A stretch of 64,000 nucleotides of DNA, from NCBI GenBank assembly GCA_004764695.1, contig SMSO01000034.1, positions 372,001 through 436,000 of the forward strand, given 5' to 3'. This document shows positions 1-64,000 of this stretch, one piece after another (within the stretch, counting starts at the first letter, position 1; every line of letters begins with the position of its first letter). The translations under genes and the position numbers were made by a program. The stretch is from Schizochytrium sp. TIO01. Its lineage: Eukaryota; Protista; Bigyra: Labyrinthulomycetes. A model generated the notes under the pieces. The model saw only the letters and a list, made by a program, of their open reading frames with translations. It searched no databases and was not told the DNA's origin.

Positions 1-1162
1 GAGAAGCGCAGAACAAGCAACACTCAAGTTTACGCTGACTCTGCGGTTGAAGAGCTCTGTCGTGCATTCATTCGAGCTGTGGGGCGAATGACAATGCAAT
101 TTCTTGGATTTTGTCTGTTCTTGTGGATTCTCTTGCTTGCGACGGGCGAGGCCTTGGAAACCTTGCAATGCTTACGCCTCATTGAGCGTAGCAGCAGTGG
201 CAGTCTGTGCGGGGATAAGCATGAGCTCCTGCGGGTTGGAAACAAAGTCCAAGGTCGCTGCTGTTTTCATAGCGCGCTGTTTGGAATGGATCATAACTTC
301 AAAGCGATACCTGAACTTCGCGTTCTTTGCTTTTTCGAAAGAAACACCACGAAACTGAAAGTGGTTAGTACACAGTAGGTACTTTCAGTTCCTTTTTTTT
401 TTTTTTTTTCCTTTTTAATTTAAAACAAACTACAGTTAGTAGAATAATTTTAAAATTTAATTTAAGAATCATTCCATCAATTTTTTCCAACTCAGCTGCA
501 TCTTCATGACCAGCTGCAGCTTCATTCTAGCACTGCTCACGCAAAGACCACCGCCAAGCATCAGCCAGATCATCGCATCGTCCGCGCCCGCCACGATAAG
601 CTCGAGCTCAGCCAGGCAAACCGAGCTCGGCTCGTGTGGCATACGTCGGAAACCTTAGCTGGTGTGAGCTGACCATAGGAGGGAGGAGGGAGATTCATAT
701 TTCCAGTCCCGTGAGAACTCGCCGCCAAAAGCCTCAGGAAAGACCGCAGCCAGGCTATCTATTCACTCCTCGCCGCGCTGCCCTGGGGCTTCAGCTCCTC
801 CTGCTCTGAGTCGAGGAATTCGTCGCCGAGCGGGTGGGCGGGCGGCCCTCGGTCCAAGCCCGACCTCCTCAAGTCTCAATCTCAAAATCTCAATCTCAAA
901 AAAAAAAATCAAAGCTGCTCGAGCTATGACACGATATATCATATGATGGGAAGAAAGGCGGCGTCTGTTGGTTTTGCGATTCTGCGATTCTGTCTCTCAC
1001 TCAATTGGTTTCCGGAAGAGTGGGAACGCAATCGTCGCGAGCTTTGGCCAAAAGTTCGAGCAAGGCTTTGCGAAGTCTGCCGCCATCGCGAACCCTTCGC
1101 CTTGGAGCGAATCGGCGTCAGTGGCCAGCTCGCTCCGCTCCACTCTCCTCGTCGACGCTGTT

Positions 1163-1218
1163 TCATTTTCATTTTCATTCTCATTTTCATTCTCATTCGC
1201 ATTCTCATTCTCATTCTC
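1163..1218. repeat. (TTCTCA/TTTTCA)n degenerate hexamer microsatellite
   Basis: Directly visible tandem ttcattttcattttcattctcatt...; it produces the spurious MRMRMR/SFSFSF ORFs. Confidence 0.9.
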
Positions 1219-1537
1219 AAGAACTTGGTTGGTGGCTTTCTTGGACTTTGCGACAGGAATTGTTGCCGCTGCTGCCGCTGCTTTGGTCAGTCAGGTTGAT
1301 GGAGAGAAGCGGCACAAGAACGACCTGGAGAACGGCAGGAAGGAGCTCGAAGCGAGCGAGCACCTGTGCCAAAGACGTTCGCCACCTGTCGATAACGAGG
1401 GCGAAAGGCTGGCACTGAAGATGGATGGTCTCGCGCGGCGTCGTCTACAACGGCAACAGCGACGCGGCAGCGATGACTCTAGAGTTATAAGAGCAGCAGA
1501 AGATGAGAAGCGCTTTGAGCAGCGCAGGTTCGGAGGC

Positions 1538-1776
1538 TCTTGTCTTGTCTTGTCTTGTCTTGTCTTGTCTTGTCTTGTCTTGTCTTGTCTTGTCTTGTCT
1601 TGTCTTGTCTTGTCTTGTCTTGTCTTGTCTTGTCTTGTCTTGTCTTGTCTTGTCTTGTCTTGTCTTGTCTTGTCTTGTCTTGTCTTGTCTTGTCTTGTCT
1701 TGTCTTGTCTTGCCTTGTCTTGTCTTGTCTTGTCTTGTCTTGTCTTGTCTTGTCTTGTCTTGTCTTGTCTTGTCTT
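1538..1776. repeat. (TCTTG)n pentamer microsatellite, ~48 copies
   Basis: Near-perfect array with a single variant unit (tgcct near 1711-1715). Confidence 0.99.
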
Positions 1777-2113
1777 CTGTTCGTTCGCTGCGACGGGGAA
1801 TTCGCAGGGATTTGCGGCGACTCCTTGGGAAAGATTACGATGACTTCCTTCGGGAAGCCTCGCGGTGGAAGCCGCGAAGCGTCATAGGTGGTCTTGTAAA
1901 ATGGAACTCGAAGAGCGGAGTAGGAGTGGACTAGGCGGCGCCTAGGCGCTCGGGGATTTGGGAGCAAAGCAAAGCTGAGGCATCAGCAAACCCCAAACCT
2001 GCGATAGAAGCACAGCACAAGAGCAAGCAAGCAAGCAAGCAAGCGAGCGAAGCGTGACTGAGAGAAAGAAAGCGTCTGTTTTTGAGAAGCGAGAAGAAAG
2101 TCAACCAGTGAAA

Positions 2114-3187
2114 ATGCCCGGCCGTACCGAGAAAGGTCTCTTCGTTGAGGGCCCCGAGTCCAAGTTCAAGCTCAAGGAGTTTGAGCGCCGTGAACTCGGA
2201 CCCAAGGATGTTGATATTGAAATTAAGTACGCCGGTATCTGCGCCTCTGACCTTCACCAAGCCCGCGGCGACTGGGGCAACAGTGACTACAGTGGCCCCG
2301 GTATGTGCCCTGGCCACGAGATTGTAGGCTACGTTCGTGCCGTTGGCCCTGAGGTGACCAAATTCAAGGTCGGCGACAAGGCCGGCATTGGCTGCATGGT
2401 CGACTCTTGCCGCGAGTGCGACGAGTGCAAGGGCGGTGACGAGCAGCTCTGTGACTCTGGCTTTGTCAGCACCTACAACGACAAGTACCGCTACAAGCAC
2501 CACCCCGAAATTGGTGGCCAGACCTTCGGTGGCTACTCCACCGGTATCGTCTGTGACGAGGACTTCTGCCTCCACATCCCTGACAACCTTGACTTTGCCG
2601 CTGCTGCGCCCCTCCTCTGCGCTGGTGTCACCACCTACTCCCCGCTTAAGTACTTCGGCCTTAAATCTGGTCAGACTCTTGGTGTCGCAGGTCTCGGTGG
2701 ACTTGGCCACATGGCCGTCAAGTTTGGTATTGCTATGGGCGCCAAGGTTGTTGTGCTTTCCCGTGGCACCAGCAAGAAGGAGGACGCCCTTAAGCTCGGT
2801 GCTCACGAGTACCTTGATGTTAAGGACGAGGAGGCTTGCAAGAAGGCCTCCAAGTCTATTGACATGATTATTGACACCATCAGCGCCGACCACGATATGA
2901 ACCAGTATCTCAGCTTCACTAAGAGCAACGGCAAACTCATTCTCGTTGGTCTTCCCGGGAAGGCTCTCCCCGTGCACCCGTTCTCCATTGTGGCTGGCCG
3001 CCGTACGCTTGCTGGCAGCATCATTGGCTCTATTAAGGAGACTGCCGAGATGCTCGAGTTCTGTGCTGAGCACAACGTTCTCCCCGAGGTTGAGATGGTC
3101 AAGGCCGACTACGTCGACCAGGCCTACGAGCGCATGCACGCTGCTGATGTGCGTTACCGCTTTGTGATCGATGTGGAGAGCATCTAA
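2114..3187 (+). CDS. Zn-dependent NADP alcohol dehydrogenase (MDR superfamily, cinnamyl-ADH/YahK-like)
   Basis: GICASDLH, GHEIVG, structural Zn CxxCxxC...C (CRECDEC...C), APLLCAG, GLGGLG, C-terminal RYRFVID; strongly biased codon usage. ATG at 2114 (aaaATGccc) preferred over GTG 2054. Confidence 0.96.
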   Translation: MPGRTEKGLFVEGPESKFKLKEFERRELGPKDVDIEIKYAGICASDLHQARGDWGNSDYSGPGMCPGHEIVGYVRAVGPEVTKFKVGDKAGIGCMVDSCRECDECKGGDEQLCDSGFVSTYNDKYRYKHHPEIGGQTFGGYSTGIVCDEDFCLHIPDNLDFAAAAPLLCAGVTTYSPLKYFGLKSGQTLGVAGLGGLGHMAVKFGIAMGAKVVVLSRGTSKKEDALKLGAHEYLDVKDEEACKKASKSIDMIIDTISADHDMNQYLSFTKSNGKLILVGLPGKALPVHPFSIVAGRRTLAGSIIGSIKETAEMLEFCAEHNVLPEVEMVKADYVDQAYERMHAADVRYRFVIDVESI

Positions 3188-4319
3188 ATCTGATATTGTT
3201 TATCAATCAATCAGTGATAGTCCTCGCCACGTATCTTCTCTTTGCCATGTAGTCTTTCCAATTTGCAACCAGGCAAGCATGTCTGTAAATGAACGATATT
3301 AAATCTTCTCTCCAGATACTAGATTTCCTTTCTCCTTGCATGTTATCTGCTCTTCTCTTATTTCTTGTTTTGTCCAACATATCTGTCAGAGGCTCTTTAC
3401 CTCCAGGTAAGATGCGAAAAGGTAAATCTGCTTCATGTACCATTTACAGTCTCAACTCTGCGGTCGGGTGAACGATTCACTTTGAAAGTCTGCAATCAAG
3501 ATTTAGCGGACAGTACCTACTGAGCTCAACGCAATGGACAATCCAACCAGCAGCAACAAACCTAACGCTATTCTATGGTCAAGACGCGCTCCGCCTCTTG
3601 TTCGTATTCGTATTCGTATTCGTATTCACCCCATTCCATCTTAGCCCGAGGCTTTGGCACTCGTCACATTGGCTACGCATCTTCACTTAGAATGAGTTTT
3701 ACAGATTGATCCACCGTCCACAGGTCCGTCCTGGTACTCGTCTCTGCTTTCCCCACGCGTCGCCAATTTACTGCTGCTGCTAGGCACAGTAGGAACCTCA
3801 ATCGCAATGAACCTTCATGCTCCACGTCCTCCGCATTTGGAGAACCGATATTGGTCGCACAGAAGAACGAACCTTACGAGTTAGGCGTTCCTCTTAGCTG
3901 CCAGCGTTTTGCTTCCTGCAAGCCGCTTGCAGACCGTGCTGGCACGCTCTTGGAATCCTCAGGGCCCCTCTCCTGCCATCAACGTTGTCCAAACCTGCCT
4001 GCACGCGTGCCTCCTCTGCCCAAGACCACCCACAGAATCGCCACTCGCACCAGACCCGTGTTCAATATTCACAAGAATGCCGAGCGAATCGGTCGCCAGA
4101 GTTGTACATAACAGCGTCGATCCCACCCCAACTAAAGCCCCAGAGTTAAGAATACACCCGCATACACAAGCGAAGGCAATCTCGTTTATCGCATCCCATT
4201 CGCCGCGATGCCAATGCGATGCAATGCAAGGTCTTCGCAGCACAAGGCCTCGTTGGACGGGCTCTCGTGTCGCTGCTGAGGCGTAGTGATTCAATCTCAC
4301 GCAACCATTGAGAACCACA

Positions 4320-4405
4320 TCGAAGCAAACCACATCGAAGCAAAGCAAAGCAAAGCAAAGCAAAGCAAAGCAAAATGAAAGAAAGCAAAATGAAAGAAAG
4401 GCAAA
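4320..4405. repeat. (CAAAG)n microsatellite with degenerate flanks
   Basis: caaagcaaagcaaag... x6-7 followed by caaaatgaaagaaag units. Confidence 0.9.
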
Positions 4406-5256
4406 CACAATCGTTAAGTACAGAACATGGATATGAAATCATTCACGAGGCGCCCTAGGAAAGTAGAGGATACCCGGTCGAAGACTATCTAAGCGGCCCA
4501 AACCTTCTTCACCATAACCTAGATTCACAAGCTCAAGCCCCTCCATAAACTCACTCATCACGAATTCTTGTGAATTCTGTTTCCTTTTCAATTATCAATC
4601 AATCGCGCGATAATTACTATGATCAGCGTAGCACCGCTTGCACACCGCGGCGAGGGTGCGCAAGAGATCCTGCTCAATCCGACGAGATAAATAACAAAAA
4701 GCAAAGCATGGAAAATGGTAAAACACTGCCAAAGCTGGCCCGATTTTAGAAGACCGCACTCTAACTCGTTTGGGTCAATTTAATGTCACCGAGTCGCGGG
4801 TAGAAACTGTGCAAGAAGCTCGAAGAAGCCCTGAATGCGTGTGCTTGGTAGCAAAGATGAAGGCGATCGATTTGATACTAAGTAGGCTGTATATTTTTTT
4901 AATTATAAAAGTTATTGTTAGTTTCTTGTTAAGAAGAATAGAGAAAAAAAAATGAAATAAAGAATATCGATCGCTGTATTTTGATGAATTCATACTTTCT
5001 CACATACCTCGATTGAGAATTGGTCGGGTGACTGAGCGACGAAGGGGATCCGGTCGAGTATAGATCGAATGCCAGGCCCTGCGTCCTGTCTGACTGACTG
5101 ACCGACTCGTTCCGCTGCCTTCTACGGTCTTGTCCTGGCGGGTTGAGGATCCAAGTCATCCATCTTTCAAGAATTTCTGACATTCGAGCTCAAGCTTCGT
5201 CACTCCTACTCCTACTCCTCCAGACACGGGCTCAGCTCAAATAACATCCGTCAAAC

Positions 5257-7368
5257 ATGAGCAAAGTTGATGATGTCGTACTGGATGCGTCAGCATCGCC
5301 TTCATGGTCTCCGACAACCTTGGCTCCAACGAGCCTGGCACCGACAGCGTCAACGAGCACTCATGAATTTGGCGCTATCAACACCCTTATGCTAGTCATT
5401 CTACTAGCACTATGCGTGCTTGCAGGTTACGTCCTGCAGGAACGGCACTTTAAATACTTGCCTGAGAGTGGCGCATCGCTGCTGCTCGGAGCCGTCGCTG
5501 GTGGAATTATTCGACTTGCGGTCGGCGACGACAACAGTGAGCTGGACCTTCTGCAATTTAGTCCGCTCATTTTCTTTTTTGTTTTACTACCGCCCATTAT
5601 TTTTGAGGCAGGATATACGCTCAAGAAGAAAAGGTTCTTCGCAAACGTCGTGGCCATCGGGCTATACGCCATCGTAGGCACGTTTATCAGTACCTTTACT
5701 GTTGGCTTCTTAACCTACATTGCGGCGCTGATTGGCATTGTAGGTGTGGATAGTTCTTCGCCTTTGCAATCCCTGCTGTTTGGAAGCCTTATTTCGAGTG
5801 TGGACCCTGTGGCCACACTCGCCATTCTTGGCAGCTCAGAGGTAAACTGTGATCCTCTACTTTACTCACTTGTCTTTGGTGAGAGTGTGCTTAACGATGC
5901 AGTGGCAATTGTTCTGTTTCATGTTATGAACTCGTATGCTGTGGAAAGTAAGAGCTTTGCTGGACATGATATCATTGTAGTGATTCTGCGATTCTTTGGC
6001 ATGACTATTGCGTCTGTGCTGATTGGTGTAGGGTGCGGCCTGTTGTGCTCTTTTGTCTTCAAATTTTCCTCGCTTCATAAGTACCATGCGTACGAGATTC
6101 AAATGCTCTTTCTCTTCTCATTTGGCTGCTTCGCACTCTCTGAGCTTTTGGGTATGTCAGGCGTGGTGGCACTCTTTTTTTGCGCACTCACTCTCTCGCA
6201 CTATAACTACTACAACCTTTCGGTGCAGACTAAGATATCTAGTCGTTACGTGTTCGAATCGCTTGCAAAAACATCCGAAACCGTTGTTTTTGTGTATATG
6301 GGTCTCAGTATTTTCATCACCAAGTCAACTTGGGACCCATTCTTCATTCTCTTTGGCACATTTTTCTGCGTCGTGGGCCGTGCTGCAAACATCTTTCCAA
6401 TGACATACCTTGCGAACTTGTGCCGTGCCGAGAAGATCTCACACCGAATGCAGATTTTCATGTTCTTTAGTGGATTGCGAGGAGCTGTGTCTTATGCGCT
6501 TTCGCAGCAGCTCACCACGGACACCGGCTCAGAGCGCTCCATTGAAATTATCCAAACTACAACTTTAGGAATCACCATCATCACTACCTTTATGCTAGGC
6601 GGTACCACATCGCACATGCTCGAGCGACTTGATCTCAAAAGGGACGCTAATGCATCTACTGGCGATGAACTACGAGAAGACTTTACAAACTACCACGAAC
6701 TTCCCGAACACCGTTTATCTGTTTCAAGCGCTGATGAAGATCTCAGCCACCTTGGCCCACGCGCGTTGCGTGTTCGTCGTGTCCGCTCCAAGATTGAAGG
6801 AATGTGGCGTTATTTTGATGAGCAATACATGAAGCGCCTCTTCGGCGGCAAGCGACACCAAAAGAGCCGCATTTCTCCAGAACTTTTTAATGCAATCCAG
6901 GACGGAGACATCAGCCATTTTGTAGTGAATGAGAATGGTTCAATTCATTCTAACGGCAACAATGGCAACAGTACCAGCAGCGCAAGCAACAACAATAACA
7001 ACAGTGCGAACTCCTCTGGCCCTTCTCGAAGGTTTCAGCGGCGACTCAGTACACAGGGCTCGCGTGGCGATGATGCAGGAGCGAGTCTCCTTCTCAATGG
7101 AGCAATGCACGATAACATTCCCACAGAAATGGATGACGACGATAACGACCATCCATTTGTTTCATCGGCTCCATCTGCTTCACGAAATGTTGTACCTATG
7201 CAAATTGGCATGGAAGAGGATGGCTATGATACTGATGTCCTCGGGGGTCGCAGCGTAAATGTCGGTGATGATGATGATGATGATGATGTTGTACGCGTTG
7301 GACACTATGCGGATGAGGACGAGGAACATCTTGAGCGCTTTGGGATGAATGCCCACCACAACCAATAA
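5257..7368 (+). CDS. Na+/H+ exchanger, CPA1 family (NHE8/NHX-like)
   Basis: FFFVLLPPIIFEAG, LFGSLISSVDPVATLAI, LVFGESVLNDAVAIV, SGLRGAVS motifs; many TM helices; disordered acidic C-tail. Confidence 0.96.
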   Translation: MSKVDDVVLDASASPSWSPTTLAPTSLAPTASTSTHEFGAINTLMLVILLALCVLAGYVLQERHFKYLPESGASLLLGAVAGGIIRLAVGDDNSELDLLQFSPLIFFFVLLPPIIFEAGYTLKKKRFFANVVAIGLYAIVGTFISTFTVGFLTYIAALIGIVGVDSSSPLQSLLFGSLISSVDPVATLAILGSSEVNCDPLLYSLVFGESVLNDAVAIVLFHVMNSYAVESKSFAGHDIIVVILRFFGMTIASVLIGVGCGLLCSFVFKFSSLHKYHAYEIQMLFLFSFGCFALSELLGMSGVVALFFCALTLSHYNYYNLSVQTKISSRYVFESLAKTSETVVFVYMGLSIFITKSTWDPFFILFGTFFCVVGRAANIFPMTYLANLCRAEKISHRMQIFMFFSGLRGAVSYALSQQLTTDTGSERSIEIIQTTTLGITIITTFMLGGTTSHMLERLDLKRDANASTGDELREDFTNYHELPEHRLSVSSADEDLSHLGPRALRVRRVRSKIEGMWRYFDEQYMKRLFGGKRHQKSRISPELFNAIQDGDISHFVVNENGSIHSNGNNGNSTSSASNNNNNSANSSGPSRRFQRRLSTQGSRGDDAGASLLLNGAMHDNIPTEMDDDDNDHPFVSSAPSASRNVVPMQIGMEEDGYDTDVLGGRSVNVGDDDDDDDVVRVGHYADEDEEHLERFGMNAHHNQ

Positions 7369-8686
7369 ATATGCGCCAATGTTAAGATAATGTGTTTGAA
7401 ATGTTAGTAGTATTCCTCCGTCTCATCGCATAAGCATCTGACTGAATGGGATATTGGAGAATGCCCATCATGAGATTATTTTGTGACACGCATTTACAAG
7501 GTTTTCATCTCCTCCAAGAAATGTGCTATGGCGGCCACGAAAGGCTCATTCGCACGCGAAAGATTCAGAAAAAATAATATTTATCATATCGGTTTAAAAT
7601 GCGAAAAGCATGGTGCTTTTATTAGTCTTGTCTTCTCTCTTTTCATGCGTCCTCCTCAGGAATGGAAAAACCGACCTCCATAAAGTTAGAACTATTTTAA
7701 AAAGTAAGCTAATGCATTAACACTCTTCTAAAATATTATTAGAAAACCTTGTCTTTCTGATTTTGCAAGAGTTTAGTCTTTGAATTCCGTAATGAAAATG
7801 AAGTCGTATCTTTCTATTCCCGACCGTGAACACGGTTAGAATCAGTATTCGCTGACGAAAAAAAATCGATAATTTTCTCCCCTTTATTTAAGAAAAGAAG
7901 AAACAAAAATTGTCTTATAAATTAAAAGACATGAATTGGCGTACTAATGAATTCACTTGCGAGCCACACATCGACATATAGCAACAGTAGGATCCAAGGG
8001 AGATCGCTGCATTTTTCCTTCAATGATACCATCCCCCCAAAAAAATCCTTGCATTTTGTTTTGGGGAACAGTAAGCAAATTGGCCTTGCAGAAACAACTG
8101 AAATATTGTTTCAAATGACATAATTATGAATTAAATTTTATCGCCAAATACAGCGTACACAAATCAGGAGCTTGACTAATATTTCAGAACATGTACACAT
8201 AAACAGAACAAATTGTCTTGTGGTCAGGATTGCACATATCGTAAAATTGGTAGTCGTGTCGATTATATATTCTTTAAACAGTGCTCGGTGTTTGCATTGT
8301 TTGTCTTTGTTCATTGAATGAGTTTTCATCATTGCCACCAAAATCATAAGCAGCAGCAAGGACATCACGATAGGTCCTCAAAGCAGCCTGAAAATAGAAC
8401 ACAATGAGGCCTTGTTAGGAGAAGAAAATATGACTGAATCTACTTTCCTACATCCCTGATAGAACAGAAAGAAGAAGCAAAAGGCGAAGAATGAGTGAGG
8501 TTGCAAAAAGACGAGTTCGCTTGCTTTTCTTTATTATCTAAGGGAATCCCACCTGCAAAGTACAAACAGGCGAGCTTTATATACGTATTATATGCCACAA
8601 TGCCCTTAGATTTATGCGATGTTATTCCTTCCATTACATGCGATCAGAGGAAAGGAACAAATAGGATTCAGGGTAAAGCTAAAATA

Positions 8687-11600
8687 TCACGGTGCACGAG
8701 GAGATGGAGGTGGTACGCTAACATCACGGGCTTCTTGCACCAGAATGCGGAGACCGCGAATAATTTTATCGCGCTCAACTTGCGAATCAACCTCAATGTT
8801 CACTATGAGGGACTGGGCAGAGGAGACAAGCGTGAAGCAGCAAGTCTGCCGCGGGTGGGGCATACGCAAAAGAGTGCCTTCAACAGCGTCTTCACCAAGA
8901 CGAACAACGTCAATGTCGACAAGGGAGATTGCACCACATCCGGAGTCGTCTGTGTTAAAGTTGCCAGTCGGGGAACCCCAAGTGATGTTTTGAAAGCCTT
9001 GATCTGAAAGGAAACGCCTCCACATTGGTTTACGCGATCTAAAGCTGCCACTTTCGTAAAATACAGCCTCAGGGTGCAACATGGCAACAAATCCGCCCTC
9101 AAACAGCCGGCGAATATCCAAACTTGTGTTATAGTCTGTGCGCAAGCTCGGTGTAGCGAGAACGTTATATGCCTTTTCTAGGAGATTGAAGGCCTCCATG
9201 TCAGGATCCGGGTTGACATCGGGGTGAAATTTTGCTGCTTTGGCCTCGTAAGCGGCTGTAATATCTGCAAGCGGGGCACGCTTAGGAACCCCAAGGACGC
9301 GGTAGAGCGTCATATTTCCTGAAGCAAGCTGGGATGCAGTGCGCCCTTGCCCCTTATTCATCAGAGGAGCCTCAGAAATAGCATCTTCAAGACAGTCAAT
9401 CCACGTGCTCATGACCTGAGGACTCTCAGCGCAGAGCTGGTAAATGCGATCCGGAGTGCGAAGAACAAACTTGCATCCGCGTTGGTCAAGATCATTTTGC
9501 GGTGCATAGACCTGGATGTATCGGAGATCCAGTACTGCACGAGGCGCACGGCTCGAAGACGAGCGAAAGTAGAGGAGTTTGGTCGTTGTCAGAACGAACC
9601 AGCGACGAGACCAGCGCGCCCAGTATGGTTTGTTAGCGATATTTTTGGGTGCCTTTTGTAGAAACCCGTTAAGAATCACACGTGCTTTCGGCATGTTATC
9701 CTCTACTTCATCCTCGTTTCCCTCGCCATTGACAGCGCTTACAGCACCTTCAACATCCTGACCACCCTTGCGACGTTGCTCTTGCGCAAAGTCTTCATCA
9801 TCGTCCTCCTCTTCGATCATGCCAGGGGTCGTGGGCAATTCTGCTTCACGAGCATTTTCGGCTTCGATTTGCGAAAGACGCGATGCGGCAGAGTCTCTGC
9901 GAGATCCACTGTAGGGAGATTTATGGTTACCGCGAACAAACTCAAAGGCGTCTTCCTTGGTATAGATGCCTGGGCTATCATCCCTCAGGTCAGCTTCTGT
10001 TGCTGCATGCACATCAATCTCCTCCATCTCATCTTCGTCTTCTTCTTCATACGAGTACGACCGAGCATTGTAACTCTTTGGGATGGAACGCCGGGGTTTG
10101 GTGTCTCGCATAGCCGACCGCCGGTACTCCGCCTCTTCTTCGGGTTGGAATTGGCGTTGAGCCTCCTTTTCTAGAGCGAGTTTTTGCTGCAGTTGCAGCG
10201 CCTGGCGTTGTTCCTGCATTTGCTTTTGTTGCTCCGTGTACATGCGTTTGAGCTCCATGGTTTGTTTCAAAACCTTCTGCGTGGCACCGGCAACGCGAGC
10301 AACCTCGCTGTGGATCTGAAGTGCCTCATCACGAAGCGCCGCAGCTTCAACTTCCGAGAGACTTTTGTTGTTGCTTGCGTTTACAGCAGGATTCTCTTGG
10401 TCAGACGATTTGACTTCCCCTTCTTCTTCTTCTTCTTCTGTCCGGTTTTTGCGTTCGCTTTCTTCATACAGTTGCTTAAAGGTTTCTAAGAGCTCACGGA
10501 GATGTTTGACTTCGTCAGCCTGGCCTAGGCTCTCGTCACGAAGGAATCGGCATTCCTCGGCAAGCGCGAGAGTGCCCTGCTCGTACTGTTCGCGAAGGTC
10601 TGCTGCCTCAGAGGAAAGGGCCTGACAGCGTTTTGCAAGAGCCCGCATTTCCTCCATGGTACCAGGGTCGATGGTGGCTGGTGCTGCCTGCCGCTGCTCC
10701 ATTGCACGTGAAAGCTCTTCGCTAGAGACGCCGCCCTTGCGGGCAAGTAGGGCTTGGTATTTGTCTTCTGATTCTTGTGCCAAGTTACGAGCCTGGATCT
10801 CGTCACTTTGAGCTTTGGTAAGCGCAGTTTGAAGACGTGCGATCTCAAGAATACGAGTATCCATGTCGGCTTGGAGTTCGTTGAGTTCATAACGTGCCAT
10901 TTGTAATTCCCTAGCATCGCGATCTTCACGCTCGCGCATTGCATCCTGCAGCTCGCGCTCCCTGCGCAAGAGACGCTCATTAAGCGAGACTATTTCTTTC
11001 TGTGAGTCTAGGTCTAGTTGTCCTCTATTGGCCAGGTCTTGCCTCAGTTTTGACGCTTCTGCTCGTGCAAGATGCAGTTCATCTGTTAGCGCAGTGATTC
11101 GCTCAGCTTGCTGCATGATCGTCTGTGCTTGTGCCTCTTCGATTGCGCTGGTGGTTTCATTTTCATTTTCGTCATCGTTATCATTGGCATCAGCACTGCT
11201 TGTGCGTTGAGATTTGGCCTTGCTGCTCCTGTGGCCCTCATTGCTCTCACTTTCGCCGTCCCCGTCTAATGAGTGTGCGTTCTCGTCGGCATTTTCGTCT
11301 CCAGTCTTGGATGTCGCTGAGGATGTCGTGGAACCAATCGACCTCACAGACATTGCTCTTGCTATTTGTTGCTGCATCGTCGGCGACGGGGGTGTGGCTA
11401 GAGCCCTCGCTGCTTCCTCTTCTGCAGCCTTTTGCTTGAACTCCAAAATAGATCTTTCCCTGAGCGTGACCTCTGTCTGAAGTCTGATAATTTCCAACAT
11501 CTGCTCCTCCACCTTCTGCTGGAGCACATCTTCAACCTCACGTGCTTGATCTTTTGCCTGAGCTTGCGCTTGATGTGCCTGTTGCATTTGTTGAATTTCC

Positions 11601-12343
11601 TGCGCATGAAGTCGATCCCTAGTTTTACTCTCGCGTCCCAATTTCTCTTGAACTTCATTTTCAAGTTCTCGAATCCTCGCCTCTGCTTCTCTGAGCGCTC
11701 TCATGCTTCGCGCAGCTCCATTCTTAGCTTCTGCGACTTCTCGAGCACGCTCTAAGAGTTCCTCTTCTTTAGCAATTTTGAGTTCTCTGGTCTCTTTGCG
11801 GGCACTTTCCAGCTGAGCTTGAAACTCAAGCGCTTGGGAGGCTTCACTTCTATCAGCTTCGGACCTCCTTTGCAAGTTTTGCACTATCTCACGCAGCTGT
11901 CGTTGTTGCAGAGCGCGTCGATTCACTTCTGCTGTAAGCTCTGATTCTCTACGACGAAGCGTCCCGTTTTCATTCCGCAGCGATTTGAGAGAATTTGAGA
12001 GTTTGGAGGCGCTTTCGCGTTCTCGCTCCAAAGCGGCTCTGGCATCCTTCTCACGTGCCATGGCGGCTGCTCCACGGGCGGCTTGCTCGTCAAGGAGCTC
12101 CGCAAGCACTGCCTGCTCTGCATTGGCCTTGGCGACGGCTCGCTCTAGCTCGAGTTCGCGAGCGGCACGGGACTTCAAGGCCTTGACCACCTCTGCGACA
12201 GCTGCATCTGCGTCAGACCGGGCCTGACGCCTGACGCCAGCCTGCGAAAGGAGCAGAGCACGTGCCGCGGCAACCTGCGAACGGGCTTCTGCCTCTGCCA
12301 CGCCACTTAGGGGGCTGCCGGCGGAGTTCATGCTGCCGTTCAT
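8687..12343 (-). CDS. Large coiled-coil protein with PH domain, DnaJ domain and putative second PH-like domain
   Basis: 1218 aa ORF; long A/E/Q/R heptad region; PH (GFLQK...WSRRWFVL...LLYF...WIDCL); J domain (LYRVLGV...KFHPDVNP...AYNVL...R.DY). Confidence 0.9.
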   Translation of the reverse strand: MNGSMNSAGSPLSGVAEAEARSQVAAARALLLSQAGVRRQARSDADAAVAEVVKALKSRAARELELERAVAKANAEQAVLAELLDEQAARGAAAMAREKDARAALERERESASKLSNSLKSLRNENGTLRRRESELTAEVNRRALQQRQLREIVQNLQRRSEADRSEASQALEFQAQLESARKETRELKIAKEEELLERAREVAEAKNGAARSMRALREAEARIRELENEVQEKLGRESKTRDRLHAQEIQQMQQAHQAQAQAKDQAREVEDVLQQKVEEQMLEIIRLQTEVTLRERSILEFKQKAAEEEAARALATPPSPTMQQQIARAMSVRSIGSTTSSATSKTGDENADENAHSLDGDGESESNEGHRSSKAKSQRTSSADANDNDDENENETTSAIEEAQAQTIMQQAERITALTDELHLARAEASKLRQDLANRGQLDLDSQKEIVSLNERLLRRERELQDAMREREDRDARELQMARYELNELQADMDTRILEIARLQTALTKAQSDEIQARNLAQESEDKYQALLARKGGVSSEELSRAMEQRQAAPATIDPGTMEEMRALAKRCQALSSEAADLREQYEQGTLALAEECRFLRDESLGQADEVKHLRELLETFKQLYEESERKNRTEEEEEEGEVKSSDQENPAVNASNNKSLSEVEAAALRDEALQIHSEVARVAGATQKVLKQTMELKRMYTEQQKQMQEQRQALQLQQKLALEKEAQRQFQPEEEAEYRRSAMRDTKPRRSIPKSYNARSYSYEEEDEDEMEEIDVHAATEADLRDDSPGIYTKEDAFEFVRGNHKSPYSGSRRDSAASRLSQIEAENAREAELPTTPGMIEEEDDDEDFAQEQRRKGGQDVEGAVSAVNGEGNEDEVEDNMPKARVILNGFLQKAPKNIANKPYWARWSRRWFVLTTTKLLYFRSSSSRAPRAVLDLRYIQVYAPQNDLDQRGCKFVLRTPDRIYQLCAESPQVMSTWIDCLEDAISEAPLMNKGQGRTASQLASGNMTLYRVLGVPKRAPLADITAAYEAKAAKFHPDVNPDPDMEAFNLLEKAYNVLATPSLRTDYNTSLDIRRLFEGGFVAMLHPEAVFYESGSFRSRKPMWRRFLSDQGFQNITWGSPTGNFNTDDSGCGAISLVDIDVVRLGEDAVEGTLLRMPHPRQTCCFTLVSSAQSLIVNIEVDSQVERDKIIRGLRILVQEARDVSVPPPSPRAP

Positions 12344-12617
12344 GGCGAAGACGAGTTGTGAACGAGGTTGTTGTAAAACAAGCTAGCTTAGAGGCCGCCA
12401 GCGCAGCAGCCAGCGCTGAGAACGGCCAACAGGGGGTTTCCCGGCGCTGCAGAGACTGCAGATGCTGCAGAGGCAGCTGCAGGAGCTTCGATGAAGTCTG
12501 GCCCTGCTTGTTTTGGTTTGGGTTTGATCGATTTGATCGATTTGATCGATTTCCGACTTTGACTTTCATTTATTGTTGACGTTTCCAATTCCAATTTCCA
12601 ATTTCCACTTTTATGTT

Positions 12618-12618
12618 T

Positions 12619-12658
<40 letters not shown>

Positions 12659-12660
12659 TT
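12618..12660. repeat. (CTTT)n microsatellite
   Basis: Directly visible. Confidence 0.95.
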
Positions 12661-12906
12661 AAAAATAAACAAAATAGATCAGTACTGCATATTTAATATT
12701 ATTGATGTACTTTGTAGTTTTAAACATAGTAGAAGGCCAGGTACTGCTTTGCGTCATAGAACTCAGGTTGTGCGACTCGAGGCAATGGGGCCAGGCATTG
12801 ACTCTGCACGATGCTTCGGAGTCTGCTTACGCAGTATTCATTGGTTATCGTTCAACGATGATCGTTTTCACGCGCGCGCACACTCACTCCTTTTATCACT
12901 CATTCC

Positions 12907-12946
12907 CTCACTCACTCACTCACTCACTCACTCACTCACTCACTCA
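12907..12946. repeat. (CTCA)n microsatellite
   Basis: Directly visible. Confidence 0.95.
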
Positions 12947-15900
12947 GTGGCGGCACTTTTTAAGAGGAGGTAAGTAGAAAGAAGCATTACTTCTCTTACA
13001 AATTGCATCGATACAACTTTACGAAGTAATGATCATCTTGCAGTTCAGGTTCTGCCTAGCTCTGGTGGAGGGCGATATAGTTGACATCGTTTCCGAGCTA
13101 GCTGCCATTTTTGAAGACTTGAAGATCTCGATCTCTAGCTCGCCGTTGATGGTTTTGCTCAAGTTTGCGATGTGTGCATGCACGCATGAATATGAAGGAG
13201 AATGAGCATGCACAACTTGAGCAGGTAGAGTTTCTTGTGTGCAGGGATGCGATTGATGATGATACTATGCTCGATACTTTGCGATTGTGCCATGTCACAA
13301 GATGAAATGATCCAGACACGAAGCATCGCGCTTTCGAACGTAGTAGCTATGTTAGACTTCTTGAGGTTACATGCACAATAATCGCGTGTATGACTTCGGG
13401 TGTCATCTACCGCTGCACTACTCAGCAGCTGACTAGATAATCGTGCAAGCAGCGCCCGGACTCAAGTCCTTTTCGGTGCAGACATAGCGCTCGATAGACT
13501 TGACAACCCGGCAAGGTGATGTATTGTATGGGGGCTCAGGGATCTCGTTAATATTTCAGAAATTGGACCAAATCTCCAGAGATCTCCAGGTCTGGGAAAC
13601 CAAACCAACGAGTATCTGCACCACCGCCTCCGTATCCCATGATCAAAATATGCAATAACTTGAGTTATTCACTGCCGAAATGAATTCCTGGAGAGCAGCA
13701 TTCGACCCTCGGCATCGTGAACCTGCTAAGGTTTGGGCCCAAATGACAAACCTCCTCGCTGTCTTCATTTCGTAGCCGCAAGTTTTTTCTGTTGACTGCT
13801 TTTTATTTTGTATTCTTCGAAAGCACCCGAGCACGTGTACACAACTAACTAAAGAGGCTGAACTAACCAAAGCAAACTCAAGTTCACTTCCCTTCGCGTT
13901 CCTCATTTTCTCAAGCCCCTTATTTGCAGCTCTACTTGCGACCACAGAAGGGGATCCCGCCTCTTCGAGGGTGCAGGCAGCCTTAGGCAGCTCTGATTGA
14001 AACTCTCCTTTCGGCCATGGTCAATTACTTATCCATCTCACGGATGGTGCACAAACCAAAAGGTCTTTCTTTCTTTCATCTTCTTTTAATTCTAATTTGG
14101 ACTACATATTAAAACCAAAAATTAAAATTAAAAACTATCATAAGAATTCTTTCTCTCATTTGCAAAATTGATTCATTTTCTTTTTTCTTTTCTTTTCTTT
14201 TTATAAACACTTGTGCAGGCGGCAATATATTATAAGACACCACGTCGATAGTATTTATTAGTATTGATTTATACTAGGTCTGCTGGCGTGAATAAGATGT
14301 GCATGGTGAAGAGTGCTCTGAGCTTGTCTGAGCTATTACTATGCCGAGAGCATGAGAAGCAGAGCAACGGCAAGCCGACATTGTTTACGATGTTTGGTCA
14401 AAAGCAGCGGCATCCATGGCTGAGCACGCTGTGAATATCTTCTACGAGGCGGGCGAGGTCAGGGCTGTGCTGACTCGCTAGCTATAACGTAACAAGCGGC
14501 TGTTTCACGCTATGGGGAATTACATCCTCGCCGTTTCGTTGTCTCTTATTTTCATTCTTTTCAGAAACTCTTCGAGGGTGCACCTGCTCCACGAGGCGGA
14601 GACAACTTGAACAGATGGCGCAAAACATGAACTCAGCAGAAATAAACAGCAAGCAAAGTCGATCTTCGTACGAAACTAATAAATAGCCTGAGGAATTCAA
14701 CAGCGGTGGTCCGGGAGAACCCTAGTACGAAGTCACATAGCGAGGGGAATGAATAAAAATTTTCTTTCAATTGACCAAAGCCCTTCACCGTTGAAGATCA
14801 AAGTTATGGAGCACTGTGATGGAGATAAATCCTGGAGAGCAGTCGAGTAAGCCGAGCTTCTCGTGCTCACCTCTGGAGCTATGCCACGCCACAACTTCAA
14901 TAATATCGTGTCGAAAGTGCTCCATTTCCATAAATAGCATCAAAAGCAAAGCAACATAAAGTAAAACGCATTAAGCTTTGACCTCAGACCAGCTTTGAGC
15001 TTGAACAATCTTCACTGACGTTAAATACCTTTTGCAAATAGATTGCGAGCTAGCAAGGAGCTGACGGTCGAGTGATTCCACAGCCTGTAGTCAGGATGAC
15101 TATCGCCTGCTGGAAACTGCGACATGAAATTTAAGTATTAATTTCAATTTGCAAAAAATGAAAATAGATAGTCCTGGTATTACAAAAGGGCGCATGCGCA
15201 GGTGTGTGTAAGTTATTTTATTTACTATTGCCCGTGCACCAACAGCGCCATGTTCTCTCTAAAAGCCACAGGGGATTTGTTGAGCTTTATGTTCTCTGGG
15301 CAGAGCGGGTGGAGCAGAATTCTTCGTTGACTGCACAATCTTCAAGAGATAGGTAGGATAATGGGTATTCATCCAAAGTTTACCTCGAGATGTGTTGATC
15401 ATAGTCCAGAACATTAGGCAATATGTTTTGTTCTTATCCTTAGATTTTTATTACTTTAATTCTTAATTTTACATTAGAAAAGTGTTTTTACTTTTTTTAA
15501 GAGGTTCGATGAGAGAAAAGGATCACGAAATAATGGATAACCATGTTCTTCTTTGTCTCGTTCAAGCTCAGCGCAGATCAAACCGCACCTGGACAGTGTG
15601 GCCGGCTTCGAGGATTCACATCTAGTGGTCGAACCTAGCTTTTCATCACGGTTCAGAGCTTTATTTCATCTAATTTCGTTTAGCTGTTGTTTTGACCACG
15701 ATAAGCTACGAGTAGGTTGGTACTAGTCAGCGCTAGAGTCCAATCTCTTTCTTAACATACAAAGGTGGAAAACCATTCATGTCGCGTGGACCTTCTGTAA
15801 CGAGATCCTTTTGCAACCAACTTCTTTCCCCAAAAACTGATAGGCACTATTACCTAGGTACTGAGTTATCTTGCCTTTCCTGCTGTACATTTGCCGAATG

Positions 15901-17158
15901 TCTTTGGAGCTACTATCGCCAGCAATATGAGCATTAGGAGTACTGACAGGGATGCTTTTGGAGTATCAGCAACCAACCAGACATTCGCAGTGTAAAATCG
16001 TGTGCTTTTATCACCTTCAGCCATCGACTTACGTTCTTGTCAAATTGATCATCATGAATCTATGGTGATCTACTATGGACGCACGGCATATTCCACCAGG
16101 AAGTCATACCAACAGCAGCAGCAGGAGGAGAAGATCCTTGAGCCGCGAGCTTACGTCTTAGGGCCGGGACCTGGAGAGTCTTTTAGAGATGTACACCGTG
16201 ACCATAAAATTCGACTCGCTCAGATGATCATGGAGGACAGTAATGCTGACTCCACTGTTGTGCCATCTACCATATTGGTGCAGTGAGTCTGTGAAAGTCG
16301 TTCTTGCGATGCAGTTCCGACTTTGCGATAGCCACAATTTTCATTTTCAGCTTATTGCTTGGAAATTTCGGGATTGAAGAGGTTCAATATTCATCGGACA
16401 GTCGTAGCACGACCCAAAGAAAAATCACTGGAGTACCATGGTGCGCAGTGCTATTTTCTTTGTTTTTTGTAAGCATTGGGATCATGGGCGGCCGAGCACG
16501 GCCGCAAAGAAGCAGATGACTATCTTCCATGACTCCATCATGGCTATTGTAATTAGGAAGTACCTACCTACAATGGAGGAACGGTTTAAGGTTCATGATG
16601 CTTTCTTTCGCATTGCGCCAGCATGGTTATATCGATTGTTTGAATTTATAAAACTAGATCCATTTGTTATTTTGAGATGCAAATCATAAGTGAAAATGTT
16701 TGACGAATAGCTGACAGGAACTCAGTACTTTATTCCTTCTGCCAAATTACAGAATTGCGGAGGTATTGTTCTTTCCCAAATATATGCTTAAATGGAGTTT
16801 CGAGTTAATGCTCTTATTCTGGTAGATGGTTAGACACAGATAAAAGTAGAAACAGTAATTATATTTCAACGTAATCATATATCTTTCAGTTTTTAAAACG
16901 GGAGGGATAACTCTTCAGATGCAATGGGTGCGATGTTGTATTTAGCTCTTTAAAAGATACTATATTGTAAATCGGCAAATCAAACTGCATACCATGTTCT
17001 CTACAATTTTGCCACTTTCAATCTTTAAAAACAAAACAAAAAGAAACACATGTTGTTTTCTTTCTGAAATCAGAAGGTTTAACTTGAGCTGCAGGCTAGA
17101 CAATTGAAGATCTTTTAATGAAGCTAATGCCTTATTTAAAAGTAGATAAAAAGAGGAT

Positions 17159-19300
17159 TTACAAGACAGAACGAATGTTGCCATTTTCGTCGAGCTTAGC
17201 ACCGTTGATTTTAGTAGAGAGTGTCTTGCGGTACATCTCGTGCACTGAGGGGTCAGTCATAGGCTCGTAATGCCTTACAACGCGATCTAACCAGTATTCG
17301 TAGAGCGCAAAGTCTTCGGCGTGCTTGGTACTTGCAGCAGTCCGGGCAGCAAGACCGCAGATATAAAGGCGAGAGATGTTCATAGTGAGACGACGCGCAT
17401 TCCATTCAAAGTGTTCAAGGTTCATAGCATTTGACTTGATGTAGCCAAAGACCTTATCCACTTCACCCCGCATTGCGTTTCCAGCGTCGCCCTCTGGCGC
17501 CAAGCCTCGCAATTCATTATACATAGCCTCTAATGCCTCTGGTTCACGAGCAGCCACACGCAAGAGATCAAGACTCAAGGTATTCGTGGTACCTTCCCAG
17601 ATGGGCATAACACTTGCATCACGAAATATCGTAGACATGTGGTTATTCATCACACCTACAGCACCGAAAAGTTCCACGCCTTCGCTCATCAGGCGAACAA
17701 GCTCGCGAGTTGTGAAAACCTTGACCAACGAAGTAGATGCGCGCAAAAGGGCATCCTCGTGAGAGCTGGCTTTGCCAGTTTCAACAAGACCCAGCAAGCG
17801 AGCAACTTCAAAGACAAACAATGTACTCCCACGCACGTCCATGTCATACTCATAAAGGCTCTGCAAATGCAAAGGCTTATCAACAATTGCCTTTCCAAAT
17901 GCATGTCTGTTATGTGCAAAGTCGATGGCTAGATTTCTCATGCGAATGCAGTACCCAACAGAGCTGAGTGCAGTGTGAAGACGCGTGATAGTGAGCATTG
18001 GTGTTACAGCCTTCACGCCTGCTCCCTCTTTTGAGACCAGATGCGCATGGGCCCCCTCGAGAACCAGTTCGGCTGTGGGAAGTTGCTTGGTGGCCATTTT
18101 ATCTTTAAGACGCTGCACCTTGATGTTATTCAGAGGAAGCTCCGTTGAGCCACCCTCAGCTGCCTCCTCAGATGTCAAGTGTCTCGGATCCTTGTGCGTG
18201 CGCAAGAAGAACAAGGAAAGAGGCTTTCGGTCACGATCGAGATCAGGCGAAGCCTGATCTGTAATAGAAGCAAATGTCATCGTCATCTCGCTATCTACAG
18301 CGGACGTAAACCATTTGTATCCATAAAGCGCATGTGTAGACGTCGCCGACGGGCGTTCTAAGGCAAAGGTTTGCGTCGCGCGTGCCAGATCTGAACCTCC
18401 ATTCTTCTCCGTCATCCATTGGCCCGAGGTCCAAAACTTGGACGGGTCGCGCGAGGTTAGGTTCTGATACGCGTTGCGAAGCTCTTTGATAGTCTTCTCC
18501 TCGAGCTGGCGAGTTGGGGATTTAGGACTTAAAGAGCTCTGTTCGGAGAGCATCCCTCCAATTGCCAATGCGGCGCCATCAGTCATCGCAAGCGGGCAGC
18601 CAAACATGCCACTACTCGGGTTGAACATCATAAGCTTGATGACTTGATAAATGCGAGCATCTGGGGTGCGTCGTTCGTACGGAATTGCAACTAGGCCTTC
18701 GATCGCTGACTCTCGCTTAAAATAGCGCCATCCTTCAGACAAGTGCAAGCGATCAATGCGTTGGCCCCACTGGTTGTACTGCTCCAGTTGAGGCGGGAAC
18801 CGCTCCGCATTATCGGCCATCTTGAGGTACTCTGCACCACATTTCGCACCAAAATTGACCAGATCTGCTTCAATGTCCGCGAAGTCGCTCGCGTCTTTGA
18901 GCCAAACTTTCACAAAGCGCTGCAAGCTCTCGTCCTCCAAGTAAGTATTCCCGATGCGAGGTCCGCCTTGGAAGTCTTGCACGCGTTGATCCATGGCTGC
19001 TCTGTTCTTCAAGACCTCCTCGGTGAGGACTTCGTGTGTTGTTTTCGAGTGCTCTTCGACCGTGGTTTTCGTCGAAGAAGAAGTAGTAGACGAAAGTCGA
19101 GACGAGACCTGCTCTGTAAAGGCTGACTTGTTGTTGCCAGTTTCAACTCCAAGACACGCTCTAGGTCGCGCCCCTACAAGCGCAGGGACTCTTCCACCGC
19201 CAAAGTTTCTTACTAATTGCCGCGCAGCCAGAATCGGGTTCTGTTTCAACTCGTCTCGGAGCAGGACCTTTGCAGCTCGGGGGAGACCGTCCTGCAGCAT
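17159..19300 (-). CDS. Acyl-CoA dehydrogenase, AidB-like, with probable mitochondrial presequence
   Basis: CPLAMTDGA, SGQWMTEKNGGSD, LYGYKWFTSA, RLKDKM..QLPTAE, MLTITRLH, FRDASVMPIWEGTTN motifs; Arg-rich N-terminus. Confidence 0.93.
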   Translation of the reverse strand: MLQDGLPRAAKVLLRDELKQNPILAARQLVRNFGGGRVPALVGARPRACLGVETGNNKSAFTEQVSSRLSSTTSSSTKTTVEEHSKTTHEVLTEEVLKNRAAMDQRVQDFQGGPRIGNTYLEDESLQRFVKVWLKDASDFADIEADLVNFGAKCGAEYLKMADNAERFPPQLEQYNQWGQRIDRLHLSEGWRYFKRESAIEGLVAIPYERRTPDARIYQVIKLMMFNPSSGMFGCPLAMTDGAALAIGGMLSEQSSLSPKSPTRQLEEKTIKELRNAYQNLTSRDPSKFWTSGQWMTEKNGGSDLARATQTFALERPSATSTHALYGYKWFTSAVDSEMTMTFASITDQASPDLDRDRKPLSLFFLRTHKDPRHLTSEEAAEGGSTELPLNNIKVQRLKDKMATKQLPTAELVLEGAHAHLVSKEGAGVKAVTPMLTITRLHTALSSVGYCIRMRNLAIDFAHNRHAFGKAIVDKPLHLQSLYEYDMDVRGSTLFVFEVARLLGLVETGKASSHEDALLRASTSLVKVFTTRELVRLMSEGVELFGAVGVMNNHMSTIFRDASVMPIWEGTTNTLSLDLLRVAAREPEALEAMYNELRGLAPEGDAGNAMRGEVDKVFGYIKSNAMNLEHFEWNARRLTMNISRLYICGLAARTAASTKHAEDFALYEYWLDRVVRHYEPMTDPSVHEMYRKTLSTKINGAKLDENGNIRSVL

Positions 19301-20248
19301 GCCTCGCTGCCAGTCCGACAGGTGGGTCGAGAAGTGGGTTCTCAGACCTTTAAAAGCTCGGGGTCCTTGTTACTTTCGCAAAGACAACTCGTTCCTAAGC
19401 GTGCCCTTTTCAGAAGGTCCTTGCTCCAAAGCTTAAAGCTGCGATTGGGATTTGATTCGCACTGAAGAATCGAAGTCGAAATTACGTAATCATAGGAACT
19501 CCTAAAAGTCACAACGGAGAAAACTTTTTTGCCCATTTCTTTTCTGTAGTACTAAGTACCTAAACCCGGGTCGATGTCCTCAGACAGCTTTGGCATCAAG
19601 CCACGTTTAATGTGTCTCGAAACTGCAGCTGACAGCTTCATGGCTCTGGAGCTGACTCTGGGACGATTTCGTGTCAATCTTCGAGTTCCACAGAAAGCAT
19701 AAATACATCTATTAACTTACTTTTCAAGTCGAAGTTGAAGAATCTCGCGCCAAACCAGAAAAGATCTTGTGATTCGTGTAAGAGGTTACACTCCCACAAT
19801 GCTCCCTCATGGTACTTCCCTCTTGGGGCATATGCTCGAATGCGCAGGGTTCTTTTAGAAGTTTAGGCGAGGTCACGAGAGGATTTCACACCCTCTGAAA
19901 GCCGCTTACAAAAACGTTGAAAGAGGCCTTTAAAGTGGCCCATTCATATCGTGCACGAAACTGTTCAACGGACTCCTTGTGAGATGGAGGTCCTCATGGT
20001 ACGAGGAGTTCTGACTTGGAGGAAGTGCAAGCTGCTCGCATCGATGGCTGCCAAGCAGCAGGTTTTTGCCGCAGGTGCGTGGACCAGCCGGTAAATGAAG
20101 TCTGTCTGTACAAAGTGGATTTGTGTCGAAACAGTCGCATGATTTGAGGTTCATGCGCTTTATGCAGCGGGTGCTGGTTTTACAGAATTTTATATATTTC
20201 TATATTCACAAGACAGTCGTCCAAGTGTAACTCGTGGGGGTGGGAAGG

Positions 20249-21883
20249 ATGGGCTACCTTCGCAACCTCAAGTGGCAAATTGCAGTATTATTGGGCCACG
20301 AAAATCTTCTGAAAAAGAAGAGACTCCGTGCGAAGCGGACTCATATTGCAGAGGACGACGAAGAACGCGAGCTGGAAAAGAGGTACTCGTACTCATTTAT
20401 CGATAGAAATGTGCGCCGCAAACTGCGTCTTTGGCTTTCTCGAACGGAAATGGACGCCATAGCTCTACTTTTTGACTCCTTGAGCGAGACCTACCCAGGT
20501 CAGCGTCTTACACGGATTGAATTTCTTCACATGGTCATGCAGTCTAGTGGTTCGAGCAGCGAACGTCCTGAACCTCTGACGAAGACTGATGTAAATGATA
20601 TTCTTGCTCTCTTTGAACATGCCAAAACTATCCACCGGGACTACGAGTACATCATCCCAGGCAAGCACCACCCTTATGTGAAAGAGAGATACAAAAAGAA
20701 ACGCTGGTATCGACTCAAGCGCAAATATCTTGGTGAAAAATGGGTACAAAACCCCAAGACAGTCCCCGAAGAGTCTCCACTTGATCCAGAAGAAGAACGT
20801 CAACGAGACATGGAGAGGGACTCTATCGACCTGCATGAGCTACTTCTGGCATTTTCATTCTGGAAACGTATTGAGGTTGCTGGAGAAATTCTTGATGGGA
20901 TGGATGACATCACATTTTATTTTTTCCTCTTTGAAGCAGGATCAAAACTCCGACTTATGGAAGGTGAATTTGCAATGGCCATGCGAACGCTACTTGAGGC
21001 TGTGTACATTTCTGACTACGAAGACCCTATTGGGATTCCGACGGATTGTGACCCGGATGAGTACGAACGCCAAAAGGCAAAAGAAAATATCATAGCAGAT
21101 CTTGAGGAGCTTGATCGAAACTTTCTCATGGATACTAAAAGTTTAGAAATGGAACGCAAGAAAAAAAAACTTGTCGAAAGATACCTAGATTGCGTTTATG
21201 ACGACATTGACCAAGCAGAAATGCAGGTTCTTGATAAAGAAGACATTGAAGTATGGCTACATGATAACCCCGAAGCTCTGGCGGAATTCACAAACAATGA
21301 TGGAGAATCAATACTTGACCGCGCTCTTCAGGATGCCCATATTAAACAGGGTGATATAGATCGCGAACATTTCTATGCATTCATGGAAAACTCTCATATT
21401 CTTACACACGAATTGTGTCTCCGTTTGGAGATCAAGTTGTTTGAACTTTCCAGTAAAATTGCACAGGAAATTTTTGATATTAAGACAAGGCGCTCTGTGC
21501 GCCTCCAAGAGTTCCGTCAATTCTTGCGCGAGTCACCGGATAAGCGTCTGGCTTCTATGATTGTTCGCGTCTCGAGGGCTATCCGAATGGAGTATCAGCG
21601 CATTTCCCCACGGGCAAGGCAAGCTTTAATACAGGTGCTGCGATATCAGGTCAAGAAACCAAAATTTGCAACACCAAAAGACCCTGGAGAGGCGCTCAAG
21701 CAAAGAAAGCAGCTTCAATCCCCTTCTTTAACAGACTTGCGCAAGCGCTACGCAGATCGCTCGCCCTTAGAGAGACTAAGATTAGAGCCCCTTCCAGAAG
21801 CCATAGAAGATGAAGTAGCCACTACATATTCAGTTTATAGCTCTACTTATAGTGAGGCTTCCTCACGACACTCTGGAAAGTAA
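20249..21883 (+). CDS. Hypothetical protein with probable degenerate EF-hand-like helices
   Basis: 544 aa ORF from ATG 20249; LTRIEFL, SIDLHEL, IDREHF and VRLQEF resemble EF-hand loop/F-helix ends, but no canonical Ca-binding loop is present. Confidence 0.7.
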   Translation: MGYLRNLKWQIAVLLGHENLLKKKRLRAKRTHIAEDDEERELEKRYSYSFIDRNVRRKLRLWLSRTEMDAIALLFDSLSETYPGQRLTRIEFLHMVMQSSGSSSERPEPLTKTDVNDILALFEHAKTIHRDYEYIIPGKHHPYVKERYKKKRWYRLKRKYLGEKWVQNPKTVPEESPLDPEEERQRDMERDSIDLHELLLAFSFWKRIEVAGEILDGMDDITFYFFLFEAGSKLRLMEGEFAMAMRTLLEAVYISDYEDPIGIPTDCDPDEYERQKAKENIIADLEELDRNFLMDTKSLEMERKKKKLVERYLDCVYDDIDQAEMQVLDKEDIEVWLHDNPEALAEFTNNDGESILDRALQDAHIKQGDIDREHFYAFMENSHILTHELCLRLEIKLFELSSKIAQEIFDIKTRRSVRLQEFRQFLRESPDKRLASMIVRVSRAIRMEYQRISPRARQALIQVLRYQVKKPKFATPKDPGEALKQRKQLQSPSLTDLRKRYADRSPLERLRLEPLPEAIEDEVATTYSVYSSTYSEASSRHSGK

Positions 21884-21961
21884 AAAGTAAAGTTTATTAG
21901 TGAAAGTACAGAAGAAACAAATCCGCACAATGATTGAACACTGCGCAGTAGTAAATAACTA

Positions 21962-23752
21962 CTATATCCCCCTTTCATTTAACTTTCGACCTCTATTCAA
22001 TTTCTCGAAAACTATTACATCGATGCTCTTTATAGCGTTGAGAACAGAAGAAATCTGAGCTTGAAGAACGTGCGGCTTTTGAGCAAAACTTAATCGAAAA
22101 ACTAGTCTACCGTTTGGTGCTTGCCATGCACTTTCTTCCCCAAGACAGGGCGGGGCTTGAGACCGTAATACTTCCGATAAGCCTGGTACTGGTTTACATG
22201 ATTGTTTGAGTAGAAAATCATCTAAGGCACCCTCGAAAAGATATCCTGCCTGCGCAGGCAGAACAAAGAGGCCGTGTTTCGTGTTCTCAGATGATAATTC
22301 CATAGCCAGCTTTGCTTCCAGATTTTCCACTGCAATATCAAGCACATCTACAACTGCTCCTGCACCTTGGGCTACGTTAGTGAAGATTTTGCAAGCGTCA
22401 GATCCGGCACTCACCAGTGCAGTCGCTACCACGGGGCCACTTGATGCTTTGATGAAAGAAATATCATTTGGGGGCAATGCCAAATCTTTGTGCATACGCA
22501 AATCGCTGAAAACAACAGCTGTGACTTCGGTTCCCATTCGCATGACACCTGCGCCGAAGGCTCTTGCATCTGGGAGTTCTAACAAGACATCTGTTTCAAG
22601 CATGGATGCAAGAGCAGAGCTTCGCTGAAAACCAGTGCTCTTTGCAAGAAAACCACCCTTACCATCATGCGAAAGCTTTGCACGGTGAAATTCAGGTCGA
22701 ACTGGATCGAGCTTAATATCGCTTGCAAGATTACACCGTAGACGAGCAGGCCGAACCTTTGAGTACCCCATAAGGGTCCTCAGTGCTGGTGCGACAAGAA
22801 GATCAAAGGTAACCATGCCAGAAACAGGATTTCCAGGCAGACTAAACACTAAAGTATTCTGTACAGTTGCACATATACATGGCTTACCAGGCTTCATAAA
22901 AAGACGTTCAACATGTACTTGGCCAAATTGGTTGATTGTACGCCGTATGAAGTCTCGTTCTCCTTTGCTAACCGCACCAGTTGTAATGAGAACATCGAGA
23001 CTATGCTGCGATATAAGCTTGGGCATCCAGTCATCCGCTTGATTGACATCAGGGATAATGCCAAGATTTACGATTTGGGGAGCACAGGCCCGCATAATGT
23101 CTCGCGTGCGTGCAAGCAGCATTGGTCGATTAGAGTCAAAGATGAAACCTTCTCGGGGTGCTTGACCAGGCGCCAGCAGTTCATCTCCAGTAGACAGCAC
23201 GCCGACTCGAGGTGCACTGTAAACAGCCACCTGAGTTTGATTGAACATGGATAGAACTCCAATTTCAGCTGCTGTAATGTTCTGACCTTTCTTCAACAGA
23301 AGCGTCCCTTTGGTCATATCAGATCCGACCTCTCGCACATCATGGTGTTCTCTGATGCCTTGAAGTTTGATACGAACAGCTTTGTCACCAACAAGTTCAG
23401 TTTGTTCAATCTCAACAACTGCATTCGACCCTGGAGGAAGAATTGATCCAGTGGTAACATAGGCTGCCTGACCGGGACCAACAGAGACAGACTTGAGATC
23501 AGAACCAGCAAAGACACTCCCAACAAGCGTCAGATCTGTGGCCGGCGAATTTTGTAGATCTTCAGCTTTAACAGCATACCCGTCTTTGATACTGGTCGGA
23601 AATTGTGGGATGGACCACGGCGCGTATACGTCCTCCGCCAGCGCATATCCAAGTGCATTCTCGACATCGACAGTTTCTTTCTTCTGATACTTTGCAGCTT
23701 CACGGAGGACCTTGCTAAGTGCTTCCTCTACTGGCATCATCGTATCCGTCAT
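21962..23752 (-). CDS. Molybdopterin molybdotransferase (MoeA/gephyrin-E/Cnx1E) with divergent C-terminal domain
   Basis: SIKDGYAV, TTGS.LPPG.NAVV.IE, LSTGDEL, DSNRPML, TTGAVSKGERD, MKPGKP, LPGNPVS, RPEFHR, STG.QRSS motifs. Confidence 0.94.
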   Translation of the reverse strand: MTDTMMPVEEALSKVLREAAKYQKKETVDVENALGYALAEDVYAPWSIPQFPTSIKDGYAVKAEDLQNSPATDLTLVGSVFAGSDLKSVSVGPGQAAYVTTGSILPPGSNAVVEIEQTELVGDKAVRIKLQGIREHHDVREVGSDMTKGTLLLKKGQNITAAEIGVLSMFNQTQVAVYSAPRVGVLSTGDELLAPGQAPREGFIFDSNRPMLLARTRDIMRACAPQIVNLGIIPDVNQADDWMPKLISQHSLDVLITTGAVSKGERDFIRRTINQFGQVHVERLFMKPGKPCICATVQNTLVFSLPGNPVSGMVTFDLLVAPALRTLMGYSKVRPARLRCNLASDIKLDPVRPEFHRAKLSHDGKGGFLAKSTGFQRSSALASMLETDVLLELPDARAFGAGVMRMGTEVTAVVFSDLRMHKDLALPPNDISFIKASSGPVVATALVSAGSDACKIFTNVAQGAGAVVDVLDIAVENLEAKLAMELSSENTKHGLFVLPAQAGYLFEGALDDFLLKQSCKPVPGLSEVLRSQAPPCLGEESAWQAPNGRLVFRLSFAQKPHVLQAQISSVLNAIKSIDVIVFEKLNRGRKLNERGI

Positions 23753-24011
23753 CTTCGCTGCTCTGTCTCACTGAGGAACTCTAAATATCCCGACACACAA
23801 ACTGCGCAAGCTGTGAATCGAACGAGAAGCCTATAATCTATGTCAAACGTAGTTCTCCCTAAGAGCGCAGAGTTCGCGCGCGTTGGTTTGAGGCAGTGTC
23901 TCTTTGCGTTTTGTATGCTGCAAAAGTTGTAGTACTACTATCTTTCTGTCCTGATGAAGTTGCACCTTTCTCATGAGTGATCGAAGCAAAAAGATTTTTT
24001 TTGATCAAATT

Positions 24012-24136
24012 TTTCTGAAGTGCGCATACTTAGCGCTTCACTGCTGGAGAAAAACCTCCACGAAACAATCTCTAACAATATATGAAGGGGGCGTCTTAAA
24101 GTAAGGCACCCTTTTTTAAATTTAGTTTAAACTAGT
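24012..24136 (+). repeat. Left terminal inverted repeat
   Basis: Core gcgcatacttagcgcttcactgctgg is exactly complementary to ccagcagtgaagcgctaagtatgcgc at ~29157-29182. Confidence 0.9.
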
Positions 24137-24149
24137 AGGTAGTACCTAT

Positions 24150-24490
24150 ACTGTTCTTCTTAAATTTTATGTTTCTTGGTCTTATTCCTTCACTTAACTT
24201 TATAGTTGATGTTCTTCGCAAACTTTATGTTTAACCTCATCTTATTCTTTTACTTAGTGTTATTCGCTGTTCTTAATTTGAAGGCTATTTATAAATAATC
24301 ATAAAATGCTTGGCTTCTCAAAATTTATGCTCTACTCAAACACTGTTCTTCTTACACTTTTTATGCTTTACTTGAATACTGTTCTTCTTTAACTTATGTT
24401 TTACAGCTTAATCTTTTTCCTTTACTTAACCTCATTGCTACTGTTCTTCTCAAACTTTATGTTCTCCTTAAACTTTATGTATTCTACTTA
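24150..24490 (+). repeat. Degenerate subterminal repeats (consensus ~ACTGTTCTTCTYAAACTTTATGTT)
   Basis: About seven imperfect copies just inside the left TIR (~24150, 24208, 24266, 24312, 24341, 24377, 24438). Confidence 0.75.
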
Positions 24491-26135
24491 CGGAGTACCC
24501 TCACAACGAGAAATCATGAATCCTCACATTGTTCTTCTATTCGAAATACGGAATAGCTCTATTTAGGCGTTCTATTCTTCTTGAGCTCAAAATTTGGCAC
24601 ACAATTATTAAAATCTAACATTTACATTAGCGACATAGTCCCAATACACAGCTACAGTATCATTCAAAAGAAAGATTGTTGATTTCTCGTTTCAGTATTC
24701 AATTTTGTTCGTTCCGTGAATGTAGTCTAACTCAACTATCCAACTGGTCTATACATTACCTGCCACTTCCGACCGAACACAGTCCCGAACGTGCAAATAA
24801 TTCGACCTATACGAATACGAAACACATTATGTTGTAACTCTGGATACCAAGCAAAAAGGAAACCAACTTATACTTTACATTACTAACCTCTTCTTTTTCA
24901 CACAGTTTATTGTACTTACCAATAAAGACCTCCTGCGATACCTCGAAGATCCCTACGAATCGCCCATCCGAAGTACTAAGTTTTGGACCATTCCTGACGT
25001 CACCAGATATCAAGCTCGCGCCTTGGACAGAATTCTTTCCTTTAAGGAGAACTCATCCCCTCACATCAGACAGGACATCGAAACAAAGTTCGACGTCGCG
25101 ACTTTCATACTTCAGGCAGCATATCCAGATAAGTTCTCTTCGCCCATTTCGTACTCTCACGTCATACATAACGAAAGAACTCTTCATGTTAAAGAGGTAA
25201 ATTTTGCATAGATCCCCGTCAGGGGGGTGTTTTTTGTACAGGGAAGGGGGAAAAGAACAGAAAAAGAACAGGAGTGGCACGGCATACAAAAAGTTGCTAT
25301 GTAATTTATTCGCCAAGCAAATCCCGGAAAAAATTTGTATGGATTCTGTGGAGGGGACACATGCCATGTGTGCCTCATGATTTTTTGATTAAAAATTGGT
25401 AATTTTATTTTTAGTGCTCATAAAATTACTTCTGCCTCTATGTAACACAGTAACTAAAAGTCTCAGTCGGGTTTAGAGAGAAAAGTTAAAAAGTTGAATT
25501 TCATTTCAAGGTTTTTGAATTTCATTTTCTGTCTAAGAAAAGCTTTCTATGCCTCTTACGTCACTGTGATTTAGCTCTCTCACACTCCACTGAGCTGAAA
25601 GTTCGCTATCTAGTCTTTTAATATATTGCTAGTAAAACTAGATGTCGAGTCACTCATGCGAGTTGGATTGGAGGAGTTGAACTGTAAAAGCTCCAAGCCC
25701 AAATTTCTTCAAAGTGAGAAAGACTGTAGAAGAGATAATCAAGACCAAGGTAATTAATAGCCAAGCTCGCGGCGCAGGTTCAAAACGTTCTCGAAATGAA
25801 ACCGTCGATCCAAATGCTGAAGAATTAAGTATATTGGAGTGTTTCCTTGACCAAATTGGGATTGAAAGAGATCTAGACGAGGAGCCTGAACACGAATTTG
25901 AGGAGGTGAACGAAGCGAGGACAGACACCAAAACATTACAGATTACAGATTACGAAAAGGAAAATTTATAGTGGAATGCATTGAAAGAGGTTTCGCAAAT
26001 ATCCAGCTCTGCACAGGCTTGAAAAAAATTTGATACGGGTAATTTGAAAAGTTGGGTACAGGTGGCCTGAAGGTGCTGACTAATGCACAATGTGGCTATA
26101 GCTTTTGGAATACTACGTCTAATTGCTCATCGTGA

Positions 26136-26556
26136 GATCAATTTCTTCATGGCGTAAAGCTTGTCCTTTTCCCGATTTTAAAAGATTCGGATTGGTATCT
26201 CATGACTGTGGATTTTGTGCAAAGACGTATACTTGCGTTTGATCCAATGAAAAACTCTTCTGGGTCATGCTTGTTTCGAGGATTATCAAAGGTTGCTTGA
26301 TGAAGTTCTGCACATCCAAACTGACCTGGGTGAGTGGAAATTTGAATTTGTTGATGGCGAGCAAGAGAACTCTTATAATTGTGGAATCTACGTGATGGCA
26401 ATGATTGATGGTCTCTTCTCTGGAGGAGACATCCGTGAGCCTACTAGGAAATTTGAGCTCTCTTCTGCCCCCCAGTTGCGCATCTCATTCGATGGTCAAG
26501 TTACTGATGACAGGCATTGCAGCGACATACTTACACCTGCAAATGTTAAGTTTTGA
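26136..26556 (+). pseudogene. Decayed Ulp1/SENP (peptidase C48) domain
   Basis: Frame from 26136 reads KLVLFPILKDSDWYLMTVDFVQRRILAFDPMK (Ulp1 P...HW....D pattern, His replaced by Asp). After a frameshift it reads QENSYNCGIYV (Q-x-N-x-x-D/N-C-G catalytic Cys motif). Confidence 0.75.
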
Positions 26557-27797
26557 AGATGTTTTACAAGATACTGTCAACTTCTCTAAAATTGAAGATG
26601 CAAACTCCTACGAATAGATTATAGCTGCATTCACTATTAAGCTTGGGGCTAGGCAAACTTCAAGCCTTCAAGAGAATAACAACAGCTCTCTCACGTTGTC
26701 CAGTGACTCTGACTCTGACTCTACCTTCTAATTATATAGCGCTCTCTCTGTCCCATAGATATGTACTAGTACCATAAATTATAAACCATTTATCCTGTTC
26801 TTCCAAGTTCCCTAATAAGGAGTTAATATGTATACAAAAACCCTGAAATGACTTATACGTACCCAAACCTTACCGTTAAAGAGAACCGCAAGTACCTCCT
26901 CCACAAGAGCCGCTTTCAGAATGTTGGCGACTCACCCAACCTATGCCACACAGAACTGTGCTTTTACTGGCCTTTCCAGCTTCAAGAAAGTGATGACTCC
27001 GCCTCGTCTATTCTCGTTCAGGTCGCACCAGGTGAACCCGTCGATTCCTAGATGCCAAGCTTACCAGACATTTAGCTACTCCAACGCAATAAATAAGACT
27101 TTCTACTTTTTCTTAGACTGTCCGGTTTGTCTAAGACCTCCTACTTCCGCGTCTATATGATTACTCAGTATTAAACTTGTATCTAAAACAAAAACGCGCT
27201 TCAGATTGTGGGGTTCCTCCACCCGAGTATTGATGTTTATCAGTATTAATTGTCTGCTAGAACAGAGAACCTAACGACCATGTGTCTCTGTTTACCTAAC
27301 CACCACTAAGAATGTCCTAAACTCAACTATCAATCGGAGAATCATGAGAACATGATAGCATATGGACAGGTGAGGTTAGGGAGGGTAAATAAACTAAACG
27401 AGCTTCATCCCGGACAGAGCTAGACTGTTGAATTGATCAATGACTTAAGTAGGCGAATTTTTTTTCGGGGCGTAAGAAGTCCTCAAATACTCTGTCGGAA
27501 ATAAACGTTTACCCGACGTGACTTTGTCCAGAAATAGCCTTTTAGTACACTTTCCAATTTAAGACGTAGTACTTTTGAAAAGTACTAGAGTAACCAGGGC
27601 TAACTACCAACATAGTATCGTAAGGGAAGAGGCAACTGTCGGGGCCTAAGTAGGTTGTCCCACAATTTCCAAACAAGGAAACGATCGACATCGCGCAGGC
27701 AAATAGGCAAAGCACGCACGCACGCACGCAGACCAACCGCGCACAGAGCACTGTGTCGAACGCCATATCCGAGCTGGTTCAGGGAGAAGGTCAGATC

Positions 27798-28580
27798 ATG
27801 ACGCACAAAGTGTTGTTTGTGAACGGAGTGTCGGGACCCCCTAGCGAGATTTCTGAAATCCGGAACGGTTTAGCAGACATTTTCGAGGTCCCCGTTGAAG
27901 ATGTTCATCACTTTGACAACACTACATGTCAGAAATCCCAGTTCGATTCTCTCTTCCAAATGATGAAAGATATTTACAAGGAGCTTAAGAAGCAATGTAA
28001 GCGGTTCGGGATTTCTACTGTTGTTTTGGTACTTGTTTGGTTATTCGCCATTTTGCTAAAACATGGTAAAATTGCATTCGCTAGGATCAATCAGTGCATG
28101 AAGCAGGTGAAGAAGTTTCTCCACAAGGAAGCTAAACTCCGTATCAAGCCTCTACGTTTGCAAATCCAACAATGGGGTGAAGCATCTGTTGAGCGAATCA
28201 CTTTGGTATGCCATAGTCACGGGGGTTGGTGTGCCCACGCTCTTCTCAAGGATGCTCCATCAGTTTCTTGTCTTCAACAAATAGCTCAAAAGCTGCATAT
28301 TATCACTCTGGGTTCCCCCGTTTACTTGCCACCCCAATCCAACGGTGAAAAAATATCATACACAGAGTTCATGCATGTACATGACCCTATCACAGTTCTT
28401 GATGTGTTCGATGATGACGTTAACGTGACCGAGAAGGATACCAAACGTGTTCTTCTGAAAAAAACAGTCACTACAGCAGAGGAAACCTTATTTACTCCAC
28501 ATCTTATCAAGACCTATCTCGCAGAAATCTCCAGCCAAATTGGTCACTTCAGGGACAGTTTAAAACAAAATTCATCTTAA
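27798..28580 (+). CDS. Alpha/beta-hydrolase (lipase-like) inside the TIR element
   Basis: VLFVNG (oxyanion region), LVCHSHGG (nucleophile elbow), ITLGSP, HDPI (acid), TPH (His); hydrophobic internal segment. ATG at 27798. Confidence 0.75.
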   Translation: MTHKVLFVNGVSGPPSEISEIRNGLADIFEVPVEDVHHFDNTTCQKSQFDSLFQMMKDIYKELKKQCKRFGISTVVLVLVWLFAILLKHGKIAFARINQCMKQVKKFLHKEAKLRIKPLRLQIQQWGEASVERITLVCHSHGGWCAHALLKDAPSVSCLQQIAQKLHIITLGSPVYLPPQSNGEKISYTEFMHVHDPITVLDVFDDDVNVTEKDTKRVLLKKTVTTAEETLFTPHLIKTYLAEISSQIGHFRDSLKQNSS

Positions 28581-29057
28581 CATCACCGTCCTGGCATCAT
28601 CGTAGCCGTTATGTCATCGGCGATGACATCTTTCGGTGAGGATGACTGCGACTAAGACGGTGAAACAGTCTCCTGAGTGGATCGCATGTCATCATGCTGC
28701 TCTTCTTCGCCTTCGTCGTCGGATGGAGAATGGTTGTTGGGTAGCCAGGGTTGGATGTTTCATCATTTGTCGACCAGCAAAGCTCTCAACCACCCCAAAG
28801 CCTTACACCTGTCTTCCTTGCCACTTAAGTCTACACAAAACGTCTCGTGTGGACACTGTATTTACGTCGCACAAATGGCCGAATCTTTGATGATGCTTTA
28901 GCGGAGAACAGCTCTCATTTCGTCGGGATTCGTTTCAATTAAGGTGTATTAAAGAGTTTATTTCATCATGTATTCCCATGGATATTTGACTTTAAGCTAC
29001 AGAGTACATCAGGCTGTTCTTTTGACAGTTATATTTGACTGTAATCCATTGCTAGAG

Positions 29058-29192
29058 ACTAGTTTAAACTAGAATTAACAATGTAACTCTGTATAAAACG
29101 CTCCCTTCATATATTGTTGGAGATATTGTTCCGTAGAGGTTTTCCTCCCTTAAAGACCAGCAGTGAAGCGCTAAGTATGCGCTCTTCAGAAA
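29058..29192 (-). repeat. Right terminal inverted repeat
   Basis: Reverse complement of 24012-24136. Confidence 0.9.
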
Positions 29193-29450
29193 GATTTTTT
29201 AATGAAAATTAAAACTGATGAGAGTGTACCTTTGATATGTTTTAAGTAGTAACCTAGGTATCACTACTATCATGAACTTTTACAAGCTGTACCTGTACAA
29301 CGCTTCTGCAACATACAATTTGCAAAATAGACAGACCATGTAGCCTCAAAGTTTGTTCGTGTAGGCGTGCAGGTATGAATATCAGAGCTGCTTTCATTAT
29401 TGGGGTATCAGAATGAGTACAACTCAACAATGTGCAAAGGTACATTTTTT

Positions 29451-30848
29451 TTAGGAGGGAAAGAAATTTGAGTTTCGGAATGATTGCGAGGCGCGAATGA
29501 CCTCCTGTCGAACGGTTGGAATGTTTTCTTGCATAACTTTAAGGCGAAGCAAAAAGGCTCGAACTTGGGCAGCTGTCCTCAAAGATCGTATACGAGCTTG
29601 ACGAAAGCGGGCAGCATATACACCTAATAAAAGAGCAGAAACGCCACCACTCAAAGCAAAGGTTCTTAGCACGTTTCGCATGGAGGTTCTCAGTACATAG
29701 AGCTGAGCAAGAGAGATTACCCCTGCCCCGGCTAGAGATGCAGCGGAATACATTTTGCTCTGGCTTTCTCGTTTCATAACCTCAAGACACCCAGCGATAT
29801 TGTTTAAAGTAAACTCCATCTCCTTGGATATACGAAAAACTTGGGTGGATGTGCGTGCAAGGTGGCCCTCGACATTGACTCCTTCGGCTTTGAGTGCCTT
29901 TACAATTTCGGCTGCATCACTGGCAGCCAGTTTCCCTGTATTGGTTGCATTTATCCACGTATAGTCCCCATTGACACGAATCCCATCGCCTGTTTGTGTC
30001 ACATGTACACTGTCAGCAAATTCATTATACTCCTGCCCCTGTTGGTGAGCTTGAACCGATTGGTATGAACCATACCCAACAAGCGCAGTTGCAACAGCTG
30101 TACTCGCAAGCATTGCTAAAGCTGAGTTTTCTTGTGCCATATGCTTCTGTTGTGTCTTATCGTGGTTGCCCCCCTCTCCATCATCAGAGTCGGTGTCATG
30201 AGTTTTGGCACATCCAGAATCTCGTGTGCTCCGCTTCGCTCTCATTACGGACTTCCGGTTAGACTTATGATTTGTCGATTCTTTGGTATGATAGACTCTT
30301 GATGCAGAATCTCGTTTTTCTCCCCAGTCTGCTTTGAAACGCTGTTTTGGGTCTTGATCGGTCCATACAGTTTGCAGGATAGTGTTAAGCACTCGAAGGA
30401 GTTCAACAGAAACTTGGGCTAGATCCTGCCACTGCCAAGGTGCTCTCCCATTCAGTACGTTTGCCTTGTCATTTGTACTCGAGGTTTCGAAATCTTGCGG
30501 ACGAGATTTGGAATCGTCTCCCCTAGCCTGGACTAGGTACAGGAATTCATTACACACTTGCTCATTCATTGCGACTACTTCTGCAAGGTCCTGCGACTGC
30601 GTATCCGTAATCATGTAGGAGAGGTCTTCTTGTGCTTGTTGTGTTGCAAGTTGTTGAGACGTTACAAGGGCAGCTTGGTATGCCGCAAGCCTCCGAAGGA
30701 GAGTTGCCACCTTGGTAGCTGTGGCCCTTCTCGCAGCATCTTGGGACGACGGAGGTGAAGCCGATCTTTGAGCAGGTTTTGGTATTTGATTCACATTTTG
30801 GGCACGCAGAACTCTAGACTTATGATGATCTGATGTTTGGGTAGACAT
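29451..30848 (-). CDS. Hypothetical membrane-associated protein
   Basis: 465 aa ATG-initiated ORF with about three hydrophobic segments in the C-terminal half; no motif recognised. Confidence 0.7.
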   Translation of the reverse strand: MSTQTSDHHKSRVLRAQNVNQIPKPAQRSASPPSSQDAARRATATKVATLLRRLAAYQAALVTSQQLATQQAQEDLSYMITDTQSQDLAEVVAMNEQVCNEFLYLVQARGDDSKSRPQDFETSSTNDKANVLNGRAPWQWQDLAQVSVELLRVLNTILQTVWTDQDPKQRFKADWGEKRDSASRVYHTKESTNHKSNRKSVMRAKRSTRDSGCAKTHDTDSDDGEGGNHDKTQQKHMAQENSALAMLASTAVATALVGYGSYQSVQAHQQGQEYNEFADSVHVTQTGDGIRVNGDYTWINATNTGKLAASDAAEIVKALKAEGVNVEGHLARTSTQVFRISKEMEFTLNNIAGCLEVMKRESQSKMYSAASLAGAGVISLAQLYVLRTSMRNVLRTFALSGGVSALLLGVYAARFRQARIRSLRTAAQVRAFLLRLKVMQENIPTVRQEVIRASQSFRNSNFFPS

Positions 30849-31381
30849 TCTGACAGAGAACCAATGGGTTTGGAGAGCGCTTTCCAGTGTCTCGTTTGGG
30901 AAAGCTCAAGTTCCGCTTCAAGGATTCATCATTATACAACTTTTTTCTTTTTTTACTTGTAGCATTGTAGGTACTAGGGACTACCTAGGTAGTTCTACTT
31001 CTCATTTTTCATTTTTTACAAATTAGTTTTACCTTCATTTCTTTCCATTGTCAAAGTGGTGGTCTTAGGTGGAATTCTGGAGAAGGAAATGCCATGCCTT
31101 CGCAGTGAAAGTTGGGCATCTACAATGAATCTTTCTTCGTTGCTGAAGTGAAAGCTCAATTGTGAGGCGAGACGAGGCTAGGTCGAGGCCATTTGGGTAC
31201 ATGAAATGAACAAAACTAGGTCAATTAAGTCGTGATTTGGCCAGCCAAAATCGCATGATAGTAGACATTGTTTTGTGCTACTAGAGAACAGCAAAAACGG
31301 GACCATCGTTCAACTGCTAGTCATATTTTATTCAATTTTGTGACTGAATATAGATAAGATCATCGCCTTTAATCTCTCTCG

Positions 31382-32008
31382 TCAGGTTACAGAGTAGTTA
31401 TGGAGAATCCGTTCGGCATCAGCAAGAGCAGCTTCTGATCGGATGAGTTGCAGCATACCCTCACTTGGCATCATTCGTGGGCCCGGTGACCTAGGGGACG
31501 AATTATGCGAAACGAAGGTTTCCACTCCTTTTCTTTCGGCGAGAATTTCGCCAAGCAACTGAAGACCATCCGAAGCCCGGTTGAATTCCCCTTGGTCCTC
31601 GCGTTGCTTGTTGCGACGATGAGCTGATTGTGCCTGGATCATGCGTAACTTATCTGCAATAAAAAGCTCCACGGCTCCTTTTGGTGGAGGTACATGGTCT
31701 ACATCCAACCTTGCGTCCAACAAGAGTCCTCGAACGAAAATTCTCGAATCTTTATTTACGAGCAAGTCCATCCGTGCCCGATCCACCAGTTCGATGGGTA
31801 CGTGAAAGCCTCTTTTTGACTGTGTGCCGCGTATCTTGGCTTGGTCACGACGTCGCCGCTTCAGTTTTGCGTTGGGTCGTTGTGGTTGCTCTGATCCCAC
31901 GTTTGAGTCTGCATCAGCCAGTTTCTGCTGTTGACCGCGAGCCCTGGAGATCAGTGAGGCTAGAGCAGCGCGGTACAGTGTGTCGTTACCAGAGCCGGTG
32001 TCCTGCAT
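31382..32008 (-). CDS. Hypothetical protein (basic NLS-like KRRRR)
   Basis: 208 aa ATG-initiated ORF with plausible composition; no family recognised. Confidence 0.6.
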   Translation of the reverse strand: MQDTGSGNDTLYRAALASLISRARGQQQKLADADSNVGSEQPQRPNAKLKRRRRDQAKIRGTQSKRGFHVPIELVDRARMDLLVNKDSRIFVRGLLLDARLDVDHVPPPKGAVELFIADKLRMIQAQSAHRRNKQREDQGEFNRASDGLQLLGEILAERKGVETFVSHNSSPRSPGPRMMPSEGMLQLIRSEAALADAERILHNYSVT

Positions 32009-33135
32009 ATCCGCGTGAGCTCGAGAAAGCCTTCTGGTGCAGCTATATGGTCTTGCGGAGTGCAGCTATAACGGGTTCTTTCCTTTCTCAATCCCTAATA
32101 AGGATGAGAAAAGAAATTTCATCTAAAATTTTCAATGGTTTTCAACTCTTGGAATTGACGTATAAAATTCGCAGAACTTGCATTTCACAAAGTGGGACTA
32201 AGGCCCAATTAAAAGACCAACCCGCGACTCAAAGCAATTCATTTTCTACGCCATGGTGCCCTCCGCCAAGCAAGAGGAGAGTTTCGATGCCAGATCAGTG
32301 ATCCCCAGCGTGCGTATCCAGGACTGCAAAGAAATTGGTAGCGGGCCAACTTCAGAAGGCCCGGGCAAGCTTGTAGTTTAGTGTTGCCTGAATTCGCAAC
32401 CTCAACAAGTGAACGGGCCGGATCAACATCAAAATCAAGACAGCCCGAATGATGTGTCGTTTGCTCCTGCCAAACGCCCATTCACAAAGCGAGCTTCTCC
32501 TCTTGCGTAAGTGAACAGGTTCTTTGCCGAGATGATTGCACCTCAAAACCATAACACCATGAATGTGGTGCCATCCAGAGCCCGGAACATCAAGGTTCAC
32601 AAACAAATACACCCCCAAAACACATACGTGTAGCCGACTCTGAGATCCACGTGACAGCGGAGTCCTTTTGCGTTACATGTCCAAGGCCGTGATCTAAGAA
32701 TTTGTCTTTCAGGCGTGGGTGAGTTAGTTTCAACCTGCAATTGGGCTGCTTTGTCACCATAGGAATTGCAAGTTCTGCAAACTCTTTAAGTTAATCGTAT
32801 GACCATAAAGTAATTCTCTGCCTAATATAAAGAGAGTAAAATGCATGAATAGCCATCAGTGATCGTAGATCATTGTCTCCCCAGAACCCCAAGCCGCGAG
32901 ATCGGGGCTTCCTCGCCGCAAGCGGGGCCTGGGCCGCTGGCAGCACACCGGCTTTGATTTGGTTTGCTCGAGAATCTTTTCCAGGTCGAGGGGGGCAGAT
33001 ATGACAGCATCGCTTAATCTCAGTGTACGCTTGCCGCAACATCGGCTCCTCCGGAGAGGCCTCGAGGGAGACCTTTGTGATGGCGACGCGACACGGACGA
33101 GAGTGTGTCGAAAGTCTTTGCGCAGAAGACCCCGC

Positions 33136-34542
33136 ATGGCTGAAGTGTCTTGGGCGCTGCTGATTGCAATCTTTGCGGTCGTGGTGCTAATTTCGCAAAA
33201 TTTAGTTGAGGCGAAACGAGCTCCTCGAAAGGAGGTTGACTTGGCTCGTGCGTATGGGTACACAGAGCGGGAGATTTCAAAGCTTAAAGCTGGCCAGGTC
33301 ATGCCTCCTTCGGGATGTTCTGATCCCAAGAATGACGACTTCTTTGCGAGATTTAGAAATTACGATGAGTTGGAGAAGTTCATTCGTAACCGATTGTGTC
33401 AGTTGCGCAAAGAAATTGGCTCTATTGGGTCGGTTTGTGAGGTGGTAGAGATCGGATTTAGTGTCGAGGGAAGGCCAATTTTGGCTGTGGAAATTCGTAA
33501 CCCTGAGGCTTTAGAAGAAGCCAAAGCCTCTGGAAGAACCAAGAAGAAAGAGCGTGCAGTGTTAATCACAGGTTCGTTACATGCACGTGAATGGACCAGC
33601 ACGACGTCCGTGCTGATCTCTATTATCAGGGCTGATGTTACTGATGTGAGTGTATTTTCCATCCCAGTGATTAATCCAGACGGCTACGTATATACTTGGT
33701 CAGGGGAAAAGCAAATAAAAAAGAAGTGGACCAAAAGCGGAATTCAAGAAGATGAAGTTGAAGCACGGTATTGGCGCAAGAACCGTCGCGTGAACCCGGA
33801 CCTTACGCTTGGCGTTGATCTCAATCGTAACTTCGGTTCTTCACCGGCCATTTGGGGTACAGATAAAAAGAGTAAATCTATCAATCTTACAGAGAGCGAT
33901 ATTTACCAAGGCACAGGTGGGTTTTCTGAGCCAGAAACTCGGGCGCTTCGCGACTATCACAAGAAACACAAAAAGAAGATCATTGCGTTTTTTGACGTTC
34001 ATTGCTGTATTGGTGCAATTCTTGAGCCTTTTTCGCGAGCTGGCAAGGCTCCTGACTATGTTTTTGATACTGGTCAAGTCATCATTGATGCAATCAACAC
34101 AAAAACCCCTGCAGACGGAAGATACGAGTGGCGTCCTCGCCCAGCATCTTCAGCCTCGGGATCAGGCATTTCGAGTTCGTGGGCATTTCAAGAAGCAAAA
34201 ATTCCATTTACGTATGTCGTAGAGCTTCGAGGCAAGTTCGTGGAGAAATGCTCCGAAATCAAACCTATCGGCAACGAAATTCTGCATGGCTTCCGTGCTC
34301 TTCTGAAAGAGCTTTCAAATGCTGAAGCACTGATGTCTGGGATTAAAGCGTCCAAACTTGAGGGCGGGGATGAAAAATCCCAGTTACAAGATGTTAGTGG
34401 AATTAAACCTTCAGAGTCAGCAGATTCTTCTTTTGGGCAAAAAAGCGAGTCGTCCCATAGTAGCGTTTATATTCTTGCCGGTCTCCTTGTTCTAGGTCTC
34501 GGTGGTTATGTTGCAAAGAATAAGACTGAAAAACTCGTGTAG
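33136..34542 (+). CDS. Zinc carboxypeptidase M14 with signal peptide and C-terminal TM anchor
   Basis: SVEGRPI, HAREW, NPDGY, WRKNR, GVDLNRNF, SEPET, DVH, VVELR; ATG 33136 followed by hydrophobic signal; hydrophobic C-terminus. Confidence 0.94.
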   Translation: MAEVSWALLIAIFAVVVLISQNLVEAKRAPRKEVDLARAYGYTEREISKLKAGQVMPPSGCSDPKNDDFFARFRNYDELEKFIRNRLCQLRKEIGSIGSVCEVVEIGFSVEGRPILAVEIRNPEALEEAKASGRTKKKERAVLITGSLHAREWTSTTSVLISIIRADVTDVSVFSIPVINPDGYVYTWSGEKQIKKKWTKSGIQEDEVEARYWRKNRRVNPDLTLGVDLNRNFGSSPAIWGTDKKSKSINLTESDIYQGTGGFSEPETRALRDYHKKHKKKIIAFFDVHCCIGAILEPFSRAGKAPDYVFDTGQVIIDAINTKTPADGRYEWRPRPASSASGSGISSSWAFQEAKIPFTYVVELRGKFVEKCSEIKPIGNEILHGFRALLKELSNAEALMSGIKASKLEGGDEKSQLQDVSGIKPSESADSSFGQKSESSHSSVYILAGLLVLGLGGYVAKNKTEKLV

Positions 34543-36247
34543 AACTTCAAAAACAAATCGAATTGTCGTTATTTTAATTTGCATGTTGACTTCTTTTCAT
34601 CCAAAAACGGCTGTCTGTCTCAGAAGAACTCGTACTAGATGAAGCCATTAGTCGTTTTTGTCTCTCTGGTACCTATGTTCCTTTAATGTTTTGATTCTAA
34701 CAAAACGTAAAAAGTACATTACATGTATATGCTTTAAAAACGACTACAAGCGTCTCTCAAACGAAATATCTCTGGAGTTTATTGCTTCGTAACATTGCAG
34801 AATTAAAAGTGACCATAAACATGTTGATATGGATATCCTGTCCTACTATATATTATTATCAGTAGAGACTTCCTTTTCCGAATGAGAGGTTCTAGTCATC
34901 ACATCTATTTGGTAGTTTTCTTGCAACAGACAGAGCTTTTTCATCTATTTTGTTCTTCAATATCCTACGACTGTCAGGTTTTGGGGAATTGACTTTTCAG
35001 TTCGAAATTCGCATCTTATAAGAATTCTAAAAACTTAGCCTATTTTAGAAGGATTTTGCATACTGTGAAATTCTACGATAGTGGTAGTTATTCGAGGGAA
35101 GCCTTTAGGCTACCCCTGGTTCGCCGTAATGTTCACGGTAAAAGCGTTAATTACTCCTTCGAGGTGGTTGAGAGTATTTCCCACTCTTCATCTAGGTGAA
35201 AGGAATTAAATGACATGTGCAGGAAATAAGATTGCCTCGAGCATCTTTAAGAAACTAAGCCACATCAGTCAGTCACACTGGCAAGATTATGTACTACTCT
35301 TTTATTATATTTACTGTTTATTTGTTCTTCACTTTATATATTTCTTTAATGCTAATATTGGAATCTCAGTACCTTAAATTTATTTTTTAAAAAAACACGC
35401 TTCGGTATTTGTAAAAAGATATAACAAAGACGTCGTAGTTACGTGAACATAGGTTTGAAACTCAAAATCTTCTACTAGCATTGTCTCTAATTTGAAATAA
35501 ACTACACAACACTATTTTAAAGTCTTGAAATAGAGTCTTGGATCAATAACAAACTAAATGCAAAGAAGGTCTTTCAACTTTGTTACCAAGAACATATGAT
35601 AAGGATGCTCGCAGAAAGCCTTATCAGCAGAGTATGCGGCAGAAAACAAATTTTAAAATTTAATTTATATTCCACCAACCAAAACCCGCAACACGGTATA
35701 CTACAACAAACTACATCTTGCAGTTAAAATCTAAACAAGAACGACGGCATGTTTCGTCATTGTCGATGGAATAGTACGATGCAATTTTTTACACTTCGCC
35801 TTTTATCATAATGCTGCAAACACTGTGACTGGGTTCCATCTTTCAGAAGCAGATAATTTACCCTCTTACATTATAAGTTAGCTTACTTCTGAAATAGATC
35901 AGTAACTACAACGTTGCGTTATTAGATCATGTTCTTCATCGAGCTTTTCATCGCTTTGAATAAGTTTAATTGCTGAAAGTTAAACCCTGATCATCCAGAG
36001 CTTGACTGGGAAGATGCAAGCAAGGATCTTGGAATGCATGATATCACTTCGAGAAGAACTTGATACTCAAGCTCATAGCATTCTAACCTGGCGATGAACA
36101 TCTAGCCTCACACTCTAATTAGGGGAGCACAACAGACTTGATCTTACTGCAAAGGACTCACTTCATTAGGATAGCATGCTTCGTCACCCACTAATCCTAG
36201 TTTGTCCTTTCATTTAAATGAAAGGCTACATTCTGCACGTTCCCATA

Positions 36248-36979
36248 CTATTTATCGTAGCTGAAGTCATCTTCTACAACTCTTGCAATTGGCAATTCAC
36301 CTTGAAATGGAACAACAGTGGCCGACGGGGCTGTTCCAGATAGTGTTGCGGGGTCGAGGTTGTTGACAGCGCACATTGCATTCAGAAGTGCACTCAAAAA
36401 TCCGTATGTACGTCTGAGTTTGTATTGCCCAAAAACCATGTTCCACCTAGGTTTCTTTTCGCGAGCAAAAATGTCTTCAGGCATACTATTGTCTTTTATG
36501 ATGAACACCCTGTGTTGAACTAGATCATCGACGGTGTAAGAGAAGACTTTTTCGCTCGGTTTGGCATTAGGGGTTTCCACTATATATTGAAATACAGTAA
36601 CTACTGTTTCGCTAACTACAGCAAATCCGATAGGGTCTTTGACAGACTTAACCTGTTTACTACTCGAAGTTCTAGTATCTCTTTGAACAATGTAAGTATC
36701 TTCAGGTGAATTGTACGGCGGGTAACCGAAGAGCTCAGGATTCATGTAAACTTTGGTACCCTGCACCGCACAGGTCTGGGCATAAGCATTTGCTTTGGCT
36801 TGCATGTCAACCCTTCGCCTGTTTTCCGTATGCCGCTGGCAGTAGAAACAAATAAGAACAAATAGAATCACGCCTTGAAGTACACCTACAACTATAGGGA
36901 CAGTTGGAATTAAATCCTGCAGGTATCGTCTTTCGGCTACTGCATATACAGAGCCTCTGAGGTGAGGACTTGTATCCAT
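36248..36979 (-). CDS. Single-pass membrane protein of unknown family, paralog A
   Basis: TM IVVGVLQGVILFVLICFYC; collinear similarity to 41764-42504 supports real coding status. Confidence 0.85.
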   Translation of the reverse strand: MDTSPHLRGSVYAVAERRYLQDLIPTVPIVVGVLQGVILFVLICFYCQRHTENRRRVDMQAKANAYAQTCAVQGTKVYMNPELFGYPPYNSPEDTYIVQRDTRTSSSKQVKSVKDPIGFAVVSETVVTVFQYIVETPNAKPSEKVFSYTVDDLVQHRVFIIKDNSMPEDIFAREKKPRWNMVFGQYKLRRTYGFLSALLNAMCAVNNLDPATLSGTAPSATVVPFQGELPIARVVEDDFSYDK

Positions 36980-39900
36980 AGAGAATGAATTTGACTCAGA
37001 TTTTCCTTGGTATTCGCTCTTGGTTGAATTGAGATTTGGGTTTGCCGGGATGCCCTACAGTTTGCGCTGATCTTTTGTTGCTTCTTTGAAGAGCTAAATT
37101 AAAAAAGTGTAGAACAGAGGTTTTGTACTATACCCTTATCCTACGACATACTTAGTTTTTCTCATAATTTTGTACTGATTTCCTTTAATTAAAATATTTT
37201 AAATTTTAAATTTAATACATATACATATACAACACGATTGCAAGAATATTGATTTGAAGTAGAAAGCGTCATACTTGAATGGAATACAAACCTAGTATAG
37301 GCTACATGTATTCTTGCGAACAGCTAACATCAGATCTATCAAGAAATTTCAAAAGGTAGGAAGAGCGAACTGGCTGCTTGGTGAGTATAGAGACTAGTCA
37401 GGCCAGGGATAACAAGTTAAAATATTTTAGCTTGGGTAAAAACTCAAGCTAAAACGGTCACTCATACGTGCTCATCTAATTAGCACTAGTTAGTTAATGT
37501 TTATCTACGAAGACCATATGGACTATCTGTAAATACACCCTCGAGCATGCACAAGCCATCTACTCAAGAGAAGGTACTTGACTTCATGCATATGCGACTT
37601 CCTCTTTTGCAACAAGTTTTCATTCTCAGAAGGTGCAACTCGCACTGCCATTGGGGTGTGCGTGTGTCACTTCGGGTCCTGCGGACTATCAAGATCGCAG
37701 CTACCGGCCTACTGAAATTGCGCACCAATCGCACTAGGATGGTACGCAAAGTGCATACTATAATAATTATTCCAGCTCGGATTCATAATTCTTGGTACAC
37801 GCGCGAGGATTGGTTAAGTGTGATAAAGTTAAAGCAGCGACTCAGAGATTATTATTATTATTATTATTTATTTTATTTTTAATAATAATGATTTCTTTAT
37901 TTGAAATGCATTTACTGCTATATGGTAGAGTTTTAATTTTAAAATAGAATAAAATAAATATACATTCTGAAAAAAACTTCTTAGAGTTTTTTGTTGTTTT
38001 TTTTAAATAAATACGATCTAGCATAAAGTTTTAAAGTAGGAAAATCATACCTACGTAGTACTACTTTATTTCCAAATTCTTCTTTATATTTTACTAAGTT
38101 TTTTTTCTAGTTTTTTTTTTTTTTTTTTTAAATAAGAATTCAACTGTGTCTTACTACAACTAAGCACTGCGAAACCAAAAAAAAAAATCTTCTCTTTTCA
38201 AGATTTAACTGTACACAGCTACCAGTAGTCAGTTGCTGTAATTTATCTTACTTTATACCACCACTCGCATCCACCAGTCAGAGGGTAGTCCTTTAGACAT
38301 ACATATTAACTTGGCCCCAAATCAAAGCCATAACAAGCATCTACTGCTGTTGCTGTTTCCTAACTTAAATTGCTCATAAAAATTAAGATTCAAGTTTCCA
38401 GCTTCCAGTTTCTTCATTACCAAAAGTTGCCTAGAAGTATCGATACGAGTCAACTACCCTTCTCTCAACATCTGTACTATTTCACACTTAAGACTTGAAG
38501 TTCCGCAATTCGCAATATACATCACAGAAGCTTACCTCATTAAAATAGCTAAAGGTAATTCTTTTTATTACGAACACGTGTTATCAAGAATTTAACATCC
38601 CTCTTTCGTGAGCTGTTGCCTCCCTCCTATACTTGTAGTTCTTTTTAAAATCATGCTCATTTCAGGTTTAAAAGTTGCATAAGTAGTAGCATACAGACTT
38701 TATTCTCCTTCATTACATTCCACAAGTCCGATGAAGACCTCTACAGATGTGTGGTTAGATTCAGGAGAGTGATAGAGGGATTTGGCTTCCCACCAGGATT
38801 GAGTGATTGTTTTGACTGGAGTTTTTAACCCAAGTTAAAAAGTTTTAACTCAGTACCTCTAACTAGTGCGAGTGGTTTCCCCAGTAGGGTGACTGTAGAT
38901 GTTTATTTCCTAACTAAAATCACTTATGCTAGAGGTAGTAGAGTGTGCGCTTTCACCAGTTAGAGACTTTTTTCATAAACTTCCAATTGGTAGTGGACAA
39001 ATGCATGAATATTCTACTTGAGTTTCTTCCGAAGTCTCCTATATAAGAGGTGAACGAACAATCGAAACCAGCTAGGCTTTAGTCTAACTTGAAATGGCGG
39101 TGTGAGGCTACACTTGCATTTATAGAATGGTGGAAGTGCCGAGACCCCCGAAAGGTTTCCGGAAAATGATTTATTCTTCACGCTCATTTTGCTCGACAGT
39201 GTATGGCGGTCTGCTTGCGAGATGGATATACTTTGACATATTTTAGTGTAATTTTTATTTTCGTACTTCACAAGAATGGGGAACGAATGCTCATTGGACG
39301 ATCCCTTTCGATTCCTATTATATTATATATTTCTATATTTGAATATAAACAATTCTAAAATTGGAAATGAGCTCATATTGAATCTCCATTGCACTATCAA
39401 CATCTATTACAGCTTGGGTAAAGCCTTAACCCAAAACAGTCACTCGTTCTCTCCACAGTACTAAGTCTTTTTAAAGTGACCTAGGACATATAATTTGAAG
39501 CATATAATTTGAAGCATCTATAGTCAAGTATTCCTTTTTTAGAAATTTTTTGAGGCTGCCACTACGTTCCTTATCCAGGGCTCATGATTTCATTTCCTGT
39601 TTCAGATTACTCCATCTGGTATAGTAATCCCTCTTTCTGCACATGGACACACGAACCAAATGCACACATATTCTCCTTAGTATCTCTAAGCAGTGCAGGA
39701 GCAGGAATGTACGAGGTCTTTTATGTGGGTACGCGCAATTTTAATTCATTACGAACAGCAAGAAGCCCTCGGTAAACTAAATCTTGTCTACCTGCGTAGC
39801 ATGTAGTCAGGCAATTACAGTGGAGAGCATAATAGAGTTTTCCAGGTATTGAATCAGAAAATTCCATTGCTAATGCTTCCTTCATCTATCACGCCATTGC

Positions 39901-41763
39901 TATGAATCGTGCTGGTGCGCACTCTCAGCAGTGTTGCGGAACAGGCCCCTCCCCAAAGAAGAACCAAAATTAATTTAGAAACAAACGTGGACTTTCATTA
40001 ACATTTTTTTTTTTTTCAAAGAGGGTGGGAATTCTTCTACTTCTTTTCTATTTAGTCTATATTCTATTTGCAACTTGTCACTTTAAAATAAAACAAATTG
40101 TATAAAGGAACAAATGTCTATTATTCAGGGACAGGATATGGTTTTTCTCATTCACTAAACAAATGATCATCCTGAAATAATCACAAATAATGTTACAGAT
40201 GAAACTTAAATATCTGATACGCTCTGTCTCGACGAGAGAAGCTTTGTGCCCAAATCCAACATCGATAGGAGTAGAATCTGGCTAACGCAAATGCGGCATC
40301 GCATTCAAACTGAAGAAGTCCATGATGTCATCACAATCTTCAAAGTATGTTCGGGCTACGGTAACAATGTGCTTGGAACTTTGCAGTTCTGAAGCAACTT
40401 TGGAAGCATGCTCGTGCTGGAAAACTGAAACGCTCATACGCTTATGCACAAGCAGGACATAACCAGTAGTAGAAGCGCGATACCGAAATCCTCAGTGCAA
40501 TCGAGCGGATAGGAAGTCAATCTTTCAGATTACATGAATCAAATTAAGAAGAAGCGCCCGGTCTGTCTATATGTACAAGTAGTCGTTTTCTCTGCAGACG
40601 ATGCTACCTCGCGTTTACTGTGCCAGCTAAATAAAAACTGAAGGAAGGCGCGCACAGATGTGCACGCGCTGGTTTCGAAGGCGCGTGCGGCAAAATCAGG
40701 TTCCTTGCTTTGCATTGTAGAGCAAAGTAAATACAATACATTCATGATGAAGAAGCCTACTTGCCCAGGAGTCTATTGCAGTCGAGAGAGAAAACAGAGT
40801 CGCGAACTACTGAGAGTTAAGACGTGCGAAATATAAATATACTTGCTCTGGATGCAGCGCGCTCTTGATGGACTAGTGAGCTCTCACAAATCAGAGGTTC
40901 TTCCTTCGAATCCTTTTACATGAGTAGAAACTTGAGCAACCAACTGGGCATTATTGCGAAGAATGGTCGATATTAGAGAAATTAGTAAATGGGAGGAGTA
41001 TCTTAGTAACGCTAGTACCTATTTCCTGTAGAAAGCATGAAAGCTTGATGATTTCAAAACTAATTGTAGCAAATCTAAAACTCCAGCGACATGAGTTGAT
41101 TATCTCTAAGAAAATATGTGCTGCTTCCGTACACTATGGATTCAAGTCGTCAGCTTCGAGGCGAAGAATATGCAGTGGTGGCAAGACGATCTCTCTTCGG
41201 CCAGCGGTATTTCTTACTAATAGGTTTAATAGGTATTCTAGTACTATCTGAGTTCTTTATCATGGTTGTTTGCTGAAGTAAGCGATTATTGCTGTTTCTC
41301 ACTCTTTCTATTTCCTTTTTGTCTTTCAAAATTACACTTTTGCATATTATGCTGTGTTAGGACCAGTCAGAAAAGTGAAGTGTAGAAATGCACAGTTTCT
41401 GTCGTCCCTGTTCAAGTTTTAAATAATAGTATTTCTAGTAGGTAACGAAAGTTTTTTGGTAAATATGGTAAGCTTAGGGACAAGGGCGTCGGCGAAATCG
41501 TCAAAGAGAAACACTGCCCGAAAGTGGAGTCTCATCCATGCCAAAGTTCAAAGTTCATTTTTTATATCAGCCAGCTTCTTTACAAATCTTAGTATCTATG
41601 TCCTAATATTTTATTTAAATGAACGTTCTCGTAGGAGGGAACTCCTCAAAGTCTTTTGCCTGGGAGAAAATGCAAGCAAAACAACTACTCATTACAAAAA
41701 TACAAGAAAGCTGCATTAATCCTTTATGAATCCCAACGGAAAGAGAGACTATCTTCAGACGTG

Positions 41764-42504
41764 ATGAATGCAGCTCGTGGTCTCTGGGACTCTGAATATA
41801 CCCACAGAGAACTTCAGCTTGGAGATAGTAGCGACCCGTGGCAATGGGTGCTTTTGGGAGGATGCATTGCGTTTATTATCTGGTGCCTCTGCTGGACAGA
41901 ATACATTCGTAGATATTGTGAACAATCAGAAAAAAGAAAGAAAGTTCTAGCCCAAGACAGAGCACGTGCATATGCTCAAATCTGCGAGATCGAGGGTACG
42001 AAAGTCTACATGAATCCTGAATTGTTTGGCTATCCACCGCACGATACATCTAAGGATACGTATACTACTGTTAATGAAGAGAGTGGTACTAACTCCCCCG
42101 TGACTAACCTGATGACTATCAATGACCCTTTTGGGTTTGCTGTAGTAAGTGAAAATTTGGTCACCATTCTTGAATTTAGACCACACAAGTCAGACGCTGG
42201 AGTGATCAAATCCGAATTTTCATACAATGCTGATGATTTGCTTCAACATAGAGTTTTCATTAAGAAGGATATCGAAGCTGTAGTTTTCAACGACCCGCAG
42301 CGTGCTTGGGTCATGCTTATCGGTTTACAAGAGATTAGATTTTCATATGGATTTTTAAATTCACTCTTGAATTCAATGTGTTTTGCTAACAACATTGACC
42401 CCAGCACAGTGTCTAATGTGACTTCATTGGCCACTGTTATTCCATTTCGAGGTGAAACTCCGGTAGCAAGTTTGGTAAAGGATAACTGTGCTTATGATGA
42501 GTAG
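41764..42504 (+). CDS. Single-pass membrane protein of unknown family, paralog B
   Basis: TM WVLLGGCIAFIIWCLCW; shares GTKVYMNPELFGYPP, DPxGFAVVSE, DDLxQHRVFI, YGFLxxLLNxMC and PFxGExP with paralog A. Start at ATG 41764 is inferred. Confidence 0.85.
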   Translation: MNAARGLWDSEYTHRELQLGDSSDPWQWVLLGGCIAFIIWCLCWTEYIRRYCEQSEKRKKVLAQDRARAYAQICEIEGTKVYMNPELFGYPPHDTSKDTYTTVNEESGTNSPVTNLMTINDPFGFAVVSENLVTILEFRPHKSDAGVIKSEFSYNADDLLQHRVFIKKDIEAVVFNDPQRAWVMLIGLQEIRFSYGFLNSLLNSMCFANNIDPSTVSNVTSLATVIPFRGETPVASLVKDNCAYDE

Positions 42505-43358
42505 ACCGAAAGTGCATAATGCGTTACCTCGTCTAAAGCATCAAACCTCTCTTGTATTCCTTCAATGAGCTCTCAATAAGAGTGCAGCAACTCATTGGGA
42601 GATCGCTGGGGCCTAGTTTCTCTTTCTTGGGAGTACATGTTTTTCTTTTGCTGTTTCGTTTTAATAATAGAAGAAAATTATTAGCATGCTCAAGCTTTAT
42701 CAGACATTTCTAATAAAATGGTGTTATACATCAACAATCATGCCAAGCAATACTTTTCTGGTATATTGCGTAGCTGTAGTTTATACTTTGAAACCATGCT
42801 GTCTTACTTTTCCATGTATGAGACGTGCATAGGAAATATGGTTATCTTCACGATCACATCACAAGTGAAGAAATGCGGATGCACAACACTAAACCTAGAG
42901 AGTACCCTGCCAGTTGTTCTTGCTCTAGGTTGGAAAAGATTTAATTTGTTACAGCATCTTGGTATACTAATCACCAACATCATTTTATACGGTCGCAAAA
43001 TTTGATGCAGCTGATGCAGTTGTTAGTGCGTCCTTCTGATCCTGCCGACTTCAGCATTAAGTGAGTTTTGTTTCGATATAGGATGTGTTGAATTCTATCT
43101 GACGACGCAGAATGGCGACGGCGGGAAACCAATTTGGTTCAAAATATTGAACTCTATATAGACACCGACTAATGCAGGTAAACATACCTTTTCTCTATTA
43201 CCTCAGTCGCTAATCGCCCCAGATCATTCTACACGTCAATCATCATGTTTTGCTCCTTTTATTTTTTCTAAAAAAACCGGCCAAAAACAAAAACAAAATA
43301 TTCTCGCACAAATAAAGTCAATTTAGCCGTGGAAGCGTCGAATTACTTTTACGCCGCC

Positions 43359-44099
43359 ATGGCACTCCGCTCCGGTTCGTGCAGACTGTTAACCCTCGCT
43401 GGCTGGTCTACAGGTGCCCAGATTGGTGCCTGCAGAAACTTCTCAAGTTCGCTCCGCAGCCCCGGTACAACTAAGGCGGTGTTTCGAAAGTTGACTTTGG
43501 CACCTTCGCCGCCATCGATCTTAAGCTTCAGGCCGGAGGCTCGAAGTAGTGCAGCGCATACAAAGCGCGCAAAGATACCAGTCAAGTTCGCGCAGACAAG
43601 GTTGATGATGACAGATTCTTCGCGTGAAAGTGGTGGCTTCGAAGTGCAAAAGTCAGACGAGGACTGGCGCAAGGAGCTCAATCCTCAGGAGTTCCACGTG
43701 CTGAGGCAAAAAGGCACCGAGCGCGCTTTCACGGGTGAGTACGACAAGTTTTATCCAGAGGCAAAAGAAGGATATTTTGCATGCCGTGCATGCAAAAACC
43801 CACTTTACACTGCGTCAGCAAAGTTTAACTCAGGCTGTGGATGGCCTGCTTTTGATAAGTGTATCAAGGACTCCATTGTGGTTGAGGTTGATACTTCCCA
43901 TGGCATGAAGCGCGTAGAGATCATGTGCGGAAAGTGCGGCGGACACCTTGGTCACGTTTTCCATGGCGAAGGTCTAACGCCTACAAATGAGCGCCACTGC
44001 GTCAACTCGGTCTCCGTAAAGTACATCAAGGGCCCCCTGCCTGACGAGGCCGCTGAAGGCGAACCTGAAGAAGAGGTGCTCAAGGACAGCAAAATGTAA
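43359..44099 (+). CDS. msrB: Peptide methionine-R-sulfoxide reductase MsrB with organellar transit peptide
   Basis: W...L...F.VLR.KGTERAF.G.Y, CxxC x2, KF.SGCGWPAF, GHLGHVF, RHCVNS; Arg/Ser-rich N-terminal extension from ATG 43359. Confidence 0.96.
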   Translation: MALRSGSCRLLTLAGWSTGAQIGACRNFSSSLRSPGTTKAVFRKLTLAPSPPSILSFRPEARSSAAHTKRAKIPVKFAQTRLMMTDSSRESGGFEVQKSDEDWRKELNPQEFHVLRQKGTERAFTGEYDKFYPEAKEGYFACRACKNPLYTASAKFNSGCGWPAFDKCIKDSIVVEVDTSHGMKRVEIMCGKCGGHLGHVFHGEGLTPTNERHCVNSVSVKYIKGPLPDEAAEGEPEEEVLKDSKM

Positions 44100-45236
44100 A
44101 TTCCCATATTAACAATATAAAACAGCCAGCAAAGGTTTAACAACATACTGCGTTCCTTGATGTCAGCTTTCCAACAAAAGTTTGCATTTTACATAGCTTG
44201 ACAAATACTCCTTTTTGAGTAACTGTGCTTGAATTACATGATCAATAATAAAGCTAATAAGCATACTATGACAAGCCTAGAGATGCTGATTTGGCTGAGC
44301 CTTGAGATTAGTCTGATCATGAGTTCGCTCGCTGACTTATAAAAGCTTGGGGAAGTGACTACGCTTCAAGCTCTAGAGAAAATGAAATCGGTGGAGTAAA
44401 GTCCACTACTTCCTTTTTTTAAATTACAATATCTATATTTCACTTGCTACTAGGACCATCCAACAGATTCAAGCTAATTCATAAATGCGAGTCCTTGTGT
44501 CAAAGACAAGAAACCTACTTACAGTAGAGCTGCTCGCGTGACTTGATGAAAAATCTTGCCGCAAGGATCGGAAGAAATTCAACTATTTTCTAAGATTCAA
44601 CTAGGAAATACATGTCTGTGCAAGTCCAAAATAAATGTATACATACTTAGCCAATTGTCATAGTAAGACAGTCAAGCAAAAGCTGAACAGATGCATATTG
44701 AAAAAGAATCAGTGAAAGCAATAAGCCGGTGATTGAAGGGTTTAGGAATATTAGTCATCCAGTCATCCAAAACTGGAACAAAGAAAGCAGTCAATTCTAA
44801 AAAGATGTGTTTTTTATGGTGATTGATTGTAGTACGGCATGCAAAATGAGTATAATGTTTCCGACGATAACGCTTTTATCGACGTCGTGGTTGTCGAAAA
44901 TATTATTGTGATTATGGTGATGGTAGTCGTTTAGAGTCTAGATCGTGGCTAGCTGGATGGTTGGATAGATGGAAAATAGATGAAGGTACCTAAGGTGGGG
45001 TTCTCTTCCAGCGGGCTTAGGATAGTGTATGTATTAAGAAGAAGTCCAAAGGGACCTGGCTCACAGCAGATGAAGATGCAGACTGAAAGAAAGCAAGCGA
45101 GCAAGCGAACTTTGCTTCTGAGCAGAATAAAATGCATAAACCTGCGAATAAAACTATTCCATCGCTATTGGTTTCAAAGCCCTTTCCCCTTCTTCCCTAT
45201 TGGTTTTTCTTTATGTCAATTCGCTAGCCTAGTAGC

Positions 45237-46559
45237 TTACTCCTTGGCTGCCTTCTTCTTCTTCTTCTTCTTGAGTCCGCTGAAGCGGTCTTCAGGCGGT
45301 GCCTCGGTGCCTTCCGTTGCAGCGGCAGCAGGTGCGGCAGCAGGTGCGGCGGCATCCTCAACACCAGCACCAGCAGCAGGGGCAGCTTCGGCCTTCTCCT
45401 GCTCCTCTCGTTCCCTTTCGAGGGCTAGCGCATGCTGTCTCTCCCACTCTGCCTTCTGCTGCTCCTTGAGCTTCTTCTTCTCACGTCTCTTGCGTTCTTT
45501 CTCCTCCCTTGCGGCAATCTCCTCGGGGCTCAAATCCTTGTCATCTGCACCCTCTGCAGTCTCCGCATCCTCATCCTCTGCGGTCTCGGCAACAGCATTC
45601 TGTTCCTCGGTCTTGTCCTCAGCCGTCTCCTCGGTTTGTGCTCCCTTCTCCTCGGCAGCTGAAATCTCAGCGTTTTCGCCCTCATCGGCATCATCTTGTC
45701 CAACTGGCTTGCACTCCCAGTAATATCCAAGACCGCTATCTCCAATCTTGAACGAGTATCCGCTTTTGGGGCCTTCAAAGCTGTCAGCAGCGATGAAGTC
45801 CTCACCGAGGTATTCTCCTTCGGACTGTTTGTAAAGGATGTCAGCTATAACAGACTCCTCGACGACACCCCAAGCGGTCTTGGCTGCGCCAGCCTTAGTA
45901 TTAGACTTGCTTCCACTGTTTCCACCAAGAGACGGGAAAACAGCCTCGTTGTCGAGCTCCTTAAGGGCGTGGACGCCTTCGCGCTTGCCGCGGGCCTCCA
46001 TGAGCGCCCGAGGCCTAAAGACCTTGGGTTTATCATCTTCGGGCTTGGCAGCAGTGCTGTCGGAGTCTTTCTCAGCAACTTCTTGGCGAACTTGCATCCG
46101 TGCCCTGTGGAAAAGCTTCTTGTTCTGCTCCTCTGCCTGGAGGTCCGCGTAGGACTTGGTCACGACCGGCATAGAGCTGGTCAGGCCGTCCATGTCAGCA
46201 ACACCGCGGCTTGAGCTTGCCAACAGCGAGGATTGAGGCTTCGAGGCCTTCTCGTCCACCCATTCGCCGCTTACAAGCTCTGCATTCTCGCCCGCGAGAG
46301 AGAGGCCCTTGGATGCATTGACCGCTGCCGTCAGGCCGCCGACCTTCTTGGCGCCCGCGGCGGCAGAGGCCGCCGGTCTGCTCACGTACTCCTCCACGAC
46401 GACGACGCGTCCGTCTTCATCAGTCTTCTGGTACACCTGGGTCGCAGGCTCGAACGAGGACTCGTCCTTCTGCGCAGCCTCGAGCATGCCGCCGAAGTTG
46501 CGTGCCGCCTTCTTGCCCTTCTTCTTGCGGCTCTTGAAGAGCGCGTCCATGTCGGCCAT
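45237..46559 (-). CDS. CDV3-like low-complexity protein
   Basis: N-terminal MADMDALFKSRKKKGKK, EW.DE and ELDNEAVFPSLG resemble CDV3-family hallmarks; acidic/Lys-rich; biased codon usage. Family call tentative. Confidence 0.7.
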   Translation of the reverse strand: MADMDALFKSRKKKGKKAARNFGGMLEAAQKDESSFEPATQVYQKTDEDGRVVVVEEYVSRPAASAAAGAKKVGGLTAAVNASKGLSLAGENAELVSGEWVDEKASKPQSSLLASSSRGVADMDGLTSSMPVVTKSYADLQAEEQNKKLFHRARMQVRQEVAEKDSDSTAAKPEDDKPKVFRPRALMEARGKREGVHALKELDNEAVFPSLGGNSGSKSNTKAGAAKTAWGVVEESVIADILYKQSEGEYLGEDFIAADSFEGPKSGYSFKIGDSGLGYYWECKPVGQDDADEGENAEISAAEEKGAQTEETAEDKTEEQNAVAETAEDEDAETAEGADDKDLSPEEIAAREEKERKRREKKKLKEQQKAEWERQHALALEREREEQEKAEAAPAAGAGVEDAAAPAAAPAAAATEGTEAPPEDRFSGLKKKKKKKAAKE

Positions 46560-47250
46560 CTTGCTTGCCTTCTACTTCTCCAACTTGCTCGACCTTCCCG
46601 GATCCGATCTCAAGTCCCTCGGGTTTCCCTCCTTCTTCTCCTCCTCCTCCTTCTGCTTCGCAGCCCTGCTGATCGAGAAACCACGCGGCGGGGGCTCGCG
46701 GTTTCGGGGTCTGCCGGGGCACTCTGCGCTCTTCTTGTTTCCAGTCAATCGCTAAATCAATAGAGAGAGAGCTCTTAATCTCTCTCTCTCTTTGTTTGTT
46801 TATATCATCATCGCCATCGTTATTTCTCTGTTATTACTGGCATTACCCAATTGACGCTTTGGTGTGTCATTTCCTCCCGCCGCGCGGTGTCGTTGTGGGA
46901 CCAAGGACGCAGGTGCCTAGCTTGCCATGGCCGCCTCTTGCTTGGCTGCTTTGGAGCAATCCGTGCGATTGGACACGTCAGCGACGGACCTCTTCGAGAG
47001 GGGAACGAACGATGGAATTGCGATGTTCGTCTGGCGGAGCGCTAGGGAGTCCTACCGCGGAGGCCTAGGAGGGCCTACTTGCATGGAGAGCGCTCAGCCG
47101 TTCATTTGCTGGGGAGGAAGAGGCCAAGGCGCAAGTAGAGTATAAGAAGCGCAAAGTGGAGTATACAGGGAACAAATAGAGTATAGGAGCCGCAAGTGGG
47201 GTATAGCGCAGAGGAAGCGTGGCAAAGCGTTTTGGGTTATTGTTATTAAG

Positions 47251-47286
47251 TGTGTGTCTGTGTGTGTGTGTGTGTCTGTGTCTGTG
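47251..47286. repeat. (GT)n/(GTCTGT) microsatellite
   Basis: Directly visible. Confidence 0.9.
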
Positions 47287-48566
47287 CGGAAAACCGGGCT
47301 TATTTTACAATCGATGCTGGAACTGGGATTATGGAGGAAACTTCGTTGGTTTTAATTGAGAGATAATGCTCAAATGATGGCGACTGCCGGTGTGCTCATC
47401 ATGAGGCTTTTAATGAATGGAGTCAACACCATTGTTTTCAGTCGAGGGAGACAGCGGTAAAACGACGGTGAGTACCGATATTACCATCACCGGGCGTTAA
47501 GTACTGATGTCGTTCATCCACTCCAAGGAAATTTAATCAACGTGCTCTTTGGTCTTCGAGTTCGTGTCGTAAATCGGATTTTTATATGGCTCAAGTTCAT
47601 AAAGAAGTTCTTGCAATGCTCACATTCATCGCCTTCAGCTAATTGGATCAGCCGGTGCATCGTAGAGTCAAAATTATGGGGATGTCATAAAGTAGTTATA
47701 AAGTAGAAAGGCTTTGTGCCAAATGAATCAATTTGAACCTAGATACGAAACGATCGTGAGCCAGGGATCTTCATGGATATTTAGAAACTGTCTCAAAGCA
47801 ATCGAGCTGTATTCAGTATTCATACAGCCTCTATTTTACCTCTATTTTCTGACCTCTCTAGGGTCCTGGCTTCAACTTAGCACCCTCCTCCTTCTCGAGC
47901 ATTCCTTGAACTCAAAGCAGAAGCAAATGTCTAAACAGAGGTAATATTTTGACTTGAGTTTTCTCTAAGTCAAAGGATTGACAGGAATGCCTTGACTAGT
48001 GAGAGTGAAGGCAAGTAGGTTAGAATACTAGTACTATATAGTAAGACTAATTAGTACACAATAGTCGAGTACACACCAGTCGTAGCCTAAATGATTTATT
48101 ATACTTGGTGATACGAAATGGACTACCTTGGTGCCAGTTCTGTGCGAGCATGGACTCCGCGCCGTGAAAATGGGCTTGCAGGTTCAGGCGAGACACGAAA
48201 AGACCAATGCGAGGTACTGTTTGGAAGCGCAAGTAGCAATAGCAGACGCAAACTCCTTGGTGGCAGCTGGCCATCTTGGCCGAGCTGGGTGAAGAGGGAA
48301 CAGATTAGAAGCTCCAGAGTTCTGCAATATGGAGCGTCTCGCCACGCCTTTGCGAACTGGGACGAAAGCGTACTTGTCAGCAGTAAGTTGACGTTTCAAA
48401 AAGAATAGTAACAAGAGCAACAGCAGAAGCCTAGTTGCTCGTCATTGTCGCGCATCAAGATGGTTGTGATACTTTGCACTTGACAAGTGCTAGTGGTTAT
48501 CAAAATCAAGGTGAGCACAGCGTTTAGAAAACTAACCATCGTAAATAAATTCTTACTGCGGAATAG

Positions 48567-49466
48567 AATGTCGTGCCGGCACTGACGGAGGGCCTCACAC
48601 GTCTCGGAATTGTTCGACCGACAGACCCGTACTTATTTCTTGCGGAGTACCTTTTTGCGTTGTCTCCTCAACGAGACGAGTATATATTTGTACGCAAGTC
48701 TGACTACTCACCACGTCATGAAACCTCTGGTTCACTCGCACAGGCGCCTCGCGCTAGTCACGAGGTTGCCGCAGGTTCCGCTATACAGGCTGCCCGAGCT
48801 CTTGGGCCAGAGCAACCAACTGCCAACCTTGTGGAGAGACACGTTCAGACAGACCCTATGAAACCTCAGACCGAATGGTCCAGTGTTGCAGAAAGTCATT
48901 ATCAAACTACAGTGTTTCCCTCCTCTTCGAGGGATTCTGCCAGAAGCAAGGCTGATTCGCAAGGACAGCACGAGGAGCCCCTAGCCACTCATCTACCTTC
49001 ACAGACATCCTTACCTTCACAAGCTGAAGATATACCTGGAGAGCAATATATATATGAAGGGCCCTACCCCGAAGAACAGGAAGTAGCAGTAGTTACATTA
49101 ACAACCGAAAATGTTGAAGAGGAAAAGGACCAAGAGCCGCAGGTAGACTACGCATATACCACCTTTATACATCAACCTGAAGTAGAGCAGGAACAAGAAA
49201 TACCTCTGAGTATACGTTTATCAATCAAAAAGAGTGGACGCTCACTTGCCATAAAGGCATCATTGTTAGAACGCTCTGGAGAACTCTCCATAGATGCATT
49301 TGACATCGTCAGTGGGGAACGTTATCATCTCGACTGCGAAGGAGTGGACTATGAATCTTTACGCTCTGTCTACCAGCAAGAGCACTCCGTTATGGTGCGC
49401 GAAATGTTGTGGCCCATTCAGCTCAAAATCGATCCCGGATCAAATTCACATTATTTGAGTTTTTAG
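48567..49466 (+). CDS. Dpy-30/RIIa dimerisation-motif protein (last exon; 5' exons unresolved)
   Basis: NVVPALTEGLTRLGIVRPTDPYLFLAEYL matches the Dpy-30 pattern; preceded by ctaac...atag acceptor ending 48566. Confidence 0.75.
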   Translation, partial: NVVPALTEGLTRLGIVRPTDPYLFLAEYLFALSPQRDEYIFVRKSDYSPRHETSGSLAQAPRASHEVAAGSAIQAARALGPEQPTANLVERHVQTDPMKPQTEWSSVAESHYQTTVFPSSSRDSARSKADSQGQHEEPLATHLPSQTSLPSQAEDIPGEQYIYEGPYPEEQEVAVVTLTTENVEEEKDQEPQVDYAYTTFIHQPEVEQEQEIPLSIRLSIKKSGRSLAIKASLLERSGELSIDAFDIVSGERYHLDCEGVDYESLRSVYQQEHSVMVREMLWPIQLKIDPGSNSHYLSF

Positions 49467-49885
49467 GAGAAATCAGAAACACATTAATCATCATACATGA
49501 GATTGTGAATAATCATTATAGGTGGAACGAGTCTGTAAAACGCCTTTCATCTTTCTATTACAGCTATATTGTTTATCCGCTTTTACTTTGTGCTTTTTTT
49601 AAAGTTTATAAGAGCTCTTGATAGTCCCGAGAAGGCAAACTAGTTGCCGCTGCTGTGTGTTGGAAGAAAAGGAGAAAGAAGCCAAATGTAGCCAAACTTT
49701 ATAAAATTCAGATGATAATTTTAAAACTAGCTCTCTATTTCCCACAAAGCAACTGGGACTTTCTTTAACAGATGCGGATTATTGTGAGTGGGAGGAATGG
49801 ATTAGCGTATAGGGAGCAACAAATTAATTGAGAGTGGAACAGAGAGTTCAGAAATAAGAGACCAGAACACAAGAAATTCGGGCCC

Positions 49886-50809
49886 TTACTTCCGCTTGAG
49901 AACACGCTTGAGCCACGGGAGAGTGGCAATGATAAAGGGAAGACGCACAATCTCCAGACCTTCGTTGATGGCGACAGCAACAGCCAAGTTGCCCATAGAA
50001 GGATCAAGACTATCGAGTGGAATAATGTTGTCCAGGCCTACCGCGCGAATTGCTTTGAAAGCAGCGTCAGATCCAAGGGCAGAAATCGCGGCGTAGCAGC
50101 CCACACCAGTGATGGCCCAGAAACCTGTCCAGTAGACCAGGAAGAAGGCACCGTGCTCCTTCATGAGAGTAGTAAATTTACCCGGTTTGCGCTGCATAGA
50201 GCCAGCACCAGATCGACCCTCGACCAGCTTCGTAATAGAGGGCGTGATGGCAGCCACAAGGGGAAAACGGATAAGCTCGAGGGCCTCGTTCAAGCCAAGC
50301 GCAAGTGCGACATTGCCCATGGTCGGGCTCATCTTGTCAAGCGAAATGACCTTGTCAAGATGGATCTTCTGCGCAAGTTCGATTGCAGTTTGGGGCCCAT
50401 TGATCTCAATTGCGGTGTACACGGCAAGTCCAGAGAGAGCCCAAGCCGCACCCCATGTCACGAGAAACACGGGTCCGTGGCGCCGCATCATGTCTGCAAA
50501 TGTCTGCTTTTTAGGGGCTTCTGCAGTCGCTCCGCCATTAGCCTTGGCAGCCTCAGCAGCTTTCTTAGCCTCAGATTTCGAAGCAAAAGACGTAGGCGGC
50601 TTGGAGCACATTTGTCTTTTGCACATCTGCGATCTGGAGCGCATGTGAGCGCCCTCGGCATGCCCTAAAGCACCCATTCTCTGCCTAAGCAAGTTCGTGG
50701 TCATCATAGAGGCAGATCTTGAGGTCCAGGGTGCCATAGGTGCAGAAAAACCAGCAACCTGAGACGCAGAACCCATCAAGGTTGCACGAGAGCTAACCAC
50801 GCGTAACAT
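49886..50809 (-). CDS. FAM210/DUF1279-like mitochondrial membrane protein with two tandem domains
   Basis: Two copies of M..HG..FLV.W...WA..G...Y.AI...G...A.....LD..I.LD...P.MGN.A.A...NE.LE..R.P...A..P; Arg/Ser/Met-rich presequence from ATG 50809. Confidence 0.85.
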   Translation of the reverse strand: MLRVVSSRATLMGSASQVAGFSAPMAPWTSRSASMMTTNLLRQRMGALGHAEGAHMRSRSQMCKRQMCSKPPTSFASKSEAKKAAEAAKANGGATAEAPKKQTFADMMRRHGPVFLVTWGAAWALSGLAVYTAIEINGPQTAIELAQKIHLDKVISLDKMSPTMGNVALALGLNEALELIRFPLVAAITPSITKLVEGRSGAGSMQRKPGKFTTLMKEHGAFFLVYWTGFWAITGVGCYAAISALGSDAAFKAIRAVGLDNIIPLDSLDPSMGNLAVAVAINEGLEIVRLPFIIATLPWLKRVLKRK

Positions 50810-51058
50810 CGTCTCGAGGCACGGTCCGTAGATGCTGCTCGTGCCAGAACTGCAGCAGTAATAGAAGTTTATATTTACAGACGGCATTCGCCAAGCCTTG
50901 ACGCATACAATTGCGGCGCCCTTTTGCGCCTAAATATACTTCGGTGCTACATGGCGCCATAGTTGACTACTTTGGATGCTCTTGAAGATTTGACGCTGGC
51001 AGAACTGCAGACCTGATCGAGGTCACGAAGGAGAAGCTCGGCGTGAACTTTAGCACAA

Positions 51059-52120
51059 ATGTCTACGTTGAATGTTCTAGTGACTGGCGGCGCTGGGCAG
51101 CTTGGAGCTTTCCTCGTGCGACAACTTGTACATCAAGATGGCGTCGAAACTCGGCCCGTTTCCCTGCGTGTCGGCTATACGTACAACTCAGCAGATATTG
51201 GCAGCGCAGAAAAGGAATTTGGAGCAAGCGATGACGCCAACGGTGGTTGGAGAATGAACGATGAATTGAAGGCTACTGGTTGCGAGGGAGTTAAGGGGTT
51301 TAAGGTTGACCTGGGCACTGGGGAAGGGCTTTTGCAGTGTATTCAGGAGACCAAGCCTGACTTTGTCATCAACACGGCAGCCATTGCCCGCCCCAAATTG
51401 TGCGAGGATGAGCCAGAGATGGCACGTGCTGTGAATGTACCGTCCAAGCTAGTAGAGGCTCTAAAAGAAGCGAACCTTCGTGACACCTTCATCATGCACA
51501 TATCCACAGACCTGGTTTATGACGGTGCCACCAGCGAATTGTATACCGAGTCTTCCCCAACAAATGCTGTCAACATGTATGGACAATCAAAGGTGGATTC
51601 TGAAACCTATCTTGAGGAGAATTGGCCAGCGCACACGTGTTTGCGGTCAAGCATGATCTATGGCCGCGCTCCTGAGAACGAGAAATGTACATTCTTTACG
51701 GACTTTGTTAATAGTCGTCTCTTAGCTCGGGAACCCACCGACTTCTTCACTGATGAGTTTCGCTCGCCCATCTATATTGGAGACTTTGCCACTGTAGCTA
51801 AAGTTTTATTGAATCGTCTCGGGCAAGCGCGTAAAGCAGGAAAACCTGCGGAAGAAGCGTTTCAGGGAGTTGCACATGTCTACAATTTTGGCGGGCCCGA
51901 CAGGCTCTCTCGTTTCGAAATGGCCCAGCAAATATGTAAGCACAACAATCAGGACGCAGGCTTTATTGTTGAGTCCTCTGCAGCCTCTTTTGACCGTGGT
52001 GTTAAAAGTCCGCTCGACACTGGTATGGATTCCTCCAAGATTGCTAAGGATCTTAGTATTACTCTGACTTCTTTCTCAGAGGGTCTTGACATTGCTTTTC
52101 CTGAGTTCTTTTCCTCATAA
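51059..52120 (+). CDS. RmlD/MAT2B-like extended SDR (NAD(P)-binding)
   Basis: VLVTGGAGQLG, VINTAA, HISTDLVYDG, YGQSK (YxxxK), DEFRSP, SRFEMA. Confidence 0.92.
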   Translation: MSTLNVLVTGGAGQLGAFLVRQLVHQDGVETRPVSLRVGYTYNSADIGSAEKEFGASDDANGGWRMNDELKATGCEGVKGFKVDLGTGEGLLQCIQETKPDFVINTAAIARPKLCEDEPEMARAVNVPSKLVEALKEANLRDTFIMHISTDLVYDGATSELYTESSPTNAVNMYGQSKVDSETYLEENWPAHTCLRSSMIYGRAPENEKCTFFTDFVNSRLLAREPTDFFTDEFRSPIYIGDFATVAKVLLNRLGQARKAGKPAEEAFQGVAHVYNFGGPDRLSRFEMAQQICKHNNQDAGFIVESSAASFDRGVKSPLDTGMDSSKIAKDLSITLTSFSEGLDIAFPEFFSS

Positions 52121-53374
52121 TTAGAACCGTCCACCTGAGCAAAACGTGAACGAAAATATTAAACATAACCTGGTAGATAGGTAGTTTCAATTCGATATCG
52201 TCCAGACTGAACTTCAAGAAGCCGTCCTCTAAAGCTGCCTTAGTTTTTTTTAGATTTTTTTTTTTCTGCTCATGATTTAGATTACCTGATATTTATTCGC
52301 CGAAACAGGCTCTCTCCACTATTGGTGTTGCTAATTGTGTTCTTCATGTCTTGCCAACTCGAAGGTACGAGCCAAGTAGAACAATATTCTTGTCTGGGAT
52401 CTCCTTTGGTTTAACGAAGCTCTGCTACTCAGCAAGCAACGTAAGACTTTCAATAATTCGAGCATGATAAGAAGTGAAAGCATGTGCATGTCTTCATGCA
52501 TGTCCTACTATTTCGCTTGTTGAAAGACGCGCGTACTATCATATTATATTACTCTAGCTATTTCCAAAAACGAACCAACGAAAAGTAGGAAGCTCTTTAA
52601 CTGCCAAAATCGGCGCAGTACCTTGCTGGTGCCATTTTTCTGCCAACCTAAGTTAGTTTCGGATAGGAAGCTTCCACAAACGCATCAATGCCTTGGGATT
52701 CATCTGTCGAGAAAGGGAAAAGGACATCACTTCCAGAAAAACGGATACTAGGGCCCATTAGAGGATACTTAACAACATTGCGTAAGATCCAATGAGCACA
52801 AATTGTTTGTGGGAAATAACAATCAAGTCCCTATTCCTGTCCGTGTCGAGACAATAGTGAACGTGCTGACTACTGTGTGTAGATGCGAGACAGATATGCC
52901 CCTCTCCCTCACTTAAGTCAAGTTGATAGTTACTCTTTATTGTATTTGATACTCAAGTATCCATGTAACGGATCTTAGAAAGGTCAACTCCGCGCCGCAA
53001 AACAGGACTTCACGCGGAGAAAGAAGTGCATTCGCTTACAGACATTAGAAAGTGCTAGGAGATAGATGTTGAGTCTGCCAAGTATGGCAAAGAGCTGCTA
53101 GTATGCTCGTAAGGCGTGTGTTCGAATTTTTGCTATTGTTTCTGTGTCTCAACTCGAAAATAAGGTTCATCTGCGATACCGCGGTGATGAAAAAAGGATC
53201 GGACGTGTTAAAAGGCAGTATTGTGCTTTGCTGCTAATACTCAGTTGATTGCTATTGTAATCATCTGTTTGTTCAGCAAATCAGGATTGGTTCAAGTCGA
53301 ACAAACCACGTTTCATTCTATCAAAGGGAGATAGTGGTATTGTTACGCAGCGCGATTAAGTGCTGTTAGTGGTC

Positions 53375-54538
53375 ATGAAGCGTGAAGAGGTGAATGAGCG
53401 GTTCTGCAAGGATGTCGCAGTTGAATTTATTGCCATGATCCTTTTTATTTGGATTGGCACTGGTGCCGCCGTATCTACAGGTGAATTTCTGGCACTAAGC
53501 TCAGCCCCCGATGCAGCCACGGTACGTAGACAGATAGCTTTCAAGATCGCATTTGAAAACCTGCAAAAGGGAATCGAGCATCAGACCAAAGGAATTCCGT
53601 ACGGATAACTAACTTGAAAGCAAATTGGCTCATCTTTTCAGGTTTCACGAATCCTGCCGATTGCTTTTGCTTTTGGCATGGGTATTCTCGTGCTTGTGTA
53701 TTCATTTGGCCACATATCTGGCGGTCACATCAAGTAAGTTTCTAATTTAAGGCAAACTTTCACATAGTAGAGGGCTAACTTTAAATCTTTGGGTTTTGAC
53801 AATATGGAATACGTCTTTAGTCCCGCGGTCACGCTTTGCCTGACACTGGTAGGCGAGTGCTCTCCGATTCGCTGTGCCGCTTACTGCGTCGCCCAATTTG
53901 CAGGAGCAATTTTTGGTTCTCTCTTGGTCTGGGCATGCACAAGCAACATGTCATATGGCCGTGAGACTGATGAAATTGATCGCGTTGTTGGCAATCCTCC
54001 GTTTGACCTTGGCGCAAACGGCTTGAACAAAACCCTCAACGATGGAAATGGTTTCATTCTAGAGTTTATGGGGACCTTAGTACTTTGCATTGTTGTACTC
54101 AGCACTGTTCTACACCCAGAAAGCTTAACTCAAGGAAAACCTGCATTGGCTCCTCTTGCAATTGGTTTTGCTGTTTTCTTAGCTCACGTGGTACTTATCC
54201 CATTGACTGGTTGTGGAATCAACCCAGCTCGAACCTTTGGCCCAGCTGTTGTAAATTCCTTTGCTGGAAACGTAAGTTATTAGTTACTGACGCCTACAAA
54301 ATATTGCATAAGCATTAAACTAACCTTGCCCTATGAATATTGTGCTCATACTTCTGCAACGTGTCAGTCTGTCTGGGTTTCTTCCTACTGGATCTTCTTC
54401 TTGGGTCCTTTTGCGGCATCGTTTGCTGCCGCAGGAATGCACATGACTATTCTGCGACCAGAAGACCCTACACCAATTGCTCGTGCAGCAGTACAGCAGG
54501 ATGCATCACGTGTCCCGACCATGATGGCGAAAGTATAA
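53375..54538 (+). CDS. Aquaporin (MIP family), 4 exons: 53375-53521, 53642-53733, 53821-54271, 54368-54538
   Basis: GT-AG introns give a continuous frame: AVEFIA...GHISGGHI-N|PAV (first NPA split by intron 2), EFMGT, TGCGINPARTFGPA, WIFFLGP. Confidence 0.93.
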
Positions 54539-54733
54539 CAGAACTTTTTAATATCATTTTTTTCAAAAGTAAAGAAACTAAAGAATTCATTTCAATTTGC
54601 ATTTCCAAAGTTGTTTTGTGCTAAAGCTTAGTCACGGTAGTTCCACTCACATTACATGGTCGTTGATCATTGTTTGAATGTAATAGACACCATATACTCG
54701 TACGTTATATTTACCTCAGTATAAGTTGAGGAT

Positions 54734-55696
54734 TCATGTCGCACAAACATCATACAAGAAGGAATGCAAGCCACGAGAGTACTCTAGTCTTCCCCAAGAA
54801 AAGTTATGATCACCCAGAGGAACACGAAGCATTGACTTTGAAACATTGGGTCCTGCAAGAGCATACAACTTTGTCATGTGGTCACAAGGAATGATCTCAT
54901 CCAGGCTACCGGAGATAAACAGTACGTCGAGGCCCTCAGGCAAAGCAGTAATGCGCGATGCGCTGTCCCAATCAAGCCAAACAAAGGTATCTACAATTTT
55001 GTCACACATATCTCGAATGTCTTCACTTTCAGTATTGACAATTTCTTGCACACGATCTTTGACTAGCTGTCTTACTGAGAGAAACGTGTTTTCAAGAATT
55101 AGGCCTCTGAACCCTACTGTTGTTGCGGGCCCAAGCGCAGCCAGTCTATTTGCGACCCCGATGCAAACTGCACCTCCCAATGAACGTCCATGCAAGAAGA
55201 TGCGATCTGGATCTATGTCTGGGCATTTCCGTAAATACTCAAGAGCGCACTGAGCATCCTCAATAAGCCCTTCCTCACTTGGTGAACCGGTGCTAAGTCC
55301 GAATCCTCTGTAATCAACTAGCATGATGTTACTTTCCGAATAGAGCATGACCACCTCCGCAAACGGTAGTCGGTGTCCAATATTGCCAGCATTACCATGC
55401 ATAAAGAGCACAGTGGGCAGGTTCCTTGGCTCCAAACCATCACTCAGCTTGTATATGATCCATGCATGAAGCCTCACGCCTGGCGTCGCAGTATCGATGA
55501 AGACTTCATCATACTCCCAATTGTAAAATTTTGGGGACCTCAGACTCCGCTCTTGGTTTTCATTCGGATCTCTGTTATAAATAGCCCCTGGCACGCGCGG
55601 CATATAAAGAATCCAATCTTGGAAACCCCACGCAAGTAATAGCGCTGTCACTACAAGCACGCCAACCACAACAACTATGACAACTACGACGCCCAT
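54734..55696 (-). CDS. ABHD13/Bem46-like alpha/beta-hydrolase with N-terminal anchor
   Basis: FQDWILYMP, HGNAGNIGHR, DYRGFG.S.G.PSE.GL, GRSLGG, LENTF, DEIIP, GDHN. Confidence 0.93.
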   Translation of the reverse strand: MGVVVVIVVVVGVLVVTALLLAWGFQDWILYMPRVPGAIYNRDPNENQERSLRSPKFYNWEYDEVFIDTATPGVRLHAWIIYKLSDGLEPRNLPTVLFMHGNAGNIGHRLPFAEVVMLYSESNIMLVDYRGFGLSTGSPSEEGLIEDAQCALEYLRKCPDIDPDRIFLHGRSLGGAVCIGVANRLAALGPATTVGFRGLILENTFLSVRQLVKDRVQEIVNTESEDIRDMCDKIVDTFVWLDWDSASRITALPEGLDVLFISGSLDEIIPCDHMTKLYALAGPNVSKSMLRVPLGDHNFSWGRLEYSRGLHSFLYDVCAT

Positions 55697-56486
55697 GGAC
55701 GCTGTCGCTTTGTTTCAAGTTAGCATGCACCTTGGTTTTACTGCAAGGACAGCGCGTGCACTTCGATCTCGGACGCCGCGAAAGCTCAGAAGAGGCGCTT
55801 GCGGGGACCTGACAGTTTTTACCTTACAGGTTGCACTCTGAGCAGCACCCGCGACAAAGTCAGAGCAGTCCTCAGGAAACACGTCTGCTCGCACAACTGG
55901 GAAGACGCACACGTACCTAAGAGCTCCTGTCAGAGTATTGCATCGCAAAATGCCAGAGTACGCACCCCTACTTGTGGAAAAGTAAGCCTTGAACATGAAG
56001 GCCATCTCAAAGCCCTCAAGAATTGCAAAATGCTAAGGGCGATTGGCACGAAGAGATGTAGGCATACACGGCCTCAGTCTGAAGCCTGAGCAACCGTTTG
56101 AAGAGCTACTATGGAAGCAGCAGAAGAGAGCAAACGACCTACTCAACTCGCTTATATTCCTTTACTAAGCTTTCTGCTTATGATTGGCGAGTAAGATGAA
56201 AAACAATTAAACATTAGTTTATGTGGGGTTGTCAATGCCATATCTCTTTTTCTTGGGGTGGGCACATACATGCGTTCGAGAAATTGATTCTTGGCCAAGG
56301 TTAATGTTTTCTCGTGCCTAGTTCAGAACTCTATGAGAATCTCTAAACAAACCAACTGCAAAACGGGAATTCTATTTGATTATTTCTACACATTCCATGA
56401 AGAACATAAAAAAGAAGGCGGAATTGCTAATGGCGTGGAAAAAAGACGTCAGGATCAGAGAATGGAATATCTAAGCTTTTCTTGAG

Positions 56487-59400
56487 TTAATCTAATTTGA
56501 ATCCAGCGCCGACAATGTCGGATGTTAACAAAGGCGCAAGCTGCTCCAGCAAAGCACTTCGAAGAATTCGGTCATGAATGTTTGTACTCCAGTAACTACG
56601 TAGACGCTCGGCACGCAAGAGTTGCCACGCGTGTTGAACCTGTTCGAATGAATTAGGGAAAACTCTTCCTTGTGCAAGATTCTTTTGGCATTTCCTCACA
56701 TGACGATGACAAGCTTCGCTATCCGTGCTACTATACTCAAGACACCATGCACAAAAGTGATTATTGCATGAATCTCTACTGCATGCCACAGCACAACAAC
56801 CATCAAAGAGCCCGAAGCAAGTGCCGCAGTTTGGGCAGCATATATTCAAAATCTTTTCCTGAATGTGCTGCAGGTGCTGTTTTATGTCACGGGCCAAACC
56901 ATCCGCCTTAAGAAGCTCCGCTACGCGTTTCTCAATCTCTTGCTCAGCTTGAGTTGCAACTGCAATCTCAGTCTTCATTTTCACAATCAACAAAAGATTA
57001 TTCAGAGCGTTTGGCGCAAGCCGAGCAACCTCTTGCACTGAGATTTTCCCCATCACATCCAGGTTTCATGCATGCCATCGTTCCATCTGCGGCGATGATT
57101 ACATGTGCTTGCGGTTTTGCGCCAGCTTCTACTGCGCGTTCGATACAGTCTTTACAAAGGAAGTCTCCCTTCTCACAACTCGTACTCTCGATAAGCGGTT
57201 TTTCCTCCATACACACAAGACAGCTCTCCACAGGAATCTCAGCAACTCCGAATGCACTATGCCGAAGTGCCTGTCGAGCGCTTGGACGCTGACCAGGGGC
57301 CGTTGCTGTGAGACTGTCAATCAGTGTCTGCATCGCAGTGCTTCGCTCAGTGGGATACAGGTCATCTAAGACTACACCCACAGAGTACATATCCATTGCT
57401 GGTTTCGAATTTATCTACGGGCCCATCCTGTAACTCGGGGGCAATATACCGAGGCGTTGCTTGAAGAGACGTGTAAGTTACTGTTCGATTTGCAACTTTA
57501 ATGCCGTCAAAATCACCAATCAATGGTGTTCCGTTGCGTGTGAGGAAGATGTTCTCTGGTTTGATGTCGCAGTGCACAACCCCATGGTCGTGTAAATCTG
57601 CTACGCCTAGAAGTAGGCCTGTCGCAAGACGATCACGAGATGCTTTGCCTTCGTCAGGATAATCTTGAATCCAACGCGCTAAGTCACCTTGCTCGTAGAA
57701 AGGCATAACGATGCAGCCACGCGGTGGGACTCCAGGTGTCATGTCGATGAAAGCACCCCGAATATGTATTACGTGTTGGGAAATCACGTGCCCTAGATTT
57801 GCAACTTGTTTATAGAATTTCTCGGACTGACCTGAATGCTCGAGCTGAAATTGCTTTATAACTAGGGCGTTGCCATTATCATCAAGAACCTTTTGTACCG
57901 TCTTACCGCCTCTAGAAGCAAGAGGCTCCCCAACAGGCTGGAAGTCTGTGATTTCGACATTCGCCAACCAAAGATCTGAGCAAGCCACTTCGAAAACACC
58001 CTCTGTACTTACATGTAGCCTTTCTAACCAGTCTTCGTCCTTCAGTAGCTCTGGGTAGTGTTCTTGTGCGTGTTGCAGAATTTCCGCAAGCTTATGACGA
58101 TACACTTTACTCAGCTCAATAGGTGTCCCTTTGGATAGGATTTCCTCTTGTTTCGCGATTCGATCTCTAAAGTATACTCGACCATCCTCTGTTTCCTCTT
58201 CTTCAAGGTCATGTTTGGCTCTTTTTAAAATATTCATTGCCTTTCGTGAAGCAGCAAGTGCCTTCTCAATTTTCTCAATTGTTGATAAGTTCGGTTTGAT
58301 TGAACCCAAACGGATGGAGACGTACATCGCATCGAATTCTTCTCGCGAAATGATACTGCCCGGTTCAAAATTTGTGGTATTTCCATCTAAGTTTTCAACA
58401 CGACAGAGTATTGAGTTGATGGCCCACAGTATCTCCAATGCCTCAGCTGCAACTGCATCTTCTTTCAGGACTTTTAGCTCATCTCGAAGAGCCTTTCGAA
58501 GCTCCAACAGCTCATGCTGCAGTTCTGTGGCCTTTTCGGGCGTCCTGAGGGCAACGCGGAATGCGTTGTCAAGCCCTAACTGAGATACCCGCTCTATGAC
58601 GTTTTCAACCGCTTGTTTGCTTCGTTGCTCAGCTGTTCCACCTTCCCCGCTCAACTTCAGCTTGTATTCTTGAATGCACTTATCCGTCCGAGCAGCAAGT
58701 TCTTGGCAGTGTTTGAAATCATCTGCAGCTGCATTTTGAGTAGCTGACACATTACCGAAATTGAAGTACCCTATCGAACTTGCAAGTTTCGCTTTGAATT
58801 CGCGTACCGCATTCTCACCATCTCCATCGCTGCCCTCACGAATCCAGGGATGAACGTCTTCTAGAAGTTCTCGTAGGAGTTCTCTTTCTGCGTCCCGAGC
58901 CTCGATGAGACCGGACAAGTCAACCTGAGTACTTTCCCTAATTTGATCTTGCAAGTTCTGCAAGCTTTCTTTACATCTCCTCATGTTACCAGAAACTTGT
59001 CGCAATTTAACTTGCCCAAAGTAGTTTTGAACTGCCGGTCCTATGAACTCCTCCAGCAAAGCAACCCTGGCGCTTTCTCTCCTCTTATCAAGGCTATTAC
59101 GAAAACCTGCAATCTCCTCGGCGAGTTGCATCACATCAAAGAAGCTTGCATTGGCGCCTTGCTGTAGTCCTAATTTCGGAGACGCTGGCTCCCTGGCATG
59201 AGTGCTCTTCATCTCTCTTCGATTGCTCTGCCGCCTTCTCCCAAACGTAAACGCGGGTCCCTGAGATGCTGGCACCGTATCGACGAAGTTTATGTTGACT
59301 CTCTCCTTGATTTCTTGGAATGAAAAACCACTGGACGCAGCTACTCTCTGGGAAGAGCTCACCGTGTCTGGAACGTTTGTATTTCCTCTGTCTCCTGATG

Positions 59401-62400
59401 GGAAAATGTACGTAGCTACTCCAAACGAACAGAGACTTGGCGATGATTTCCTGTGGAAAGTTTGTCCTACCGTATCGATGAAGTTTATGTTGACTCTCTC
59501 CTTCATTTTTTGGAATGAAAAACCACTGAACGCAGCTACTCTCTGGGAAGAGCTCACCGTGTCTGGAACGTTTGTATTTCCTCTGTCTCCTGATGGGAAA
59601 ATGTACGTTTCTCTCTCTATATCTATAACAAGCCCGTCTAACCAGCCTTGGAAATCTACGTCTGGGGAATTGATGTCCTCTCCAAAAAGGCACACCTTTG
59701 CAAACAATTCTTCAGGTGTTAATAAATGTTTTTGAATAAAACAGGTAAATGCCAATCTGCGACTGTTTTGGGTGTCACTTAAATCACACCTGCGCCACGT
59801 TAATCAAATTAGCAGAGCATCTGTTAGAATCAAATCAGCGCATGAGAATGTGGTTAACCTCAGAACTTCACCGAGGATCAGAGAAACACAGGTAATCCTC
59901 TGTTGAAAAAAGAAGCGCTCACAGATGGACTCGAACTTACCAGATTTGAACAGAAGGACACGTTTGGTGCAGTGTCTTGGCAAGGGACGAAGCACCCGCA
60001 AAGCCGACGTTGTTTCCATCAAAGCTGTGAGTGACCATTACACGTTAAATAGTTGCACAAATTGGTCAGATATATGATAATGACAATGCTTTTTTATAAA
60101 AGCGCTTTCAAAAGATTTCCGATTTCCTTCTTTCATTCTCTCAGAATGAAAACCTTTCTGCCAACGAAACGTACTGTAGTATTTTCAGATTTTTGCATCT
60201 CTTTAGCCCTTTTGCAAGGGCCTTGGCGCCCTCATCATCAACTCTATTAGAGGAGAGACTGTGTTGTTTGTGGTTTGAAATGAAAACGTCAGCCAGGCGT
60301 TGTTAGTCTCAATCATTCTTGTACCACCACAGAACACGATGTCGCCACGACACCTAGGTCCTAGATATTTGCAAGCTGAATTAGATTTATTTTGGCATTT
60401 TATGATACTCTCCACCCTGATAAAGCTGCGAAGTGCGTGAAAGCTTCTTCAAGTTGTTATCGATCTCCACTGCTACTAAAACGCGAGCAAACGTGCTGGC
60501 GATGAAACGTACTCTAGTGTTGTCAGATTGGTGCAGCTCTTCAGCGCCTCAGCAAGAGCTTTCATATCTAGTCCACAGTAGCCAAATAAAGTACCAGAAT
60601 GTTTGAGTCTGTGTGATGTAAAATAAATGTCAAAGAACCGTGAGACAAGTCAGTTGGTGCTGTTCATTCGTGTAGATCACTCAAATCAACACTTGAATAC
60701 GCTTTGCTGACTGTTCTTCAGTGTCCGTATTTGTCATATACGTCAACTTCGGTCCTGCCGGCTTATTTTAAATCTAGGTGTGCATTTTGATCTAGTATAG
60801 TGGGAATACAAGATAGGTAAGATGAATGCGACACCCTTTTGAGAGTGTTGAGTCCACTCCCATTGCTTCTGATGCTTATGAACGTACTCTAGTGTTGTCA
60901 GATTGGTGCAGTTCTTCAGCGCCTCAGCAAGGGCCTTGGTGCCCTCAACGCCAATTCTATTAGAGGAGAGACTGTGTTGTTTGTGGTTTAGAAATGAAAA
61001 CGTCAGCCAGGTGTTGTTAGTCTCAATCATTCTTGTACCACCACAGAACACGATGTCGCCACCACACCTACGTCCTAGGTATTTGCACGCTTAGTTGGAT
61101 ATGTTGTGGCATTTTATGATACTCTCCACCCTGATACAGCTGCGAAGTGCGTGAAAGCTTCTTCAAGTTGTTATCGATCTCCACTGCTACTAAAACGCGA
61201 GCAAACGTGCTGGCGATGAAACGTACTCTAGTGTTGTCAGATTGGTGCAGTGCTTCAGTGCCTCAGCAAGGGCCTTGGTGCCCTCATCATCAACTCTATT
61301 AGAGGAGAGACTGTGTTGTTTGTGGTTTGAAATGAAAACGTCAGCCAGGCGTTGTTAGTCTCAATCATTCTTGTACCACCACAGAACACGATGTCGCCAC
61401 GACACCTAGGTCCTAGGTTTTTGCACGCTTAGTTGGATATGTTGTGGCATTTTATGATACTCTCCACCCTGATACAGCTGCGAAGTGCGTGAAAGCTTCT
61501 TCAAGTTGTTATCGATCTCCACTGCTACTAAAACGCGTGCAAACGTGCTGGCGATGAAACGTACTCTAGTGTTGTCAGATTGGTGCAGTTCTTCAGCGCC
61601 TCAGCAAGGGCCTTGGTGCCCTCAACGTCAATGCTATTAGAGGAGAGACTGTGTTGTTTGTGGTTTGAAATGAAAACGTCAGCCAGGCGTTGTTAGTCTC
61701 AATCATTCTTGTACCACCACAGAACACGATGTCGCCACGACACCTAGGTCCTAGATATTTGCTAGGTTGATTAGTCTTGTTTTGGCATAATGTGATACTC
61801 TCCACCCTGATAAAGCTGCGAAGTGCGTGAAAGCTTCTTCAAGTTGTTACCGTTCTCCACTGCTACTAAAACGCGAGCAAACGTGCTGGCGATGAAACGT
61901 ACTCTAGTGTTGTCAAATTGGTACAGCTCTTCAGTGCCTCAGCAAGGGCCTTGGTGCTCTCAGCGTCAATGTCGTTAGAGGAGAGACTGTGTTGTTTGTG
62001 GTTTAGAAATGAAAACGTCAGCCAGGTGTTGTTAGTCTCAATCATTCTTGTACCACCACAGAACACTATGTCGCCACGACACCTAGGTCCTAGGTATTTG
62101 CTAGGTTGATTAGTCTTGTTTTGGCATAATGTGATACTCTCAACGCTGATAAAGCTGCGAAGTGCGTGAAAGCGTCTTCAAGTTGTTATCGATCTCCACT
62201 GCTACTAAAACGCGAGAAAATGTGCTGGCGATGAAACGTACTCTAGTGTTGTCAGATTGGTGCAGTGCTTCAGCGCCTCAGCAAGGGCCTTGGTGCCCTC
62301 ATCATCAATTCTATTAGAGGAGAGACTGTGTTGTTTGTGGTTTAGAAATAAAAACGTCAGCCAGGTGTTGTTAGTCTCAATCATTCTTGTACCACCACAG

Positions 62401-63368
62401 AACACTATGTTGCCACCACACCTAGGTCCTAGGTTTTTGCACGCTTAGTTGGATATGTTGTGGCATTTTATGATACTCTCCACCCTGATACAGCTGCGAA
62501 GTGCGTGAAAGCTTCTTCAAGTTGTTATCGATCTCCACTGCTACTAAAATGCGAGAAAACGTGCTGGCGATGAAACGTACTCTAGTGTTGTCAAATTGGT
62601 ACAGCTCTTCAGTGCCTCAGCAAGGGCCTTGGTGCTCTCAGCGTCAATGTCGTTAGAGGAGAGACTGTGTTGTTTGTGGTTTAGAAATGAAAACGTCAGC
62701 CAGGTGTTGTTAGTCTCAATCATTCTTGTACCACCACAGAACACTATGTCGCCACGACACCTAGGTCCTAGGTATTTGCTAGGTTGATTAGTCTTGTTTT
62801 GGCATAATGTGATACTCTCAACGCTGATAAAGCTGCGAAGTGCGTGAAAGCGTCTTCAAGTTGTTATCGTTCTCTACTGCTACTAAAGCGCGAGAAAGCG
62901 TGCTGGCTGTGAAACGTACTCTAGCGTTTTCAGATTGTTGCATCTCTTCAGCGCATCAGCAAGAGCGTTCATATATTGTCCATCGAAGAAGGAGAAGGAG
63001 GAACCAAAACCAGAAGCGTTTCGTCCGAAGGAACCGAAACGTGAAGCGTTGTGTCCGAAGGAACCGAAACGAGAAGCGTTGCTTCTGAAGGAGGAACCAA
63101 AACCAGAATTGTTCATCCTGTGTGATGTTAAATAAATGTTAACAAGCCGTGAGACAAGTCAGTTGGTGCTGTTCACTCTTGAAAATCATTCCAAATCAAC
63201 ACTACAATACGCTTTGGTGACTGTTCTTCAGTGTCCGTATTTGTCATATACGTCAACTTCAGTGCTGCTGGCTTCTTTTAAATCTGAAGAGATTGCTAAT
63301 CTAATAAGCACTTACATCACCTCCGTGGTGCTCTCACAAATTTCCTCGATTTTCTTTGCCGTGAGCAT
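56487..63368 (-). CDS. 12-exon LRR - helical/coiled-coil - protein kinase - RING1...RING2 (RBR-like) protein, ~1439 aa; two +1 frameshifts in last exon
   Basis: Exons (minus strand): 63368-63316, 63117-62920, 62664-62581, 62325-62242, 61986-61903, 61648-61565, 61310-61227, 60971-60888, 60608-60513, 60258-60175, 60024-59941, 59789-56487. All introns are GT-AG phase 2, and the spliced frame runs into the 59755 ORF. Kinase: VIK, HCDIKPEN, DFDG, APE, DMYSVG. Cys modules: CLVC...C...CKDC...CMKPGC and CPNC...DGC...C...C..HFCAWC. Confidence 0.85.
59274..59608 (-). repeat. In-frame internal duplication (~140 bp, offset 195 bp) in the LRR-kinase gene
   Basis: YIFPSGDRGNTNVPDTVSSSQRVAAxSGFSFQxxKERVNINFxDTV occurs twice (59469-59608 and 59274-59413). 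Confidence 0.95.
60175..62990 (-). repeat. Tandem array of 338-339 bp units, each one 84-nt LRR exon plus a conserved 254-255 nt intron
   Basis: Exon 3' ends at 60888, 61227, 61565, 61903, 62242, 62581, 62920 (spacing 339/338/338/339/339/339), plus a further unit at 60175-60512; introns near-identical. Confidence 0.97.
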
Positions 63369-64000
63369 CGTGCTACAGTCTCTGCTTTGAGCAAACTTGC
63401 CACACTGATTGATGTCCCTCTGCTTTAAATTCAGATTCTTCCCTTGTCAGAAGAAGAAAGACCTCACAAGAACTCTGCGTGATGCTGAGCGAGCGCCTTT
63501 GGAACGCAAGGCTTGCTTTCAAGCACTAGAGTAGCACAGCGCTTGATCGTTGCAGATTTGTCGCATTCATTCAGTACTTTGCGCTGAGAATTCTCAATGC
63601 TAGCTTTGACGAGACTAAATATCCTGTATTTACTTTCCTTTAAAAGGTCCGTTGAGTCAATTTTTTCTGAGAGCGCAAGGAGTCAAACTGGATTTTGGAC
63701 AAAGGTAGTCAAGATAACCTTACGCTTTAGCTGAGCAAGACCATAGGCGCCTACATAGAAGACTTGTGCATTTGGTGAATGCGCGTATTGACGAGAGTCT
63801 CTTGTGGATTTACTGCAGCTTTGAAATTGGGGAGTAGTGTGTTATGATGTTTTTGAACTGCTATTCGTTAATAGAAGCAACCCAAGGGTTTTCGAAATAG
63901 ATGTTCTTTTAAGGTGGATATCTGTTCTTTTAAGGTGGTTGCTTGTGTTGATCTTCTTTTCAGTCTAATCAACTCTCTTCCTTAGTAGCTACACAACACA

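What the first reader, a model, noticed from the sequence alone, without database searches (positions are those of the whole stretch)
56487..63368. Hidden 12-exon LRR-kinase-RBR-like gene: candidate modular immune receptor
The ORF track shows only fragments, but splicing at GT-AG sites joins them. Seen in sequence: start exon MLTAKKIEEICESTTEV (ATG 63368), ten LRR exons, then a TG|G junction (W-CDLSDTQNSRRLAFTCF...) in frame with the 59755 ORF, giving a helical region, a kinase and two Cys/His Zn modules. Exon lengths sum to 4320 nt (1440 codons) once two single-base insertions are removed. Established knowledge: the 28-aa LxxLxLxxNxIxxxGxxxLxxxL repeat is the RI-like LRR of NLR-type sensors, and one-exon-per-LRR shuffling has been described for brown algal (Ectocarpus) LRR-ROCO genes. 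Inference: a variable LRR sensor fused to both a kinase and an RBR-type ubiquitin ligase is an architecture I do not recognise, and could be a self-contained sense-phosphorylate-ubiquitinate defence protein in a protist.
Basis: partly seen in the sequence, partly recalled or inferred. Interest (0 to 1): 0.95.

Follow-up and report, generated by a model that had tools for sequence, protein, structure and literature searches.

The report
Frameshifted LRR-kinase-RBR receptor-family gene copy
A 12-exon gene of a thraustochytrid protist joins one-exon leucine-rich repeats to a kinase and an RBR-like ubiquitin ligase. This copy is a divergent, twice-frameshifted member of a family of 60 or more candidate receptor genes that the scan has already met elsewhere in this genome.

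Summary
On the minus strand, 12 GT-AG exons (63368 to 56487) sum to 4322 nt, or 4320 nt without two extra bases. Exons 3-8, 10 and 11 are 84-nt, phase-2/phase-2, RI-type (LRR_6) repeats. Six of them sit in 339-bp exon+intron cassettes. The last exon encodes a helical region, a non-RD Ser/Thr kinase and a 257-aa RING1-helix-Rcat module with no IBR. That module matches ARIH2, ARIH1, parkin and RNF216 by profile and by fold.

The architecture is real at RNA level for a paralogue: a 1240-aa MMETSP transcript protein maps exon by exon onto locus L022. It is not unique. The genome holds 93 tail matches, 52 of the best 67 in open frames of 875 aa or more, and they are enriched near contig ends and 5S rRNA genes. 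Kinase+tail proteins also occur in Hondaea and Sphaeroforma, and the tail alone in Phytophthora and Pythium proteins.

The window copy is the most divergent member of its clade and lies among single-copy genes. It has little binding-face variation and two +1 frameshifts at 57400-57402 and 57044-57051. These mark either a young pseudogene or assembly errors, and no reads could be obtained to decide. The immune-receptor function is inference only. The scan has already found and followed up this family on other DNA of this genome.

The parts
63316..63368 (-). Exon 1 (53 nt): ATG, MLTAKKIEEICESTTEV plus 2 nt, donor GTAAGT.
   Evidence: Phase-compatible with exon 2. Not corroborated by homology. 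The paralogue L022 has an analogous 20-aa first exon that a transcript confirms.
62920..63117 (-). Exon 2 (198 nt): Gly/Ser/Phe/Asn-rich decapeptide repeats (30-bp tandem repeat, 62999-63108), then the first half-LRR ...ALADALKRCNNLKTL.
62581..62664 (-). Exon 3: 84-nt LRR exon (LSSNDIDAESTKALAEALKSCTNLTTL).
   Evidence: LRR_6 E 0.2 for the exon on its own.
62242..62325 (-). Exon 4: 84-nt LRR exon.
   Evidence: LRR_6 E 5.7e-4.
61903..61986 (-). Exon 5: 84-nt LRR exon, identical to exon 3.
61565..61648 (-). Exon 6: 84-nt LRR exon.
61227..61310 (-). Exon 7: 84-nt LRR exon.
60888..60971 (-). Exon 8: 84-nt LRR exon.
60513..60608 (-). Exon 9 (96 nt): irregular cassette derived from exon 2 and its upstream intron. 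It lacks the LxLxxN start. It could be skipped in frame.
   Evidence: The flanking intron 60620-60745 repeats 63140-63260.
60175..60258 (-). Exon 10: 84-nt LRR exon (LSSNRVDDEGAKALAKGLKRCKNLKIL).
   Evidence: LRR_6 E 4.1e-4.
59941..60024 (-). Exon 11: 84-nt terminal LRR exon (...ASSLAKTLHQTCPSVQI, TG|), donor GTAAGT.
   Evidence: Same type as the last LRR exon of paralogue L018 (...ALHKACPSVRI).
56487..59789 (-). Exon 12 (3303 nt with stop): linker, helical region, kinase and RBR-like tail. It is read in three frames because of two +1 insertions.
59275..59606 (-). In-frame tandem duplication of about 193 nt inside the linker (TYIFPSGDRGNTNVPDTVSSSQRVAA... twice). At this point the paralogues have an intron.
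57956..59113 (-). All-alpha region of about 386 aa with no assignable family.
   Evidence: Alignment A5. AF2 model is all-helical, pLDDT 72. No PDB sequence hit below E 0.01 and no fold hit below E 0.1.
57253..57940 (-). Ser/Thr protein kinase domain of the non-RD type (HCDIKPEN, DFD, APE). It is interrupted by frameshift 1.
   Evidence: Pkinase E 2.7e-21 on residues 618-775 of the 797-aa ORF. The C-lobe end lies in the next frame, E 0.036. Motifs were read.
57400..57402 (-). Frameshift 1: one extra base (ACCAGC here, ACAGC[AG] in four paralogues, with ACTGCA and ACATCC in two more).
57048..57222 (-). RING1-type finger: C-x2-C-x11-C-x3-D-x2-C-x2-C-x24-C-x4-C. The family consensus has His where this copy has Asp.
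   Evidence: Alignments A1 and A2. Matches ARIH2 residues 134-208.
57044..57051 (-). Frameshift 2: one extra base in the run GGGGAAAA.
56841..57043 (-). Helical linker of about 60 aa in place of an IBR.
   Evidence: AF2 predicts a single helix, residues 83-137 of the paralogue model. No IBR Cys/His pattern in A2.
56688..56840 (-). Rcat (RING2)-type finger: CPNC...GC*CAVAC....C...FCAWC...H...C. The candidate catalytic Cys lies at 56796-56798.
   Evidence: Aligned to ARIH2 residues 296-396, including GGCNHMQC. Foldseek hits RNF216, HOIL-1, HHARI and parkin.
56490..56687 (-). Conserved C-terminal helical extension (...RAERLRxYW...PLLTxDIVG).

Best explanation
The locus is a genuine multi-exon member of a large thraustochytrid gene family. 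Its proteins are cytosolic. They carry a short N-terminal exon, a variable number of RI-type LRRs (one 28-aa repeat per symmetric 84-nt exon), an all-alpha region, a non-RD Ser/Thr kinase, and an IBR-less RBR-type ubiquitin ligase module (RING1, long helix, Rcat, helical tail). The window copy is a divergent member that lies outside the rDNA and subtelomere neighbourhood. As assembled it carries two +1 frameshifts in the last exon. Its LRR array was built by recent tandem cassette duplication and lacks the binding-face diversity of its paralogues. It is therefore most likely a recently disabled copy in a birth-and-death family. Inferred mechanism for intact members: the concave LRR face binds a ligand, which relieves autoinhibition. 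The kinase then phosphorylates the RBR module, ubiquitin or a substrate, by analogy with PINK1 and parkin. The Rcat cysteine takes ubiquitin from an E2 and passes it to a target. Shown here: gene structure, domains, family size, and a spliced transcript of one paralogue. Inferred: ligand binding, kinase and ligase activity, any immune role, and the pseudogene status.
For: The exon table and phases are, and the 339-bp cassettes. Pfam gives LRR_6 per exon and Pkinase. The tail profile matches RBR ligases in two collinear stretches, and the fold search returns RNF216, HOIL-1, HHARI and parkin. There are 93 tail matches in the genome, and 52 of the best 67 lie in open frames of 875 aa or more. All six main-type paralogues fetched first carry 84-nt LRR exon arrays upstream. 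The MMETSP transcript protein P0292 (LRR_6 + Pkinase + tail) maps exactly onto 1 + 11 + 1 exons of L022, with 99.6% identity over the last exon. The tree places the window copy inside the 100/100 long-intron clade on a long solitary branch of 0.57. Both frameshifts are visible against paralogues, and the three pieces are collinear on intact homologues. Binding-face positions are hypervariable in 42 paralogue exons but nearly constant in the window array. Window exons are no better conserved than window introns, 91.1% against 92.9%. A neighbouring copy 14 kb upstream of the window is also broken. 15 of the 67 strong loci have shortened frames.
Against: No RNA or read evidence exists for this locus. 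Both extra bases sit in short homopolymer runs (CC, GGGG/AAAA), the typical place for long-read assembly errors. All zinc ligands, the kinase motifs and about 1100 codons are otherwise intact and free of stops, so the gene may in fact be whole. Exon 1 has no homology support. The linker that paralogues split with an intron is read through here without proof. No function has been tested for any family member.
Confidence: 0.55

Rival explanations
1. Same gene and same family, but the copy is intact and functional. On this reading the two single-base insertions are errors of the long-read assembly.
For: Both insertions lie in homopolymer contexts. Each of the three frames keeps every conserved Cys/His and kinase motif and has no stop. 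The divergent copy has kept about 1440 open codons despite a long branch.
Against: Two errors within 350 nt would be odd in an assembly where 52 of 67 paralogous 2.7-kb frames and the window's other long ORFs are uninterrupted. The copy also has a homogenised LRR array and an irregular exon 9.
Confidence: 0.35
2. The family is real but is not an immune or recognition system. On this reading the copies multiply passively with subtelomeric and rDNA-spacer segmental duplication, and they serve ordinary signalling or proteostasis.
For: 25 of 67 loci lie within 100 kb of contig ends, and 5S rRNA genes lie 200 bp to 3.5 kb downstream of a tail-bearing gene in 4 of 8 loci scanned. Cassette introns are as conserved as exons, as expected from concerted evolution alone. 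There are no expression or challenge data.
Against: Variation in 42 paralogue exons is concentrated at the x positions of LxxLxLxxN while the scaffold is nearly invariant, and passive duplication does not predict that pattern. The kinase is non-RD (HCD), a feature that published work associates with pattern-recognition signalling; I cite this from my own knowledge and did not check it here.
Confidence: 0.3
3. The 339-bp array is a non-coding satellite, and the apparent exons are chance open frames.
For: Similar arrays in a related species were published as non-coding spacers with no GenBank similarity (10.1101/2023.06.15.545109).
Against: Every unit has cag|84 nt|gtacgt with the same phase and an open LRR_6-like frame. 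The same exon type is spliced in a real transcript of paralogue L022. The arrays always sit upstream of the kinase-RBR exon on the same strand.
Confidence: 0.02

Closest known systems
Ectocarpus LRR-ROCO and LRR-kinase genes with one LRR per exon (Zambounis et al. 2012, PMC3341825; PMC11378527)
   Same: Both are stramenopile. Both are cytosolic LRR proteins with one repeat per exon of fixed length and symmetric phase. Both show variable repeat number, pseudogenes, clustering, diversification of LRR exons and a candidate immune role.
   Different: The Ectocarpus exons are 72 nt (24-aa typical LRR) joined to Roc-COR or a kinase. Here the exons are 84 nt (28-aa RI-type, LRR_6) joined to a helical region, a non-RD kinase and an RBR-like ligase. 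The host is a heterotrophic thraustochytrid whose genome is otherwise intron-poor.
RBR E3 ubiquitin ligases (ARIH1/HHARI, ARIH2, parkin, RNF216, HOIL-1)
   Same: RING1 has the C3HC4-type spacing, including the final C-x4-C pair. Rcat has CPxC...GC...C....C...FCxxC...H...C and a Cys at the catalytic position. The order is collinear, and a helical extension follows Rcat.
   Different: There is no IBR; a helix of about 55 residues links RING1 and Rcat. No Pfam IBR or RING model reaches its threshold. In the window's subclade the RING1 His is Asp. The module is fused directly to a kinase.
PINK1-parkin pair
   Same: A Ser/Thr kinase is functionally coupled to an RBR ligase. Here the two sit on one polypeptide, which suggests activation of the ligase by phosphorylation.
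   Different: This is an analogy only. No similarity to PINK1 was sought or found, there is no Ubl domain, and nothing has been tested.
LORE-TEARS subtelomeric spacer repeats of Aurantiochytrium limacinum (10.1101/2023.06.15.545109)
   Same: Both are tandem units of 366-529 bp next to 5S and 18S-28S rRNA genes at chromosome ends of a thraustochytrid. Paralogue arrays here have 430-bp units with 9.3 copies, and a 5S gene lies nearby.
   Different: They were published as non-coding with a presumed chromosome-maintenance role. Here the units read as exon+intron cassettes of coding genes. The window's own array (339 bp) is not next to rDNA.
NLR and RI-type LRR sensors; LRSAM1 (LRR + RING E3)
   Same: All have an RI-type 28-aa LRR as a cytosolic ligand-binding domain. 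LRSAM1 pairs LRRs with a ubiquitin ligase.
   Different: There is no NACHT or NB-ARC domain. The ligase is RBR-type, not a simple RING. A kinase is present.

Membership tests
RBR (RING-between-RING) E3 ligases | RING1 with cross-brace C3HC4 ligand pattern | tested here: met
   C14, C17, C29, C36, C39, C64 and C69 are invariant in 17 tails, and the consensus has His between C29 and C36. The module aligns to ARIH2 134-208 and parkin RING1. The window copy has Asp at the His position.
RBR (RING-between-RING) E3 ligases | IBR (C6HC) domain between RING1 and Rcat | tested here: not met
   A2 has no Cys/His cluster between C69 and C142. AF2 gives one helix, residues 83-137. The Pfam IBR and IBR_1 models do not reach threshold in the genome's own tails, with IBR_1 at E 0.0077 at best.
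RBR (RING-between-RING) E3 ligases | Rcat/RING2 with linear zinc ligands and a catalytic Cys after a conserved Gly | tested here: met
   C142-P-x-C...G154-C...C160...C165...F-C170-x-W-C173...H187...C191 aligns to ARIH2 296-396, including GGCNHMQC. Foldseek gives RNF216 at E 5e-5. The Cys after G154 is lost in two divergent paralogues, L027 and L026.
RBR (RING-between-RING) E3 ligases | E2~Ub transthiolation activity | not testable with these tools
   This needs a biochemical assay.
Eukaryotic protein kinases (Pkinase) | Pfam Pkinase above gathering score, with a catalytic loop Asp, DFG-type Asp and APE | tested here: met
   76.6 bits against a cut-off of 31.7. HCDIKPEN, IGDFDG and YIAPEL were read. 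The Gly-rich loop is atypical (SRGGKTV). In this copy the domain is split by frameshift 1.
RI-type LRR (Pfam LRR_6) | 28-aa repeat LxxLxLxxNxIgxxGaxxLaxaLkxnxx that matches LRR_6 | tested here: met
LRR_6 is the only family hit by single exons, E 4e-4 to 0.24, each below threshold alone because the exon border cuts the model. The natural transcript protein of the paralogue scores E 1.4e-33.
One-LRR-per-exon cassette receptor genes (Ectocarpus type) | One repeat per exon, symmetric phase, variable exon number, pseudogenes, variation focused on the binding face | tested here: met
   For the window copy itself, the binding-face focus is not met: positions 2, 3, 25 and 26 are nearly constant.
NLR / STAND receptors | NACHT or NB-ARC NTPase domain | tested here: not met
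   Pfam finds no such domain in the 797-aa ORF or in the divergent paralogue frames. The region between LRR and kinase is all-alpha with no match.
The thraustochytrid LRR-kinase-RBR-like family (this genome) | Collinear LRR exons, helical region, kinase and 257-aa tail; placement inside the family tree | tested here: met
   The tail is 60-62% identical to the best paralogues. The helical region is 50% identical to L017. The copy sits in a 100/100 clade. Its pieces are collinear on P0001.

The most novel reading that the evidence does not exclude
Intact members of this family may form a germline-diversified cytosolic recognition repertoire of a protist that is known to carry persistent mirusviruses. 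In this reading, hypervariable one-exon LRRs sense ligands, and a fused non-RD kinase switches on an IBR-less RBR ligase on the same chain, as a single-polypeptide counterpart of PINK1 and parkin. The exon+intron cassettes of the family would also be what was published as non-coding subtelomeric LORE-TEARS. The window copy would then document birth and death of such receptors away from the chromosome ends.
Probability: 0.3. Interest if true: 0.8.

Novelty: new variant of a known kind. Interest (0 to 1): 0.6.

Why it matters
Thraustochytrids are ecologically and industrially important, and no immune or recognition system has been described for them. A family of 60 or more cassette-built LRR proteins with two enzymatic outputs (kinase and RBR-type ligase) would extend the brown-algal 'exon-shuffled receptor' idea to a heterotrophic stramenopile. 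It would define an uncurated, widespread IBR-less RBR module: 439 clusters at E below 1e-30, with no Pfam model. It would also give a natural kinase-RBR fusion for testing how phosphorylation activates RBR ligases. It suggests that repeats published as non-coding chromosome-end spacers are coding. The window copy adds a divergent, non-subtelomeric and probably decaying member, which is useful for dating turnover in the family.

Tried and rejected
Expression of this locus and the reality of the frameshifts therefore stay open.
2. The search for homologous proteins with the window's 797-aa ORF gave nothing at E 1e-20. This is uninformative, because the search words came from the low-complexity N-terminal part.
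3. No public protein is near-identical to the window copy. The best is P0143, 73% over the kinase.
4. The helical region has no significant sequence match and no significant fold match; the best Foldseek hits are alpha pore-forming toxins at E 0.14 or worse with TM below 0.25. I rejected that as an assignment.
5. Pfam on the tails finds no family at threshold.
6. Looking for exon 1 and exon 2 homologues in the fetched paralogues found nothing useful.
7. An internal intron in the exon-12 linker: candidate GTGAGC donors and acceptors give out-of-frame products, so none is proposed.
9. The MMETSP0960 organism could not be named. The header taxid 87120 resolves to a fungus, and no paper cites the sample.
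10. Exons and ORF pieces were searched by reference only.
Full report
ORGANISM AND SETTING. The window is G000:C33:372001-436000 of a 64-Mb, 37-contig eukaryotic assembly. Most of the window is intron-poor, with long ORFs for ordinary genes: a Na/H exchanger, an acyl-CoA dehydrogenase, MoeA, an M14 carboxypeptidase and an RmlD-like reductase. The Na/H exchanger is 69% identical to that of Hondaea fermentalgiana, its closest named relative. The genome is therefore a thraustochytrid (Labyrinthulomycetes, stramenopiles). The window contains no rRNA or other Rfam family.

OBSERVATION. On the minus strand I recomputed every exon from the sequence.
- Exon 1 is 63368-63316 (53 nt).
- Exon 2 is 63117-62920 (198 nt).
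- Six 84-nt exons lie at 62664-62581, 62325-62242, 61986-61903, 61648-61565, 61310-61227 and 60971-60888.
- A 96-nt exon lies at 60608-60513.
- Two more 84-nt exons lie at 60258-60175 and 60024-59941.
- The terminal exon is 59789-56487.

All internal exons have the layout 1+3n+2, so every intron is phase 2 and any exon can be added or dropped in frame. All are flanked by cag| and |gtacgt or |gtaagt. Tandem Repeats Finder reports the 339-bp unit (84-nt exon plus 255-nt intron) at 6.2 copies and 92% identity. The repeat finder shows a seventh, displaced copy.

DOMAINS. I searched piece by piece, by reference. The joined spliced model was left out.
- LRRs. Single LRR exons hit only Pfam LRR_6 (RI-type), with E from 4e-4 to 0.24. 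Each match is partial because the exon border cuts the Pfam repeat.
- Kinase. The 797-aa ORF has Pkinase at E 2.7e-21. The end of the kinase continues in the next frame. The motifs HCDIKPEN (non-RD), DFD and APE are present.
- Helical region. Between the LRRs and the kinase lies a region of about 386 aa that is predicted all-alpha. It has no significant sequence or fold match.
- Tail. The tail is a conserved 257-aa module. I aligned 17 diverse copies from this genome (A2). Invariant or nearly invariant residues give a RING1 pattern (C-x2-C-x11-C-x3-H-x2-C-x2-C-x24-C-x4-C), a linker free of Cys, and an Rcat pattern (C-P-x-C...G-C...C....C...F-C-x-W-C...H...C).
- Tail against known structures. 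The A2 profile searched against PDB sequences finds ARIH2 best (E 1.4e-4) through two collinear stretches. RING1 matches residues 134-208, and Rcat plus the following helices match 296-396, including GGCNHMQC against G-C-C-A-x-x-C. ARIH1, parkin and, very weakly, RNF216 follow.
- Tail fold. An AlphaFold2 model of an intact paralogue tail (pLDDT 85) shows two small zinc-finger-like domains joined by one helix of about 55 residues. Foldseek against the PDB returns RNF216 (E 5e-5), then HOIL-1, HHARI and parkin.

No Pfam model reaches threshold on these tails.

THE ARCHITECTURE IS REAL AT RNA LEVEL, IN A PARALOGUE. The tail profile searched against 1.84 billion cluster representatives finds 3761 proteins at E up to 0.001, and 439 at E up to 1e-30. 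Of the 59 best, 28 also have Pkinase and 4 have LRR_6. Others carry ankyrin repeats, WD40 repeats or helicase domains.

The best hit, P0142, belongs to a cluster that includes P0292, a complete 1240-aa ORF from the MMETSP0960 transcriptome. P0292 maps onto locus L022 (G000:C13:1148000-1157999) as follows:
- a 20-aa first exon;
- eleven 84-nt LRR exons, matched exactly and each bounded by ag| and |gtaag;
- a 912-aa terminal exon at 99.6% identity.

This is direct evidence that, in this organism or a very close relative, one-LRR exons are spliced to the kinase-RBR-like exon.

THE FAMILY. The window's 189-aa tail piece has 93 matches in its own genome. Among the 67 strong ones, 52 lie in open frames of 875 aa or more and 15 in shortened frames. 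Twenty-five lie within 100 kb of a contig end, where about a tenth would be expected.

All six main-type paralogues fetched first carry same-strand arrays of 84-nt LRR exons upstream of the long exon. Their period is about 425-430 bp, for example 9.3 copies at 95% identity in L018. A more divergent subfamily (L020-L022, L033) uses introns of about 90 nt. The number of LRR exons varies between loci: 6, 7, 8 and 12 were counted.

In 42 exons of the main subfamily, variability is concentrated at positions 2, 3, 25 and 26 and at the split codon. These are the x positions of LxxLxLxxN, the predicted concave face. The scaffold is almost invariant.

In 4 of 8 loci scanned, 5S rRNA genes lie 200 bp to 3.5 kb downstream of a tail-bearing gene. 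In this genome the same tail is also fused to a PDZ domain and to an SF1 helicase. Elsewhere, kinase+tail proteins occur in Hondaea and in the ichthyosporean Sphaeroforma arctica, and the tail alone is found in proteins of Phytophthora and Pythium.

WHAT IS SPECIAL ABOUT THE WINDOW COPY.
1. It is the most divergent member of the well-supported long-intron clade, with a branch of 0.57 and at most 59% identity to any other member. It sits among single-copy genes rather than next to rDNA.
2. It has two +1 insertions compared with paralogues (six at the first site, nine at the second). One is in GAAAC[C]AGCAATGG at 57400-57402, inside the kinase C-lobe. The other is in GATGGGGAAAATC at 57044-57051, at the end of RING1. 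The three resulting ORFs map end to end on intact homologues. All conserved ligands survive.
3. Its six cassette exons are near-copies of one another; exons 3 and 5 are identical. They are constant at the positions that are hypervariable in paralogues. The exons are no better conserved than the introns, 91.1% against 92.9%, with 39 synonymous and 53 non-synonymous codon differences.
4. Exon 9 is an irregular 96-nt cassette copied from exon 2 and its upstream intron.
5. Where paralogues have an extra intron after the 'CDF...TPKELFERVC..GEDI' exon, this copy reads through. It has a 54-nt insertion and an in-frame tandem duplication of about 193 nt.
6. Another copy 14 kb upstream of the window start is broken by a stop codon.

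Together these points favour a recently disabled copy. However, both insertions lie in short homopolymer runs, so assembly error is a serious alternative. I could not obtain reads and therefore cannot decide.

MECHANISM (INFERRED). The proteins have no signal peptide-like first exon and carry RI-type LRRs, so they should be cytosolic. The concave LRR face would bind a ligand. The kinase and the RBR-type module would give two outputs, or a kinase-gated ligase by analogy with PINK1 and parkin. Several features fit a recognition or immune-type repertoire of the kind proposed for the Ectocarpus LRR-ROCO genes (PMC3341825): hypervariable binding-face codons, variable repeat number, pseudogenes and chromosome-end location. 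Non-RD kinases have been linked to pattern-recognition signalling; I cite this from my own knowledge and did not check it. Aurantiochytrium is known to host persistent mirusviruses (PMC12606086, abstract seen). None of this has been tested.

KNOWN OR NEW. Full-text searches found no paper that describes this family or a kinase-RBR fusion. Subtelomeric repeats of 366-529 bp next to rRNA genes in Aurantiochytrium limacinum were published as non-coding 'LORE-TEARS'. The 430-bp coding cassettes next to 5S genes seen here probably correspond to some of them, but I could not compare the sequences.

The scan itself has already found and followed up this family on other DNA of this genome. Those notes agree with what I derived independently. 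I therefore rate the family as a new variant of a known kind (cassette-built LRR candidate receptors of stramenopiles), and this locus as a divergent, possibly dead member of it.

LIMITS.
- One script call returned no answer and was repeated.

Noticed in passing
L017:296-414, L013:1306-1424, L015:1755-1873, L027:8445-8563; L018:1-3942: 5S rRNA genes lie 200 bp to 3.5 kb downstream of a tail-bearing gene in 4 of 8 loci scanned. Their LRR cassette arrays (430-bp unit, 9.3 copies, 95% identity in L018) fit the size and position of the 'LORE-TEARS' spacer repeats published as non-coding in Aurantiochytrium limacinum, for example Group 5, about 421 bp, between 5S genes.
   Followed up: partly
L025:6327-8612 (+), L026:3991-8658 (+), L027:5957-8245 (+), L024:885-3758 (-): The same 257-aa RING1-helix-Rcat tail ends other proteins of this genome. 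One has a PDZ domain, one is a 1556-aa SF1 helicase (AAA_11/AAA_12, a ZNFX1-like layout), and several have no recognisable N-terminal domain. In two of them the Cys at the catalytic position is replaced by Asp or Gly.
   Followed up: partly
G000:C33:358062-358613 (+), 14 kb before the window start (L030): A second family member close to the window is broken. It has a TAA stop inside the tail and only a 362-aa open frame.
   Followed up: no
window:62999-63108 (-): A 30-bp tandem repeat (3.6 copies) inside exon 2 encodes a Gly/Ser/Phe/Asn-rich decapeptide repeat (NASRFGSFG...) ahead of the first LRR. It is probably a disordered N-terminal segment.
   Followed up: no
window:60513-60860 versus 62920-63285 (-): Part of intron 1 plus a shortened exon 2 has been copied into the middle of the LRR array. 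This produced the irregular 96-nt exon 9 and a 714-bp spacing in the cassette series.
   Followed up: partly
P0217 (Sphaeroforma arctica XP_014152813.1), P0184 (Pseudolycoriella hygida KAJ6638803.1): The tail module is not confined to stramenopiles. It ends a 1907-aa protein that its record names a serine/threonine protein kinase, from an ichthyosporean. It also appears in a 2161-aa insect record named PRP43 helicase, which may be a contaminant or a mis-prediction.
   Followed up: no
G000 contigs C1 (289,439 bp) and C2 (275,050 bp): Two contigs have sizes close to the ~300-kb and 269-kb mirusvirus-like elements reported for Aurantiochytrium limacinum. I did not examine them.
   Followed up: no
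P0293 header (MMETSP0960): The TAXON_ID 87120 shown in the transcriptome header resolves to the fungus Rhizopogon burlinghamii, which cannot be right for a transcript 99.6% identical to this thraustochytrid genome. It is probably a metadata error.
   Followed up: partly

Follow-up and report, generated by a model that had tools for sequence, protein, structure and literature searches.

The window, a stretch of 64,000 nucleotides from contig SMSO01000034.1 of Schizochytrium sp. TIO01, contains the LRR-coding portion of a gene on the minus strand that is made of tandem cassettes (Table 1). At positions 60881-62963 TRF reported 6.2 copies of a 339-bp repeat (92% matches), and self-matches gave pairwise identities among the units of 88-100%. 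On the minus strand, each cassette pairs a single RI-type LRR exon of 84 nt with an intron of 254/255 nt. A displaced seventh unit (U60168, 60168-60505), parted from the array by an exon-1-like duplicate, was aligned with the six array units, and positions within the unit are given below as columns of this alignment. The first exon codes for Gly/Ser/Phe-rich 30-nt repeats (TRF, 62999-63108) and the first half-LRR, ends in phase 2, and is followed by GTACGT. Its duplicate is accompanied by a copy of the 5' region at about 60600-60780 (compare 63130-63290). No long ORF runs through the array on either strand. Downstream of the array, on the same strand, lies a Pkinase ORF (57362-59755, E 2.7e-21), and no splice joint connecting it to the array was seen in the short-read contigs.

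Table 1. Features of the cassette array and its surroundings (window positions).
Feature	Position	Strand	Basis
Tandem array, six 338/339-bp exon+intron cassettes	60881..62963	-	TRF, self-matches, unit alignment
First exon, ATG at 63116	62920..63116	-	six-frame reading, TRF, sequence read directly
Exon-1-like duplicate, ATG at 60565, 53 nt, phase 2	60513..60565	-	alignment, sequence read directly
84-nt LRR exon, unit U62574	62581..62664	-	six-frame reading, unit alignment
84-nt LRR exon, unit U62235	62242..62325	-	six-frame reading, unit alignment
84-nt LRR exon, unit U61896	61903..61986	-	donor edge 61903 in X17 contig joint; Pfam
84-nt LRR exon, unit U61558	61565..61648	-	six-frame reading, unit alignment
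84-nt LRR exon, unit U61220 (LSSNRVDDEGTKALAEALKHCTNLTTL)	61227..61310	-	translation; Pfam LRR_6 E 0.0021
84-nt LRR exon, unit U60881	60888..60971	-	acceptor edge 60971 in X17 joint; LRR_6 E 0.011
84-nt LRR exon, displaced seventh unit U60168	60175..60258	-	Pfam LRR_6 E 0.00041
Representative intron, 254 nt, GTACGT...ACAG	61311..61564	-	sequence read directly, unit alignment, contig joints
Remaining introns	60972-61226, 61649-61902, 61987-62241, 62326-62580, 62665-62919	-	
Left pair, L2 state (extra A column 110, T column 132)	60990..61012		unit alignment
Left pair L2, further copies	62005-62027, 62344-62366, 62683-62705		
Left pair L1 (no A, C of CpG)	about 61328-61350, 61666-61688, 60276-60298		
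Perfect 7-1-7 palindrome ACCTAGGTCCTAGGT	61404..61418; also 62081-62095, 62420-62434, 62759-62773		
One-mismatch palindrome ACCTACGTCCTAGGT	61066..61080		
One-mismatch palindrome ACCTAGGTCCTAGAT	60352-60366, 61742-61756		
30-nt hypervariable patch (columns 207-236), allele X	61425..61454; also 61087-61116, 62441-62470		unit alignment
30-nt patch, allele Y	61763..61792; also 62102-62131, 62780-62809		unit alignment
30-nt patch, allele Z	60373..60402		site patterns in unit alignment

All seven 84-nt exons end in GA, with the codon finished by the first base of the next exon (phase 2-2). In single scans of four exons against the LRR_6 profile, three gave E values of 0.0004-0.011, and the fourth, that of U61896, gave a weak hint below the cut-off (E 0.2). 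The match of the U61220 exon is likewise below the cut-off, the profile being split by the exon border. The exon borders are further defined by a contig of X17, a sequencing run whose RNA label is a guess ("RNA-like"). This contig joins 60971 to 61903 exactly at the predicted borders, with CT..AC on the plus strand, equivalent to GT..AG, and it supplies the single joint seen. The RNA fold of the representative intron was no stabler than that of its shuffles (z +0.54). We also considered an RNA encoded within the introns and rejected it, since a search of 59000-64000 against Rfam with E up to 1 returned no match in the array, the lone weak match (sR4, E 0.67) lying outside it. A long-range stem between the 30-nt patch and the intron's 5' part was dropped as well, since U61220 alone stands out (-19.5 versus -12.7 +/- 2.7 kcal/mol) and the other six units do not.

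The original prediction held that each intron carries a left marker set and a right multi-site block, and that these occur in all four combinations. In the seven-unit alignment this observation was matched base for base. On the left, the units differ by a 1-nt indel (column 110) and by C or T within a CpG (column 132); on the right, the block comprises 15 differing sites in columns 207-236. L2-X is found in the introns starting at 60972 and 62326, L1-X in that starting at 61311, L1-Y in that starting at 61649, and L2-Y in those starting at 61987 and 62665. The L2-Y pair counts as one, because U61896 and U62574 are near-identical recent copies that share an identical run of 313 bp, their exons being identical in sequence. 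To the X and Y alleles described previously we add a third right allele, Z, in the displaced unit.

Sequence exchange among units is required by these four multi-site combinations, as had been proposed, and is evident throughout the unit. Among the six array units, 114 of 595 informative site pairs failed the four-gamete test, as did 158 of 666 among all seven, and the PHI-like and GENECONV-like checks that had been suggested gave permutation p values of 0.019 (six units) and 0.0008 (seven units), and 10 unit pairs with p<0.03, respectively. One significant identical tract joins U60881 and U61558 over columns 1-70. If instead no exchange had taken place at the marker interval, the left pair would have arisen twice by recurrent mutation. 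The column 132 difference lies within CG and would be mutable if the cytosine were methylated, but the column 110 marker is an indel outside any homopolymer, the two columns co-vary perfectly in 7 of 7 units, the indel and the transition are currently read as lying on one branch, and further incompatible site pairs are found throughout the unit. We regard recurrent mutation as extremely unlikely.

Another explanation is that the mosaics are artefacts of assembly or polishing, that is, that the consensus has mixed copies of a repeat whose true units are more alike or phased differently. The phasing of the left markers relative to X/Y is that of the assembly alone; no contig reaches from one to the other, and the short-read contigs stop within a 40-nt invariant stretch (columns 132-172). 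Public runs, kept as short-read contigs, from 11 studies contain 9-62% of the stretch's sampled words, none more. This spread may reflect an array composition that differs between strains, although collapse of repeats in short-read contigs could give it too. Against this explanation, exact short-read contigs of an independent run confirm local pieces, one holding the palindrome, the T at column 201 and X (61402-61505), and another the T at column 172, the palindrome and Y (62042-62124). In addition, the 64 Mb genome lies in 37 contigs, suggesting a long-read assembly in which single reads would span the 2.1-kb array, and the same type of mosaicism is seen in two further arrays, described below. 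We consider an artefact very unlikely. Contig joints that "go back" were also looked at as possible traces of extrachromosomal circles, and this was rejected, since the contig letters past 63200 belong to the window itself (63201-63209), and those from 63210 on match the sequence near 60700 as a result of the duplication of exon 1 and its 5' region.

The left markers and the X/Y block are 74 nt apart (22% of the unit), and a 7-1-7 palindrome lies in this gap. Its copies were found where the original prediction had placed them, four perfect and three with one mismatch, at columns 186-200 and 6 nt from the first X/Y site (previously given as about 5 nt). We examined how unusual such a motif is. 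Dinucleotide shuffles of the window gave 0 matches to the palindrome, a result to be read with the fact that the real copies all descend from one unit. Among 2000 shuffled versions of one unit, 113 (5.7%) produced a perfect inverted repeat with arms of at least 7 nt and a loop of at most 3 nt, and a 7-nt-arm inverted repeat in one unit is thus mildly unusual, not striking. The perfect palindrome ACCTAGGTCCTAGGT reads as A + CCTAGGT + CCTAGGT, which would be a 7-nt tandem (slippage) duplication, palindromic only because CCTAGG is self-complementary. As single-stranded DNA it is predicted to fold into a hairpin of -3.3 to -3.4 kcal/mol, with a 6-bp stem and a 3-nt loop, and the mutated copies into hairpins of -2.2 and -0.5 kcal/mol. 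Palindromes known to provoke breaks are far longer than a 6-bp stem.

It had been proposed that this palindrome could serve as a recombination signal or hotspot for LRR exon shuffling; it would then act as a cruciform or a protein binding site to initiate exchange of LRR cassettes. To evaluate this, we located the exchange events along the unit. By both the Hudson-Kaplan and the Myers-Griffiths bound, at least 7 events are needed, in columns 33-40, 40-70, 76-110, 172-183, 183-201, 279-297 and 297-322, spread across exon and intron, and GENECONV-like tracts end at columns 60, 71, 76, 183, 199, 201, 207, 247, 257, 297, 316 and 320. Two of the seven events fall within the 29 of 339 nt around the palindrome (columns 172-201), where event density is ∼4 times higher than elsewhere (n=7 units), and 5 of the 10 most significant identical tracts end at columns 183-207. 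Both observations, together with the closeness of the variable patch and the rarity of such arms in shuffled units, favor a hotspot and count against reading the palindrome as incidental. However, five of the seven events lie elsewhere, the excess is not significant (binomial p about 0.12, with few units), and both events near the motif hang on single-site patterns, at columns 183 and 201. The motif is also not conserved, 3 of 7 copies being mutated, its stem is weak, and a slippage duplication would account for it.

Comparison with other arrays bears on the same question. We examined the two closest paralogous arrays in the genome, C5 and C36. The C5 array (C5:1628443-1636000) has 21 units of 357 bp, with a minimum of 19 events; 0 of 5000 permutations were as extreme, and its tracts end at 32 different columns. 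The C36 array, with 8.7 units of 321 bp, requires at least 8 events. Both are at least as mosaic as the present array, but the palindrome, and any CCTAGG, is absent from them, and their best short-loop palindromes have 4-nt arms. A genome-wide search allowing up to 1 mismatch placed the palindrome in this array and otherwise only at unrelated single sites, and in no other array. The role of the palindrome as a signal or hotspot is thus unsupported, and we judge it very unlikely. Dispersed breakpoints and motif-less paralogous arrays, both observed here, were two of the three outcomes named in advance as refuting the hotspot idea. Had a signal directing cassette exchange been established in a protist receptor-type gene, it would have marked progress toward programmed diversification beyond animals, but the evidence points the other way.

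The X/Y block itself forms a hypervariable patch. Pairwise diversity is 0.267 in the patch versus 0.025 in intron columns 92-182, and overall the patch is 5-10 times as diverse as the remaining intron, which counts against plain concerted evolution and is not predicted by it. Of the 15 X/Y sites, the Z allele shares 9 with X and 6 with Y, as well as column 257 just beyond the patch. Since Z is an interleaved intermediate, stepwise substitution fits the difference between X and Y better than a single replacement. An outside donor for the Y block was sought and none was found elsewhere in the genome, and compensating indels were set aside as the source of the X/Y differences, which a shifted alignment, judged by eye, leaves in place. 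It is conceivable, though highly doubtful, that the palindrome and the adjoining patch form an array-specific site of recurrent DNA breakage or error-prone repair; if true, such a site would account for the locally raised number of tract ends as well as for the highly diverged X, Y and Z alleles in an intron that is otherwise homogenized.

We consider it likely that the mosaic cassette array results from unequal crossing-over and gene conversion, with the palindrome incidental and not the cause. Tandem units that are ∼92% identical would misalign, and the resulting unequal crossing-over and gene conversion would duplicate units, homogenize them in part, and leave mosaics, so that all four marker combinations are expected. 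The marker gap would be mere space between two marker clusters, with the palindrome inside it by position, and the 7-nt CCTAGGT duplication, once it arose, would have spread along with the unit. The ends of identity tracts at columns 199-207 may reflect a block to heteroduplex extension by the 50%-diverged patch, together with the sharp resolution of tract ends by the dense markers of the patch. The mosaic pattern is a generic outcome in tandem arrays, and sister arrays without the motif show the same pattern.

Among known systems, signal-driven recombination is represented by V(D)J recombination signal sequences, with their heptamer-spacer-nonamer organization, and by long palindromes that form cruciforms. 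The array resembles these only in having a short inverted repeat beside a variable block within a receptor-type repeat array. Unlike them, its motif is unconserved, unshared with sister arrays, not significantly enriched for junctions, too short for a stable hairpin, and without heptamer-spacer-nonamer logic.

A likeness in gene structure is found in the LRR-ROCO and LRR-kinase genes of brown algae, which have one LRR per exon of constant length and a repetitive exon-intron structure (PMC3341825, PMC11378527), with phase-2 symmetric introns (PMC11378527), and for which exon shuffling was inferred and no recombinase or recombination signal reported (PMC3341825, PMC11378527). The present gene shares the constant-length one-LRR exons, the symmetric phase-2 introns and the repetitive exon-intron structure. 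It differs in that its exons are 84 nt and of the RI type (LRR_6), and in that a Pkinase ORF lies downstream, no ROC-COR domain being seen in the window.

Tandem repeats such as rDNA spacers, satellites and minisatellite arrays undergo concerted evolution by unequal crossing-over and gene conversion. The array is like these in its head-to-tail, ∼92% identical units, in variants common to non-adjacent units, in failure of the four-gamete test, in long identical tracts with varied ends, and in the presence of one unit that is a recent near-exact copy. It is unlike them in that one 30-nt patch escapes homogenization and in that the unit is a coding cassette of exon plus intron. The arrays of 6, 21 and 8.7 units provide a worked example in which one-LRR cassettes exchange sub-unit pieces, exons and introns alike.

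On the minus strand, each unit of a 339-bp repeat at 60881-62963 (6.2 copies, 92% matches by TRF; window, C33:372001-436000 in a 64-Mb genome of 37 contigs) holds one 84-nt exon, followed on that strand by a 254/255-nt intron that starts with GTACGT and ends with ACAG. All exons end in GA, leaving a codon that the first base of the next exon completes, so that all introns are in phase 2 and the frame is kept for any number of cassettes. An example exon translates as LSSNRVDDEGTKALAEALKHCTNLTTL. When four exons were searched singly against LRR_6, three gave sub-threshold matches (E 0.0004-0.011) to whatever portion of the profile each exon contains, and exon 61903-61986 gave only a weak hint (E 0.2). 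A splice joint, 60971-61903, was detected in one contig, with CT..AC on the plus strand (GT..AG on the gene strand) and ends that coincide exactly with predicted exon borders; this single joint, from a run whose RNA label is a guess, supports the predicted splice sites. The joint leaves out two LRR exons (931 nt), so either exons are skipped in frame or that strain has a shorter array; no other splice joint was seen in the RNA-like run.

The first exon of the gene contains a 30-nt repeat (62999-63108, 3.6 copies) coding for a Gly/Ser/Phe-rich N-terminal tail, with SRFGSFG-type units, that precedes the LRRs. The gene contains a second copy of exon 1 and its 5' region (60513-60780 versus 62920-63290), which lies between the seventh cassette and the array. 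The duplicate keeps the ATG (60565) and phase 2, lacks the Gly/Ser/Phe-rich repeats, and could serve as another first exon or as a promoter, or could mark where a second gene begins. Farther downstream, the kinase ORF and a second minus-strand ORF (56487-57396) code for a protein-kinase domain within a long region resembling a coiled coil, and for a tail rich in Cys; no splice joint linking them to the LRR array was seen.

Features of the cassette gene, its sister arrays and the seven-unit alignment (LRR exons numbered by window coordinate)
Feature	Location	Strand	Size or value
LRR exon 1 of 6	60888-60971	minus	84 nt
LRR exon 2 of 6	61227-61310	minus	84 nt
LRR exon 3 of 6	61565-61648	minus	84 nt
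LRR exon 4 of 6	61903-61986	minus	84 nt
LRR exon 5 of 6	62242-62325	minus	84 nt
LRR exon 6 of 6	62581-62664	minus	84 nt
First exon of gene	62920-63116	minus	
Seventh cassette	60168-60505 (exon 60175-60258)	minus	
Protein-kinase ORF, downstream of array	57362-59755	minus	Pkinase E 2.7e-21
C5 sister array	C5:1628443-1636000	minus	21 x 357 bp; minimum 19 events, across whole unit
C36 sister array	C36:1066454-1069259	minus	8.7 x 321 bp; minimum 8 events
Exon	columns 8-91		pairwise diversity 0.126
Intron	columns 92-182		pairwise diversity 0.025
Left markers	columns 110 (1-nt indel), 132 (CpG C/T)		
Intron around palindrome	columns 183-206		pairwise diversity 0.071
Palindrome	columns 186-200		
X/Y block (hypervariable patch)	columns 207-236		15 differing sites; pairwise diversity 0.267
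Rest of intron	columns 237-339 and 1-7		pairwise diversity 0.051
Mid-intron patch alleles	61425-61454 (X), 61763-61792 (Y), 60373-60402 (Z), and copies		30 nt

Units were aligned from AACGTAC at their start (column 1). The four-gamete test failed at 114 of 595 informative site pairs among the six array units and at 158 of 666 when the seventh was included. Neighbouring sites were less incompatible than in permutations (p 0.019 and 0.0008, respectively), and a GENECONV-like permutation found significantly long identical tracts in ten unit pairs. These results support sequence exchange between units, which the original prediction had proposed and which holds in this generic sense; the process is the concerted evolution usual for tandem repeats. 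The predicted coordinates and marker states were all correct on rechecking in the alignment, and the left marker states (L1, L2) occur in all four combinations with the X/Y block. The two units with L2-Y are recent duplicates of one another: over 313 bp they are identical, and both ends of this run (columns 296/297 and 322/323) lie away from the palindrome. In the seventh unit the X/Y block has a third allele, Z, which equals X at 9 of the 15 sites and Y at 6, in interleaved order, and at column 257, just outside the patch, this unit matches Y. Short-read contigs from run X1 exactly confirm local pieces of the array (e.g., 61402-61505, 62042-62124); being short, contigs from the public runs leave the left markers and X/Y block unlinked in phase across a 40-nt invariant stretch.

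The palindrome ACCTAGG-T-CCTAGGT had been proposed as a recombination signal or hotspot, on which junctions would focus. Both the Hudson-Kaplan minimum and the Myers-Griffiths haplotype bound gave seven events (columns 33-40, 40-70, 76-110, 172-183, 183-201, 279-297 and 297-322), two in the exon, one at the exon-intron border, two flanking or overlapping the palindrome and two in the far intron part. Finding two of seven within 29 of 339 nt corresponds to a binomial p of ~0.12, and each of the two events is based on a single-site pattern (columns 183, 201). Five of the ten best identical tracts stop at columns 183-207. The gap between the two predicted marker sets is 74 nt, 22% of the unit, so any given feature has a reasonable chance of falling inside it. 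We read the breakpoints as spread along the unit and, as far as seven units can show, not focused on the palindrome.

Two sister arrays, on contigs C5 and C36, were located by DNA search of the genome via exon similarity. In the C5 array, 0 of 5000 permutations were as extreme, and significant tract ends fell at 32 different columns. Neither array contained the palindrome, which had been expected to be common to paralogous arrays, or any CCTAGG, and their best short-loop inverted repeat had 4-nt arms. Since these arrays are mosaic without the motif, cassette mosaicism does not need it. Allowing up to one mismatch, the 15-mer occurred elsewhere in the genome only at scattered sites, with flanks unlike the present array. 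Given the spread of events and the motif's absence from mosaic sister arrays, the data do not support a role for the palindrome as signal or hotspot. The sister arrays consist of one-LRR cassettes, alignable to this array over the exon and ~20 nt of flank only; older LRR exons with unrelated introns lie upstream of the C5 array.

The palindrome can be read as A-CCTAGGT-CCTAGGT, a 7-nt tandem duplication that owes its inverted-repeat character solely to the self-complementary CCTAGG, and one unit holds six palindromic hexamers anyway. Three of its seven copies carry a substitution. As ssDNA it folds into a 6-bp stem with a 3-nt loop (-3.3 kcal/mol), and mutated copies reach -2.2 and -0.5 kcal/mol.

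The three alleles of the adjacent patch differ at up to 15 of 30 sites, with flanking intron 2-5% diverse, and no comparable patch was found in introns of the C5 and C36 arrays. Conversion may have homogenised the flanks while the patch drifted into three alleles; heteroduplexes would then halt at the patch edge because the patch is ~50% diverged, and its dense markers would show tract ends sharply. That the palindrome/patch region is instead a local break-prone site seems to us very improbable, judged on seven units only. An A-to-T change at column 320, private to the unit starting at 61220, gives that unit a full 9-nt inverted repeat, TTTGCACGC / GCGTGCAAA (61423-61431, 61532-61540), with one arm at the start of the X block and the other in the 5' part of the intron; the repeat was not found in the other units.

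The closest described system is that of the brown-algal ROCO and LRR-kinase genes, with one LRR per exon in phase-2 cassettes; neither a recombination signal nor a recombinase has been found for these genes, and exon shuffling has been inferred there too (PMC3341825; PMC11378527).
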